Source: a virus (taxonomy: Duplodnaviria > Caudoviricetes). From it: a stretch of DNA of 49,557 bases. The notes beneath the pieces are model-generated. The model was not told the origin of the DNA. It saw nothing but the letters and a program-made list of their open reading frames with translations, and did no database searches. Shown piece after piece: positions 1-49,557 of the stretch. A program made the position numbers and the translations under genes. Within the stretch, counting starts at the first letter, position 1. The number at the start of each line of letters is the position of its first letter. Where the stretch lies: positions 1 to 49,557 of the IMG/VR virus record IMGVR_UViG_3300037755_001060; one strand, 5' to 3'.

Positions 1-152
1 ATCTCGTCCTCGGTGTGGCCGGCGCCGCGCAAAAGCGCAACGGTTTCAGCGACTTGCGGCAGGCGCTTGTGACGCTTGCGGCCGCGCGGGTCCTTGGGCT
101 CGGACATCGGGAAGCCGAGCAGATCGATCGGCGCCTCGGAATCCTGTGCCAT
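1..152 (-). CDS. terminase small subunit, N-terminal part (runs off the window edge)
   Basis: Manual translation from ATG 152: MAQDSEAPIDLLGFPMSEPKDPRGRKRHKRLPQVAETVALLRGAGHTEDEI. The DLLGxP..GR..H + HTH start is typical of alphaproteobacterial phage TerS, and it lies directly downstream of the HNH gene. Not in the ORF track. Confidence 0.7.
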   Translation of the reverse strand, partial: MAQDSEAPIDLLGFPMSEPKDPRGRKRHKRLPQVAETVALLRGAGHTEDE

Positions 153-270
153 CGGAAAAAAATCCCTGACTGCAGTGGGCGTCGGTCCAACGCGATCGAC
201 GGCCCGGCGTTCGAGACCACCCCCCCCCCTCACCACACCTGGGCCCTAGCGCGCCCACCGCCCACCACCC
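153..270 (-). other. candidate cos/packaging-initiation region
   Basis: Non-coding gap between HNH and TerS containing a G-run (GGGGGGGGGTGGTCTCGAA on -) and a T-run, the usual position and style of cos in HNH-TerS phages. The exact cut site cannot be determined. Confidence 0.4.
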
Positions 271-615
271 CTAGCCACCACCGCGACGCCTGCCCGTATG
301 ATCTTCCTTGAACCGGTTATCGTGCAGCCGGCATGTCGAGCGGAGGTTGCTGTCGTCGTCGCTCCCGCCGTTCCGCGGCGACACGATATGGTCGACGATG
401 AACGCCCGCGCGCGGCATCCTTTCACCCAGCACCGGTACAGGTCGCGCAGCAGCACCCGCTCCCGCGTCTCCAGCCAGTCGCGTGTCTTGTAGCGCGGGT
501 CGACCGTCTTGGGCGCCGCCGGCGCGCCTGGCGGAGCGATGGTCGCCAGCGTCGGCTCCATCCTCGGCAGGCGCGCGCAGCGACGTCCGGTGGCGCTTTT
601 AGGCGCCGCGGTCAT
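271..615 (-). CDS. HNH endonuclease (gp74-like packaging nuclease)
   Basis: RERVLLRDLYRC..C...VDHI.S..NGG.D...NLRSTC..HDN motif, adjacent to TerS, GGAG RBS. Confidence 0.9.
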   Translation of the reverse strand: MTAAPKSATGRRCARLPRMEPTLATIAPPGAPAAPKTVDPRYKTRDWLETRERVLLRDLYRCWVKGCRARAFIVDHIVSPRNGGSDDDSNLRSTCRLHDNRFKEDHTGRRRGGG

Positions 616-675
616 GGCGATGCTCCAGCGTCGGAGGGTCAGGGCCGCCGAGACAGACAGGGGGTCCCGTCAAGC

Positions 676-711
676 GAAAGCGCCCGGCTGGTTTCCCACC
701 CGGGCGCTCTC
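676..711 (-). terminator. GC-rich hairpin, possible tR'-like terminator ahead of the late genes
   Basis: GAGAGCGCCCGGGTGG-GAAA-CCAGCCGGGCGCTTTC on -; the U-tract is short. Confidence 0.45.
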
Positions 712-767
712 TGAGTCTGGGGCGCGCCGCCGGACTTGGCACCGCACCCACCTCGGCATAGTGCGGG

Positions 768-798
768 ATAAATGCGCTTAGCTATCCCGGCCTGTCAA
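768..798 (-). promoter_or_regulatory. candidate late promoter (pR'-like)
   Basis: Perfect TTGACA (798-793 on -), then about 17-18 nt to GCATTTAT; lies upstream of the hairpin and the HNH/TerS genes. Confidence 0.4.
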
Positions 799-1012
799 GC
801 GATTCCTCCGGAGGCGGGTCGGGCCAGGGCTCGAATGCCCACTCGCCGGTATGCCCACAGCGGTATTTGACATTCCCGGCCGGCGTTCCGTCGATCCGCA
901 CCGCGTCCATTGTGAGCAGGGCCGTGCGTGCGTCGCGCCATGGGTCGTCCTTGCACAACAGGCACACCATCGCCACGTCCTTGAAGCGCTTAAATGAAAA
1001 CGTCGCCATCAC
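782..1012 (-). CDS. hypothetical protein (CxxC / CxH, possible Zn ribbon)
   Basis: 76 aa ORF with GGAGG RBS, low-GC segment. Confidence 0.6.
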   Translation of the reverse strand: MMATFSFKRFKDVAMVCLLCKDDPWRDARTALLTMDAVRIDGTPAGNVKYRCGHTGEWAFEPWPDPPPEESLDRPG

Positions 1013-1272
1013 ACCTCCCCAGGGTCGCGGTGGGGCCCGGGGACTCGCTCACCACTCGCCACAATCTTGTCCGTCTCTTCGATAGCCCACTGGAAATCCG
1101 CAACCGATAGATCACCCGTGCTGAGCAAGCTGTGTGCGTCCATAAGGCGGTGCCATGCTAATTGTGCCTTCGCATGTTCTCGTGAGCCTCGCCTGAGCTT
1201 CGGTATTTCGGTCTCCAGAGCCTCGACGGCTGAATGTATATGCGGCGTGATTCGTGTCCACTCCATCCTCAC
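1009..1272 (-). CDS. hypothetical protein
   Basis: 87 aa ORF with AGGAGG RBS, overlaps the next start. Confidence 0.6.
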   Translation of the reverse strand: MRMEWTRITPHIHSAVEALETEIPKLRRGSREHAKAQLAWHRLMDAHSLLSTGDLSVADFQWAIEETDKIVASGERVPGPHRDPGEV

Positions 1273-1374
1273 CCTCCTGTCCTGTCGGGGTCGCGGTGGG
1301 GCCCGGGGACTCGCTCACCACTCGCCACAATCTTGTCCGTCTCTTCGATAGCCCACTGGAAATCCGCAACCGAT
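1022..1374. repeat. exact 87-bp direct repeat (1022-1108 and 1288-1374)
   Basis: GGGTCGCGGTGGGGCCCGGGGACTCGCTCACC...GGAAATCCGCAACCGAT is identical in both copies. Confidence 0.95.
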
Positions 1375-1437
1375 GGGAATTATATACATGACTCCCTCTA
1401 TCCACAGGGCAACCTCTTCGACTGGAATTTTTGCCGG

Positions 1438-1881
1438 TCAGTCACCCTTGCGGCCTTGCGATGCTTCGCAAGTGATCGAACGCAGCGCCTTTTGCAGTTG
1501 GCAAAGATCGGCAAAATTTGTGCTCTCGGGGTCGATCCGCAGCAACAGTTTGTGCAGCAATGAATAGCCGACCTGCACCTCGGTGTTGCCACACCGGACA
1601 ACCGCATACCCCTCGTTTGGGTATTGGCGACCAACAACTATGCGCCCCTGGTCGGCTTTTTCGCCGCAAAAACTATGCTCGGCTGCTTCAGGGTATGCCG
1701 TGAGATATTCCGCTAATGTCATGACACCGTGTTCCTTTGCGATCTTTGCTGCGCGCCGCTTGCGGCGCTTCGCTGGTTTCGTTTTTGGCTTTGGCCGGGT
1801 TGCCCCAAGTCCCGCTTTACGTAGTGTGCGCCGCATCGGGAGCGCCGCCGGACTCGGACCCCATGATACACCCATGCCCAC
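1438..1881 (-). CDS. hypothetical protein (true start may be ATG 1722)
   Basis: ORF in the low-GC patch; Lys/Arg-rich N-terminus followed by a globular-looking part from MTLAEYL. Confidence 0.5.
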   Translation of the reverse strand: MGMGVSWGPSPAALPMRRTLRKAGLGATRPKPKTKPAKRRKRRAAKIAKEHGVMTLAEYLTAYPEAAEHSFCGEKADQGRIVVGRQYPNEGYAVVRCGNTEVQVGYSLLHKLLLRIDPESTNFADLCQLQKALRSITCEASQGRKGD

Positions 1882-1890
1882 GATCGCCCG

Positions 1891-2076
1891 TCACGGCGCC
1901 CTGACGACGACATACGGCCACGCCCGGCACACCGGCACCTCACGAGCCGCGCGATAGGCCTCGCGCTCGGTCTCGAACACCAGGATCGGCGGGTCGTCGC
2001 CCTCGCCGGTGTCCACCGCCAGGACGCGCCCGTTGCCCGGGTTGCGCACCAGGATGACATACCGCGCGCCCTTCAT
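1891..2076 (-). CDS. hypothetical protein
   Basis: MKGARYVILVRNPGNG...; start overlaps the upstream stop. Confidence 0.6.
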   Translation of the reverse strand: MKGARYVILVRNPGNGRVLAVDTGEGDDPPILVFETEREAYRAAREVPVCRAWPYVVVRAP

Positions 2077-2936
2077 CACGCCACCCCCTTCGCCGCCCGC
2101 CGCATCGCCGCGCGCGTCAGCGGATGCATCTCGCGCGGCGGCGCCTCGGGCCGCGCCTCGAGCCACCCCGCGATCTCGCCATAGCGGCGCAGCGCCATCG
2201 CCACCAGCTCGGCCGTGCGCCCGTGCCTCAAGCCCGTCAGATCGTCGACGTCGGCCAGCGGCAGCCCGTCGACCACCACGTCCATGGTCAGCGCGAGCAA
2301 GGTGCGCCCGGCGCGGCCCGGCCCCTGCCACGGCGCCTCGGTCTGCCCGGCCGCGTCGACCGCGAGCCCGCGCCGCACCTCGTGCGCCTTCAACCGGTCC
2401 ATCTCGCGGCACCACGGGTTGTAGCGGTCGCGGCGGATGCGGCCCTGCTGCTCGCTCAGCCCCTCGATCGGCTGGCGCACGCGGCGGCGCGAGCTGTCGA
2501 CCCGCACCGCGTCCATGGCCGGCGCGTTCTGGAACAGCCCGCGCTGCAGCGCGGCGTAGAGATCGGCGATCTCCTGCGCCGCCCAGGTGTATTCCTCGCG
2601 CCAGTCGCGCCGCCGCGCCAGCGCGTCGAGCGGGTGCCGCGCCATGCGCGCGCGGTTCTTGGCCGCCGTCTCGGGCGTCGCCCGCGCCTCGCCGCGCGGC
2701 GCCGGCGCCTCAGGCCGGTGCGCGCGCAGCAGCCCGTCCAGCACCCGCGCCTGGCGCTGCGCCTCGACATGGGCCGCCATCAAGCCGCCGCCCTCGTCCA
2801 CCGCCGGCACCGCCCTCAGCTCGCCCGCGATCCACAGCCTCAGATGCTCGACGCGCCGCAGCGCCTCGACCGACGCCCCCTCGAGCAGCATCTGCCGCGC
2901 CATCCGCTCGACGATCCCGAACAACTTCCGTTCCAT
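2076..2936 (-). CDS. DUF6456-like late transcription activator/antiterminator (GafA C-terminal-like)
   Basis: HPLDALARR...AA.EI..LY and C-terminal DVVVDGLPL..VD...G..HG....V..AL.RY...AG pattern; sits in the Q-gene position before the late promoter. Confidence 0.65.
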   Translation of the reverse strand: MERKLFGIVERMARQMLLEGASVEALRRVEHLRLWIAGELRAVPAVDEGGGLMAAHVEAQRQARVLDGLLRAHRPEAPAPRGEARATPETAAKNRARMARHPLDALARRRDWREEYTWAAQEIADLYAALQRGLFQNAPAMDAVRVDSSRRRVRQPIEGLSEQQGRIRRDRYNPWCREMDRLKAHEVRRGLAVDAAGQTEAPWQGPGRAGRTLLALTMDVVVDGLPLADVDDLTGLRHGRTAELVAMALRRYGEIAGWLEARPEAPPREMHPLTRAAMRRAAKGVA

Positions 2937-2960
2937 GCGCTGCTCCGCCTGTGCTGGTGC

Positions 2961-3206
2961 CTAGGCCTTGGCCTTGTAGAATCCGTCGCGGCCGTGCGGC
3001 CCGCGCACGATGCGCACGGCCGCCTCGTCGGCGACCCCTTCGAGCGCCGCGTGCGGCCCGCAATAGTCTGCCTCATACATATTGAGACATATTCCCAACT
3101 CGGCGACGCCCGCGACGTCGCAATACCCGAACTCATAGCCGTCGACCACCACCCGCCGATCGCCCGGCTGGTGCGCCAACAGGTTCCTCAACTCGCTGAC
3201 CGTCAT
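2961..3206 (-). CDS. hypothetical phage protein
   Basis: MTVSELRNLLAHQPGDRRVVVDGYE, a common phage MTVxEL..L...P.D..V start. Confidence 0.7.
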   Translation of the reverse strand: MTVSELRNLLAHQPGDRRVVVDGYEFGYCDVAGVAELGICLNMYEADYCGPHAALEGVADEAAVRIVRGPHGRDGFYKAKA

Positions 3207-3211
3207 CGTCT

Positions 3212-3679
3212 TCACCCTTTCCCGTGGTCTTGCTTCCGCCGCTTCCGGCGCACAAATTCGCCCGGCCCTTCGGCCGCAGCTGCCCTCGACAGCGGCCGCC
3301 CATCGCGCGGCGCGACATGCTCCGCCGTCACCGCCACCCGCTTCGCCACCCTCAGCCGCTCCTCGTCGTCCTCGATGCGCGCGCGCATCGCCACCGCGCG
3401 CCGGGCCAGCACCTCGGTCGCCGCGACGCAGGTGTGCCGGCCGCCCAAATCGCCGTCCTGCGTCGCGCACCAGCCGCCCGCGATCCGCTCCGTCGCGTTC
3501 ACCCGCTCGAACGGCAGCGCCGCGTCCAGCGACGCCGTGTAGCGCGGCGCCTTGTCGCGCGCCTCCGCGAGCGTCGTGCCCGCCGGCGCGACGAAGAACC
3601 GGTACAGCCGGATATCGAGGATCCGCGACGGCCCCGTCTGCGCCTGCAACCGATCGAACAACTCCCACGCCGTCGTCAT
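3212..3679 (-). CDS. phage protein with PRYTASLDAA motif (phage ABA-sandwich-like)
   Basis: L.DRL....GPSR.LD...APRYTASLDAA...AAT..LA; same family as 15803-16587. Confidence 0.65.
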   Translation of the reverse strand: MTTAWELFDRLQAQTGPSRILDIRLYRFFVAPAGTTLAEARDKAPRYTASLDAALPFERVNATERIAGGWCATQDGDLGGRHTCVAATEVLARRAVAMRARIEDDEERLRVAKRVAVTAEHVAPRDGRPLSRAAAAEGPGEFVRRKRRKQDHGKG

Positions 3680-3984
3680 CGCCCTTCCTCCGGCGCCGGC
3701 GCGGCCGGCGTCTTGCGCGTCACCATCGGCCACTCCTCCGGGTCCAGCCGCTCGCCAGTCGCGAGCGCCGCCTCGGCACCCGGCCGCGTCAGGACGAAGC
3801 AATAATCGCCGCCGAACAGCGCGCGCGGCTCGTGACGCCGCGCCGTGCCGCACGCGACCATCGCCTGCCAGTCGCCCCAATCGGTGCTGCCCGGCCCGGT
3901 CACGAAATGGTTCCGGTAGCTGCACCGCCGCTTGTTCGGCAGCCCCAGCGCATGCCGCGCGAGCTCGACCTGTCGTGGCGTCAT
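3676..3984 (-). CDS. conserved phage hypothetical protein
   Basis: LARHALGL....SYRNHFV.G.GS.D...W..MV..G.A pattern. Confidence 0.75.
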   Translation of the reverse strand: MTPRQVELARHALGLPNKRRCSYRNHFVTGPGSTDWGDWQAMVACGTARRHEPRALFGGDYCFVLTRPGAEAALATGERLDPEEWPMVTRKTPAAPAPEEGR

Positions 3985-3988
3985 CGCG

Positions 3989-4312
3989 TCACCACCCGCC
4001 CAAGGATCGATATTCGATCACCAGCCCGGCTTCCTTCGCGGCGGCGACTCCGTGCAACATGCCCGCCGAAATCCCGCGATCGGTATAGACCACCGTCGCC
4101 TCCGCCACGCGCCGCCAGGCGAGCCCGGCATCGATGCCGAGCACGCGCTCCTCGGGCACCTCGTCGCGCAGGATGCCCGGCTGCGTGAACAGCAGATGGC
4201 TCGCGATCGGCGCCTCGCCGCGCAACACGCAGTCGCGCACGCAGGCCCGCGCATACCGGACGTTCTCCTCGACATCGCCCGCATACGGGCTTTCCACGAT
4301 CACCAGCCTCAT
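3989..4312 (-). CDS. DUF7768/DUF4406-like protein (nucleoside deoxyribosyltransferase-like fold)
   Basis: MRLVIVESPYAGDVEENVRYARAC...GEAPIASHLLFTQ...ER.LGI.AG..W...GIS.GM. Confidence 0.8.
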   Translation of the reverse strand: MRLVIVESPYAGDVEENVRYARACVRDCVLRGEAPIASHLLFTQPGILRDEVPEERVLGIDAGLAWRRVAEATVVYTDRGISAGMLHGVAAAKEAGLVIEYRSLGGW

Positions 4313-4332
4313 CGCACCGTCCTTTCATCACC

Positions 4333-4570
4333 CTGTCCCACCGAGTCCCGGCGCCGTCCCGGCGCCGCAACCCCATCAACCCCTTGTTCCGCAACGCTTC
4401 GTCCCACCTGTCCCACCTGTCCCGGCGAATCGTCTCACACGCGCGCCTATACGCGCGCGCGCACGAGGCAAACCGCCCGGACACCCCGGACAGCCCGGAC
4501 ACCACCAGCGTTCCCGCGCCGTTCCGCCCGCCCCGCGCCCGGACTCCGCCGGGACACCGCCCGGACTCGA
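4333..4570. repeat. iteron-like GTCCC / GGAC repeat cluster, candidate replication origin
   Basis: Multiple (T)GTCCC(A/G) copies on the left and CCGGAC(A/T) copies on the right, converging on CACGCGCGCCTATACGCGCGCGCG; no credible ORF. Confidence 0.5.
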
Positions 4571-4667
4571 TCGGCCGGCCCGGCCCGCGCCCGCATCCTG
4601 GCCCGCGCCATCGCGGCCAAAATGCCGCGCGAAATGCGCGCGCGCATTTGCCAGCCGCCTCGGGCGC

Positions 4668-5590
4668 TCACACGGGCACCCGGAAGCCGGCCGCGTTGCG
4701 GTGCCCGCCGCCGCCGTAGCGCCGCGCCACCTCGCTCACGTCGACCCGTCCGCCGAGCGCAGCGACCAGGTGCGCCCGCCATGGGCGTCGACCGCGACCG
4801 CGGCGAACGGCGCCTCGGGATGGAGCGCGAGCAGCGCGTTCGCGAGGTCCGAGGCGAAGGCGTGGGGCGCGTGCGCGACCGGCACGCCCCGGTGCCCGCC
4901 GATCGTGCGCAAGGTCGCCGTCGCCGCCATCTCCGCGATCTTGCGGTCGTAGAACCGCTTGATGCCGGCCGCCTCCGCGCGGACGACGACCGGGTCGTTC
5001 TGCCATCGATGCATCAGCCGGTCCCACGCCTCGAACTCGTAGGGCAGGCTGCGCAGCAGCAGCGAGACCATCATGGTGTCGGCCAGCGCGAACCGCCACA
5101 GATCGCGATCCTCGACATGGCGGATCAGATCGGGCGCCGCCTCGTCCGGAAAGCAGAACGCCCAGGTCAGCGCCGCGCCCGACCGATCCATGTCGAAATA
5201 GGCGACGACCGGCGGCCGGTCGAGCTCGGCCATGTCGCGCAGCATCCCGCCGACATCCGCCGCGCAGAACACCGCGCCGCCGCACCGCTCGACCGCGAAC
5301 GGCGCCAGATCCGCCTGGGCCGTCTTGTGATGGTCGAGGATGACGATCGACGCGGCACCCGCCTCGCTCACCATGCGCGCCAGCGCGTCCGGCTTGAACG
5401 AGAAATCGGCGACCAGCACATGCCGCCCGGCGAGCGCCAGATCGTCGGGCAGCGCCTGCCCGTAATTGGTCGGCACCAGCCGGCACCCCGGCCACCGCCG
5501 CCGCACCGCCCACGCCGCCGCGAACCCGTCGTCGCACGGAAAATGATAGAGACAGATGTCGGGCGTCCATTGTTCCTGCTCGTCAGGCAT
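4668..5590 (-). pseudogene. DHH/DHHA1 phosphoesterase with a frameshift near 4748
   Basis: YH.PC.DG, DFS, LDHHKTA and VEDRDLWRF are in one frame ending SLRSADGST*. The DHHA1 tail VDVSEVARRYGGGGHRNAAGF is in another frame ending at 4668. Confidence 0.8.
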
Positions 5591-5616
5591 AACGTCGTCC
5601 TCCTGCGTTGTCGGTG

Positions 5617-6435
5617 TCACGCCTCACCCCACGGCGCGTTGATCGCCACCCGGAACAGCGCGTCCAGCGCCGCCGGATGCGGCTCGCGCGTCGGCGCCGC
5701 TTCCGCCATCGACCGGCAGACCGGCAGCGCGGCGGCGATGAACGCGTCGAGCTCGGCGATCCGGCCGGTCGCCATCTCGCCGGACTGGCGCTTGAGGGTC
5801 AGCAGCGTCCGGAGCGCGCCGACCTCGTCCGGGCCGAACAGGTTGCGATAGCGACCGACGACGCCGTCCAGGAGCGCGTCGATCCTGAGCCACGGCAGGC
5901 CATGGCCGTGGCTCGCCATCCACAGCACCGCGAGCAGCGGCCGCACCGCGTAGAAATACTTCTTGAGCCGCACCGGCGCGCCCGGCTTCCAGTATGCCTT
6001 GTGCTGCCGCTCGGCCAGGCTGACATAGTGGTGCATCAGCGCCCGCGGCGAATAGTCGGCCATGATGCCGCGCAGGGCCGCGCGGAACCAGTCGCCATCG
6101 CCGCGATAGAAGATCGGGCTCGCCAGCCATTCCAGCAGCGCCGGGTTGCTCTTGGCCGCCAGGCGCAGCGCCTTGCGCACGTCCCAGCCGGCGAGGTCCA
6201 GGTTCTCCGCCATGGGGCCGAACGGATGCTCGAGCGTGTCGCGCCACGGCACGAGGCTCAGATAGCAGTCGAGCCGGTGGCGGTAGATGAACCGCACGTC
6301 GTAATCGCTGTCCGGCGACTCGATGCCCCACGCCCGGCTCCCCGCCTCGCACGCGAACAGCACCCGCACGTCGAACTCCCGCTCGATCCGCCCGATGCGC
6401 GCGCGGATGACGTCACCCATCACGCTGATGGTCAT
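5617..6435 (-). CDS. DNA pol beta-superfamily nucleotidyltransferase (RlaP/YcgL-like)
   Basis: FACEAGSRAWGIESPDSDYDVRFIY, GWDVRKALRL..KSNP.LLEWL.SP, KKYFYAVRP. Confidence 0.9.
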   Translation of the reverse strand: MTISVMGDVIRARIGRIEREFDVRVLFACEAGSRAWGIESPDSDYDVRFIYRHRLDCYLSLVPWRDTLEHPFGPMAENLDLAGWDVRKALRLAAKSNPALLEWLASPIFYRGDGDWFRAALRGIMADYSPRALMHHYVSLAERQHKAYWKPGAPVRLKKYFYAVRPLLAVLWMASHGHGLPWLRIDALLDGVVGRYRNLFGPDEVGALRTLLTLKRQSGEMATGRIAELDAFIAAALPVCRSMAEAAPTREPHPAALDALFRVAINAPWGEA

Positions 6436-6743
6436 ACCCGCCTCCTGAAGCCGCCCTTGCCCACCCAATAGCCGACCGTCATCCCGATCACCGAGCGCGC
6501 GATCTCGGTCGGCGTATCGCCCTCCATGATCCCGAGCCCGTCGAGCAGCCAATCGAAGGCGACCCAGACGACCAGCACGCACAGCCCGAAGCCGAGCGCA
6601 TCCAGGATCCGCATGATCTGCGCGCGGATGCGACGGCGCCGTCCTGACCGGCGCCGGCAGCCCGGGCACGAAAATTGCCGCTTGTCCGGCGTATCGAACA
6701 GCTTGTCGCAAAGCGCGCAGCGATTCTGATAGGCGTGGATCAT
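6432..6743 (-). CDS. Zn-ribbon membrane protein
   Basis: CxxC...CxxC followed by two hydrophobic segments. Confidence 0.6.
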   Translation of the reverse strand: MIHAYQNRCALCDKLFDTPDKRQFSCPGCRRRSGRRRRIRAQIMRILDALGFGLCVLVVWVAFDWLLDGLGIMEGDTPTEIARSVIGMTVGYWVGKGGFRRRV

Positions 6744-6928
6744 CCCTCGACTCCATCGATCGCCCGCATCGCGTCGACCGGCGCACCATCCTGGAACAGG
6801 TTGCACGAGTCGGTCTCCGCGACCCGCTCGCCACCATGCGGCGAGCCGGCGTTCGCGCACACCAGCGGCAGCGGCGCCGGCCCCAGCGCGAACCGGCAGC
6901 GCTCGCAGATCCGCCGCGCGTCACCCAT
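6740..6928 (-). CDS. small Cys-rich hypothetical protein
   Basis: ICERCRF...C...SP.......DSC; translationally coupled to its neighbours. Confidence 0.65.
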   Translation of the reverse strand: MGDARRICERCRFALGPAPLPLVCANAGSPHGGERVAETDSCNLFQDGAPVDAMRAIDGVEG

Positions 6929-7259
6929 GGCTCACCTCGTGATAGACGGTCCGATCCTCGTTCTGGGCGGCAGGATCCACGCCGAGGACGGTCACGCCCT
7001 CGGGCGGGGGCGCCACCGGCACCGCGACCGCGCCGTCGCCCAGCGCCTCGGCGAGCGCGCGCAGGTCGGCGGTGATCAGCCCCATGAAGCGCGTCAGCTC
7101 GGCGTGCAGCGCCATCAGCATGTCCGGCCCGACCGCGCCCGGGTCGCGCATCTGGTGCTGGACCGCCTCGAAATGCAGCTTGAGCGTCCCGCGCGCCGTG
7201 GCCATCCGCCCGACGAAATGCGCGAGCGCATCCGTCTGCCGCTTCGACAGCCCGCTCAT
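6921..7259 (-). CDS. hypothetical protein
   Basis: MSGLSKRQTDALAHF...; GGAGG RBS, coupled. Confidence 0.6.
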   Translation of the reverse strand: MSGLSKRQTDALAHFVGRMATARGTLKLHFEAVQHQMRDPGAVGPDMLMALHAELTRFMGLITADLRALAEALGDGAVAVPVAPPPEGVTVLGVDPAAQNEDRTVYHEVSHG

Positions 7260-7501
7260 GATGTCCCCTCCTTCGCCGTCATCGGCTCGTCCTTGAACCA
7301 GCAGAAGCGCTCGCGCGGCCAGTGGATATAACGGTGCGCGCCGGTCGTCACGAAGGTCTGGCCGTCCGCGCTCCACGCGCCGTCGGTATATTGCGAGACG
7401 ACGAGCACCGTGTTGCCGGCCGTCCAGAACACCGCCTTGACCCGGTCGTAGACGACCTGCACCGTGCTGTCGTCGCGATAGAGCGTGAGGCGGCGGGTCA
7501 T
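7256..7501 (-). CDS. hypothetical protein
   Basis: MTRRLTLYRDD...; ATGA overlap. Confidence 0.6.
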   Translation of the reverse strand: MTRRLTLYRDDSTVQVVYDRVKAVFWTAGNTVLVVSQYTDGAWSADGQTFVTTGAHRYIHWPRERFCWFKDEPMTAKEGTS

Positions 7502-7746
7502 GGCCGCGGCTCCCTTCGCCGCCGCAATCCCGCGAGCCAGACCCACACCTGCGCGCTCAACGAGACGGCGCCGACCAGCGCCGAGCCGGCGGCCACCACC
7601 GCCGCGGCCGGCGCCAGCACGCCCACCGTGAAGACGACGAAGGCCAGCGCGCACACCGCGAGCGCGACCATGTTGCCCGCGACCGTCACGACCAGCACCG
7701 CCGCCGCCAGCACCGCGCCGACGGCCGAGACCAGCATCAGCCTCAT
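7498..7746 (-). CDS. small membrane protein
   Basis: 82 aa, almost entirely hydrophobic, GGAGG RBS. Confidence 0.6.
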   Translation of the reverse strand: MRLMLVSAVGAVLAAAVLVVTVAGNMVALAVCALAFVVFTVGVLAPAAAVVAAGSALVGAVSLSAQVWVWLAGLRRRREPRP

Positions 7747-7761
7747 GCCCCGTCCTCCTCG

Positions 7762-8106
7762 CTATGCATCGGGCAGCAGCGCGCGTGGCGAAAAGAGCCG
7801 CGTCCAATATTCGCCGTCGCGTTGGAATGCCTCATCCTGATCGGCTGGCCAGCTGTAGCCGGTGAAGCCGTGCCGGTATGTCTCGGTCCAATCGCCCAGC
7901 GGCGCCTGGCAGCGCAAGCAGGTCTCGCGCTCCTCCCGCACTTGCATTGCGACGTATGCCCTGTGCTCGCCGTTGTCGAACCGCGGCCGGCGCCAGCCCT
8001 CTCGCCGCTCAATGCCTTGACGATGGCCGACCCGCGCGCATTTCAGCGCTGGCCGCCGGTGTTCCCGCCACCACAGCGTCATCCTCACCATCACCGACTC
8101 GATCAT
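7762..8106 (-). CDS. hypothetical protein
   Basis: C...GH ... C.RC motif; ATGA overlap with the helicase stop. Confidence 0.6.
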   Translation of the reverse strand: MIESVMVRMTLWWREHRRPALKCARVGHRQGIERREGWRRPRFDNGEHRAYVAMQVREERETCLRCQAPLGDWTETYRHGFTGYSWPADQDEAFQRDGEYWTRLFSPRALLPDA

Positions 8107-9650
8107 GCCCCGTCCTCCACGTCATCAGGCCTGCCCTGCGTAGCCTCCGGCGAAGCAGGGTCGACGCCCCACCCCATCATGCCCTCGGCGCCCATCAGCT
8201 TCTCGAAATGCGCGCGGCACGCGTCGAGCTTCGGCAGCGCGTAGACCCACGGCCGGCGCGTCGTCGGCCGGCCCATCTCGTCGCTGTCGTGCACGGTCAC
8301 GCGCTTCCTCGGCATGACCTCGCCGCCCGGACGCTCCGGCGGCACGCGCTGGCGCAGATGCATCGCCAGCTGCTCCTCGCTCAGCTTGTGCTGCCGGCCG
8401 AGCCGCTCGGCGAACTGGTGATAGCTGCCGTAGAGCTCGGTGCCGACGACATAGGGCGGCCAGTGCTGCCAGCGCGCGGTCGGCGCGCCCTCCTTGAGGC
8501 GCTCGAGCCACCACATGTCGTGCGCGTCGAGGCTGTGGATCTTCTGGTCGACCAGCGCGCGCGTGCGCGGGATGGTGCGCACGTCGACCGAGTCGAGATC
8601 GAAGCGCAGCAGGTGCCCGAGCAGCGCCGCGCGCCCGCCCGCCTCCATCTCCGCATCGATCGCCGCGAAATAGGGCTTGTTCTGCATCGCCAGCTCGCCG
8701 ACCTGGAACACCGCCCAGCGCCGCTCCTCGAGCCCGGCCGGGATGGTCCACGCCTCGTTCGAGGTCATCAGCAGGCGCACATAGTTCGGCATCATCACCG
8801 CGTCGACGCCCTTCTTCTCGATCATGTGCATCTTCGACGTCACCAGACTTTTCAGCCGGCCGACCGATTTCTTGTCGCCTGCCCAGAAGCTCTCGTCCGA
8901 TTCGAGCAGCAGGCACGTCGCCATGTGCACGTTGAACTGGCCGGTGACGTAGCGCTCGCTGTCGACCAGCACGTAGTGGCGCGAGAACAGCGCGCCGATG
9001 ACCTCGCCGACCTTGGTCTTGCCGGTGCCCATCTTGCCCACGAGCGCGACCGCGGTGCCGATGCGCTCGGCCGGCCGCTGCACCATGTGCGCGAACCAGC
9101 CCATGAGCCAGGCGAAGAGATCGGCGTCGCCGCCGCAGACGTTGGCGCGCAGATGGTCGAGGAAGACAGGGCACGCCGTCTCGAGCGGCACGTCCGACGG
9201 CGCCACGTCGAAGCCGCGCCACAGATTCCACCAATCCTCGGGCGCGCCGTGCGGCGCGAATGTCAGGCCCAGGACGTCCCGCCGGTCGGGATGCTGCAGC
9301 CACGCCTGGCCCAGCGCGATCGGCTCGTCGCCGGTCTCGTACCACTCGTTGCCGTGCTGGATGCCGAAGGCGCGCGGCGAGATGATCTGCGTGATCATGC
9401 GGCCCGCCTCGTCCGGCCAGTCGCGCACCACCCGCGCCTCGCCGCCCAAGACGACGAGCGCATGCGTCCGGTTGAGGTGCAGGACGGCCATGGTGATCTC
9501 GTGCTGGCAGCGCGCCCGCTCCTCGGCCGCGCGGCGCTCGGCGATCTCGCGCTCGGCGCGCTCCTCCGGCGTCTCGGCGCGCTTGCGCGACCGCCCCGGC
9601 ATGAACGCCCGCGGCCCGCCATCGTCGTCTCCGCCCCGATCATCGGCCAT
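8103..9650 (-). CDS. DUF5906 primase-associated P-loop helicase
   Basis: W.NLWRGF, W.A..VQ.P, Walker A GKMGTGKT, Walker B LESDE, LK.LVT, TSN, ERRW.V. Confidence 0.9.
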   Translation of the reverse strand: MADDRGGDDDGGPRAFMPGRSRKRAETPEERAEREIAERRAAEERARCQHEITMAVLHLNRTHALVVLGGEARVVRDWPDEAGRMITQIISPRAFGIQHGNEWYETGDEPIALGQAWLQHPDRRDVLGLTFAPHGAPEDWWNLWRGFDVAPSDVPLETACPVFLDHLRANVCGGDADLFAWLMGWFAHMVQRPAERIGTAVALVGKMGTGKTKVGEVIGALFSRHYVLVDSERYVTGQFNVHMATCLLLESDESFWAGDKKSVGRLKSLVTSKMHMIEKKGVDAVMMPNYVRLLMTSNEAWTIPAGLEERRWAVFQVGELAMQNKPYFAAIDAEMEAGGRAALLGHLLRFDLDSVDVRTIPRTRALVDQKIHSLDAHDMWWLERLKEGAPTARWQHWPPYVVGTELYGSYHQFAERLGRQHKLSEEQLAMHLRQRVPPERPGGEVMPRKRVTVHDSDEMGRPTTRRPWVYALPKLDACRAHFEKLMGAEGMMGWGVDPASPEATQGRPDDVEDGA

Positions 9651-9679
9651 TCATTCACGCTCGACCCCGGTTTGGATTC

Positions 9680-9764
9680 ACAGGAGAAGGGGAGATAGGG
9701 AGAAAAAGCACCGCGCGCCCGCGGCGCGCAAAAATCCCTTCCTCCCCATCTCCCCTTCTCCTGT
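9680..9764. mobile_element. palindromic element family A (ACAGGAG...CTCCTGT), copy 1
   Basis: Purine-rich arm, inner CGCGC hairpin, pyrimidine-rich arm; related copies at 12886 and 24806. Confidence 0.75.
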
Positions 9765-9770
9765 AAATCT

Positions 9771-11183
9771 TCAAACCGACCCCCCGAACAAAGGTGTATC
9801 GGCACCGCTCACATGGTCCAGCCGGCGGCGGATGTCGGCCAGATACTCGGCCTCACGTTCGATCAGCAGCGCCCGCATGCCCTCGCGCAGGCACGCCATG
9901 CCGGTCGTGCCGGTGCCCGCGAACGGATCGAGCACCAGCCCGCCAGGCGGCGTCACCAGCCGCACCAGCCATGCCATCAAATCCACCGGCTTGACCGTCG
10001 GATGCTTCGACCCCAGACGGTCGCCCTCGTCCGCCTTGGCGCAATAGAAGAACCGCGCGGCGGAACCGGAGTCGGCGATCCCCGGAATCGATTTGCCGCC
10101 CGCACCGCCGTGGTAGCCGAACGAGCCATTGGGGTCGTTGACGCCGCCGATTTGCCCTGGTCCCGTCTCCGGAAACCCCGCCAGCACCTCCGGCGAGCCG
10201 TCACGCACGACGTTGGCCGGCCAGCGGCCGGTCCAAGCTCGGCCGGCGGCCTCGGCCGTCGTAAACCCGAAGTCGTCTTTCGTTCTGCCGTGCTGGCTAA
10301 TTTCTTCATCGCCGACCCGGCACCCGTCGATGTTCAGCGCCCCCGTGCCGTGCTTCAGCACCGTCTCCGCGACCGTCCCGTCGAGCGGCTTGCGCGCCAG
10401 CACGATCGGCTCCCACGCCGGCTTGAGTGCCGTGCCCCAGCCCGCCCATTGCTTCGCCGCCTCGCTCGACGGCGCGGTAATGGCGCGGTCGAAATACTCG
10501 GGCCCGTCGCGCGAGGCCGCGTTGATGCCGTCGCCCTGCCCGCGGCCATGGCCGTTGCGGATGTCGCGCACCCGCTCAGTCGCCACCGTCGCGCGCTCGA
10601 CGCCGGCCGCCCGGTCGATACCCTTGCTCACGTCGTGCGATTTCGGGAAGCCCGAGCCGTAGACCCATTCGAGCAGGCCGCCGAATTGCGAGTCCTCGAT
10701 GCAGCGCAGGAACGCCGCCGCCTGCTCGGCCGACAGCGTGTCGAGGAACGCGCGCACCGCGGTGTCGCCGGCCATCAGCTCGAGGATCGAGTCGCGGATC
10801 TCGAAGCCCGCGTCCTCGATGGCACAGGCCATGCGGTGATAGGTCCGCGTGCCGCCGAACGCGACCAGGTGCGCGCCTGGCTTCATGACGTCGAACGCGG
10901 CCCGCCAGGTCTCGACCCGGAACGCCACGTCGCCGCCATCCCAAACCTTGCCCATGAAACCCTTGGACGTGCGCGCGTAAGCCCCGCCCAAGCCCTGCGT
11001 AGCCCCCGGCGAAGCAGGGGGCACCTTGACCGCCGCGGCATCGGGCGCGCCGAACCGCTTGACGATCGAGGTCAGGTGATAGGGCGGATCGGTCACGACG
11101 GCATCGACCCGCACGCCCTCTTCCTTGAGCCGCGCCATGACCGCGACGCAATCCCCCGCCTCGATGCGCACGGCGTCAATCAT
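9771..11183 (-). CDS. N6-adenine/N4-cytosine DNA methyltransferase (beta class)
   Basis: VTDPPY at the N-terminus; HPTVKP..LM.WL..L..PPGG.VLDPF.G.GTT at the C-terminus. Confidence 0.93.
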   Translation of the reverse strand: MIDAVRIEAGDCVAVMARLKEEGVRVDAVVTDPPYHLTSIVKRFGAPDAAAVKVPPASPGATQGLGGAYARTSKGFMGKVWDGGDVAFRVETWRAAFDVMKPGAHLVAFGGTRTYHRMACAIEDAGFEIRDSILELMAGDTAVRAFLDTLSAEQAAAFLRCIEDSQFGGLLEWVYGSGFPKSHDVSKGIDRAAGVERATVATERVRDIRNGHGRGQGDGINAASRDGPEYFDRAITAPSSEAAKQWAGWGTALKPAWEPIVLARKPLDGTVAETVLKHGTGALNIDGCRVGDEEISQHGRTKDDFGFTTAEAAGRAWTGRWPANVVRDGSPEVLAGFPETGPGQIGGVNDPNGSFGYHGGAGGKSIPGIADSGSAARFFYCAKADEGDRLGSKHPTVKPVDLMAWLVRLVTPPGGLVLDPFAGTGTTGMACLREGMRALLIEREAEYLADIRRRLDHVSGADTPLFGGSV

Positions 11184-11202
11184 CACGGCCCCGCGAAGGC
11201 CC

Positions 11203-11291
11203 ACCACAGAGGCACAGAGACACAGAGGAGCACTCCCGCGCCGCTGCGCGGCGCAACGCACTTTTCCTCTGTGCCTCTGTGCCTCTGTGGT
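11203..11291. mobile_element. palindromic element family B (ACCACAGAGGCACAGAG...CTCTGTGCCTCTGTGGT), copy 1
   Basis: Long terminal inverted repeats between two MTase genes. Confidence 0.8.
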
Positions 11292-12359
11292 TCATCTTCC
11301 GTCGACCGTCACGGCCGCCAGCATGCCGCCGTCGGCGCGGATGCGCGCGGCGGCCATCGCGGCGAAATCCGGGTTGAGCTCGATCAGCACCGCGTCCCGC
11401 CCGAGCCGGTCGGCGACCAGCCCGGTCGTGCCCGCGCCGCCGAACGGGTCGAGCACGGCGCCGCCCTCGGGACAGCCGGCGCGGATGCATATCTCCGCGA
11501 CCAGGTCCGGCATCACCGCGAAATGCGCCTCCGAGAACTGCGCCGGCGGCACCCACCACACCGACCGCAGATTGGCGCCCATGGCCATCTGCTCGTCGCG
11601 CTCCATGGCGTCCCAGCGCTCGTTGAAACCCACATGGCGCCGGCCGTGGCCGCGCTGCTTGTCGCGCCGCGCTGGCGAATGGGCGATCTGCTCGGTGCTG
11701 TGGATGGTGCGCGACGGCGTATTCTCTGGACCGTATTTTATGCCGGCGGGCGACTCGTCCGGTTTCTTGAGCGCCGCCTGGAGGCGCGTCACCGTCGACG
11801 CCTTCGGCGCCGTCATCACCGCCTCGCGGTCGTAGCGGTAGACCTCGCTGCGGCTCAGCAGGAACACGTATTCGTGGCCGCGCGTCGGCCGGTCGGTCAC
11901 AGGCTCCGGCATGCCGTTCGGCTTCGCCCAGACATGATCGCCGCGCAGCCACCACCCGTCCGCGCGCAGCGCGAACGCCACCGCCCACGGGATGCCGACC
12001 AGATCCTTGGGCTTGAGGCCGGTAATCCGTTTCTCGCGGCCGACCCTTCGGCGACTTGCGGCGTCCAGATAAGCCTGCTTGCCGCCGGTCTCGCCGCCGA
12101 ACTTGCCATCGTTGGCGTAGCTGTCGCCGAGATTCAGCCACAGCGTACCGTCGGCCCTGAGCACCCGGCGCGCGGCGCGGAATACCTCGACCAGCGCCGC
12201 GACATAGGCGTCGGGCGTCGCCTCGATGCCGATCTGCCCGGCGACACCGTAGTCGCGCAGCCGCCAATAGGGCGGCGAGGTCACGATGCACTGCACCGAC
12301 TCCGCCGGCATCGCCGCCAGCCGCGCGCGCACGTCGCCGATGAGGATGCGGACGCTCAT
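11292..12359 (-). CDS. N4-cytosine/N6-adenine DNA methyltransferase (SPPY type)
   Basis: VTSPPYW, W.NLGDSY, W.KPN.MPE.V.DR, AHFA..P, VLDPFGGAGTT. Confidence 0.93.
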   Translation of the reverse strand: MSVRILIGDVRARLAAMPAESVQCIVTSPPYWRLRDYGVAGQIGIEATPDAYVAALVEVFRAARRVLRADGTLWLNLGDSYANDGKFGGETGGKQAYLDAASRRRVGREKRITGLKPKDLVGIPWAVAFALRADGWWLRGDHVWAKPNGMPEPVTDRPTRGHEYVFLLSRSEVYRYDREAVMTAPKASTVTRLQAALKKPDESPAGIKYGPENTPSRTIHSTEQIAHSPARRDKQRGHGRRHVGFNERWDAMERDEQMAMGANLRSVWWVPPAQFSEAHFAVMPDLVAEICIRAGCPEGGAVLDPFGGAGTTGLVADRLGRDAVLIELNPDFAAMAAARIRADGGMLAAVTVDGR

Positions 12360-12387
12360 GGCGCGCCGTAGCCCTGGCGAAGGCGGC

Positions 12388-12858
12388 TCAAAACGGAATC
12401 TCGTCGTCGAACGGATCGACCGGCGGCCTCGGTGCCGGTGCCGCGCCGCCGGCGGGCGGTGCTTCGCCTTCGCCCGATGCAGGGGCGCCCTGCGAAGCGT
12501 TCCGCGAAGCAGGGTCCATCATCGTGAGCTCGCCGCGGAACTTCGCCAGCACCACCTCGGTCGTGTATTTCTCGACGCCGGCCTGGTCGGTCCATTTGCG
12601 CGTCTGGAGCTGGCCCTCGACATAGACCTTCGCGCCCTTCGTCAGGTAGCGCGACGCAACGTTGGCCAGGTGCTCGTTCCAGATCACGATGCGGTGCCAC
12701 TCGGTGCGCTCGCGCCGTTCTCCGGTCGCCTTGTCGCGCCACGATTCCGACGTCGCCAGCGACAGGTTGACGACCGGGTCGCCGGCGCCCGTGTGCCGCA
12801 CCTCCGGATCGCGCCCCAGATGGCCGATCAGGATCACCTTGTTGACGCTACCGGCCAT
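12388..12858 (-). CDS. ssb: single-stranded DNA-binding protein
   Basis: [19 protein letters not shown]...LATSESW.DK...TEWH, C-terminal DDEIPF. Confidence 0.98.
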
Positions 12859-12885
12859 GCCGACTCCTCTGCCGCGAAAGAATGA

Positions 12886-12968
12886 ACAGGAGATGGGGAG
12901 ATGGGGAGCAGGGATACCGCGCGCCGTCGGCGCGCCGGCTCTTTTCTCCCCTTCTCCCCGCCTCCTGT
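12886..12968. mobile_element. palindromic element family A, copy 2
   Basis: ACAGGAGATGGGGAG...CTCCCCGCCTCCTGT. Confidence 0.75.
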
Positions 12969-12975
12969 GAAACCA

Positions 12976-13467
12976 TCACCGCGCGCCGCCCTTCGGGATC
13001 ACGCGCCCGCCGGTCGAGGCCATCGGATAGGCGTCGAGATAGGGGCTGTCGTGGCGCGCGCTGGTGTGCTTGCAGCGCTCGCAGATCCGGTTGCCCGCAT
13101 GCGTCGACCAGAACAGCCCGCCATGTTTCAGGCAGCGCCGCTTCTTGCGCGTCTCGGCCGGCGCGGTCGCGAGCCCGGCGCGGCGCGCCTCGGCGCGCTC
13201 GACGGCGGCCACCGCCTCCGCCGGCGAGCGGCCCTGCTGCTGGTCGGTCGTGACCCGGCCATAGACCTGGCTCGGCGCCAGCCCCGGCGCCGCCGCGATC
13301 GCCGGCACGCCCCAGCCCTCGCCCTTCATGGCATAGAGCGCGCGCACCCGCTCCGCCGTCCAGGTGATCCGCCCTCCTTCGCGCCTGGCGGCGCTTCGGA
13401 GGGCAGGCCCTCCTGCATCAAACTCCCGGAGGGCCTGCCCGCCGTAGCCTTGGCGACGGCGGGTCAT
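12976..13467 (-). CDS. GcrA-like N-terminal HTH fused to a Zn finger
   Basis: WTAERV..L....G.....IA...G.....V.GR, then RRCL.H...F.S...GNRIC..CK. The first ~30 aa are encoded by family C palindromes. Confidence 0.65.
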   Translation of the reverse strand: MTRRRQGYGGQALREFDAGGPALRSAARREGGRITWTAERVRALYAMKGEGWGVPAIAAAPGLAPSQVYGRVTTDQQQGRSPAEAVAAVERAEARRAGLATAPAETRKKRRCLKHGGLFWSTHAGNRICERCKHTSARHDSPYLDAYPMASTGGRVIPKGGAR

Positions 13468-14801
13468 GCCGCCCGCTCCCTGAGGATGCCGTCGACCAGA
13501 TCGATGCGCTCGCCGATGCGGCGCACGACCGGCACGGCCTTGGAGTTGCCGAGCGCCTTGTAGCGCGGCCCGTCCGGGCACCGCCCGGCCGGCCGCCCGC
13601 GCCACGGGATCAAGGTATAGTCGTCCGGGAAGCCCTGCAGCCGCTCGCACTCGCGCGGCGTCAGCCGCCGCACCGCCATGCCGTCGCGGATCGCCGGATA
13701 GCTCTGCCCCGGCTTGCGGCCGCCGGACTTGAGCGAGTCGGCGACATCCTTCTCCAGCACCTCGTCGCGGCTGTTCTGCGCGAACGCGACCGCGACAGTG
13801 CCGGCATCGGTGTCGAGGGGCGGCGACGTCTCGCCCATCTCGAACGAATCCTGACGCGCGTGCATCGCCACCGCGTGCCGGCTGTCCGCGCCGAGTGTGA
13901 ACATCGGGTCGCCGGGATCGCCGCTGCCGTCACCGGCCTTGCTGTCCGTCGACGACGCACCCGTGCGCTTGCCGCTTTCCAGGATCGGCACGGCAACCAA
14001 CGGCGTGCCGCGGCCGGTGCCATCTTCCGATGCATCGAAGCCATCGGCGCGCAGCGAATGAGCGATCAGCAGCCCGCCCTCGGCATCCTGCTGCGTTGCG
14101 CTGCCCGCCGCCTTTCCGTTCGCCGATATAGTGCCAACGACGGCGATCCGGTTGTCGGCGGTGTCGGCGTCGTTCCGGACGCCGCCGCTGCTTCGAGAGC
14201 CCGCCGCAATTGGCCGGGCAATTCCTTCCCCCGCTTCGCGGCGCGGCGCAGGATCCCCGCGCAGGCTTTCGGGCTCAAAAAGTACCGCGGCGGCAGGGCG
14301 CCAGTTTCCAAGATGGCCGACAAGGAAGACGCGCCGGCGCCGCTGAGGCACTCCGAAGTGCTGAGCGTCAAGGATTCGCCAGGCCCACCCATACCCGAGT
14401 TGCCCCACGAGCCCGAGGATGGCTCCGAACGTCCGTCCGCCGTCGATCGACAGGACGCCGGGCACGTTCTCCCAGACCAGCCAGCGGGGGCGAAGGCGTC
14501 GAGCCAGGGCAAGATACTCGAGCGTGAGGTTGCCGCGCGCATCGTCCAGTCCCGCGCGCTTTCCGGCGACACTGAACGACTGGCACGGGGTGCCGGCCAC
14601 GAGAAGGTCGATTGGCTCATAGTCGCCTTCCTGGATCGTGGTGAAATCGCCGTGCAGCGGCACGCCCGGCCAGCGATGCGCCAGCACCGCGCGCGGGAAC
14701 GCCTCGATCTCGGCGAAGAACGCCGGCCGCCAGCCGAGCGGATGCCACGCCACCGTCGCCGCCTCGATGCCCGAGCAGACGCTGCCGTAGACCAGCGGCA
14801 T
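13464..14801 (-). CDS. C5-cytosine DNA methyltransferase
   Basis: SVCSGIEA, GTPCQSFS, WENVPG, PQRRRRVF, RRLTPRECERLQGFPD, ALGNS. Confidence 0.95.
   Translation of the reverse strand: MPLVYGSVCSGIEAATVAWHPLGWRPAFFAEIEAFPRAVLAHRWPGVPLHGDFTTIQEGDYEPIDLLVAGTPCQSFSVAGKRAGLDDARGNLTLEYLALARRLRPRWLVWENVPGVLSIDGGRTFGAILGLVGQLGYGWAWRILDAQHFGVPQRRRRVFLVGHLGNWRPAAAVLFEPESLRGDPAPRREAGEGIARPIAAGSRSSGGVRNDADTADNRIAVVGTISANGKAAGSATQQDAEGGLLIAHSLRADGFDASEDGTGRGTPLVAVPILESGKRTGASSTDSKAGDGSGDPGDPMFTLGADSRHAVAMHARQDSFEMGETSPPLDTDAGTVAVAFAQNSRDEVLEKDVADSLKSGGRKPGQSYPAIRDGMAVRRLTPRECERLQGFPDDYTLIPWRGRPAGRCPDGPRYKALGNSKAVPVVRRIGERIDLVDGILRERAA
14066..14620 (-). CDS. alternative-frame ORF nested in the C5 MTase (EcoHK31I beta-polypeptide-like)
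   Basis: W.NSGM...GE......E......SLS.ILE......YFLS..AC.GILRRA..RGK.LP..L..AL resembles the nested beta subunit of heterodimeric MTases. Confidence 0.6.
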   Translation of the reverse strand: MSQSTFSWPAPRASRSVSPESARDWTMRAATSRSSILPWLDAFAPAGWSGRTCPASCRSTADGRSEPSSGSWGNSGMGGPGESLTLSTSECLSGAGASSLSAILETGALPPRYFLSPKACAGILRRAAKRGKELPGQLRRALEAAAASGTTPTPPTTGSPSLALYRRTERRRAAQRSRMPRAGC

Positions 14802-15085
14802 CACTCGCTCCCGCGATAGCAGCGCGCGCGGTGCGCGGCGCAATAGGGCGAGCGGCGGCCGCCCGGATGATCGGCCGTCGGCGCGCCGCAGAACGTGTAG
14901 GGATGCGCCTCGCCCTCCGGATACTGGCAGCGCGCCGCCGGCGCCGCCGCCAGCCCGACCGGATATTTGAGCACCAGCCCGAGCCCGAGCCGCCGCGCCA
15001 GCGCCGCGTGCTGCCCGGCGCGCCGCGTCGCGTTGCTGTCCTTGGGATAGGACGACCCTCCGGAGCCTTGGCGCAGGATGGTCAT
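14801..15085 (-). CDS. GcrA C-terminal domain protein
   Basis: CQYPEGE....TFCG.......SPYC..H...CY. Confidence 0.75.
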   Translation of the reverse strand: MTILRQGSGGSSYPKDSNATRRAGQHAALARRLGLGLVLKYPVGLAAAPAARCQYPEGEAHPYTFCGAPTADHPGGRRSPYCAAHRARCYRGSE

Positions 15086-15522
15086 GCGCCGCCTCCCGAC
15101 TTCGCCATCCGGTCGTACAGCACGACATTGACCGTCGCGGCGAGGTTCATGCAGTAGCGCGTCGGCACCATCACCCGGTCGCGGCAGCGCGCGACGACCC
15201 GCTCGTCCAAGGTCGCGTCCTCCGCGCCGAAGATGTACATGGCGCGCTCCGGATGCTGGTAGCGCGGCAGCGGCACCGCGCCCTCCAACAGATCGACCGC
15301 GACAGCCGTGCAGCCATAGGGCAAGCCGTCGAACACGTCCGCCAGGCCGTGCACGACCGGGACATGGCGCCACGCCTTATGGGTGTCCGGGTTCTCCTTG
15401 CGGAACCGTCCACCGGCGACGACCAGCAGCGTCGCGCCGTAGCAGCCGATCGCGCGCATCACCGCGCCGACATTGCCGCCGTATTTCGGATCGACCAGCG
15501 CGACGCAGGCATAGCCGCGCAT
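15082..15522 (-). CDS. SpoU/TrmH family RNA methyltransferase
   Basis: L.DPK..GNVGA.MRA, YIFGAED, CMNLAATVNVVLYDR (SPOUT motifs). Confidence 0.9.
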   Translation of the reverse strand: MRGYACVALVDPKYGGNVGAVMRAIGCYGATLLVVAGGRFRKENPDTHKAWRHVPVVHGLADVFDGLPYGCTAVAVDLLEGAVPLPRYQHPERAMYIFGAEDATLDERVVARCRDRVMVPTRYCMNLAATVNVVLYDRMAKSGGGA

Positions 15523-15806
15523 CACGCCCGCCCCGCCGCCGGCGCGAGCACGGCGGCGATCTGCGCGGCGTAGCGCTCGACCGCGGGACGCAGCTGCGCC
15601 TCGACGCCGTCGACCAGCCTCGCGCGCGTGTCGGCGCACGGGATGTGCGCGATCTGCGTCGCCAGAATGGTCCCGAGCGCGTTGAGCACCTCGATATGCG
15701 GCACGCCGTCGTTCAGCAGATCGACGCACAGCATCGCCACCCGCACCGCCGGCGCGTCGGCCGCCGAGCCGTCCGTCACCGTCATGCTGACCGGTCCGTC
15801 GGTCAT
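15522..15806 (-). CDS. hypothetical protein
   Basis: Coupled ORF MTDGPVS.... Confidence 0.55.
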   Translation of the reverse strand: MTDGPVSMTVTDGSAADAPAVRVAMLCVDLLNDGVPHIEVLNALGTILATQIAHIPCADTRARLVDGVEAQLRPAVERYAAQIAAVLAPAAGRA

Positions 15807-16204
15807 GCGCTGCCCTCCTTCGCGCCTTGCGGCGCTTCGGAGGGCGGGCGCTCCGGCCGATCGAGCGGCGATCGCAAGGCGACCAGCAGCGCGATGCAGA
15901 AGGCGAGCGCGGGCGTCGCGGCCCGCTCGAACCCGCGGACGCGGGCGTCCGGCCGGCCGACCCACGCCATGCCGCGCGACTCGACGTCCCACATCAGATG
16001 CGACGGCACGACGCGCGCGGCCGCCGACAGCGACCGCGTGAAGTGGCAGCGGCGCGGCAGCAGGCCGTAGCCGGCATACTGGCCGTCCTCGTCCGGCGAC
16101 CAGGCGATGCCGCAGGCCGCCGCGAAATCCCGGTCCAGCGCACCGTCGCCCGCGGTCGCCTTGCGCAGCCGGTCGATCAGATCGTCGACGTCGATGCCGG
16201 TCAT
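15803..16204 (-). CDS. phage ABA-sandwich-like protein, paralog 2
   Basis: MTGIDVDDLIDRLRKA...FTRSLSAAARVVP...AATPALAFCIALL. Confidence 0.75.
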   Translation of the reverse strand: MTGIDVDDLIDRLRKATAGDGALDRDFAAACGIAWSPDEDGQYAGYGLLPRRCHFTRSLSAAARVVPSHLMWDVESRGMAWVGRPDARVRGFERAATPALAFCIALLVALRSPLDRPERPPSEAPQGAKEGSA

Positions 16205-16587
16205 GTGCCGCCCTCCGGCCGATCGAGCGGCGTTCGCAAGGCGACCAGCAGCGCGATGCAGAAGGCGAGCTCGGACGTCGCGGCCCGCTCGAACCCGCGG
16301 ACGCGGGCGTCCGGCCGGCCGACCCACGCCATGCTGCCCGACGACACGGTCCATACCAGATGCGCCGGCACGACGCGCGCGACCGCCGACAGCGACGTCG
16401 TGTAGCGCGCCGGCTCGACCCAATGGCCGCTGATCGAGCCGCAGCCGGGCACGCGCACCCGCCCGCCCTCGGCGTAAATGTCGGTGCTGCCGGATTGCGC
16501 GACCGCGAACGCGGCATCGAGCTCGCGGCTGCCCGCGCTCGCCTTGCGCAGCCGGTCGATCAGATCGTCGACGTCGATGCCGGTCAT
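16201..16587 (-). CDS. phage ABA-sandwich-like protein, paralog 1
   Basis: Same N- and C-termini as 15803-16204; YTTSLSAVARVVP. Confidence 0.75.
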   Translation of the reverse strand: MTGIDVDDLIDRLRKASAGSRELDAAFAVAQSGSTDIYAEGGRVRVPGCGSISGHWVEPARYTTSLSAVARVVPAHLVWTVSSGSMAWVGRPDARVRGFERAATSELAFCIALLVALRTPLDRPEGGT

Positions 16588-16612
16588 GTGCCGCCTCCTC
16601 GCCGTCAGCCGG

Positions 16613-16918
16613 TCAGGGCTTGGCCGACGCCGGCTTCTCGGCCGGGCCGACCGTCGTCCGCTTGCGGCCGGCGCCGGCCGCCGCCGCGGCCGGCGGCTCG
16701 AAGCCGGGCAGCGGCATGACGCGCTTGTGGTCGGTCACCTCGAGCCGGTTATGGTCGAACCAGAACTGCTCGCCAGGCTTGCCGTCCTTGCCGATTCCGG
16801 GGTTGATCGTCACCTGGACGCAGCCGTAGAGATCGAAGGCCACCGACACCGCGAGGCCCTTGAACCCGCTGACCCGGTCGCGCACGCGCTTGCCGAGGAT
16901 GTCCATGTAGTGCTGCAT
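16613..16918 (-). CDS. conserved phage protein (SH3-like)
   Basis: LG.RVRD.VSGFKG......LYGC.Q....P...DGK....WFD..RL. Confidence 0.75.
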   Translation of the reverse strand: MQHYMDILGKRVRDRVSGFKGLAVSVAFDLYGCVQVTINPGIGKDGKPGEQFWFDHNRLEVTDHKRVMPLPGFEPPAAAAAGAGRKRTTVGPAEKPASAKP

Positions 16919-16959
16919 GACGGTCTCCCTTGCTTCGGTTGATGACGCCACCATTCCCG

Positions 16960-18039
16960 CTACGCCCCGCCCGCCGGCGGCGCCGCGCCGGCCACGAGGA
17001 TCGATGTCACCGCGCCGCGCCGGGTCGGCAGGATGCGCGCGCGCGTCTGTTTCAGGTGGTCCTGCCGGAGGCCGTGGATCTCGGCCGCGTGTGCCTCGTC
17101 GTCGCAGATGACGCGCGCGTCGAGTAAAAGCTGGCGCGCCTCGAACGCCGCGGCGTCGAGCACGCAGGCCGCGGGCGGCGCGGGCGGCCACAGGCCCGTC
17201 TCGGGATCGGCGCACGCCGCCCAGGCGCGCAGCCAGGCGAGCGGCGAGCGGCACAGCCGCACCGGCTGCCGCGCCGTGAAATTCTCCCAGGCCGGATCGC
17301 CCGGATCGAAGCCGAGCGTCGCCGCGAGGCCGGTGCGCGCGTACCAGCGCGGCCCTGATGGCAGCGGGCAATCGCCGGCGCCGCCATCCTGCGTAGCCTT
17401 CGGCGGAGCAGGATCCTCGATCAGCCGCCCGTCCCAGGTCGGCAGCGCGAGCAGGTCGATCGCGCCATAGCCGGCGATGACCGGCAGGACGACGGCCGGG
17501 CAGCCGAACCAGACGCCGTCGAGCCGCCGGTCGGCGACCGGCTCCCAGCGCCCGCCAGCGTCGGCGCCGACGAAGGCGATGCGGGCGGCGCCGAGCAGCG
17601 GCCACAAATCGGGCACGAAGCCGAGCGCCGCCGTCAGCCAGGCGCGCCGGCGGCGCATCCGCGCGTCGATTCGCGACGCCATCAGGTCGAGAGCAGCCGG
17701 CCGCGGCAGACGCTCGGGCTGCGTCTCGATCGCCGCCGCGATCAGCCGCGCGCGGTGCTGGCGCGGCCGCGCCTCGCGCGGCAGCCCGGCATAGCCCGCG
17801 GTCTCGAGACAGCGCATCGCCTCGGCGGTGACCCAGCAGCCGCGCGGCGCGAGCGAGCCCGATCCGGGCGTGCGCGGGCGACCCTTGGCGCGCCGCTCGA
17901 TCTCCGCCAGCCAGTCGACGCGCTGCCGCACCTCCGCCGCCCACGCGCGCGTCTCCCGCGTCGCGTCGTCGCAGATGCGCCGGAAGCCCGGATCGGCCGC
18001 GAGATCCTCGACCGGCTCGACGGCGGCGGCGGCGCTCAT
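16960..18039 (-). CDS. phage replication-associated protein (degenerate Toprim-like C-terminus)
   Basis: IDLLA...W..RTG.A..LG...V.L.RSPL.WLRA...VLD...I.DDE.HA pattern seen in alphaproteobacterial phage replication modules; the fold call is tentative. Confidence 0.5.
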   Translation of the reverse strand: MSAAAAVEPVEDLAADPGFRRICDDATRETRAWAAEVRQRVDWLAEIERRAKGRPRTPGSGSLAPRGCWVTAEAMRCLETAGYAGLPREARPRQHRARLIAAAIETQPERLPRPAALDLMASRIDARMRRRRAWLTAALGFVPDLWPLLGAARIAFVGADAGGRWEPVADRRLDGVWFGCPAVVLPVIAGYGAIDLLALPTWDGRLIEDPAPPKATQDGGAGDCPLPSGPRWYARTGLAATLGFDPGDPAWENFTARQPVRLCRSPLAWLRAWAACADPETGLWPPAPPAACVLDAAAFEARQLLLDARVICDDEAHAAEIHGLRQDHLKQTRARILPTRRGAVTSILVAGAAPPAGGA

Positions 18040-18479
18040 CACGCGGCCTCGCGGAACGGGTTGGCCGCGGGGCGCAGCTCGCGCGCGATCTCGTCGGGCA
18101 CCTCGAAGAAGCCGAGCGCGCCTTTGAGCGTCACCGGCACGACCGGCTCGGCGCGCTCGAGGACGAAGCCCCACGGACCCGCGAACCACGGGCTCGAATG
18201 GCGGTCGACGCAGCGCTGCAGCACCGCGCGGCCGACCAGCGCGCCGAACCAGACGTGGCGGTAGAACAGGCGCTCGGCCTCGTCGACCGGCCGGCCGTGA
18301 TACTGCGCGATCAGGCCGAGCACGATGGCGAGATCCGCCCGCTCCGCCCGCCCCCACGCCTTGCCGGCATGGATCAGGAGCGGCCCGCGGAACGCCGTGA
18401 ACCACGTCCGGTTCTCGACCGGCTTGAACCCCATGACGATCGCGAACGCCCAGGGCTGGCGGACGGAGAGTGCTTTCAT
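18039..18479 (-). CDS. ASCH domain protein
   Basis: MKALSVRQPWA.AI..G.K.VENRTW.T.FRG.LLIHAG...G.LGFF. Confidence 0.92.
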   Translation of the reverse strand: MKALSVRQPWAFAIVMGFKPVENRTWFTAFRGPLLIHAGKAWGRAERADLAIVLGLIAQYHGRPVDEAERLFYRHVWFGALVGRAVLQRCVDRHSSPWFAGPWGFVLERAEPVVPVTLKGALGFFEVPDEIARELRPAANPFREAA

Positions 18480-18934
18480 GCGAGGGCGCTGCCGATGGCG
18501 ACCTTGCGCCGATGCTCGACGATCCGGATCGCCATCCGGATCTCGAAGAGATCGGCGCTGACCATGTCGGCCATCTTGACCATGAGGTCGGGCTCGCGCA
18601 GGCCGGGCACGTAGACCGCCGTCCACTTGCCGGCACCCTTGGCCCAGCCCGCCACGAGCGAGGCCGACATGCCGCAGGGCATGACCATGACGCAGATGTC
18701 GCAGGCGACGAGCGCGGCCATGTCGCGGCCGAAGCCGCGCTCGGCCGCCGGATGGGCGAGGCCGAGCAGATAGGTGCCGGGCGACCAGTTCTGCCAGTCC
18801 GGATCGACCTCGCGCCACCTGAAGTCGGCATCGCCCTTGAAGTCGTAGACTTCGTGCCCGTCGGTGTGTAGGCCCTCGACGACGCCGGGCTGGAACTCGT
18901 TGCGCCAGGAGCTGGCGACGTAGATCTTGGCCAT
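18476..18934 (-). CDS. nucleoside deoxyribosyltransferase-like (Rossmann) phage protein
   Basis: KIYVASSWRN..Q..VV..L...GHEVYDF...GF..D..AL...D.CV.V.PCG.SA...GWA.G.GK. Confidence 0.8.
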   Translation of the reverse strand: MAKIYVASSWRNEFQPGVVEGLHTDGHEVYDFKGDADFRWREVDPDWQNWSPGTYLLGLAHPAAERGFGRDMAALVACDICVMVMPCGMSASLVAGWAKGAGKWTAVYVPGLREPDLMVKMADMVSADLFEIRMAIRIVEHRRKVAIGSALA

Positions 18935-18936
18935 CT

Positions 18937-19098
18937 TTATTCTCTCACCCGTTTCGCGTCGCCCGGATCGGCGTCGCGGAAGGCGTCGGGGCCGACGCGG
19001 CCCCAGCCGTCGCGGCGAAGCAGCGCGCGCTGCCGCTCGCGCTCGGCACGCGCCCTCTCCTCGATCACCGTCCGCTCCAGCTTCTCGCGCTCGGTCAT
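18937..19098 (-). CDS. small hypothetical protein
   Basis: Manual: MTEREKLERTVIEERARAERERQRALLRRDGW... (53 aa), GGAGG RBS. Confidence 0.45.
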   Translation of the reverse strand: MTEREKLERTVIEERARAERERQRALLRRDGWGRVGPDAFRDADPGDAKRVRE

Positions 19099-19165
19099 CC
19101 GCCGCCCTCCTTCGCAGTTGCACCGCTTCGGAGGGCCTGCCCTCCGTAGCCTTGGCGAAGGAGGG

Positions 19166-20005
19166 TCAGCTCGACGGCGTGCCGAGCCACATCGGCAGGT
19201 TGGTCTCGACGGCGACGCCGTCCATCAGGCGCTGGAACGCGTCGTCGAGCGCGTCCTGCGGCCGGTCGAGGTGGTACCAGAGCACGAGCTTGCCGCCGTC
19301 GAGGCGGTAGCGCAGGCGCGCCGTCAGCTCGACCTTGGCGCCGGCGCGGAACACGCGCAGCTTCAGCAGGAACGTCTCGGGGATCTCGAGCGCGCCGTTG
19401 CCGACCTTGCCGTTGACCGTCTCTTCGTAGCGGAAGGCGCGCCGGCCGTCGGTCAGGCGCTGCGCCGATTTGAAGGCGACGTTGGTCGAGGCCTCGAGAT
19501 GCTGCGCGACCTCGAGCAGCTCGGCGCCGTCGGGCCGGACGATGCACGGCAGATTGTCCTCGATGAACTGCGCGAAGTCGGTCTGCGCCATCGGCTTGTC
19601 GTCGTGCTTGCGCCAGGTCAGCCAGTCCGGGTCGAGCGGCGGCGCGAAGGTCGCGCGGTGCTGGCCCCAGCGCGGCGCGGGCTCGGCGGCGTCGGCGCCT
19701 TCCATGGCCAGGCGCGGCAGGTGCCCGTCGATGACCGCCACGATCTTCGGCGGGTCGAGCTCGGCGTAGAGCCGCGTGCCGGAATCCTTGTGCTCGTTTA
19801 CATAGAGGATGAGGCCGCCCTCCCGGATGAAGGTCGGATGCCCGCGGCGCCGCGTCGGCGCGGGCAGCCAGCATTCGAGGTCGAGCGCCTTGTAGCCCTC
19901 CGGCACGAGAACCATCGGCCGGTCGATATCGGTGGCGCGGTGCACCAGCCCCAGCGCGCGGCCGGCGTCGAGCGCGGCCTGGAAATCGGTCTTCGCTTCG
20001 GTCAT
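19166..20005 (-). CDS. DUF2303 (YfdQ) family protein
   Basis: I.YVN.HK, AVIDGH, W.QHRA, M.Q.DFA.FIEDN, P.GA.LLE.A, IPE.F, ARLRYR. Confidence 0.92.
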   Translation of the reverse strand: MTEAKTDFQAALDAGRALGLVHRATDIDRPMVLVPEGYKALDLECWLPAPTRRRGHPTFIREGGLILYVNEHKDSGTRLYAELDPPKIVAVIDGHLPRLAMEGADAAEPAPRWGQHRATFAPPLDPDWLTWRKHDDKPMAQTDFAQFIEDNLPCIVRPDGAELLEVAQHLEASTNVAFKSAQRLTDGRRAFRYEETVNGKVGNGALEIPETFLLKLRVFRAGAKVELTARLRYRLDGGKLVLWYHLDRPQDALDDAFQRLMDGVAVETNLPMWLGTPSS

Positions 20006-20053
20006 GGCGTGAGTCTCCCTCGTTGGGTTGCGCGTCTCGGCAGGGCGGGCGGG

Positions 20054-20389
20054 CTACGCGCCCGCGCGGCCGCCGTCGATCGTGTGCAGCTGCTCCTCGA
20101 TGTCGCCCTGGCGCGGGTCGCGGCGCGACAGGTTGAACTCGGGCGTGATGAAATAGAGCTGCGCGTCGCGCTCGGGCTGCGGCGCCGACAGCTTGATCAT
20201 GGTGTTGAGCTCGACCGCCTCGCCGCTCTTCTTGAACGGCTTGACGTCGACCACCAGCGACAGCTTGCCGGCCCGGCCGCTCTCGGCGACCGCCTGGACC
20301 AGCTCCTGGAACTTGACGCTCAGCTCCTGGTGCAGCCGCCCCTTCTCGATCTCGCGCAGATAGTCCGCGAACAGTCGCGCCTCAGTCAT
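20054..20389 (-). CDS. conserved partner gene of DUF2303
   Basis: F...LR....G....EL....ELV.AV...G..G.L.L...P...F.T...NLSR.DPRQ. Confidence 0.85.
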   Translation of the reverse strand: MTEARLFADYLREIEKGRLHQELSVKFQELVQAVAESGRAGKLSLVVDVKPFKKSGEAVELNTMIKLSAPQPERDAQLYFITPEFNLSRRDPRQGDIEEQLHTIDGGRAGA

Positions 20390-21521
20390 GTGCCGCTCCC
20401 ATGGTCAGGGTGTTGAGATCGGTCGCGCCGCGCGTCGGCTCGGCACGGGCATCAGGCCATTGGCACCACTCGACGCCGTCGAGCAGGCGGCCGGCGCACT
20501 TCTTACTGACGCGGACGCTGGAAAGACCGGAACCGTCGGGCCAGAAATGAGTGCGGGCGGCAAGATCGGCGAACATGCCGTTGTCCCAGTCGTTCGGCAC
20601 CCACGCGCCCCATTGTTTGAAGAAGAACGCCACGCCGGCCACCTGACACTGGTCGCGCAAAGACCGCGCCCAATCGGGATGCATCGGCCGCGCCTTCGCC
20701 CCCGACTCGCCGCCGGCGATGACCCAGTCGAGCATGGGCCGCAATCCGATTGCCGCACCCTCGCGCCACACCGCCGAGATACCGTGTGTCCCGGCCGGCC
20801 GAGCGGTGCCGGTCGGATCGAGATTGGTTAGATCGATCGGCCCCAGCAGCGGCTCGGCGCTGATGAAGCGCAGCGCCGCCGGCGTCGACAGGAGGTCGGG
20901 GATGCGCCGGTCGGCCGTCGCCTGGTCCTCGACCGACACGCCGAGCCAGACGTTCGGCAGGGGCATCTCAAGCGCGCCATGCCGGTCGCCGAGATGCGCG
21001 GGAACAAGGTTGATCGCCCGACAGAGATCGGTATTGCCCATGCCATTTCGACTATCAAGATACGCCCGCATCCGCGCGCTGCGCTTGGTCAGCACGATGA
21101 AGGTGTGCTGCGGCGCCAGCGCCATCGCCGCGAACACGCGGTCGATCGTTTCGTCGTCGTGGAAGTCGCCGAACAGGTCGGTCATCGAGCAGACGAAGGC
21201 GGTGCGCGGCCGCGCGCCTCGCTGAGGCGCGCCCTTGCGTGACGCAGAATCAGGCGCGCTCCGGCGCGCCTGGCGCCAAGCGAGCGGCGCGGCGAGCACG
21301 CGCTCGTCGAGGAAGATCGCGACCTTGTCGCGGTCCTGCGCGGCGTAGCGCACCGGGTTGCCGAGCCGCTTCTGCCACGCCTCGGCATAGCAGTGCGCGC
21401 ACCCCGCCGATTCGTGGACGCAGAAATGCCCGACCTTCCCGGTCGCGTGATTGAGCGCCCGGATCGGATTCCACGTCACCCCGATCGTCCCCGGCCGATG
21501 CGTCCACTCGATCGCGGTCAT
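20382..21521 (-). CDS. phage Gp37/Gp68 (DUF5131) protein
   Basis: IEWT..TWNP, C...S.GC.HCYAE, FV.SM.DLF, LTKR, NVWLGVSVE, S.EPLL, WVI.GGESG, FFFKQWG. Confidence 0.93.
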   Translation of the reverse strand: MTAIEWTHRPGTIGVTWNPIRALNHATGKVGHFCVHESAGCAHCYAEAWQKRLGNPVRYAAQDRDKVAIFLDERVLAAPLAWRQARRSAPDSASRKGAPQRGARPRTAFVCSMTDLFGDFHDDETIDRVFAAMALAPQHTFIVLTKRSARMRAYLDSRNGMGNTDLCRAINLVPAHLGDRHGALEMPLPNVWLGVSVEDQATADRRIPDLLSTPAALRFISAEPLLGPIDLTNLDPTGTARPAGTHGISAVWREGAAIGLRPMLDWVIAGGESGAKARPMHPDWARSLRDQCQVAGVAFFFKQWGAWVPNDWDNGMFADLAARTHFWPDGSGLSSVRVSKKCAGRLLDGVEWCQWPDARAEPTRGATDLNTLTMGAAHD

Positions 21522-21979
21522 GCCGCCTCCGCGCGGTTGGCGATGTCGAGCAGCACGTCGGCGTGGCAGGGCCGATCGAGCGGGCAGAAGCACGCCAGGT
21601 TCCTGCCGCGCAGCGCGGCGCGGATCTCATCCTTCGACGGTGCCGCGCCGGCCTCGACCGCTGGGCCGATCGCCACCTCCCGCGAACCCGCCGCGAATTT
21701 GGGTTGCAACTCCGATTGCAGCGTGCGCCGCCCGAAAGGCGGGTCGATCCATTCCAAGAAAGCGCGCACCGCCGCCTCCTGACGCCCGGCGCGGTCGCCG
21801 CGGCACCCGAAGGACAGGGCCGCCCAGCAATAGTCCGACCGCCTGAAGTCGAACGGGTTGCCCCATCGCGTCGGCCGCCCGACATAGACCGTGTTCGGCG
21901 GCAGGTGCCAGCCGCGCGCACGGCGCCGCTGGATGCGCCTCGGCGTGTCCTGCGTAGCCCCTGGGCGAAGCGGGATCAC
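21518..21979 (-). CDS. DUF4326 protein
   Basis: RIQRRR..GW.LP.N.VYVGRP..WGNPF ... LRG.NLAC.C.....CHADVLL. Confidence 0.9.
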   Translation of the reverse strand: MIPLRPGATQDTPRRIQRRRARGWHLPPNTVYVGRPTRWGNPFDFRRSDYCWAALSFGCRGDRAGRQEAAVRAFLEWIDPPFGRRTLQSELQPKFAAGSREVAIGPAVEAGAAPSKDEIRAALRGRNLACFCPLDRPCHADVLLDIANRAEAA

Positions 21980-22605
21980 GCGCACCCCCGTCCGGTCGTC
22001 GAGCCGCCGTCGGCGGTGTTGGTGAAGTCGCGCCAGTCGCGCCAGCCGTTCGGGCAATGGAAGCCCCAGCTCCGGCACCAAGGGCCGGTGATGAACAGCG
22101 ACCAGCACCAGCGCGCGCCGCGCGCGTCCTCGAGCAGCTCGACGCGGTGCGCGGCCCAGGGCAGGCGGAACTTGAGCGCGCCCGCCGTGAAGGTCCGGCG
22201 CGCCTCGATGCCGCCGGCGCGGATGCGGTGCTCGACATAGGCGCCGCGCAGCAGGAACGAGACGTTGGGCCACGGGTGGTCGTGCAGCGCGCGATCGTCG
22301 TCCGAGCGCCGGACCTCGTGCAGATAGATGTTGAAAAGGCGGTTCTGCTGGATCAGGTACCAGCGCAGCAGATAGGGATCGTCGGCGCCGCCGATGACGA
22401 AATCGGGCTCGGGGCGATCGCGAACGTCGAGCAACCGATGCGCGAGCCGATCGGCCAGCGCGGCGCGGGCTCGGTGCCATCCGGCCCCGGCGGCGTGTGC
22501 GGGGGGAGGCGCCGCACCGCCGGGACCGGATGGACTCCGGGTGCCGCGAGAGGCGTCGCGGCCACGCTCTCCGTCAGGGGAGGACGGAAACTTGTCGGCG
22601 ATCAC
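21976..22605 (-). CDS. cupin-like phage protein
   Basis: YL.RW...NIYLH...SD.DRALHDHPW...S..L.G.Y.E...HR.EL...W.LF.TG...WGF. Confidence 0.8.
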   Translation of the reverse strand: MIADKFPSSPDGERGRDASRGTRSPSGPGGAAPPPAHAAGAGWHRARAALADRLAHRLLDVRDRPEPDFVIGGADDPYLLRWYLIQQNRLFNIYLHEVRRSDDDRALHDHPWPNVSFLLRGAYVEHRIRAGGIEARRTFTAGALKFRLPWAAHRVELLEDARGARWCWSLFITGPWCRSWGFHCPNGWRDWRDFTNTADGGSTTGRGCA

Positions 22606-22871
22606 GCCCGCACCTTCTCGGCCGGGCCGGCGATCATCCGCTCGAAGATCGCGGAGTCGCGCGCGTCGATGGGGCGGAACAGGCGCGGCCGGAAACAGCA
22701 AAAGCCCTCGGGCACCGCGGGGCCGGTAAGAACGAAGCCGTGGTCTCCCTGAGGGTAGATCCTGTGATACCGGCAAACCTCGTGAACCACGTAACGATGG
22801 CCGACCATCAACTTGGATGGCGCGGGAGCCTCGACGCAAACCACGACGCTGCGGGGACCGATGTCAGCCAC
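22602..22871 (-). CDS. hypothetical protein
   Basis: GTG start after GGAGG; VVCV ... F...LFRPI motif. Confidence 0.6.
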   Translation of the reverse strand: MADIGPRSVVVCVEAPAPSKLMVGHRYVVHEVCRYHRIYPQGDHGFVLTGPAVPEGFCCFRPRLFRPIDARDSAIFERMIAGPAEKVRA

Positions 22872-23241
22872 GATCGACCTCCGTCGCGATGTCGTTCGCG
22901 GGCGCCGGCCTGCAAGGGTTAGTCCGCCCGGCGCCCGCGTCCCGGGCCGGCGCTTCTGCCAAGAGGTCGCCGGCCTGGAAGAAAATCGGGAAAGTGCGGC
23001 GGCGGCAGCCTTGCGCGCTTGAATATGAGCGCCCGATGGACGCCCCCGGCCAGCGCTGGCTCTTCGCCTCGAGGCCGCCTTGGTATGCTCCGGCCCGCCG
23101 CGGGCCGGCCAGGAGTCGGCCGGGAACGACATCGAGATCCGCCGCGACGCACCGCGCGTGATCCAGGCGCAGATCTTCCATGACCGCGAGGAACGCCACC
23201 GGCCCCGGCACGGCGTAGCCCGAAGGGCGAAGCCGGCTCAC
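22864..23241 (-). CDS. hypothetical protein (CII position)
   Basis: Coupled to the Cro-like gene by a GTGA overlap. Confidence 0.4.
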   Translation of the reverse strand: MSRLRPSGYAVPGPVAFLAVMEDLRLDHARCVAADLDVVPGRLLAGPRRAGAYQGGLEAKSQRWPGASIGRSYSSAQGCRRRTFPIFFQAGDLLAEAPARDAGAGRTNPCRPAPANDIATEVDRG

Positions 23242-23531
23242 GACGCCACCCCCCGCTGGACCCGCCGCTCGGCGAGGCCGGCCAGGTGCTCGAGCGTGAT
23301 GCCGGCGATGCCGCGCCGCTCGGCCGCCTCGACCAGGAGGCGCCAGTGCGTCGGCGGGATCGAGTTGCGGAATTTCCAGGAGCGGATGAGATTCGGTGTC
23401 TCGCCCACATCGGCGGCGAGCGCGGCCTGCGACGGCCAGCGCTCCATGAGCGCGGCGAAGCTGTCGGGCGGCGGTGCCGCCTCGGCCGGCGCCGCGCCCT
23501 CGATCGTCCCCGCCTCGGTATCTCGCTCCAT
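23238..23531 (-). CDS. Cro-like HTH regulator (YdaS/carph-isopro type)
   Basis: SF..L...WPS...LA.D.G......W..RNSIP...W..LV.AA..RG; divergent from the CI-like gene. Confidence 0.85.
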   Translation of the reverse strand: MERDTEAGTIEGAAPAEAAPPPDSFAALMERWPSQAALAADVGETPNLIRSWKFRNSIPPTHWRLLVEAAERRGIAGITLEHLAGLAERRVQRGVAS

Positions 23532-23540
23532 GGTGCGATT

Positions 23541-23668
23541 ATTGCGCTTCGCAATTTTCCTCGTCAAGCGGAATATTGTGAAACGCAATAATTTGCCGCC
23601 GACACGACGTTACAAAAGGCAACGACGGGGGGTTTGCTTTGCCCGATGCGCGCGTTACGTTGCGCAAC
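23541..23668. promoter_or_regulatory. OR operators and rightward early promoter
   Basis: 15-bp palindromes ATTGCGCTTCGCAAT (23541), ATTGTGAAACGCAAT (23575) and the weaker GTTACGTTGCGCAAC (23654). On -, TTGACG (23567-23562) is 18 nt from AATAAT, just before the Cro ATG. Confidence 0.8.
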
Positions 23669-23686
23669 GCGAGGCGGCGGACGGGG

Positions 23687-24241
23687 ATGGTTATGGCGGA
23701 ACGCAAGCGCGCCGGGGGCGGCAAGAAGCCGGTCCCGGACGAGGTCAAGCAGGCGCAGGCGGCGCGGGTCAGGACCGTGATCGGGCGGTATCCGACCCAG
23801 GCGGCGGCGCTCCGGGCGGCGGCGGCGCGCGGCGTCGAGATCAACCAGGGCGACCTCACCCGCTACAGCGCGGCGAAGAAGCCGCTCAGCTACGCGGCGA
23901 TGAAGAAGCTCAGCCGCGCCTACGGCGGCGACGTGCGATGGTACGACGACGGCACGGGCACGCCGCCGCCCGGCGTCGGCGGCGAGGCGCCTGTGGATAT
24001 CGGGGATAAGGCCGGCTGGCGCGACAATTTTAACGATCCCTTAAGGATTGACCTAGAGAATCTCCCCAACGCAACAACCGGGGAGGGCCGTCCATTGGAT
24101 GAAGCAGCCAAAGCCTTGATCATACTCGCGTTGGAGCGGCCGGAGGCCGAGCAGATCGGTTTCCAGATCATCAAGCGGGCGGCATCGCGCGCAGCCGCCC
24201 GAAAAGGCGAGGGCGCGCCGCTCCCTCAAAAGCGGGGATGA
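23687..24241 (+). CDS. CI-like XRE HTH repressor
   Basis: A.RVR....TQ......GV.I.QG.LTRY.....PLS....KL...Y..DV.W...G.G; divergent from Cro; no S24 peptidase domain evident. Confidence 0.75.
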   Translation: MVMAERKRAGGGKKPVPDEVKQAQAARVRTVIGRYPTQAAALRAAAARGVEINQGDLTRYSAAKKPLSYAAMKKLSRAYGGDVRWYDDGTGTPPPGVGGEAPVDIGDKAGWRDNFNDPLRIDLENLPNATTGEGRPLDEAAKALIILALERPEAEQIGFQIIKRAASRAAARKGEGAPLPQKRG

Positions 24242-24348
24242 CGAACGTCATACCGTTGCCCCGCATCCCGCGTGAACGTTAGGAACCTCGGGGAGCCGGC
24301 GGCGGTTGCGGCTCCCCACCGTCCCGCGCGTCGTGCTATGATGCGGCC

Positions 24349-24792
24349 ATGATCGCGCACCGTGCCGCCGCAGCCCTCCTCGCCATTCTCGCCGTGGGAT
24401 CGGCCGGCGCGGCGGATCTGGCCACGGCCCGATTCCCCACGCCCGCCACCCTGGTCTCGGTCTATGACGGCGACACCCTGACCGTCGACGCCCATCCCTG
24501 GCCCGGCGTCACGATCCGCGCGCGCATCCGGCTGTTGTCGATCGACGCGCCCGAGCTGCGCGGCCGCTGCGCCCGTGAGCGCGCGATGGCGGTGCGCGCC
24601 CGCGACCGGCTGGCCGAGCTCGCCGGCCCGCCCGGCACGGTCCTCGAGCTGCGCGGCCTCAAGCCCGACAAATACGCCGGCCGCTACGATGCCGCGGTGC
24701 TGCGCGCGGGCGCCGACCTGGCCGAGCGCCTGGTCGAGGAAGGCCTCGCCCGCCCCTATGACGGCGGCCGGCGGGAACCTTGGTGCGCATAG
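24349..24792 (+). CDS. thermonuclease (SNase) family protein with signal peptide
   Basis: V.DGDT, IRL..IDAPE, DKY.GR, L..EGLA..Y.GG.R..WC. Confidence 0.92.
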   Translation: MIAHRAAAALLAILAVGSAGAADLATARFPTPATLVSVYDGDTLTVDAHPWPGVTIRARIRLLSIDAPELRGRCARERAMAVRARDRLAELAGPPGTVLELRGLKPDKYAGRYDAAVLRAGADLAERLVEEGLARPYDGGRREPWCA

Positions 24793-24805
24793 AAGGTAAA
24801 GGTTA

Positions 24806-24889
24806 ACAGGAGACGGGGAGGCGAGGAGAAGATGTACCGCGCGCCTGCGGCGCGCAACAGCCCTTCCTCCCCGCCTCCCCTTCTCCTGT
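24806..24889. mobile_element. palindromic element family A, copy 3
   Basis: ACAGGAGACGGGGAGGCG...CGCCTCCCCTTCTCCTGT between convergent genes. Confidence 0.75.
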
Positions 24890-24897
24890 GACCAATC

Positions 24898-25131
24898 TTA
24901 ACCGACCAGGTCTTCCGGCCGCGCGTCGGGCTTGGCCGGGCCGCTCCGCAGCATCAGCCATCGCCCGACCGCCAGCACGACCAGCCCGAGCAGGACGAAC
25001 GCCGCCATGTTGAACACGATGGCGAAGACCAGCTCGTCCTGGTTCGGCCGCCCGGCCGCCACCAGCGCGACGTTGACCACGCCGAGCAGGGCCCAGGCCC
25101 CGCCTACCGTCATGATGAAACCACCCAGCAT
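24898..25131 (-). CDS. small 2-TM membrane protein (immunity-region moron)
   Basis: Two hydrophobic helices, AGGAGG RBS. Confidence 0.65.
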   Translation of the reverse strand: MLGGFIMTVGGAWALLGVVNVALVAAGRPNQDELVFAIVFNMAAFVLLGLVVLAVGRWLMLRSGPAKPDARPEDLVG

Positions 25132-25199
25132 CGCACCCTCCTGTCGCTAGAAGTCCCGGAAGCCTAGCACAACCCGTCGGCACCCCGCAGCCCTCCGAC

Positions 25200-25259
25200 T
25201 TGCCCGCCATCTCGTCCGCCGTAGCCTCGGCGAAGGCGGAAGCCTTGGCGGCGGCGGGA
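25200..25259. mobile_element. nested family C palindromes
   Basis: CTCGTCCGCCGTAGCCTCGGCGAAGGCGGA (25211-25240) splits TTGCCCGCCAT|AGCCTTGGCGGCGGCGGGA. Confidence 0.8.
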
Positions 25260-25305
25260 GCGCCTACGGCTGCCTGCGCCACATCCGCGCGCGCATATCC
25301 CTGTA

Positions 25306-25357
25306 ATTGCTTAACGCAATATTTTCCTTGACCGTGATCATTGCATAACGCAATATA
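25306..25357 (+). promoter_or_regulatory. OL operators and leftward early promoter
   Basis: ATTGCTTAACGCAAT (25306) and ATTGCATAACGCAAT (25340), with the same 34-bp spacing as the OR pair; TTGACC at 25328 with an AT-rich -10 region 17-18 nt on. Confidence 0.85.
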
Positions 25358-25394
25358 CGCCTGTCAAGCGATTTCGAGGGCCAGAGAGATTGCG

Positions 25395-25568
25395 ATGAAC
25401 GATATCCGCACGCGCATCGAGCCCAGGCGGCGCCCGCTCACCGACGCCGATCTCGAGTTCCCCGTCTCGCGCGCCCGGCGCCGCGCCGGCGCCGCGCTCG
25501 AGGTCGCGTTCTGGTTCCTGGCCGTCGCGGGTGTCGCGCTCGGCCTCGCCGCCATCCTGATGGAGTAG
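25395..25568 (+). CDS. small membrane protein
   Basis: First ORF after PL; C-terminal TM. Confidence 0.55.
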   Translation: MNDIRTRIEPRRRPLTDADLEFPVSRARRRAGAALEVAFWFLAVAGVALGLAAILME

Positions 25569-25572
25569 CGCC

Positions 25573-25683
25573 ATGCGCGAGCCGAGCGTCATCGAAGAGA
25601 TCGCCCACTTCCTGTTCTGGTTCGTCGCGACCGGCGGCTTTTGCGGCCTCGGCCTGGCCGCCGTGCTGCTGGCCAGGTGGTGA
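25573..25683 (+). CDS. small membrane protein
   Basis: Manual: MREPSVIEEIAHFLFWFVATGGFCGLGLAAVLLARW, GGAG RBS. Confidence 0.5.
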   Translation: MREPSVIEEIAHFLFWFVATGGFCGLGLAAVLLARW

Positions 25684-25685
25684 CG

Positions 25686-25856
25686 ATGGACCGGACCCGT
25701 CCGGCGAAGCCCGAAGGGCGCAGCGGGATGCTCGAGCGCCGCTGGGCGCGCGTCGCGACCCAGGCCGCGATCGCCGCGCTCCTGCTCGCCGGCGCCGTCC
25801 TGACCGGCGCCGCCCTCGCCCGCCTGGCCGAGGCCATCGAGAGGGCGCTGTCATGA
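25686..25856 (+). CDS. small membrane protein
   Basis: Single TM; ATGA overlap with the next gene. Confidence 0.5.
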   Translation: MDRTRPAKPEGRSGMLERRWARVATQAAIAALLLAGAVLTGAALARLAEAIERALS

Positions 25857-26434
25857 AAACACGGAAACCAAGCAAGGGCTACGTCCTCTGCGGCGACTGC
25901 CGGGGCACCGGCGCCGAGCAGTATGATTGCTGGCTGTGCAAAGGCCGGCGGGACATCCGCGCGACGCTCGCCTACCGACACGGCTTTCGCAAGGCAGACC
26001 TCGAGGACCTCGAGGACGACGGCTATTGCGACTGTCCGGCCTGCGGCGGGCATAGTTGCTATTGGTGCGGCGGCGACGGCGAGGTCGCGGCCGACATCCC
26101 CGAGCAGCAGGAAACCCGTGTCCTGATCTTCGGCCTGACGCAGTCGATTCCGCCGATGCGCGTTCGGGAATGGTGGAACGGCGGCCGCGTTCGCATGGAC
26201 GACGATGCACTCCTCAGCCGAGCCGCCGCCGCCTCCTGCCGCGAGAAGGGTTGGACGCACTGGTTTTGCAGCGTCTTCGGCGACGAAATCTATCTGACCG
26301 ACGCAGGCAAGGCCGAGGCCGAGCGCCGGCACGTCGATTTCCTGGCCAGCTTCGACGCCAACAACGCGGCGCTCGACGCCGACGGGCGCTACGACGACGA
26401 CGGCGGCGCGCCGGCACCGGAGGCCGGCCTATGA
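25853..26434 (+). CDS. DnaJ-type CxxCxGxG zinc-finger protein
   Basis: CGDCRGTG, CWLCKG, CPACGG, CYWCGGDG. Confidence 0.75.
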   Translation: MKTRKPSKGYVLCGDCRGTGAEQYDCWLCKGRRDIRATLAYRHGFRKADLEDLEDDGYCDCPACGGHSCYWCGGDGEVAADIPEQQETRVLIFGLTQSIPPMRVREWWNGGRVRMDDDALLSRAAAASCREKGWTHWFCSVFGDEIYLTDAGKAEAERRHVDFLASFDANNAALDADGRYDDDGGAPAPEAGL

Positions 26435-26871
26435 CCGCCACGCCCTGGCGCTACGCCAATTTCGACCACGCCGGCTGGCTGGCCGGCGCGCTCGGCCGCC
26501 CGGTCGACGAGCTGACGCCGCTCGCGCGCAAGGTCGCCATCATCATCGGCATCGCCGGCGGCGGCATCTACAACGCGCCCTGCGGCCCGACGCGGATGAA
26601 ATGGGACGGCCCCTGGATCGAGGCCAACTGGTACGGCGACCTGTCGACCTTCGATTACTCGGCCCTGACCGTCATGGTGCTGCTCTGCCACGAGGCGCGC
26701 GTGCGCCTGTCGATCAAGGCGAGCGGGCCGCGGCGGATCAAGCTGATCTTTTCCGAGCGCCGCGACTGCGCGGAAGACACGAGCGCGCACCATCCCTCGA
26801 TCGACGATGTGATCGTCGACATGCTGGAGAGCATCGGGCGGGACCACCCAATTCACGGAGACACGCGATGA
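26431..26871 (+). CDS. conserved phage hypothetical protein
   Basis: GGIYNAP...LSTFD...LT..V.LCH...VR.SI...R...HP motif. Confidence 0.75.
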   Translation: MTATPWRYANFDHAGWLAGALGRPVDELTPLARKVAIIIGIAGGGIYNAPCGPTRMKWDGPWIEANWYGDLSTFDYSALTVMVLLCHEARVRLSIKASGPRRIKLIFSERRDCAEDTSAHHPSIDDVIVDMLESIGRDHPIHGDTR

Positions 26872-27368
26872 CCGCCGCCCCGGCCCCCGCCCTCACCGAG
26901 CCCCAGCCGCGCAGCTTCGTCGAGCGCGCGGCCTGGGCCTACGCCGCGCTGCAGCTCGAGCATGACGGCCGCTGCCCGACGCCGATGTTCTCGCTGTGGA
27001 CGCGCGGCTTCGATCTGGGCGCGCTCGGCACGCACTGGCGCGCCGTCGTCGCCGAGGGCGAGCGCCTCTACCGCCGCCACCGCGCGCTCGGCATCGCCGC
27101 GCCACCGATCCCGGCGGACCTGTCCACCATAGCCTTGGCGACGGTGGACCGCGAGCGCCTCGCCCGCCTGACCGAGCGCCAGGCCGAGATCCTCGCCCGC
27201 CTCGCGCGCGGCGACCACGAGGAGGCGGTCAAGACCGCGCTCGGCATCAACCGCAACACCCTGCGCACGCACCTCCGCGACATGCTCGTCAACCTGCGCA
27301 GCGCCGACCTCCCCGCCGCCCTCGCGATCTACCGCCGCGCGGCGGGCGGCACGGGGAAAATATCATGA
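26868..27368 (+). CDS. LuxR-type C-terminal HTH protein
   Basis: LTERQAEIL..LA.G........LGI...T...HL......L. Confidence 0.7.
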   Translation: MTAAPAPALTEPQPRSFVERAAWAYAALQLEHDGRCPTPMFSLWTRGFDLGALGTHWRAVVAEGERLYRRHRALGIAAPPIPADLSTIALATVDRERLARLTERQAEILARLARGDHEEAVKTALGINRNTLRTHLRDMLVNLRSADLPAALAIYRRAAGGTGKIS

Positions 27369-27426
27369 GCCTAGCTTGGCGCGGCGTGGCGGGGCGCGGC
27401 TCGGCAAGGCAAGGGGTCGTACGACC
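27368..27426 (+). ncRNA. GGY-NN pentamer unit 0 with terminal hairpin (putative guide RNA)
   Basis: AGCCT AGCTT GGCGC GGCGT GGCGG GGCGC GGCTC GGCAA GGCAA, then GG-GGTCGTACGACC. Confidence 0.75.
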
Positions 27427-27466
27427 GCGTTGAAATCTGACCAACTTCAACAGAAGGAGAAACACT

Positions 27467-28132
27467 ATGCGTACCTACAGCATCACGATCACGGGCCAGA
27501 CACCGATCCTGTTCCACAACGACGACATCGACTGGGCGGACCGCATGGACGCCTGGAAGACCGACAAGGACAACAAGACCAAGTCCAAGGCCGGCGACGA
27601 CCGCACGCCCGCCTTCCGCTGGATCGGCTCGCTCTATCACGACCAGAAGCAGCTCGTCATCCCGACCGACAACATCATGCGCGGCGTGATGGAGGGCGGC
27701 GCGATGGTGCTGATCCCGGGCGCCAAGAACAACAAGACGTTCAAGGCGCCGTCGCAGAGCGGCATCATGCCGCGCGACATCGGCTGGCCGCTGCTCGTCG
27801 GCGGCCGGACGGTGCCGTTCAAGCCGATCGCCGAGCTGATGGCCGAGAAGGATTTCGAGGTGCACAAGCAGCGTGTCCTGGATCTGGGCGGCCGCCTCTT
27901 CGTCAAGCGCGTGGTCATCGGCACGAGCAAGCACATCCGCGTCCGCCCGTGCTTCGACCAATGGAGCACCGAGGGCCAGCTCATCGTCACCGACGACCGG
28001 ATCACGACGGCGGCGCTCGCCGACATCTTCGAGCAGATGGGCCGCTTCAAGGGTCTGTGCGATTGGCGCCCCAGCTCGAAGACGCCGGGCAGCTACGGCA
28101 TGTTCACCGCGGAGGTGCGGCAGGTCGCGTGA
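27467..28132 (+). CDS. stand-alone RAMP/Cas7-like RNA-binding protein (Vipr-like)
   Basis: beta1 YSITITGQTPILFHN, LVIPTDNI, RVRP.F..W, and a C-terminal Gly-rich loop GRFKGLCDWRP....GSYGMF; strong AGGAG RBS; flanked by pentamer arrays. Confidence 0.8.
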   Translation: MRTYSITITGQTPILFHNDDIDWADRMDAWKTDKDNKTKSKAGDDRTPAFRWIGSLYHDQKQLVIPTDNIMRGVMEGGAMVLIPGAKNNKTFKAPSQSGIMPRDIGWPLLVGGRTVPFKPIAELMAEKDFEVHKQRVLDLGGRLFVKRVVIGTSKHIRVRPCFDQWSTEGQLIVTDDRITTAALADIFEQMGRFKGLCDWRPSSKTPGSYGMFTAEVRQVA

Positions 28133-28142
28133 GATCGCGCGG

Positions 28143-28618
28143 GGCTGGGCCAGGCCGGCCGGGCCCGGCTAGGCCCGGCCGGGCTCGGCGTGGCGAGGCG
28201 TGGCCCGGCCGGGCAAGGCAAGGGGTCTTCGGACCGACGACGATGGAATTCGCGCGGCCCGGCGTGGCATGGCGGGGCTGGGCGGGGCAAGGCAGGGCTT
28301 GGCTGCGCGCGGAGAGGCAAGGGGTCTTCGGACCGACGACGGAATTCACGGGGCGAGGCCGGGCGCGGCAAGGCAAGGCGGGGCCGGGCGCGGCAAGGCA
28401 CGGCAAGGCATGGGGTCTCCGGACCGACGACGATGGAATTCACGCGGCAGGGTCGGGCTTAGCTCGGCCGGGCGCGGCCGGGCAGGGCAAGGCTGGGCAA
28501 GGCTGGGCAAGGCAAGGGGTCTTCGGACCGACGACGATGGAATTCACGCGGCGGGGCGTGGCTTGGTCTGGCTCGGCTGGGCGCGGCGTGGTGAGGCCAG
28601 GCAAGGGGTCTTTTGACC
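28143..28618 (+). ncRNA. array of five GGY-NN pentamer units (units 1-5; putative guide RNAs)
   Basis: 11-16 pentamers per unit; GG-GGTC-N4-GACC hairpins end at 28235, 28334, 28425, 28529 and 28618; linker GACGAC(GAT)GGAATTC(A/G)CG. Confidence 0.85.
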
Positions 28619-28635
28619 GGAAAGGAGAAAGCGAC

Positions 28636-29133
28636 ATGCGTATGATGAACAAGCCCGAGGGTGGCACGATCTTCCTGCGCGGCGTCCCGGTGGCGCCCGA
28701 CGTCGACCGCCTCATGACGCTCGACATCGCGCCGGGCGCCGAATTCGATTACGCGCTGATCGGCTCGATGCTGGGCCTCAAGCCCGACTCATCCGGCCAC
28801 TGGCCGGCGCGGTTCTCGACCGTGCTCCATGCCTGGCGCAAGCGCCTGCTGCGCGAGCGCAACCTGCGCGTCAAATACGAGGGCCGGAAGGCGAAGATCA
28901 TGACCGCGTCCGAGATGCACTCGGCGCATGTCGGCGACGTCAGCCGGATCTTCCGCGCCACCGTCCGCAGCTACACCTACGCCGAGGCGATCGACGTGGC
29001 GCAGCTCACCGCCGACGAGCATGCGCGCCACATGCTGGCCAAGCGCCTGCAGGGCAACGTCCTCGCCGAGATGCAGGGCGTCCGCCGCGCCATCGCCGCC
29101 GCCGCCCCGCCGCGCGCGATCAGGAAGAAGTGA
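28636..29133 (+). CDS. accessory protein of the RAMP/array locus (165 aa)
   Basis: AAGGAG RBS; MRMMNKPEGG...; winged-helix-like N-half and helical C-half (tentative); sits between two arrays. Confidence 0.75.
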   Translation: MRMMNKPEGGTIFLRGVPVAPDVDRLMTLDIAPGAEFDYALIGSMLGLKPDSSGHWPARFSTVLHAWRKRLLRERNLRVKYEGRKAKIMTASEMHSAHVGDVSRIFRATVRSYTYAEAIDVAQLTADEHARHMLAKRLQGNVLAEMQGVRRAIAAAAPPRAIRKK

Positions 29134-29548
29134 GCCATGACGAGGCCTGCCCCGGCTTGGCGTGGCGAGGCTTGGTGGGGCCAGGCGGGGCTTGGCCGGG
29201 CGAGGCATGGCATGGCAAGGGGTCGTACGACCGACACGACAGAATTCACGCGGCGTGGCTAGGCCGGGCGTGGCATGGCTCGGCAAGGCTCGGCAAGGCA
29301 AGGGGTCTTCGGACCGACGACGATGGAATTCACATGGCTCGGCTCGGCCCGGCGCGTCTCGGCCAGGCGCGGCCCGGCAGGGCCTGGCGGGGCCCGGCGG
29401 GGCAAGGCAAGGGGTCGTATGACCGATGACGACAGAATTAACCCGGCAGTGCGCGACGTGGTGAGGCACGCCGAGACGAGGCGGCGCCGGGCTAGGCTGG
29501 GCGCGGCGAGGTGCGGCAAGGCAAGGCAAGGCAAGGGGTCTTCGGACC
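29134..29548 (+). ncRNA. array of four GGY-NN pentamer units (units 6-9; putative guide RNAs)
   Basis: 10-18 pentamers per unit; hairpins end at 29232, 29315, 29424 and 29548; GAATT-containing linkers. Confidence 0.85.
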
Positions 29549-29778
29549 GGATAGCTAAAGGACTACGACCATGGATAATATTGAGAGGGAAAAATCGAAG
29601 TATTTCCTCTACTTGCTGGAAAAACATAGGGCGGCCTATGCGGCGCAAGCCAGCGTTGCCGCACCCATCCGGCGTCGCTACTTGGCCGAGATAGATACGC
29701 AAATCCATGAGGTCAAGCGTCGAATACGGCTCCTTACCCACTAGCCGCGCCCAACACTCACCCGAAAGGACCACGACC

Positions 29779-30252
29779 ATGAACCGACGTCGATTTCTGG
29801 GCTTACTCGCGGTGGCGCCGATCGCCGCGCTGCTGCCGGGCCAGGCACCGGCGGCGGCCGCGGGCGGGCCGCTTGCGGTCAAGGTCGGGGCGATCGACAT
29901 GGTCACGCCGCAGATGGATCGATTATACGACACGGCGGCATGGCGCGAGGTGCGGCGCAAGATGGCGGCCGACAGCCTGCGCGCCGTGGCGGCGATCTCC
30001 GCGCGCGCGGCCCAGCTCGGCGTCACCGCGGAAGAGTGGCAGGCGCTCGACTACGGCGCGGTCCGCGACGGCATCCCGGCCGAGCGGCTGCGCGACACGC
30101 TCGACGGCGCCGGCATGGCGCGCCTCGTCGACGACGCGCGCGCGGCCGGCGTCGTCCTCGACGACGAGACGATCGCGCTCGCGGCCCAGGGGCTGCGCGA
30201 GATCGAGGCCGACGCCGAGGATCCGCGTGATCCAGCGCCGGAGCCCGCTTGA
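29779..30252 (+). CDS. protein with a Tat-like N-terminus and a tape-measure-like fragment
   Basis: MNRRRFLGLLAVAP..; A.QLGV..E..QAL.Y.A...GI..E.L and A...GVVLD.ET motifs; AAGGA RBS. Confidence 0.6.
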   Translation: MNRRRFLGLLAVAPIAALLPGQAPAAAAGGPLAVKVGAIDMVTPQMDRLYDTAAWREVRRKMAADSLRAVAAISARAAQLGVTAEEWQALDYGAVRDGIPAERLRDTLDGAGMARLVDDARAAGVVLDDETIALAAQGLREIEADAEDPRDPAPEPA

Positions 30253-30509
30253 CCACCCTCCCCCACTGGCCGGCGCGGATGAAGGCGCCGCTGGCGGCGG
30301 CCTATCTCGGGCTCGGCCAGACCAAGTTCCTGGCCGGGGTCAAGGCCGGGCGCTATCCGGCGCCGGTGGCCGACGGCGGCAACAAGCTGTGGCGCCTGGC
30401 CGACCTCGCGAAGTGGGTTGAAACCAACGGCGCGCCGTGCGCACCATCGCCCCCCGAAAGCGAGTTCGTGCGGGGGTGGCGCAATGTGGATAAGGGTCAT
30501 GCACGTTAA
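30249..30509 (+). CDS. excisionase-like (AlpA/Xis) HTH protein
   Basis: WP..M....AAAYLG.G.T.F...V..G..P.P...GG..LW...DL..W; directly upstream of the integrase. Confidence 0.85.
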   Translation: MTTLPHWPARMKAPLAAAYLGLGQTKFLAGVKAGRYPAPVADGGNKLWRLADLAKWVETNGAPCAPSPPESEFVRGWRNVDKGHAR

Positions 30510-31614
30510 GCGCGTCCGCGCCAAGGGCCGGGTCTATTACTACCACCGCAAGACGGGCGAGCGCCTGCCGGCCGACCGCGCCGCCGCCCTGGCGCGGGCG
30601 ATCGAGATCAACGCCACCCTGGCGGGCCGCGCCAAAGCCCTGCGTAGCCCCGACGGGGCGAAGCAGGGAACCTTCGCCGAGCTCGTCGGCCGCTACAGGG
30701 CGAGCCCCGAATATCAGGGCCTGGCCGCCAACACCAAGCGGCACTACGCGCCGGTCCTCGACCAGATCGCCCGGGGCTGGGGCACGAGTCTCGTGGTGCG
30801 GCTGCGGCGTGCCGACGTCCGGTTCGCCCGCGACGCGCTGCTCGCGCGCGACGAGTCGGGCGCCATCACCGGCGGCACGCGCAAGGCCGACAAGTTCGTC
30901 TCGGCGCTGTCGGCGCTGATCGCCTGGGGCATCGCGCTCGACGAGGAACTCTACGGCGCCGTCAACCCGGCGCGCCGGGTCAAGCCCCTTCACGAGACGG
31001 GCGGCTATCCGCCCTGGCCCGCCGACGTGCTGGCGCGCTTCCTGGCCGCGGCGCACCCGGCGCTGCGCGGCCCGATCCTCGCCATCCTGTGCACCGCCCA
31101 GCGCGGCCAGGACGTCGTGGCGCTGACCTGGTCGCAGTACGACGGCCGGCGCCTCGCGCTGGTCCAGAAGAAGACCGGCAAGGATATCAGCGTCCCCGTC
31201 CACCCCGAGCTCAAGCGCCTGCTCGACGCGATGGCCGCCCAGCGGCGCGCGGCCGAGAAGGCCGGCAACGTCGTGGCACTCCGGCCCGAGGAAGACCTCA
31301 TCTTCCGCACCCGCACCGGCAAGCCCTGGACGGTCGCCTGGCTCGAGCGCGAGACGGCCGCCCTCTTCGGCACGCTGGACGCGCGCGGCTTCACCCCGCA
31401 CGGCCTTGCCAAGAACGCCATCGTTCGGCTATTCGAGGCCGGCTGCAGCGAGCGCGAGATCCAGGAGTTCACCGGCAAGAGCCCCGAGATGACCCGGCAC
31501 TACGGCAAACAGGCCGACCAGAAGCGCCTGGCCGACAGCGCCCTCAAGCGCCTGGTCGGAACGGAACGGGCCCGCAAGATGGCAAACCGAAGGACGGAAG
31601 TGGAAAACCGGTGA
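30484..31614 (+). CDS. int: tyrosine integrase
   Basis: KGR.YYY.R arm domain, Y..SP.Y..LA..T...Y, TAQR..DV, Q.KTG, TPHGLAK, EMTRHY. Confidence 0.92.
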   Translation: MWIRVMHVKRVRAKGRVYYYHRKTGERLPADRAAALARAIEINATLAGRAKALRSPDGAKQGTFAELVGRYRASPEYQGLAANTKRHYAPVLDQIARGWGTSLVVRLRRADVRFARDALLARDESGAITGGTRKADKFVSALSALIAWGIALDEELYGAVNPARRVKPLHETGGYPPWPADVLARFLAAAHPALRGPILAILCTAQRGQDVVALTWSQYDGRRLALVQKKTGKDISVPVHPELKRLLDAMAAQRRAAEKAGNVVALRPEEDLIFRTRTGKPWTVAWLERETAALFGTLDARGFTPHGLAKNAIVRLFEAGCSEREIQEFTGKSPEMTRHYGKQADQKRLADSALKRLVGTERARKMANRRTEVENR

Positions 31615-31784
31615 GGCGCCCAGGCGAAAAAGCGAACGATATCAACATCATGGCCCGGTGGCAGAGTGGTTATGCAGAGGACTGCAAATCCGGCGGTTTC
31701 CCTGTAGAATCAATAGCCTGCGGTGGCAAACCCAGGCACTCCCCCTCACTACGCATCAATAGCTTACGCGCCGCCTGGAAAACC
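31580..31784. other. attP region with arm-type and IHF-like sites
   Basis: TGG(C/A)AAACC at 31580, 31601, 31724 and 31776 flank the tRNA-derived core; ATCAATAGC at 31709 and 31755 resemble IHF WATCAANNNNTTR. Confidence 0.75.
31652..31691 (+). tRNA. tRNA-Cys(GCA) 5' half only (att core)
   Basis: GGCCCGG-TGGCAGAGTGGTTATGC-A-GAGGA-CTGCAAA-TCC; no T-arm or 3' acceptor strand follows. Confidence 0.85.
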
Positions 31785-31807
31785 GCAGCGGATTCTGGTG
31801 TGTTTAA

Positions 31808-32044
31808 ATGGAGGCAAACATGTCGATAGTGAGCGACTGCGCAGAACATATCAAAAGCATAAAGCCGAACACAGGCGATACCGCCGAGGCCTATGCGCGA
31901 CGCCGGTTCTATGCCCAGATGGAATTTTATTCCGCGCACGCTGGGCGTGATCTCTACCAGGATGGCGACTTCGAGTGGTTGGAGCCAAGTATACGGCATG
32001 ATTGGATAGCACGCGCCGAAAGCCTCATCGCAGGCGGCGAATGA
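31808..32044 (+). CDS. hypothetical protein (likely start ATG 31820)
   Basis: GGAGG RBS before MSIVSD. Confidence 0.6.
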   Translation: MEANMSIVSDCAEHIKSIKPNTGDTAEAYARRRFYAQMEFYSAHAGRDLYQDGDFEWLEPSIRHDWIARAESLIAGGE

Positions 32045-32481
32045 TGACGCCCGGCCGGAACACCCCGCAAAATGCGCGCGCGCATTTGTCAGCCGACGCC
32101 GAGGCTATGGCCGACAGACCGGTGGGGGATCGGGGCGTGGGCGGGCCGGAGGAGGATGGAGCGCCAGCGCACGCCAGTCCTCCGAAGCGCCGCGAGGCGC
32201 GAAGGAGGAAGACGCCGGCGAAGCGGGCCTGTGCCTGGCCGCCATGCAACAAGGTGTTCGAGACGACGCGGGCCTGGACGCGCTACTGTCCGGGGGCGCC
32301 GTGCAAGCGCAATCACGAGCGGGAGATCCGCCGGGCGGGCAAGGCGAGCAACATGTCGCCGGCCGACGCCGAACGCGCGGAAAGGGCCGAGGCGCTGCTG
32401 CGCTGGGCCGAGGACAGCGTCGGCCGGGCGCCGGCGCTGATGAACATCTATCGGCGCTTCGTCACGCCGGCAGGAGGTTAG
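32041..32481 (+). CDS. Zn-finger hypothetical protein
   Basis: CAWPPC...F.......YC....CK. Confidence 0.6.
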   Translation: MMTPGRNTPQNARAHLSADAEAMADRPVGDRGVGGPEEDGAPAHASPPKRREARRRKTPAKRACAWPPCNKVFETTRAWTRYCPGAPCKRNHEREIRRAGKASNMSPADAERAERAEALLRWAEDSVGRAPALMNIYRRFVTPAGG

Positions 32482-32482
32482 G

Positions 32483-33001
32483 ATGCGGATCGTCGATCGG
32501 AAGACGTTCCTGGCCATGCCGGCCGGTACGCTCTACTTCAAATACGCGCCCTGCTATTTTGAGGACTTCGCGATAAAGGCCAGGACGGTCATATCCCCCA
32601 GCACGGGTGAGATGATCGACTGGTGGTATCAAGATTTGGACAGCTCCGCGACGCCGGAAGGCGTCGATTATATCGGCTGGGTCAGCAACCAGATCGACGC
32701 CGGGAACGCCGTCCCGCTCGATTTCAACACCGAAGACCGCGACGGCTTCTTCGACCAGGACCAGCTTTTCGCGGTCTGGGACGAGGCCGAGGTCCAGGCC
32801 TTGATCGACCGGCTGGTCGCGGCGAAGACGGCGGCATTCGATCCTGGGTTGATCGCCGCTGTCACCAGCAGCGATGCACCGGAATTTATGCACGACGGCA
32901 TGGTTTGGCTGGACACCAGTGATCCATCGGAGCCCGTGTTGCGCAAGTGGCACGCCGAGAGCCAATCTTGGAGCCCGCCGAGAGACGATTCCGATGACTG
33001 A
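32483..33001 (+). CDS. phage hypothetical protein with a tail-fibre-like C-terminal motif
   Basis: MRIVDRKTFLAMPAGTLY.KY.P; C-terminal P....G.VWLDTS.....LR.W.....W. Confidence 0.75.
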   Translation: MRIVDRKTFLAMPAGTLYFKYAPCYFEDFAIKARTVISPSTGEMIDWWYQDLDSSATPEGVDYIGWVSNQIDAGNAVPLDFNTEDRDGFFDQDQLFAVWDEAEVQALIDRLVAAKTAAFDPGLIAAVTSSDAPEFMHDGMVWLDTSDPSEPVLRKWHAESQSWSPPRDDSDD

Positions 33002-33209
33002 GATCGCCGTCTACGACCCGCGCGATCCGGCGCAGGATCCGCGCGAGCCCGAGACCTGGAAGCCGACCGACAACCCGGCGTTGATCCAGGCCAACCTGTT
33101 CTACGGCGCGCTGGTCGGCCGCGGCGACCAGCGCTGGGACAAGGTCGCCGAGCTCGCCGACTGGTGCGACGAGCCGATCGAGAACCCAAAGGAGATACGA
33201 CATGCCTAA
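32994..33209 (+). CDS. small protein resembling a tail-tip protein fragment
   Basis: VYDPRD..Q....PETW..TDNPAL...A..CDE. Confidence 0.6.
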   Translation: MTEIAVYDPRDPAQDPREPETWKPTDNPALIQANLFYGALVGRGDQRWDKVAELADWCDEPIENPKEIRHA

Positions 33210-33627
33210 GACACCCGATATGAAATTCCAGTTCCAGATCGACGGTCGCCGGGCCGGGCCGCTGCGCGATGCCTGGGTCGATGCGGCGCACGACGCCGTC
33301 AGCAATGGCTACGCGTCGTGGCGCGGGCACGAGCTGGCGCTCGACGAAACCCAGGGCGCCGCGATCGCCCGCCTGCCCTGTCCGACTGCGGATGCGTCCG
33401 TTCCGCCTGGCACGCGGGAAGAGCGCGGCGGACAATTCATGGCCGGACTTGCCGAACTCACGGCGCACACCGGAATCTCGGTCCACGGATGTGGGTGCTG
33501 CGGGTCGCCTTTCCTCGTGGATCAACTGGGCGACGGGCAGATGCCGGGCGCCTACGAGCACAAGATCGACAAGGAGGGGTTGGCCGAGAATATTGGATGG
33601 AAGGCACACAAGCCCGCCGAGGAATGA
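33202..33627 (+). CDS. hypothetical protein (GCGCCGSP motif)
   Basis: F...L.ELT..TGI...GCGCCGSPFL, a recurrent phage motif; AAGGAG RBS. Confidence 0.7.
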   Translation: MPKTPDMKFQFQIDGRRAGPLRDAWVDAAHDAVSNGYASWRGHELALDETQGAAIARLPCPTADASVPPGTREERGGQFMAGLAELTAHTGISVHGCGCCGSPFLVDQLGDGQMPGAYEHKIDKEGLAENIGWKAHKPAEE

Positions 33628-33631
33628 CGGC

Positions 33632-34003
33632 ATGGACAGGAAGCAGCATAGCTACGCGGGCGCGGTGATGGGCGGGCCGTGGGGCGGTGTGTTTTATGCC
33701 GGCCGGGCGTCATCATTCGCCGTGCCGAGGCGGGCGACAGGCTTTTCCTGGTCGACGCCGCGGGCGGACGGTAACAAGCCGGTGCGGATCGAGCGGCATA
33801 TCTACCACTGGGAAACCCTGTTCCCCCACATCGACGGCGTCCTCGGCTTCTGGCGGCACGAGAGCCTGGACGCCGAGGAATGCCGCGCGCTGCTCCTCCA
33901 TCTCTATGGCGAGATCCGCGCGGCGCCCACGCAAGCCGAGCTCGCCGCCTTAGTCAAGCGCGCCGAGGAGCATCGCCAGCGCAAGGTTGACGGCGCGGCC
34001 TAG
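33632..34003 (+). CDS. hypothetical protein
   Basis: GGPW.G ... Y.W motif; last + strand gene before the convergent late operon. Confidence 0.6.
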   Translation: MDRKQHSYAGAVMGGPWGGVFYAGRASSFAVPRRATGFSWSTPRADGNKPVRIERHIYHWETLFPHIDGVLGFWRHESLDAEECRALLLHLYGEIRAAPTQAELAALVKRAEEHRQRKVDGAA

Positions 34004-34362
34004 ACCCCCGGCACCGGATAGAAGAAGCACCGTATCGCGCCGCCCGGGTAGCGGCAGGCCCAGTAGTCGCCGGTCCGGGAGCGGTAGACGCCGCGCGCGG
34101 TGCGGGGGATGAATTGGGGCGCGGGCGTGTCGGGCAGCGAGATGAACCAGCCGTCGTTCGCCTCGATCACCGCCCCGTCGGGCAGGCGGGCGCAGTCGTC
34201 CCGGCCGCAGCAATGCACGCCGGACGCCGACTTGTAGGCGGGCTCGCTCTGGATCCACGCGGCGTCGCCATGGCCGAGCGCCGCGCCGGCCGCGAGCAGC
34301 AGCACCAGCAGCAGGCAGGGCAGCCACCGCCGGGGCCGGTCGAAGCGCACCAAGGTGTTCAT
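34000..34362 (-). CDS. secreted Cys-rich protein
   Basis: Signal peptide; CC..DDC, S..G.YWAC, IRCFF.P. Confidence 0.7.
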   Translation of the reverse strand: MNTLVRFDRPRRWLPCLLLVLLLAAGAALGHGDAAWIQSEPAYKSASGVHCCGRDDCARLPDGAVIEANDGWFISLPDTPAPQFIPRTARGVYRSRTGDYWACRYPGGAIRCFFYPVPGV

Positions 34363-34507
34363 CCCCAGATCATCGCGGCGACGAAGCACGCCGCTACCGC
34401 CAGGATGCCGAGGGCGAGCAGGCCCTTCCCCAGCATCCGGGCGATCGTGTCGGTGGTGCGGCGGAACGCCGCGTCGTCGAACATGGCGGGCGCTTCCGGG
34501 CCCGGGC

Positions 34508-35488
34508 TCAGTCGGCCAGGATCTGATCGACCAGCAGCCCGATCGCCGCGTTGAGCTGCGCGCGCTGCTCGGTCGACGGGTCCTGGCCGGCCTGGGCCAT
34601 CGCCTCGACCAGCGCCTTGGTCTGCCTGGCATCGATATAGGTCGCCGAGCCGACCGGCAGCGCGACGAGCAGCGCGCCCAGCCCCTTCATGATCGCGGTC
34701 GCGGCGAGCGCCGCCGAGCCCGTCGCCGCACCGGCTGCGCCCGGCGTAGCCTCCGGCGAAGCCCGGGTCGACGGCCGGTCTATATCACGCAGCGCGGCGG
34801 CGGCCAGCCGCCAGTCGGCCACGGCGGGCGCGGCTACTTTTGCGTCACGCGGCGCGGCCGGCGCCCCGGTCGCCGTGCCCTCCGCCCCGGTCGGCGCCAG
34901 CAGGGTGCCGAGGATGGCGTAGACGCTGGTCAGGGTGCTGGTCGCCGTGCCGATATAGATGGCGACGTCGGGCTGGCCGGCCAGCGCGGCCGCGTCGGCC
35001 TGGTCGAGCGAATCGCGCGCCAGCACGACCGCCTTGCGCAGGCCCTGGACCACCGTCGTGTTGCTGCACGCGGTGGCCGCGGTCGCGACGCCCTGGCAGC
35101 GCGGCAGCGCCTCATAGGCCGAGGGCACCGCGAGGGTGACGCGGAAATCCTGCTTGGCCGCGTAGACCTTGAGCGGCGGCGTGACGCCCTCGAGATCCCG
35201 CGTCGCGAAATACGCGCAGCCGCCGAGCGCGACCACGGCCAGCACCAGCGCGATCAGGCAGGCGAGCGGCGCGGCGCGGTGCCGGGCACCGGTCGCCTGG
35301 ACCTTGTTGCGGGTCAGGAAGACGAGCACCCAGCCGGTCACGGCGCTGCCGGCGAGCTGGACGAGCTCGGTCAGCGCGGCCTCGACCGTGTCGAGCGCCG
35401 GCATCTCGCCGAAGCCGAGCCGGGCGGTGGCATAGGTCACGAGCGTGGCCAGGGCGCCGGCCCAGGCCTTGTGCGACGTCATGGTCAT
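34508..35488 (-). CDS. lysis-region membrane/lipoprotein (holin-like N-terminus + internal lipobox)
   Basis: Two N-terminal TMs ending RNK, then LVLAVVALGG-C, and a further hydrophobic segment; directly after the endolysin. Confidence 0.6.
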   Translation of the reverse strand: MTMTSHKAWAGALATLVTYATARLGFGEMPALDTVEAALTELVQLAGSAVTGWVLVFLTRNKVQATGARHRAAPLACLIALVLAVVALGGCAYFATRDLEGVTPPLKVYAAKQDFRVTLAVPSAYEALPRCQGVATAATACSNTTVVQGLRKAVVLARDSLDQADAAALAGQPDVAIYIGTATSTLTSVYAILGTLLAPTGAEGTATGAPAAPRDAKVAAPAVADWRLAAAALRDIDRPSTRASPEATPGAAGAATGSAALAATAIMKGLGALLVALPVGSATYIDARQTKALVEAMAQAGQDPSTEQRAQLNAAIGLLVDQILAD

Positions 35489-35520
35489 GGTCTGTCCTTT
35501 CGGTTCGAGGGCAAGAAAAA

Positions 35521-35673
35521 TTCACCACAGAGGCACAGAGAAGAAGAGGGATTCACCACAAAGACACAAAGGCTCGAAGGAAAGCGCCGCGCGCGGCGCA
35601 ACCAATCTTCTTTGTGTCTTTGTGCCTTTGTGGTGAAAGATTCTTCCTCTGTGTCTCTGTGCCTCCGTGGTTA
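35521..35673. mobile_element. family B palindrome with a nested variant copy
   Basis: Outer ACCACAGAGGCACAGAG arms enclose inner TTCACCACAAAGACACAAAG...CTTTGTGGTGAA arms. Confidence 0.8.
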
Positions 35674-35690
35674 ACCTTCCGGTACGGCGC

Positions 35691-36236
35691 TCAGCGGTCG
35701 GCGGCGACCTGCCACAGCACGGCGCGGCGGTGGGTGTCGATGACGCGGCGCGCCCAGCCGAAGCCGTAGAAGACGAAGGCCTTGAGCGCGGCATAGCCGG
35801 TCAGGCGCAGCGCCATGAAATCGATCAGCACCGCCTCGGGCGCGCGCGCGACGGCGGCCAGGGTGACCGGGCCGATCGCGCCGTCGGCGCCAACGCCGGC
35901 CGCGCGCTGCAGCCGCTTGATGGTGGTGGCCGCGCCCTGGTTGATCGCGCCGTCGAACACCGCAAGGTCGAGCCCGCCGGGCAGCGCGTCGCACCGGCAC
36001 GGCGTCCAGAAATGGTCCTCGAAGATCGAGCGCGCGTCGTTGGTGCGGTCGCCGTCATCGTCCTGCCGGCGCAGCGCCAGCACGTCGGCGCGCGTGAAGC
36101 CGAGCGTCCGGCCGATGCCGAGCAGCGCGACGCCGAACCGCGTCAGCCCGCCCGGGTCGTTCGGGTCGTCGGTGACCGCCGCGCCGCCCTCCCACTTCTG
36201 GACGTGGTCGAAGGCGGCCTGCCAGTTGGCGCGCAT
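35691..36236 (-). CDS. endolysin, glycoside hydrolase family 108 + PG-binding domain
   Basis: EGG....DP.DPGG.T.FGV, FW....CD.LP.GLD..VFD.A.N.G, LQRA.GV.ADG.IGP.T, G.GW..R. Confidence 0.93.
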   Translation of the reverse strand: MRANWQAAFDHVQKWEGGAAVTDDPNDPGGLTRFGVALLGIGRTLGFTRADVLALRRQDDDGDRTNDARSIFEDHFWTPCRCDALPGGLDLAVFDGAINQGAATTIKRLQRAAGVGADGAIGPVTLAAVARAPEAVLIDFMALRLTGYAALKAFVFYGFGWARRVIDTHRRAVLWQVAADR

Positions 36237-36237
36237 G

Positions 36238-36426
36238 TCACCGGCACCCCATGGAGGCCCGGAGCTGCAATCCACGGGTCAGCAGCGACGACGCCGCTTC
36301 ATCGCTCAACAGCCCCGCCTGTCGATCAGCTTCGATACCCACCATTTCCGTGGCCAGCAGCGCACAGTCGGGTGACGGCTGGCAGGCGACGAGCGGGAAC
36401 AGCAGGATCAGGATCATCCGTTTCAT
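36238..36426 (-). CDS. small lipoprotein (possible o-spanin)
   Basis: MKRMILILLFPLVA-C lipobox, adjacent to the endolysin. Confidence 0.5.
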   Translation of the reverse strand: MKRMILILLFPLVACQPSPDCALLATEMVGIEADRQAGLLSDEAASSLLTRGLQLRASMGCR

Positions 36427-36471
36427 GTCGCGCCTCTGTTTTATGATATCCGCACTGCGTCGCCGGGAATG

Positions 36472-36798
36472 TCAGGCAACCGGCCGGGGCTGCGGTTCCG
36501 GCTCGTCCCCGCCGGCGGTATCGACACAGCGGCCGGCGCGGATGTAGCCGTGCCAGCAGCCCTTGCAATTGACCGACGGCGTGAAGGTCGGCGCCGCTCG
36601 ATCGCCGTCCCAGTCCCATTGCGGCACACCGCCGTTCCGGCCCTGGCCGTCTCTCTTGATCCGCGTGCGGCCGGCGATCAGCAGGCCTTCGCAGCGCCGG
36701 CCGATATGCTTCGGGCAGGCGAATCCGAAACGCTGCTCGGCGCCCGCCGGCGCGTCGTCATAATCCAGCGTCTTGAACGCGACCTTGGCGGCGCTCAT
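36472..36798 (-). CDS. DUF6527-like protein
   Basis: F.CP ... W.WDG....PT.TPS.N...CWHG.I..G. Confidence 0.75.
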   Translation of the reverse strand: MSAAKVAFKTLDYDDAPAGAEQRFGFACPKHIGRRCEGLLIAGRTRIKRDGQGRNGGVPQWDWDGDRAAPTFTPSVNCKGCWHGYIRAGRCVDTAGGDEPEPQPRPVA

Positions 36799-36801
36799 GG
36801 C

Positions 36802-37203
36802 TCAGGTTGCCACGCCGATATGCCGCCAGGTGCCGGCTTCGCTGAGGTGCATCGAGCGGAGCCAGCGATAGCCGCGCATGGTGCTGTAATCGAGGACGCG
36901 GCGCTGGCGGTTGTCGAGGATCCACGTTCCCGTGTCGTGGTCGACGCCGGCGACGAGATGCCGCTCGCCCTGCTCGGTGTCGCATTCGATGGCGCGCAGC
37001 CGGTCGCGGGGGACGCCGGCATCGGCCAGCAGGTCGAGACAGGTCATCGCGAAGGCGTCGCAATCGTCTCGCACATAGTGGGCGCCGGCATCGATCATGT
37101 GCTTGAACGACGTCCAGTGCTCGTCGACGCTGAACACTTCCTTGTCGGCGGTCCAGACGAAGACCTGGCGCACGCGGTTGAAGACGTCCTCGATTACGGA
37201 CAT
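36802..37203 (-). CDS. transglutaminase-like cysteine peptidase (BTLCP) catalytic part
   Basis: D...F...E.W, DDCD.FA, G.P, GE.H.V, ILDNR (Cys-His-Asp triad). Confidence 0.85.
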   Translation of the reverse strand: MSVIEDVFNRVRQVFVWTADKEVFSVDEHWTSFKHMIDAGAHYVRDDCDAFAMTCLDLLADAGVPRDRLRAIECDTEQGERHLVAGVDHDTGTWILDNRQRRVLDYSTMRGYRWLRSMHLSEAGTWRHIGVAT

Positions 37204-37370
37204 GCGAAAGCCTCCGGATCGCGCGCGCACCAATCGCGGTAACCCCAGGGCGACGCCGCCGGGTCACCGGCTGGCAGCGGCTTGCCGGCCGGCGGCGCGG
37301 CGGGCGCGGCCGCGCAGGCGGCGAGCGCCAGCAGCGCCGCGGCGAGCGCGGCGTGTCGCAAAGTTTTCAT
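37194..37370 (-). CDS. small lipoprotein resembling the BTLCP N-terminus
   Basis: Manual: MKTLRHAALAAALLALAA-C...SPWGYRDWCARDPEAFACP; GGAGG RBS. Confidence 0.65.
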   Translation of the reverse strand: MKTLRHAALAAALLALAACAAAPAAPPAGKPLPAGDPAASPWGYRDWCARDPEAFACP

Positions 37371-37387
37371 GATGCCTCCGGGAAAGA

Positions 37388-37411
37388 GGGGCGCGCCGGA
37401 TGGCGCGCCCC
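37388..37411 (-). terminator. intrinsic terminator-like hairpin
   Basis: GGGGCGCGCC-ATCC-GGCGCGCCCC followed by TCTTT on -. Confidence 0.5.
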
Positions 37412-37418
37412 GGTGCGA

Positions 37419-37652
37419 TCAGAGAACGTAGCGGGCGATCGTCTGTCCGGCCTCGTTCATGACGAAGACGTCGCGCTGGTCGTCGCTCATATCCGATAGC
37501 GCCCAGTGCGAACTGCGGTCGCCGGAGAAGTTGACGAGGAGGCCTGCGCCGGGTCGCGTGCCAGGTACGATGGCCTCGAATTCGACGCTAACGACGTCAC
37601 CGAACAGGACGTCGCGGCCGGTGGACCGATGCTTGATCAGAACTGACAACAT
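37419..37652 (-). CDS. hypothetical protein
   Basis: C-terminal VFVMNE.GQTIARY motif common in phage small proteins. Confidence 0.75.
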   Translation of the reverse strand: MLSVLIKHRSTGRDVLFGDVVSVEFEAIVPGTRPGAGLLVNFSGDRSSHWALSDMSDDQRDVFVMNEAGQTIARYVL

Positions 37653-37698
37653 GGCTGCTGCTTCCTTCTTCTGCTATGCCCGGTGCCGCCGGGCGCGG

Positions 37699-37929
37699 TC
37701 ACCCCACGGCGCCCTTGAGCAGCCGCGGGATCCGATCGAGGAACACGCGCGCGTCGGCCTCGGTGAGACGGCCGGCGTGCATCTCGCGCAGGGTCGCCTT
37801 GGCGTCGGCGACGATCTCGAGATAGCGCCCAGGCTTGACGCCGATCTTGACCGCCGCCGCCGCGACCAGGTCGATCACGGCCGTATCGTCCGCCGCCTCG
37901 AGCAGGCGGTCGGTGAGCGTATCCGTCAT
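37699..37929 (-). CDS. hypothetical protein
   Basis: GGAGG RBS, MTDTLTDRLLEAA.... Confidence 0.6.
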   Translation of the reverse strand: MTDTLTDRLLEAADDTAVIDLVAAAAVKIGVKPGRYLEIVADAKATLREMHAGRLTEADARVFLDRIPRLLKGAVG

Positions 37930-37952
37930 GTGAACCTCCAGAGGAAAAGACC

Positions 37953-38135
37953 ACCACAGAGGCACAGAGAAAAAGAGGGGTTCACCACAAAGACACAAAG
38001 GCTCAAAGAAAAAGCGCTGCATCCCGCTGGCGCGCGAAAACCATTCTTCGTGTCTTCGTGTCTTTGTGGTGAAAATCCTTTCTCTGTGCCTCCTTGCCCG
38101 CCATAGCCCATAAGGCGACGGCGGGTGTGGTTAAC
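37953..38135. mobile_element. nested family B palindrome with a family C insertion in its right arm
   Basis: Near copy of 35521-35673, but GCCTCC|GTGGTTAAC is interrupted by 33 bp (38094-38126). Confidence 0.85.
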
Positions 38136-38150
38136 CGTCCCGCGCCGCGC

Positions 38151-38544
38151 TCAGCGCCAGGCCTCGGCCATGAAGATCGCCGCCATCAGCAGGCCCCAGG
38201 CGACCCAGCAGCGCTCGCCGTGCCGGGCCACCGTGGCGATGCGGATCAGCAGCATCGCGCCGGCCAGGGCCAGGACCGTCGCCGCATAGACCGCGTCGAC
38301 CGTCATCACCGCGAGCGGCCGGTCGAGCTGGCGCACGACGTTCCAGGCCTGACCGATGCCGAGGCCGAGCCCCAGATAGGCGACCGCGCTGGCGTGGCGC
38401 GCGCGCTCGATCAGGAGCCGGCGCGTCGGCAGGCCCCGCCGCTCCGCCCGCGCGTCGCGCCATGCCGTCCAGGCGAGCCGGCCGTAATGCCACGCCACCG
38501 CGAGCCCGGTGAGCGCCAGCGTCTCGTTGAAGGCCAGCAGCAGG

Positions 38545-38552
<8 letters not shown>
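38151..38552 (-). CDS. multi-pass membrane protein
   Basis: About four hydrophobic segments; GAGGA RBS. Confidence 0.65.
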
Positions 38553-38756
<204 letters not shown>

Positions 38757-38757
<1 letters not shown>

Positions 38758-38939
38758 CAGCGGTCCTCTTTTTTCTCGAGCAGCGCCGCCAGCCGCGTCA
38801 TCGCCGCCGTCGAGGTCGTCGACAGCTCGATCAGCTTCTTGGTCAGGTAGATGACGTGCCGCCACAGGAAATAGCAGGCGACCAGCGCCATCCCGCCGAC
38901 CGGGCCAAACACCTTGACCAGATCGCTCAGCGATTCCAT
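38757..38939 (-). CDS. small 1-TM protein, possible holin
   Basis: TM followed by a coiled-coil-like charged tail, at the head of the lysis region. Confidence 0.55.
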
Positions 38940-39504
38940 GGCGTGTCCCGGCTGGCAATGCGGCGGGCTTTGCTTTGCCGGGCCGGCGCGCTATAGGCCA
39001 CGAAGGGGCCGGTCTGGAGAGGCGGTCTCACGGCAGTCATGATCGTCACCTCCTTCCAGGTGAGGGTCGTGGTCAGGGGCCGCGCCAGTTGACGCTGGCG
39101 CGGTCCCGCTGTTTAAGTAGGATGGTCGTTCAACCTGGGGAGGTGGATATGCCGTACCCGGAAATGGATGCCATTCTGTTGGTCGCCATCCTTCAATTGT
39201 TTGGGGTCGTCATTCTCGCGGCCTGCCTGGTCGCGCTGGTGGTCCACTGGCTGTGGTGAGCTAGAGTGTCATCCCAGCGATCGGGCGGGGCAGGGTCACG
39301 CTGCCGTTTGCGTTGACGCCGCCGCGGCCCAGACTATGATCGGGGTTATGCCAAAACGACGCGCCGAAGCGGCTGGCCGGGTGTGGCGATGGGTTCGGGA
39401 AGTCGCGCTCGCCAGCGTCTACGTGCTCGCCATCATGGGCGGGTTGCTGGTCCTCGCCGCATTCGGCATCGCCGACAGGGTGATCCCGAACCCCAATAAG
39501 CGCA

Positions 39505-40872
39505 TCAATACCAGATGATCATCAGCCCCGGACGGCCGGCGACGCCGTTCGTCGTGCCCGTGCCGGAGTTGCGACCGCCCGCCCCGCCATGTGCGAAGCC
39601 GGTCGGCGGCGACGCGCCGAACAACGTTGCGCCGCTCACGCCGACCGACGCGGTCGGCAATAAGGTGCTTCGCGCCCCCGGGGCGAACGCCGCCGAACCG
39701 CCAAGGCCTGGTGCGTATCCAGGGTTACCATTCGCAGCGCCGATACCAGCCAACCCCGCGCCGCCGTCGATATTGAGATCGCCGGTCGACGGCGCGCCGC
39801 CCGCGCCACCCGCGCCGCCGGCCGAAGAGCCCTGTGAGCCTGCCGTGCCGCCCGGCGCGACGATCTCGCTGTCGAGCGACGTGCTGCCGCCGTTCCCGGC
39901 GGCCGCACCGGCCGCGCCGATCGTCACCGTCATCTCGGCGGCCGGCGTCACCGCGATGATTTTCTCGGCATAACCACCGGCGCCACCACCACCACCGGCG
40001 CCGCCGTTCTGGCCGGCGCCGCCACCACCGCCGCCGCCCCAGGCGCGGACGTAGATCTTGGTGATGTTCGCAGGCACGACGAAGGTGCCGCTCTCGTCGT
40101 AGATGTTCAAATTGGAGAAGCCGCCGGGCGTCGATAGCGCATCGATCGCCTGCGCGACGCGCAGCGCCGTCATGCCCTTGGTGTTGTTCGTCCCGGTCTC
40201 GGCCTCGGCCTGGCTCGCGATGCCGACCGGGCCGGCGGCAGGCGAGTAGTTGGCGCAGTACCAGTTGCCGGAGCCGAGCGAGACGAACACCGCGACGTCG
40301 CCAGCCGCGGCCTGGATGCTGGCACCGGTCGGCAGGATGAGCGACGTGCCGTTGTGCGTCAGCAGCGGCGCGCCGGTGAAGCGCACGACGCGGACGGTCC
40401 CGGCCTGGACCGTGCCGAGGCCGGTGATGGTCGTGCTGCCGGTGACGTCGACCACGTTGCCGGTCGCCGCACCGATATCGGTGGTCGCGGCCGCCGTGAT
40501 GTTAGAGCCCTTGGCGAAGTTGAGCGCGCCCGTCAGATTGCCGCCCGACGCGGTCAGCGCGCCCGAGGGCGTGAAGCTGTTCGCCGTCTCGTTGACCGTG
40601 CCGAGCGTGATCCAGTCCGAGCCGTCGTAGACCTTGAGCAAGGTCGAGGTCGCGCCGCCCGAGGTGTCCTCCCAGAACATCCCCGCGACGCGATAGCTCG
40701 GCTGCGTCCCGCCGCGGTGCGTCGAGTGAACGGCATCGCGCCACGAATTGAGGTCGCCGGCCAGCGCCGTGCCGGTCTTCGTGCCGGGATCGATCGTGCC
40801 GAAATCGAACTGATCGGCCGATGCCGGCGCCGCCAGCAGCAGCGCCAGCAGGAGATTGCGAAGCAGTTTCAT
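39505..40872 (-). CDS. tail fibre protein, Gly-rich C-terminus
   Basis: P.Y..AG.FW.DTS...LKVYDG.DW, IA..ATTD.GAATG, A.QAEAE.GT.N.K.MT.LR, GTF.VP...GGGGG...G..II.Y; follows J. Confidence 0.85.
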   Translation of the reverse strand: MKLLRNLLLALLLAAPASADQFDFGTIDPGTKTGTALAGDLNSWRDAVHSTHRGGTQPSYRVAGMFWEDTSGGATSTLLKVYDGSDWITLGTVNETANSFTPSGALTASGGNLTGALNFAKGSNITAAATTDIGAATGNVVDVTGSTTITGLGTVQAGTVRVVRFTGAPLLTHNGTSLILPTGASIQAAAGDVAVFVSLGSGNWYCANYSPAAGPVGIASQAEAETGTNNTKGMTALRVAQAIDALSTPGGFSNLNIYDESGTFVVPANITKIYVRAWGGGGGGGAGQNGGAGGGGGAGGYAEKIIAVTPAAEMTVTIGAAGAAAGNGGSTSLDSEIVAPGGTAGSQGSSAGGAGGAGGAPSTGDLNIDGGAGLAGIGAANGNPGYAPGLGGSAAFAPGARSTLLPTASVGVSGATLFGASPPTGFAHGGAGGRNSGTGTTNGVAGRPGLMIIWY

Positions 40873-40879
40873 GCTTGTC

Positions 40880-43800
40880 CTATTGTTCATAGCCATAGCC
40901 CTTGGCGACATAATCGAGCGTCCGCTGTACCCCGGCGCCCATTGAATCCTGATACTGGATGTCGAAGCCGGTTTCGTCTTTGTTGGTGATAATGCGCTTG
41001 TCGCCGCTGGCCATATCCTGGTCGCCGTAACCGATGCCCTTCAACGTATGGAATGGCGGAACGAAGGTCACGCGCAGGCCGGTATCAGGAACAACAATAT
41101 CTTCTCGCGCGTCGACACGATCGTCCATGTCGACCGTGACGCTGAGCTCCTGCACCACCGGCTGGATGGCCGGGTCGAAGCTTTCCAGGATCAGGCGGAA
41201 CTCGAACGCGCGCGCCGTGTAGTCGCCGACGACGAAATCCTGCCAGTCGGACCAGTCGACCGGCGAGCCCAATGGATCGTCCACGGTGAACCGGAGTTGC
41301 AAGGTGACCGACCATTGCTCGGGGTCGCCGCCGCCCAGCGTTGGCACGCCGGCGAGCGGATTCCAGCTCGCCATGACGTTGGCGATGTTGCTGCCGAACG
41401 CCTTGACGTGCGCGGTCAGGCGCGAGGTGTAGACCGCGCCGAGGTCCACCGAATTGGCGAACTCGTAGAGGCCCTCGATCTCGACCGCCTCCGGGCTGTC
41501 GCCGGTCAGCGACATGACCAGCGTGCCGCCGGCCTCCTCGCAATGCGTCTTGGCGCCGGCCCAGGCGGGCGAGTCGTCGTGCTCGCTGACCGTCTCGACC
41601 GCGTTCAAGCCCTCGACCCCGGCGATCGTGGTGACGATCAAGGTCGCATTCATGCTCTCGGCGCCGGCCGGCGCGGTTTCGGACGGCAGGCGCACGGCCT
41701 TGATAAGATAGGTGCCGTCGAGCGCCGGGACCTGCACCGAGGTCGCGTCGACATGGGGTTGCAGATCGACCGCGCTGCCCCAGGTGGCGCCAGTCGTCAC
41801 CGGCGCGAACTTGATGCGGTAGTGGCTGAGCGCGAGGTCGGCGGACGGCGACCAGGTCAGGGTCGCGAGCGCGCCCACCACCGAGATGCGGAAATTCTCC
41901 ACGTCGGGCGGCGCAGCGCCCAAGCCCAGCACGTTGTCCTCGAGCGCGCGCCAGGCGCTCGGCTGGCCGCCGCTGGCGAGGCTGCGCACCCGGAAGCGCC
42001 AGGTGCCGACGCGCGTGTCCTGGATGTCGACGCTGTTGAGCCCGCGGATGTCGACCGCGCGGTATTCCTCGCCCGGTGGCGCGGCCTGGATCTCGTAGAG
42101 CATCACGCGCGGGTCGGGCGACGGCTCCCAGGACAGGGTGACCGCCGACTTGATCGACGCCTGCACCAGATAGAGATACTCGGCGATCGACAGGCCCGAG
42201 GGCGGCAGGATCGGGCCCGCGGGCAGCGCCGTGAAGCTCGGCGGATCGATCGTCAGGTTCTGCTCGACGCGGTCGTACTTGGTCGCGTCGTGGAACAGCG
42301 CGGTGACCTCGAACAGATGCTTGTCGGTCTCGCGCACCGCCAGCACGCGGAATGGCCGGGGCGCGGCGTCGGTGCCGGTCAGCACCCACAGCGCGTTGGC
42401 GGCCGGCGCCTGGCTGAGCGGCGAGTCAAGCGCCATGACCGCGCTCTCGCCCGGGCCGTTGGTCACCGCGATCGTCTCGATGGTGGCGTCGGGCAGAACG
42501 ACCGACAGGCTGTAGGTTTCGCCCGCCTGCAGATCGACCGATTTGTCGAGCGTGACCGCGTCGACGGTGGCGCTCGCGACGCGCCCGCCATAGCGCACGC
42601 CGGCATAGGCCGGATCGGCGATGTGGACGATCATGCCCGGCATGACCGGACGCCCCTCGGCGCCGAACAGATGGTCGAGCGAGGCGGTATAGCTGACGGT
42701 CTCGGTCTCGTGCCGCTCGCTGTCGAGGATCCAGCGGCCGAAGCGGATGGCCTGGCCGCGCGAGGTGCAGCCATAGGCCGCGACCTCGGCCTGGCGCCAG
42801 CCGAAGCGGTCGATGCCTTCGGGATCCTCGACCACCTCGACCGCCGGGCGGCAGCCGTCGGCCGGGTCGTACCAGGTGACCAGCGCGACCGTGTGGCGCG
42901 CCTTCAGCCCGGCGCCCGAATAGTTGAACAGGCCGCCGACGACGTTGGCCGGCGCGACCAGGAACATCGGGTCGGCCGGCATGTCGGCCGCCGCGAACAC
43001 CGAGCCGGTCGCCCAATAGGTCAGGCCGCGGAACGCCGAGGCGATCCCCTGGATGACCTTGTAGGCTTCCTCGCGACTGCTGATCCAGTAGTTGAAGGTG
43101 AAGCGCGGCTCGGTGCCGCCGAAGCCGTCGGGCACCAGGGCGTCGCAATATTGCGCGATCTCGAACAGGCCCCACTTGTCGACCTGGCTCGCGTCGATCG
43201 ATTCGCCCAGGCCGTAGCGCGGGTTGGTCAGGAGGTCATAGAGCACCCAGGCGGGGTTGTCGGACCACGCGATCTGGAAGGTGCCGTCCCAGATGCCGTC
43301 ATACTCACGGGTCTCCGGGTCGTAGTTGCTCGGCACCTTGAGCTTGATGCCCTTGATGTAATAGCGCCGGCGCGGCACCCGGCCGCCGAACGACTGGGCG
43401 TCGACCGCAAGGCCGATCAGCGCCGAATCGGGATAGATGAGGCGATGGTCGACGATCTCGGTGTAGCTCGACCAGAACGTCTTGTTCTGGATGTTGGCCG
43501 AGAGGTTGTCGGCGGTGACCCGCGCGACCTTGACGTTCCAGGGCGCGCCGCCGGCCGGCAGGTCGACGCGGTAGCTGCGCTCGTAGGCGCTGGTCGTCTT
43601 GCCCTGGACCGTGTCGCTGACATAGGTCTCGTAGCTGCCGCCGTCGGCCTGCACGTCGATGCGGATCGCGACCGACGTGCCGTTCAGATCGCCGGTCGTG
43701 GTGTTCTGGCTGGTCAGCGCCGGGAAGCGCAGGGTGACCCGCACCGCGTCGACATTGGCGTCCGCGATTTGGCGCACCACCGCGCCGTCGCCCGAGCCCG

Positions 43801-44176
43801 AGCCGAGCGGGTTGTCCTTGGTCACCTCGACGCCGACCACGACCTCGGATTCGGCGGCGGCGAAGCCGGGCAGCGGCGACTGGTCGGGCAGGCCGGCCAG
43901 CGCGGCCAGCTGGACGTTCGAGAAATTGAAGCTCTCGTCGGCGTTCTGGAGCAGCGTGTCCTCGAACGCGACGGACTGGCCGGGGATCTCGGTGCCGAAG
44001 CCCTCGATCTCGCCTTCGCTCACGATGTCGACGACGCGCGCGGTGGCGATCGAGCGCAGGTCGTTCGGCGCCTCGACCGGCGCGCGCGCGGTCTGCCCGC
44101 CGCCGCCGCCCTTGCCGCCGCCGCCGGCGCCGCGCACGGCGATCCCGGCGCGCGCCAGTCGCCCGCGCGCCCGCAT
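40880..44176 (-). CDS. gpJ: tail tip / central fibre protein J (TipJ)
   Basis: GGGGKGG, D..SEGEIEG, YP.SAL, KVP.NYDP.TR.Y.G.WDG.F..AW..NPAW, YCD..VPDG.GG.EPRF, GCTSRGQA.R.G.W. Confidence 0.96.
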   Translation of the reverse strand: MRARGRLARAGIAVRGAGGGGKGGGGGQTARAPVEAPNDLRSIATARVVDIVSEGEIEGFGTEIPGQSVAFEDTLLQNADESFNFSNVQLAALAGLPDQSPLPGFAAAESEVVVGVEVTKDNPLGSGSGDGAVVRQIADANVDAVRVTLRFPALTSQNTTTGDLNGTSVAIRIDVQADGGSYETYVSDTVQGKTTSAYERSYRVDLPAGGAPWNVKVARVTADNLSANIQNKTFWSSYTEIVDHRLIYPDSALIGLAVDAQSFGGRVPRRRYYIKGIKLKVPSNYDPETREYDGIWDGTFQIAWSDNPAWVLYDLLTNPRYGLGESIDASQVDKWGLFEIAQYCDALVPDGFGGTEPRFTFNYWISSREEAYKVIQGIASAFRGLTYWATGSVFAAADMPADPMFLVAPANVVGGLFNYSGAGLKARHTVALVTWYDPADGCRPAVEVVEDPEGIDRFGWRQAEVAAYGCTSRGQAIRFGRWILDSERHETETVSYTASLDHLFGAEGRPVMPGMIVHIADPAYAGVRYGGRVASATVDAVTLDKSVDLQAGETYSLSVVLPDATIETIAVTNGPGESAVMALDSPLSQAPAANALWVLTGTDAAPRPFRVLAVRETDKHLFEVTALFHDATKYDRVEQNLTIDPPSFTALPAGPILPPSGLSIAEYLYLVQASIKSAVTLSWEPSPDPRVMLYEIQAAPPGEEYRAVDIRGLNSVDIQDTRVGTWRFRVRSLASGGQPSAWRALEDNVLGLGAAPPDVENFRISVVGALATLTWSPSADLALSHYRIKFAPVTTGATWGSAVDLQPHVDATSVQVPALDGTYLIKAVRLPSETAPAGAESMNATLIVTTIAGVEGLNAVETVSEHDDSPAWAGAKTHCEEAGGTLVMSLTGDSPEAVEIEGLYEFANSVDLGAVYTSRLTAHVKAFGSNIANVMASWNPLAGVPTLGGGDPEQWSVTLQLRFTVDDPLGSPVDWSDWQDFVVGDYTARAFEFRLILESFDPAIQPVVQELSVTVDMDDRVDAREDIVVPDTGLRVTFVPPFHTLKGIGYGDQDMASGDKRIITNKDETGFDIQYQDSMGAGVQRTLDYVAKGYGYEQ

Positions 44177-44880
44177 CAGGTCAGGACTTCGACGAGGATG
44201 TGGGCGAACAGCCCGTTCTTGGCGTCGAGCGGCGGCGGCACCGGCGTCTGCACGCCGAAGCTCTCCGCCTCGAGGCCGGCCGACGCGACGACCGAGCCGC
44301 ACCAGAACGTGCCGTAGCACAGCGGCAGCGCGCCGCCCTGCTCGGACATGTTGACCGAGCCGTTGAACAGGAACGACGGCCGCTGGTCGACCGGGTTGCG
44401 CTGATCGAAATCGTTGGCCTGGGGCGTCGGTGCCATGAGCTGCGACACGCCGGCCACGATCAGTCCGACGCCGATCACCGCGACGGACGCCGTGGTCATG
44501 CCGGCCGCGCCGAGCAGGCCTGGCAGCGCGGCCGCGCCCGAGCCGCCGCTCAGCACCACGACCGCCGCGATCAGGATGACGCCGACGACGATCTTGGCGA
44601 TCGAGCCGCCGCGCCCGCCGCCGGCGCCGGCCACGACCGGCACGATATGAAGGTCGGCCTTGCCCAGACGGAAGCCGAGATCCTCGTGGCCCAGCGCCAT
44701 GCCCGCTTCGAGCGGGCCGCGGATGACGCGAAACCGGCCGGGCGCGACGAAGGCGCGGAAGCCCGGCACGATCGCCGCCAGCGCGCGCCCCGCCTCGCCC
44801 GCCGTCGCCACGTCGAGCCGGTACGACGGCCCGAACCGATCGCGCAGCGCGCCGTGCAGGTGGATGGTGCGCAGGGTCAT
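44176..44880 (-). CDS. gpI: tail assembly protein I
   Basis: I.LHG.L...FG, I.IVPV.AG, S.LF.G..N...QG..LP..YG....GS.V.SAG. Confidence 0.93.
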   Translation of the reverse strand: MTLRTIHLHGALRDRFGPSYRLDVATAGEAGRALAAIVPGFRAFVAPGRFRVIRGPLEAGMALGHEDLGFRLGKADLHIVPVVAGAGGGRGGSIAKIVVGVILIAAVVVLSGGSGAAALPGLLGAAGMTTASVAVIGVGLIVAGVSQLMAPTPQANDFDQRNPVDQRPSFLFNGSVNMSEQGGALPLCYGTFWCGSVVASAGLEAESFGVQTPVPPPLDAKNGLFAHILVEVLT

Positions 44881-45599
44881 GGGGCGTGCCTAAGCCAGAT
44901 GCCGGCGCTCAGATATTTGTGCCAGATGGCGGCGGGCGAGCGGCGGCTGAGCGAGCCCTGCAGGTGGTGCAGGATCAGATTGCCGCCGAGATAGATGCCG
45001 CCGTGGTTCGGCACCTTCGAGCGGTACTGGATGAGGAAGACGTCGCCCGCGCGCTTGTCGTCATAGCCGACGCGCGCGAAGCCGGCCTGGGCATAGACGT
45101 CGCGGTAGATGTCCTTGCCCGCGGCCCACCAGAAATGGTCGCGCGGGAAATCCGGGATCGCGACGCCCCGCTCGAGGCGGTGCCAGTCGCGGATCAGCGC
45201 GCCGCAATCGCCCTTGCCGTCGGTGCCCGAGGGGCCGTGCCGGAACGCGCGGCCGACCAGCGGCGGCGGCTCGAGCATGTCGCCCCAGTAGAACGGCGCG
45301 CTGCACGTCCGGCCGTCGGTCGCGACCAACCCCCACGGTACGGCCGCGGCCATCTGGCCGGCGATGTCGGCGGCCGAGGGCCAGGGCTGGCCGTTGGTGT
45401 GGCTGTGCACCACGGCCTGGACCTCGTGCTCGAGCCAGGCGCCGGCCGCGATCTCGAACTCGCGCGGCCGGCCGGGCTCAGGGTCGGGTGCGATGTTCCG
45501 CTGCGGCAGATAGCGCCCGCCGACGATGAAGCCGCACGCCTCGCGCGGATGCTCGGCGATGGCGTGTGCCTTGATCGCCGCGACGGCGTCGGGGAACAT
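44877..45599 (-). CDS. gpK: tail assembly protein K (JAB + NlpC/P60)
   Basis: HA..E.P.EACG, VHSH, S..D, L.GR.F.HG, DC..LIRD, NH.GIY.G...ILHH. Confidence 0.95.
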   Translation of the reverse strand: MFPDAVAAIKAHAIAEHPREACGFIVGGRYLPQRNIAPDPEPGRPREFEIAAGAWLEHEVQAVVHSHTNGQPWPSAADIAGQMAAAVPWGLVATDGRTCSAPFYWGDMLEPPPLVGRAFRHGPSGTDGKGDCGALIRDWHRLERGVAIPDFPRDHFWWAAGKDIYRDVYAQAGFARVGYDDKRAGDVFLIQYRSKVPNHGGIYLGGNLILHHLQGSLSRRSPAAIWHKYLSAGIWLRHAP

Positions 45600-45635
45600 C
45601 AGGAACCGCTCGACCAAACCGTCGACGGAAGGTCA

Positions 45636-45727
45636 ACCACAGAGGCACAGAGACACAGAGGGAAAAGGACTGCGCCGCGCAGCGGCGCCGGAGGCCTTCC
45701 TGCTCTGTGTCTCTGTGCCTCTGTGGT
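45636..45727. mobile_element. palindromic element family B, copy 4
   Basis: ACCACAGAGGCACAGAGACACAGAG...CTCTGTGTCTCTGTGCCTCTGTGGT. Confidence 0.85.
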
Positions 45728-45777
45728 GAGCCGCTTCCCGATCGTCATTGCCCCCTCTCTTTTGCCGGCTGGCGAAA

Positions 45778-46005
45778 TCAGGCGTCGAGAAAGAGCGGAT
45801 CGTCGATGAATGGCCGGATAAGCGGTCGGACGATGCGCAGCCAGAAATTGCGGCGGCGAATGAACCGCGCGGCCTTGCAATTGACATCGGGCGCGTCGGA
45901 GTCGCGAAAAGGCGAGCCGAGCCACGACCAGGGCCCGAAGGCGACCAGCTGTTCGGCCTCGCTGCCATCCTTGAATCGCCGTTTAATGTGGGGTGACATA
46001 CCCAT
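45778..46005 (-). CDS. hypothetical protein inserted between L and K
   Basis: AAGGAG RBS, MGMSPHIKRRF.... Confidence 0.55.
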   Translation of the reverse strand: MGMSPHIKRRFKDGSEAEQLVAFGPWSWLGSPFRDSDAPDVNCKAARFIRRRNFWLRIVRPLIRPFIDDPLFLDA

Positions 46006-46025
46006 AGTGAATCTCCTTCCGTTGC

Positions 46026-46808
46026 CTACTGGACCCGCACCTTGGCCAGTCCCGGGAACGCGCGCGTGGGCAGCGGGTCGGTGCCGAAGCGCAGCGTGCA
46101 GTCGCTCAGTTTCTTGCCGCAATCGTCGAGCGCGGGCGAGCCGACCGGCGCGCCGGTGCGGCTGAAGAAGTCGTCGCCCTCGTAGGGGCATGTCGCCTTG
46201 GTGAAATCGAAATCGTTGAGCTCGGGCCGGAACACGCGGTAGCGGTGCGTGCACGAATCGCGCAGCGCCTGGCGGCCGGGCAGGAAGCGGCCCTCCTGGT
46301 CGATCGCGGCCGACAACTCCCACTCGATGAAGATCTTGTTGTGGCTGACCTTGCGCTCGACCCGAAAGATGTCGGGCTCATAATGCGCGTCAGGGTCGGC
46401 GTCGGGCTCGCCATCGAGAAACCGGCGGAAGGTGCGCAGACGCGTCAGGGTCGCGCCGAGCAGATCGTCGAACGCGATGACCGCCGCCGACATAACGAGG
46501 TGCGCGTTGGCGATGCGGATGCGCGGCGTCGGCAGGGTGCCGCGGCCGTTCCACTCGAAGCCCTCGGCCTCGATGTCGATCGGCGTGTAGATATGCCCGC
46601 CATAGGACACCACCTGGGCGCCCTTGGTGTTCATGGTGAAGCGGTAGACGTCGCCGCCGATCGCGGTCGCGTCGAGCTCGAACAGGTGCACGACGTCGCC
46701 CGCCGCCAGCGACTGGCCGACGGACGCGATGGTCGCCGCAGCCGCGAGGTCGGTCGTCCAGGCGCTGCCCCACGAGCCGCCCCAGGAGCCGCCCCAGGGA
46801 TCAGCCAC
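46026..46808 (-). CDS. gpL: minor tail protein L
   Basis: LFELD.T.IGG, Y.P..I.AEGFE, P.P...I.N, DL.GA..TR.RT..RFLD, C...YR, C.Y.G, D.CGK.LS.C.LRFG. Confidence 0.95.
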   Translation of the reverse strand: MADPWGGSWGGSWGSAWTTDLAAAATIASVGQSLAAGDVVHLFELDATAIGGDVYRFTMNTKGAQVVSYGGHIYTPIDIEAEGFEWNGRGTLPTPRIRIANAHLVMSAAVIAFDDLLGATLTRLRTFRRFLDGEPDADPDAHYEPDIFRVERKVSHNKIFIEWELSAAIDQEGRFLPGRQALRDSCTHRYRVFRPELNDFDFTKATCPYEGDDFFSRTGAPVGSPALDDCGKKLSDCTLRFGTDPLPTRAFPGLAKVRVQ

Positions 46809-46823
46809 CGCCGGCCTCGCGCA

Positions 46824-47774
46824 TCACGCCGCCGGCCCCCACTCGGTGCCGGGCTGCCCGTCGCCGCCGATCTCGATTTCGTTGACGTGGGTGACGTTGG
46901 CGTCGACCTTGCCCGCGACGCCGAAAGAGAACTGGTCGGTCACGGCCTGTATCGCATCGAGCTTGTCGTCGAGGGTCGTGCCGGTGTCGGTCAGGATGTC
47001 GGCCAGGGTCGAGGCGAGCGCGGCGATGTCGGCCGCGAGCGAGACGGACGGCGAGCCGATCAGCGCGGCAAGCGCATTGGTCGCCGCGATGACGAGCGAC
47101 TGATCGGCCGGGTCGTCGGGCAGATTATCAGTGCGCACCTTGATCGCCGCGAGCTGCGTCGAGTTGGCGTCGATGTCGGCGGTGATCTCCCCGACGGTCG
47201 GCGCGCTGCCGCCGGTCGGTGCCTCTTCGAGTGCGTTCGCGGTGTAGCGCGCGACGCCGCCGTCGCTCTCGACCAGCTCGTTCAGGAGCGCGTCGGGCGC
47301 GCCGGGCTTGCTCGCCGGGTCGTAGGTGACGGCCAGCAGGTGGTCGAGGTGGTTGGCGACGATGGCGGCGTTGGCCGCGGCCAGCAGGGCGTCGCTGGCA
47401 TCGCCGCCCTCGACCTCCGTCACATTGGCCGGCAGCAGGCCGGTCGCCGACGCGCCGATCAGCGCGTCGTAGATCGCCTCCTCGAGCACGGTCAACTCGT
47501 GATAGACCGGCAGCGCGCCGGCTTCGTGCACCATCAATTGAAGCCGGCCGACCGTGTTGGTGTCGGTGGCGTCGAGCGTGATCGTGTAGTAGCCGATCTC
47601 GTCGTGCGTGCCGCCGCCCGAGTTCTTGGCCACGATGTTGGCGCCGTTCTTGGACAGGCGGATGTCGGTGTTCGAGATCGTCAGGCTGGTCAACGCCGTG
47701 TTGCCATCCGCGTCGTCGAGGAACGGGCCGATCAGCAGACTCTGCGACGCGGTCGATTGCTTGAGATACTGCAT
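46824..47774 (-). CDS. putative virion structural protein
   Basis: LKQSTA.....GPF.D..DG.T..T.LTI....I.LSKNG...GYY...L...DT.T.G.L; lies within the tail module. Confidence 0.7.
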   Translation of the reverse strand: MQYLKQSTASQSLLIGPFLDDADGNTALTSLTISNTDIRLSKNGANIVAKNSGGGTHDEIGYYTITLDATDTNTVGRLQLMVHEAGALPVYHELTVLEEAIYDALIGASATGLLPANVTEVEGGDASDALLAAANAAIVANHLDHLLAVTYDPASKPGAPDALLNELVESDGGVARYTANALEEAPTGGSAPTVGEITADIDANSTQLAAIKVRTDNLPDDPADQSLVIAATNALAALIGSPSVSLAADIAALASTLADILTDTGTTLDDKLDAIQAVTDQFSFGVAGKVDANVTHVNEIEIGGDGQPGTEWGPAA

Positions 47775-48713
47775 CTAGGCCGCCTTCATCTGCCGATAGT
47801 GGTGATACAGGACCGGGATCGAGACGCCGCCCGGCGCGGCCGCCATGATGAAATGGATGCGCACGCCCGAGCCGTTGCTCATGCCGGCCGACGCGCCCGC
47901 GGCGGCGCTGGTGCTGGTCGAGACGCAGGGCCGGATGGTCTCGCTGTTCACGGTCGACACCGCGAGCTGGGTGCAGCCCGAGAGCGTCAAGGTCGTGTCG
48001 GTGAAATCGCGCAGGATCACGAGCGGATAGTCGTCGGTGGTGTTGCCGGCCGGCGCCGCCAGCGAGACGCTGGAGCCGAGGGTGTTGTCCGCCACCGTCG
48101 CGCGGATGCTGTCGGTGGCGCCCGCGCCTTGGTGGACCCCCGCGAGCAGGCCGTAGAACAGCGTCGGCCCGCCGTCATAGCCGCTACCCGGCAGGGTCCA
48201 GACTAGGTCGGCCGTGCCGGCGATGCCCTGGATGCCGTAGACGGTGAAACTGTTGGCGATGCTGTCGCCGCCCGAGACGGCATAGAGCTGCGTCACGTTG
48301 ACGCCACCGAACGTGCCGGTGGTCGGCACACCGCGGCCGGTCGAGAAGCCGCCGTCGAAGGCCGAGGTGGCGACCCAGAGGAAGTTCGCCTGCGTGCCGG
48401 ACGGGTTGGTGTTGATCGACGTCGTGCCGGTCGTGAACACCGTCGGGCCGGTGACGACGCTGATCGCCGCGTGCTGCGGCACGATCAGCCGGTCGCGCCC
48501 GGGCACGCTGATGTCCAGCGTGCCCTCTCGGCGTAACGCATAAGAGGGCGGCCGCAACGGCGGCCGCCCGGGCAGGATGACGCGGCGTTGCGCCGGCATC
48601 AGCAGGCCGCGCTCGAAGCACCACGCCGAGCGGCCGGGCACCTCGAGCCGGCGCAGCGCCTCGCGCGCCAGCAGCCCAGGCGGCGTTGCGCTATGGCCCG
48701 TGCCGAGCCTCAT
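47775..48713 (-). CDS. putative tail-associated beta-rich protein
   Basis: Thr/Gly/Ser-rich domain; C-terminal IPVL.HHYRQ motif; ATGA-coupled. Confidence 0.65.
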   Translation of the reverse strand: MRLGTGHSATPPGLLAREALRRLEVPGRSAWCFERGLLMPAQRRVILPGRPPLRPPSYALRREGTLDISVPGRDRLIVPQHAAISVVTGPTVFTTGTTSINTNPSGTQANFLWVATSAFDGGFSTGRGVPTTGTFGGVNVTQLYAVSGGDSIANSFTVYGIQGIAGTADLVWTLPGSGYDGGPTLFYGLLAGVHQGAGATDSIRATVADNTLGSSVSLAAPAGNTTDDYPLVILRDFTDTTLTLSGCTQLAVSTVNSETIRPCVSTSTSAAAGASAGMSNGSGVRIHFIMAAAPGGVSIPVLYHHYRQMKAA

Positions 48714-49003
48714 TGCCGCGTCCCGATGCCATCGTCGGCCAGCGACACCGACTCCCGCGCCGCATCCTTGAAGGCCGCTACCTCGGCGGCTTTCTCGACC
48801 GGCGTCAGCGCGTCGGACAGCACCTCGCCACCCGGCTCGAGACGCGCGGCGGCGACGAACGCATCGGCCACGTAGACGAAGCACCCCCCGGTCTTCTCCT
48901 CGACCAGCCAGGACGCATAGGCGTCCTTGGGCAGACCGCGGCGCTGGCCGTGGGCACCGCGCCAGGCATCGGCCTCGGCACGGGTAGAGAATTTCCTCAG
49001 CAT
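48710..49003 (-). CDS. hypothetical protein
   Basis: 97 aa ORF coupled to the downstream gene. Confidence 0.55.
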   Translation of the reverse strand: MLRKFSTRAEADAWRGAHGQRRGLPKDAYASWLVEEKTGGCFVYVADAFVAAARLEPGGEVLSDALTPVEKAAEVAAFKDAARESVSLADDGIGTRQ

Positions 49004-49073
49004 ATCAACGCTTTCGGCTATGGCGGTGGGCTGGGACTCGCATAGAGAGTCCTACGCGTGCTATGGACTCGCC

Positions 49074-49214
49074 ATGCGAGTCCGCACGATCCTGGCACTC
49101 GGTTTCGGCTACCTCGCCCACGGCCTGATCACCTATCCGGCGGTGTGGCTCGGGCTGCTGCTCGCCGGCGCCATCCTCCTGGCCGCCGGCGGCATCGACG
49201 CATGGCTGGGCTAG
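49074..49214 (+). CDS. small membrane protein (opposite-strand moron)
   Basis: MRVRTILALGFGYLAHG...; hydrophobic. Confidence 0.4.
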   Translation: MRVRTILALGFGYLAHGLITYPAVWLGLLLAGAILLAAGGIDAWLG

Positions 49215-49302
49215 GCGACCCGCTCGACCGGCCGCCCGATTGGGGCTATCTGGCGTTCCTGTGCATCGTCGCGGGCTGCGCGATCCTCGCCGCGACCTTC
49301 CT

Positions 49303-49557
49303 CTAGAGATCGAAGACCTGCCGGAACGTCACGGCGACGGTGTCGAAGCCGGCGAGGTTGGCGGTGCGGTTCCAGCGCCGGGCGAGGACCTTGATGGCCG
49401 CGTCGTAGCGCGGTGGGGTCCAGTCGATGGCCTCGACGCCGGCGCGGGCGCGCAGGAAATCGACCAGCGTGTCGGCCTCGTCGGCCTCGAGATTGTCCCA
49501 GACCACGGTGAACTCGGACCCGAGCGCGTTGAGGCCGTCGCCGGCGCGCTGGAAATA
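49303..49557 (-). CDS. gpM: minor tail protein M (5' end outside the window)
   Basis: Y.QR..DGLN....F.V.W........L..FL....G.....WTPP ... TF.QVFD. Confidence 0.9.
   Translation of the reverse strand, partial: YFQRAGDGLNALGSEFTVVWDNLEADEADTLVDFLRARAGVEAIDWTPPRYDAAIKVLARRWNRTANLAGFDTVAVTFRQVFDL

Follow-up and report, generated by a model that had tools for sequence, protein, structure and literature searches.

A divergent VIPR locus in a virus record with a guide predicted to match HNH packaging-nuclease genes

Introduction

VIPR (Viral Interference Programmable Repeat) is an RNA-guided silencer, related to CRISPR, that was described in 2026. Its guides read the target with a one-nucleotide skip aligned with the wobble position, repress either strand and are directed at competing elements (bioRxiv 10.64898/2026.04.26.720920). 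Natural VIPR targets lie on both strands, either of which is silenced, and those reported comprise satellites, lysis-lysogeny regulators and other VIPR systems (10.64898/2026.04.26.720920). In the accessible portions of the preprints, SUSP1 guides mostly match a satellite (10.64898/2026.04.26.720920, 10.64898/2026.10.15.759431), and escape from the SUSP1 guide vrRNA4, which faces a satellite recombinase, needs amino-acid changes (10.64898/2026.10.15.759431). The structural work (10.64898/2026.04.26.720927) describes, in its accessible text, filament assembly that begins from the tail end, roles of H17, a thumb Arg and a G-loop D-W-R in RNA binding, and pairing with ssRNA in cryo-EM, where RNA substrates gave mostly incomplete filaments.

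HNH genes are a recurrent feature of phage packaging modules. They adjoin terminases (PMC3592412, whose available text does not name the RGY motif, with 0 occurrences), and a terminase-associated HNH is reported, in the part of the source at hand, as indispensable to the production of Skunavirus virions (PMC12967558). Similarly, the accessible text of 10.1101/2022.09.08.507074 describes cf-PICIs that encode hnh-terS-terL and helper phages that require HNH for packaging.

Results

Membership of the locus in VIPR

The window, as we call the whole stretch of DNA analysed, is an entire virus record of 49,557 bases. It encodes an integrase, a primase and an endolysin alongside tail genes of lambda-like type. 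The 40 ORFs scanned included neither a terminase large subunit nor a capsid gene, and the HNH gene of the window sits close to the contig end. Ten GGY-NN guide units, each ending in the tail GGCA(A/T)GGGGTC, are distributed around two ORFs: one unit before the vipr gene, five behind it, and four behind a 165-aa accessory ORF that has zero Pfam or PHROGs matches (Table 1). Rfam gave 0 matches across the window, and no sigma-70-like promoter was found in 26800-30000. Of the sequencing runs listed as carrying the locus, one is a DNA run and none is an RNA run.

Among PDB structures, the sole significant match of the 221-aa protein is SUSP1 Vipr (36pp_D; phmmer E 2.4e-10 with the single sequence, E 1.8e-15 with a profile). 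The alignment pairs H17, R138 and D177-W178-R179 of SUSP1 with H17, R160 (thumb Arg) and D199-W200-R201 (G-loop) of the Vipr encoded here, and all of these are invariant across 44 homologues. The structure model has a pLDDT of 86, and 1035 of 1186 candidate relatives fall at E <= 1e-20. With a single sequence as query no related loci were recovered; an alignment search gave 111, of which 80 were kept. GGY-NN arrays lie beside 80/80 of these viral loci, with 339/339 array calls on the vipr strand. A low-complexity or coding repeat was considered as the origin of the arrays and rejected, given the fixed tails, the variable NN and an identical layout beside 80 homologues.

The hallmarks of VIPR are found together in the window. 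There are ten adjacent units on the vipr strand, within 9-16-step GGY/NN arrays, beside a protein that by sequence belongs to the Vipr family of RAMP proteins and has the thumb and G-loop residues. The 10 tails share an invariant GGGGTC...GACCG that can form a 4 bp hairpin, whose folding z of 0.11 is by itself not significant; 79 of 98 distinct related tails give a 4-5 bp stem, in 25 stem sequences and without a null comparison. The skip of one nucleotide falls on the wobble position, with 12 matches at gap 1, all in frame, and 0 at gap 2 (see below), and no self target at >=80% was found in the window, which is without head genes and so covers only part of the genome. On this sequence evidence, we assign the locus to VIPR.

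With the reference systems (SUSP1 and P. fulva type II) the locus shares a small RAMP-like Vipr, guides of ~9-16 GGY/NN steps that end in a conserved 3' tail, a single upstream guide, downstream arrays, an accessory ORF, a phage location, the wobble skip and the lack of any self target, and its layout resembles VIPR type II. Unlike them, it has ~29% identity to the Felixounavirus Vipr, ten guides, an array placed between vipr and the accessory ORF, and an accessory ORF without an assigned family. The RAMP filament on guide RNA and the periodic base flipping (accessible text of 10.64898/2026.04.26.720927) are reminiscent of Class 1 CRISPR with its Cas7 backbone; unlike in Class 1 CRISPR, the guide is noncontiguous, every third target base is skipped, and there are no Cas genes among the proteins scanned.

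Several related loci differ in array form. In L096, L100, L111-L116 and L120-L126, consecutive guides are joined via very short linkers (e.g. GGAAC) with no hairpin tail; these may correspond to the staggered arrays described in the preprint. At L079:4162, L103:2409, L056:3386 and L082:1437, guides are either very long (37-40 steps) or duplicated internally, which points to arrays that have undergone slippage or recombination.

Table 1. Coordinates of the VIPR locus, the HNH gene of the same record and compact elements with HNH genes.
Feature	Position	Strand	Remarks
Upstream vrRNA unit	27368..27432	+	~9 steps and a tail
vipr gene, 221-aa RAMP-like protein	27467..28132	+	phmmer and profile match to SUSP1 Vipr; phrog_4652
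Unit 1, informative part, 14 GGC-NN steps	28143..28211	+	Predicted target: HNH coding strand at RGTST[DE]RGYGRRWQ
One-base-short step GGCC	28153..28156	+	Register kept in target matches only if counted as a full step
End steps GGCAA GGCAA, then the conserved 3' tail with GGTC-N4-GACC hairpin	28212..28250	+	10-tail alignment, fold, stem variation in related loci
Array 1, four further vrRNA units	28251..28620	+	Tails at 28316, 28407, 28511, 28600
165-aa accessory ORF, vap-gene position	28636..29133	+	Closest Atlas clusters: viral proteins without names
Array 2, four vrRNA units	29144..29555	+	Tails at 29214, 29297, 29406, 29530
Phage's own HNH gene	271..615	-	PF01844; no RGY motif; not a predicted target
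Compact integrase-HNH-head elements, satellite-like, of no assigned family	L131:5504-16228, L132:6080-16194, L133:130-9581		

Decoding of unit 1

Unit 1 comprises 16 GGC-NN steps at 28143-28221, the third of which is 4 nt long, followed by the tail GGGGTCTTCGGACC. Its NN positions read TG CA C(G) CG CC TA CC CG TC GT GA GT CC CG AA AA, and their reverse complement, taken as codon positions 1-2, gives [FL][FL]-R-G-T-S-T-[DE]-R-G-Y-G-R-R-[WC]-[HQ]. The earlier note had listed these dinucleotides and decoded them, with a one-base skip, to R-G-T-S-T-[DE]-R-G-Y-G-R-(R)-[WC]-[QH]; both were reproduced from the sequence. The two AA steps by the tail appear to be scaffold, since they are unmatched at targets (full TT stands at neither position among the commonest letters of 39 HNH sites) and AA is the last step in most related guides (109/205).

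Unit 1 matches HNH genes in the wobble register

We searched a viral collection of 2.9 million contigs, and further GTDB and metagenomes, with gapped patterns taken from the guide: 18 bases for the nine-dinucleotide core next to the tail, 22 for an eleven-dinucleotide core and 28 for the full guide. All ten units were decoded, and target scans covered unit 1 and the unit ending at 28604. The latter, which reverse-decodes like an HNH C-terminal motif, was dropped when an 18-base pattern derived from it had 0 matches in the viral collection.

The 18-base core of unit 1 has 12 viral loci, every one in frame within a gene that matches PHROGs HNH families. In GTDB it has 19 (12 HNH, 4 without a family and 3 in frames too short to scan), and a 20-base pattern has 15 in metagenomes, all 15 of them HNH. 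When the three collections are pooled, 39/46 matches are HNH genes, at 31 distinct sites. Two control patterns, run on the viral collection only, gave 0 matches each, one with the same dinucleotides and a two-base gap and the other with the dinucleotides in shuffled order. With 12 in-frame HNH loci set against 0 and 0, the HNH match is more than chance. The pattern search with shuffled and other-gap controls proposed in the earlier note supports two claims of that note, namely that unit 1 targets an HNH motif and that the skipped base is the wobble base, and the distal enrichment described below speaks for the former as well.

Positions outside the search pattern behave likewise. The Trp codon (TG) stands at the predicted offset in 27/31 distinct sites; among the 21 sites from the 18-base scans it is there in 18, and at either neighbouring offset in 0. 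The four distal dinucleotides (8 unsearched bases) have a mean match of 3.74, against 1.98 for dinucleotides drawn from the other guides of the phage (p about 0.008). The skipped positions vary without constraint at the HNH sites. Used as a separate pattern, the distal half finds 4 loci, two of which are HNH genes with an exact ERGYGRRWQ and terminase genes downstream; the other two are not HNH, contain stop codons and are chance matches.

These data bear on whether the HNH reading is a coincidence, the product of multiple ways of decoding ten guides. There was indeed a choice among 10 units, two orientations and several gaps, and every real protein motif retrieves its own family. Nonetheless, the absence of control matches, the retrieval of HNH genes by each half of the guide separately, the enrichment at unsearched positions and the failure of the similar hunch for the unit ending at 28604 largely refute coincidence, which we regard as scarcely credible.

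Twenty-two of the 31 distinct sites score >=23/28, above the 80% cut-off of the VIPR preprints, and the best (L005, L022, L034 and L035) reach 26/28. No perfect target was found in the collections searched, and the exact 22-base core has 0 matches in the viral and GTDB collections. Because the best plasmid matches of the window's integrase are alphaproteobacterial (26-32% identity, a weak host hint), the class of Acidocella was scanned with the full 28-base pattern at <=3 mismatches, and 0/401 genomes contained it. The matches span many phyla and habitats and so point to a motif that is conserved, not to the rival itself. Recurrence of the HNH guide was sought among 186 distinct related guides (>=10 steps), 0 of which exceeded 0.8 against the 31 HNH genes, a set biased to one motif variant and compared with guides from a parser that cuts degenerate arrays.

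The short step holds register

The position of the 4-nt step allows a test of register. TG,CA, which lie beyond it as seen from the tail, score 2.87 of 4 at slots 14-15, as against 0.55 and 1.48 when shifted, and the 4-nt step must therefore count as one step. A strain-variant contig that covers 27383-28240 has the short step unchanged, with no base inserted, though this contig may stem from the source sample.

The 4-nt step may weaken the filament, and unit 1 might accordingly be a decayed relic, a former HNH guide disabled by a one-base deletion and drift. The lack of a perfect target and the degenerate scaffolds of several other units fit this idea. However, the defect lies at the distal end, whereas filament assembly begins at the tail end (accessible text of 10.64898/2026.04.26.720927); the 10 informative steps by the tail are perfect and exactly matched at many sites; and the variant contig, with the caveat above, retains the identical short step. 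We consider decay unlikely.

Genomic context of the matched genes

The predicted targets fall in the terminase-associated HNH families PHROGs 144, 589, 2323 and 1808 (HK97 gp74 type), many with terS/terL downstream. Of 20 HNH loci examined, 19 have downstream ORFs, and 39/55 of these ORFs were scanned. A terminase subunit was found downstream in 9/19 loci (two being the same element) and a major head gene in 2, the rest having other assignments or none. By family and position, the matched HNH proteins probably act in packaging.

Three GTDB loci (L015, L029 and L031) stand apart. They lie in compact, integrase-anchored elements of ~10 kb in which HNH is accompanied by a head gene, as well as by a primase in two of them and by a tape measure gene in two, which suggests that they are satellites; no terminase was detected in them. 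The earlier note had placed the target in a cos-proximal gene of a competing phage: this fits the nine loci with a terminase downstream, and these three lie in satellite-like elements.

A guide aimed at a satellite (PICI-like or a capsid-forming island) that parasitises this phage, in place of a full rival phage, would be a special case of the HNH reading. The order of HNH and then head gene in the three compact elements speaks for it, as do the origin of L031 from Acidocella beside the weak alphaproteobacterial best matches of the window's integrase, the SUSP1 guides that mostly match a satellite (in the available text of 10.64898/2026.04.26.720920 and 10.64898/2026.10.15.759431) and the hnh-terS-terL module of cf-PICIs (accessible text of 10.1101/2022.09.08.507074). 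On the other hand, the sites in the three elements score 22-24/28, below the best phage-type sites, terminase-adjacent matches are more numerous, and the missing terminases leave cf-PICI status without support. A satellite target is possible, although we hold it to be the less probable form of the reading.

No self target in the window

The phage's own HNH gene, as the earlier note stated, has no RGY motif; its best unit 1 score is 18/28, and it is not a predicted target. The best unit 1 site anywhere in the window scores 19/28, and the other guide units reach at best <=11/14. The phage's own HNH protein aligns with a target HNH in the catalytic half only.

Discussion

We consider it likely that unit 1 is a VIPR guide RNA that matches HNH packaging-nuclease genes at their RGTSTERGYGxxW stretch and silences such a gene in a rival phage or satellite. 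The reading is based on demonstrated features of the locus, namely sequence anatomy, Vipr homology, HNH enrichment, the wobble register and the absent self target, while binding and repression are inferred from homologous systems. By analogy with these, each step of the RNA would be covered by one Vipr subunit that leaves the NN exposed; the exposed NN would pair with the HNH coding strand from the tail end onward, with the wobble bases flipped out; and the filament, once bound, would stop transcription across the HNH gene and probably also across the terminase genes behind it. As terS-terL often follow such HNH genes, a block at HNH would cut the packaging of the rival.

Because unit 1 is complementary to the coding strand of HNH, the complex might act on HNH mRNA. 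Besides the orientation of the guide, the pairing of VIPR with ssRNA in cryo-EM would fit such an action. Yet the same structural work reports, in its accessible text, mostly incomplete filaments on RNA substrates (10.64898/2026.04.26.720927), and natural targets lie on both strands, with silencing of either (10.64898/2026.04.26.720920). We regard action on mRNA as very improbable.

Synonymous changes in HNH would not release such a filament, and escape would require amino-acid changes. That the wobble skip makes a guide insensitive to synonymous escape, as the earlier note argued, is already part of the published VIPR code (10.64898/2026.04.26.720920, 10.64898/2026.10.15.759431). The closest parallel is SUSP1 vrRNA4 against the F5 satellite recombinase (accessible text of 10.64898/2026.10.15.759431), which likewise reads codon positions 1-2, there within a conserved part of a gene essential to a competitor, and in that case blocks synonymous escape. 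Unlike vrRNA4, unit 1 has as its predicted target a packaging-nuclease motif that is common to the HNH genes of many unrelated phages. A further suggestion, tentative and on balance doubtful, is that of a family-level guide: by reading the amino-acid-determining bases of a motif common to the packaging nucleases of many unrelated phages and satellites, a single 100-nt RNA would shut the HNH-terS-terL module of a broad range of rivals, with the phage's own HNH in a subfamily that lacks the motif and the filament bridging the short repeat in register.

The core VIPR mechanism was known beforehand, which limits the surprise. What is new here is a divergent ten-guide locus, a predicted HNH packaging-gene target, set against the satellites, lysis-lysogeny regulators and other VIPRs reported so far, and a one-base-short repeat that holds register. 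The locus gives independent support for the one-nucleotide-skip code in a clade distant from both of those studied. Furthermore, terminase-associated HNH genes form a target class absent from the VIPR preprint main texts, as far as these are accessible: HNH occurs there a single time, as a Vap domain (10.64898/2026.04.26.720920), although the supplements, including Data S3, may list HNH targets, and it is absent from the available text of 10.64898/2026.10.21.760802, which mentions VIPR. More generally, the locus makes it possible to ask if a motif shared by a protein family can be covered in many phages with one guide, and its 4-nt step is a natural test of scaffold tolerance.

Other features of the record

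The ORF directly 5' of the VIPR locus (26868-27368) shows a weak LuxR/GerE-type HTH (E 1.7e-4, under the cut-off) and is a possible regulator. A close variant contig over 27301-27405 differs by a few substitutions and has 22 additional letters inside the upstream guide unit, which suggests that guide length differs among strains. Elsewhere, three DNA methyltransferase genes (two N6/N4, one C5) lie on the minus strand at 9771-15128, near the primase, and an RlaP-family nucleotidyltransferase is found at 5617-6924; DUF5131 and DUF4326 genes are likewise present in the window. Finally, octamers of the CACAGAGG type occur in triplets with reverse-complement copies in four intergenic clusters (11205-11290, 35526-35670, 37955-38090 and 45638-45726), three of which form long hairpins in the stretches folded; we guess these to be REP-like mobile repeats.
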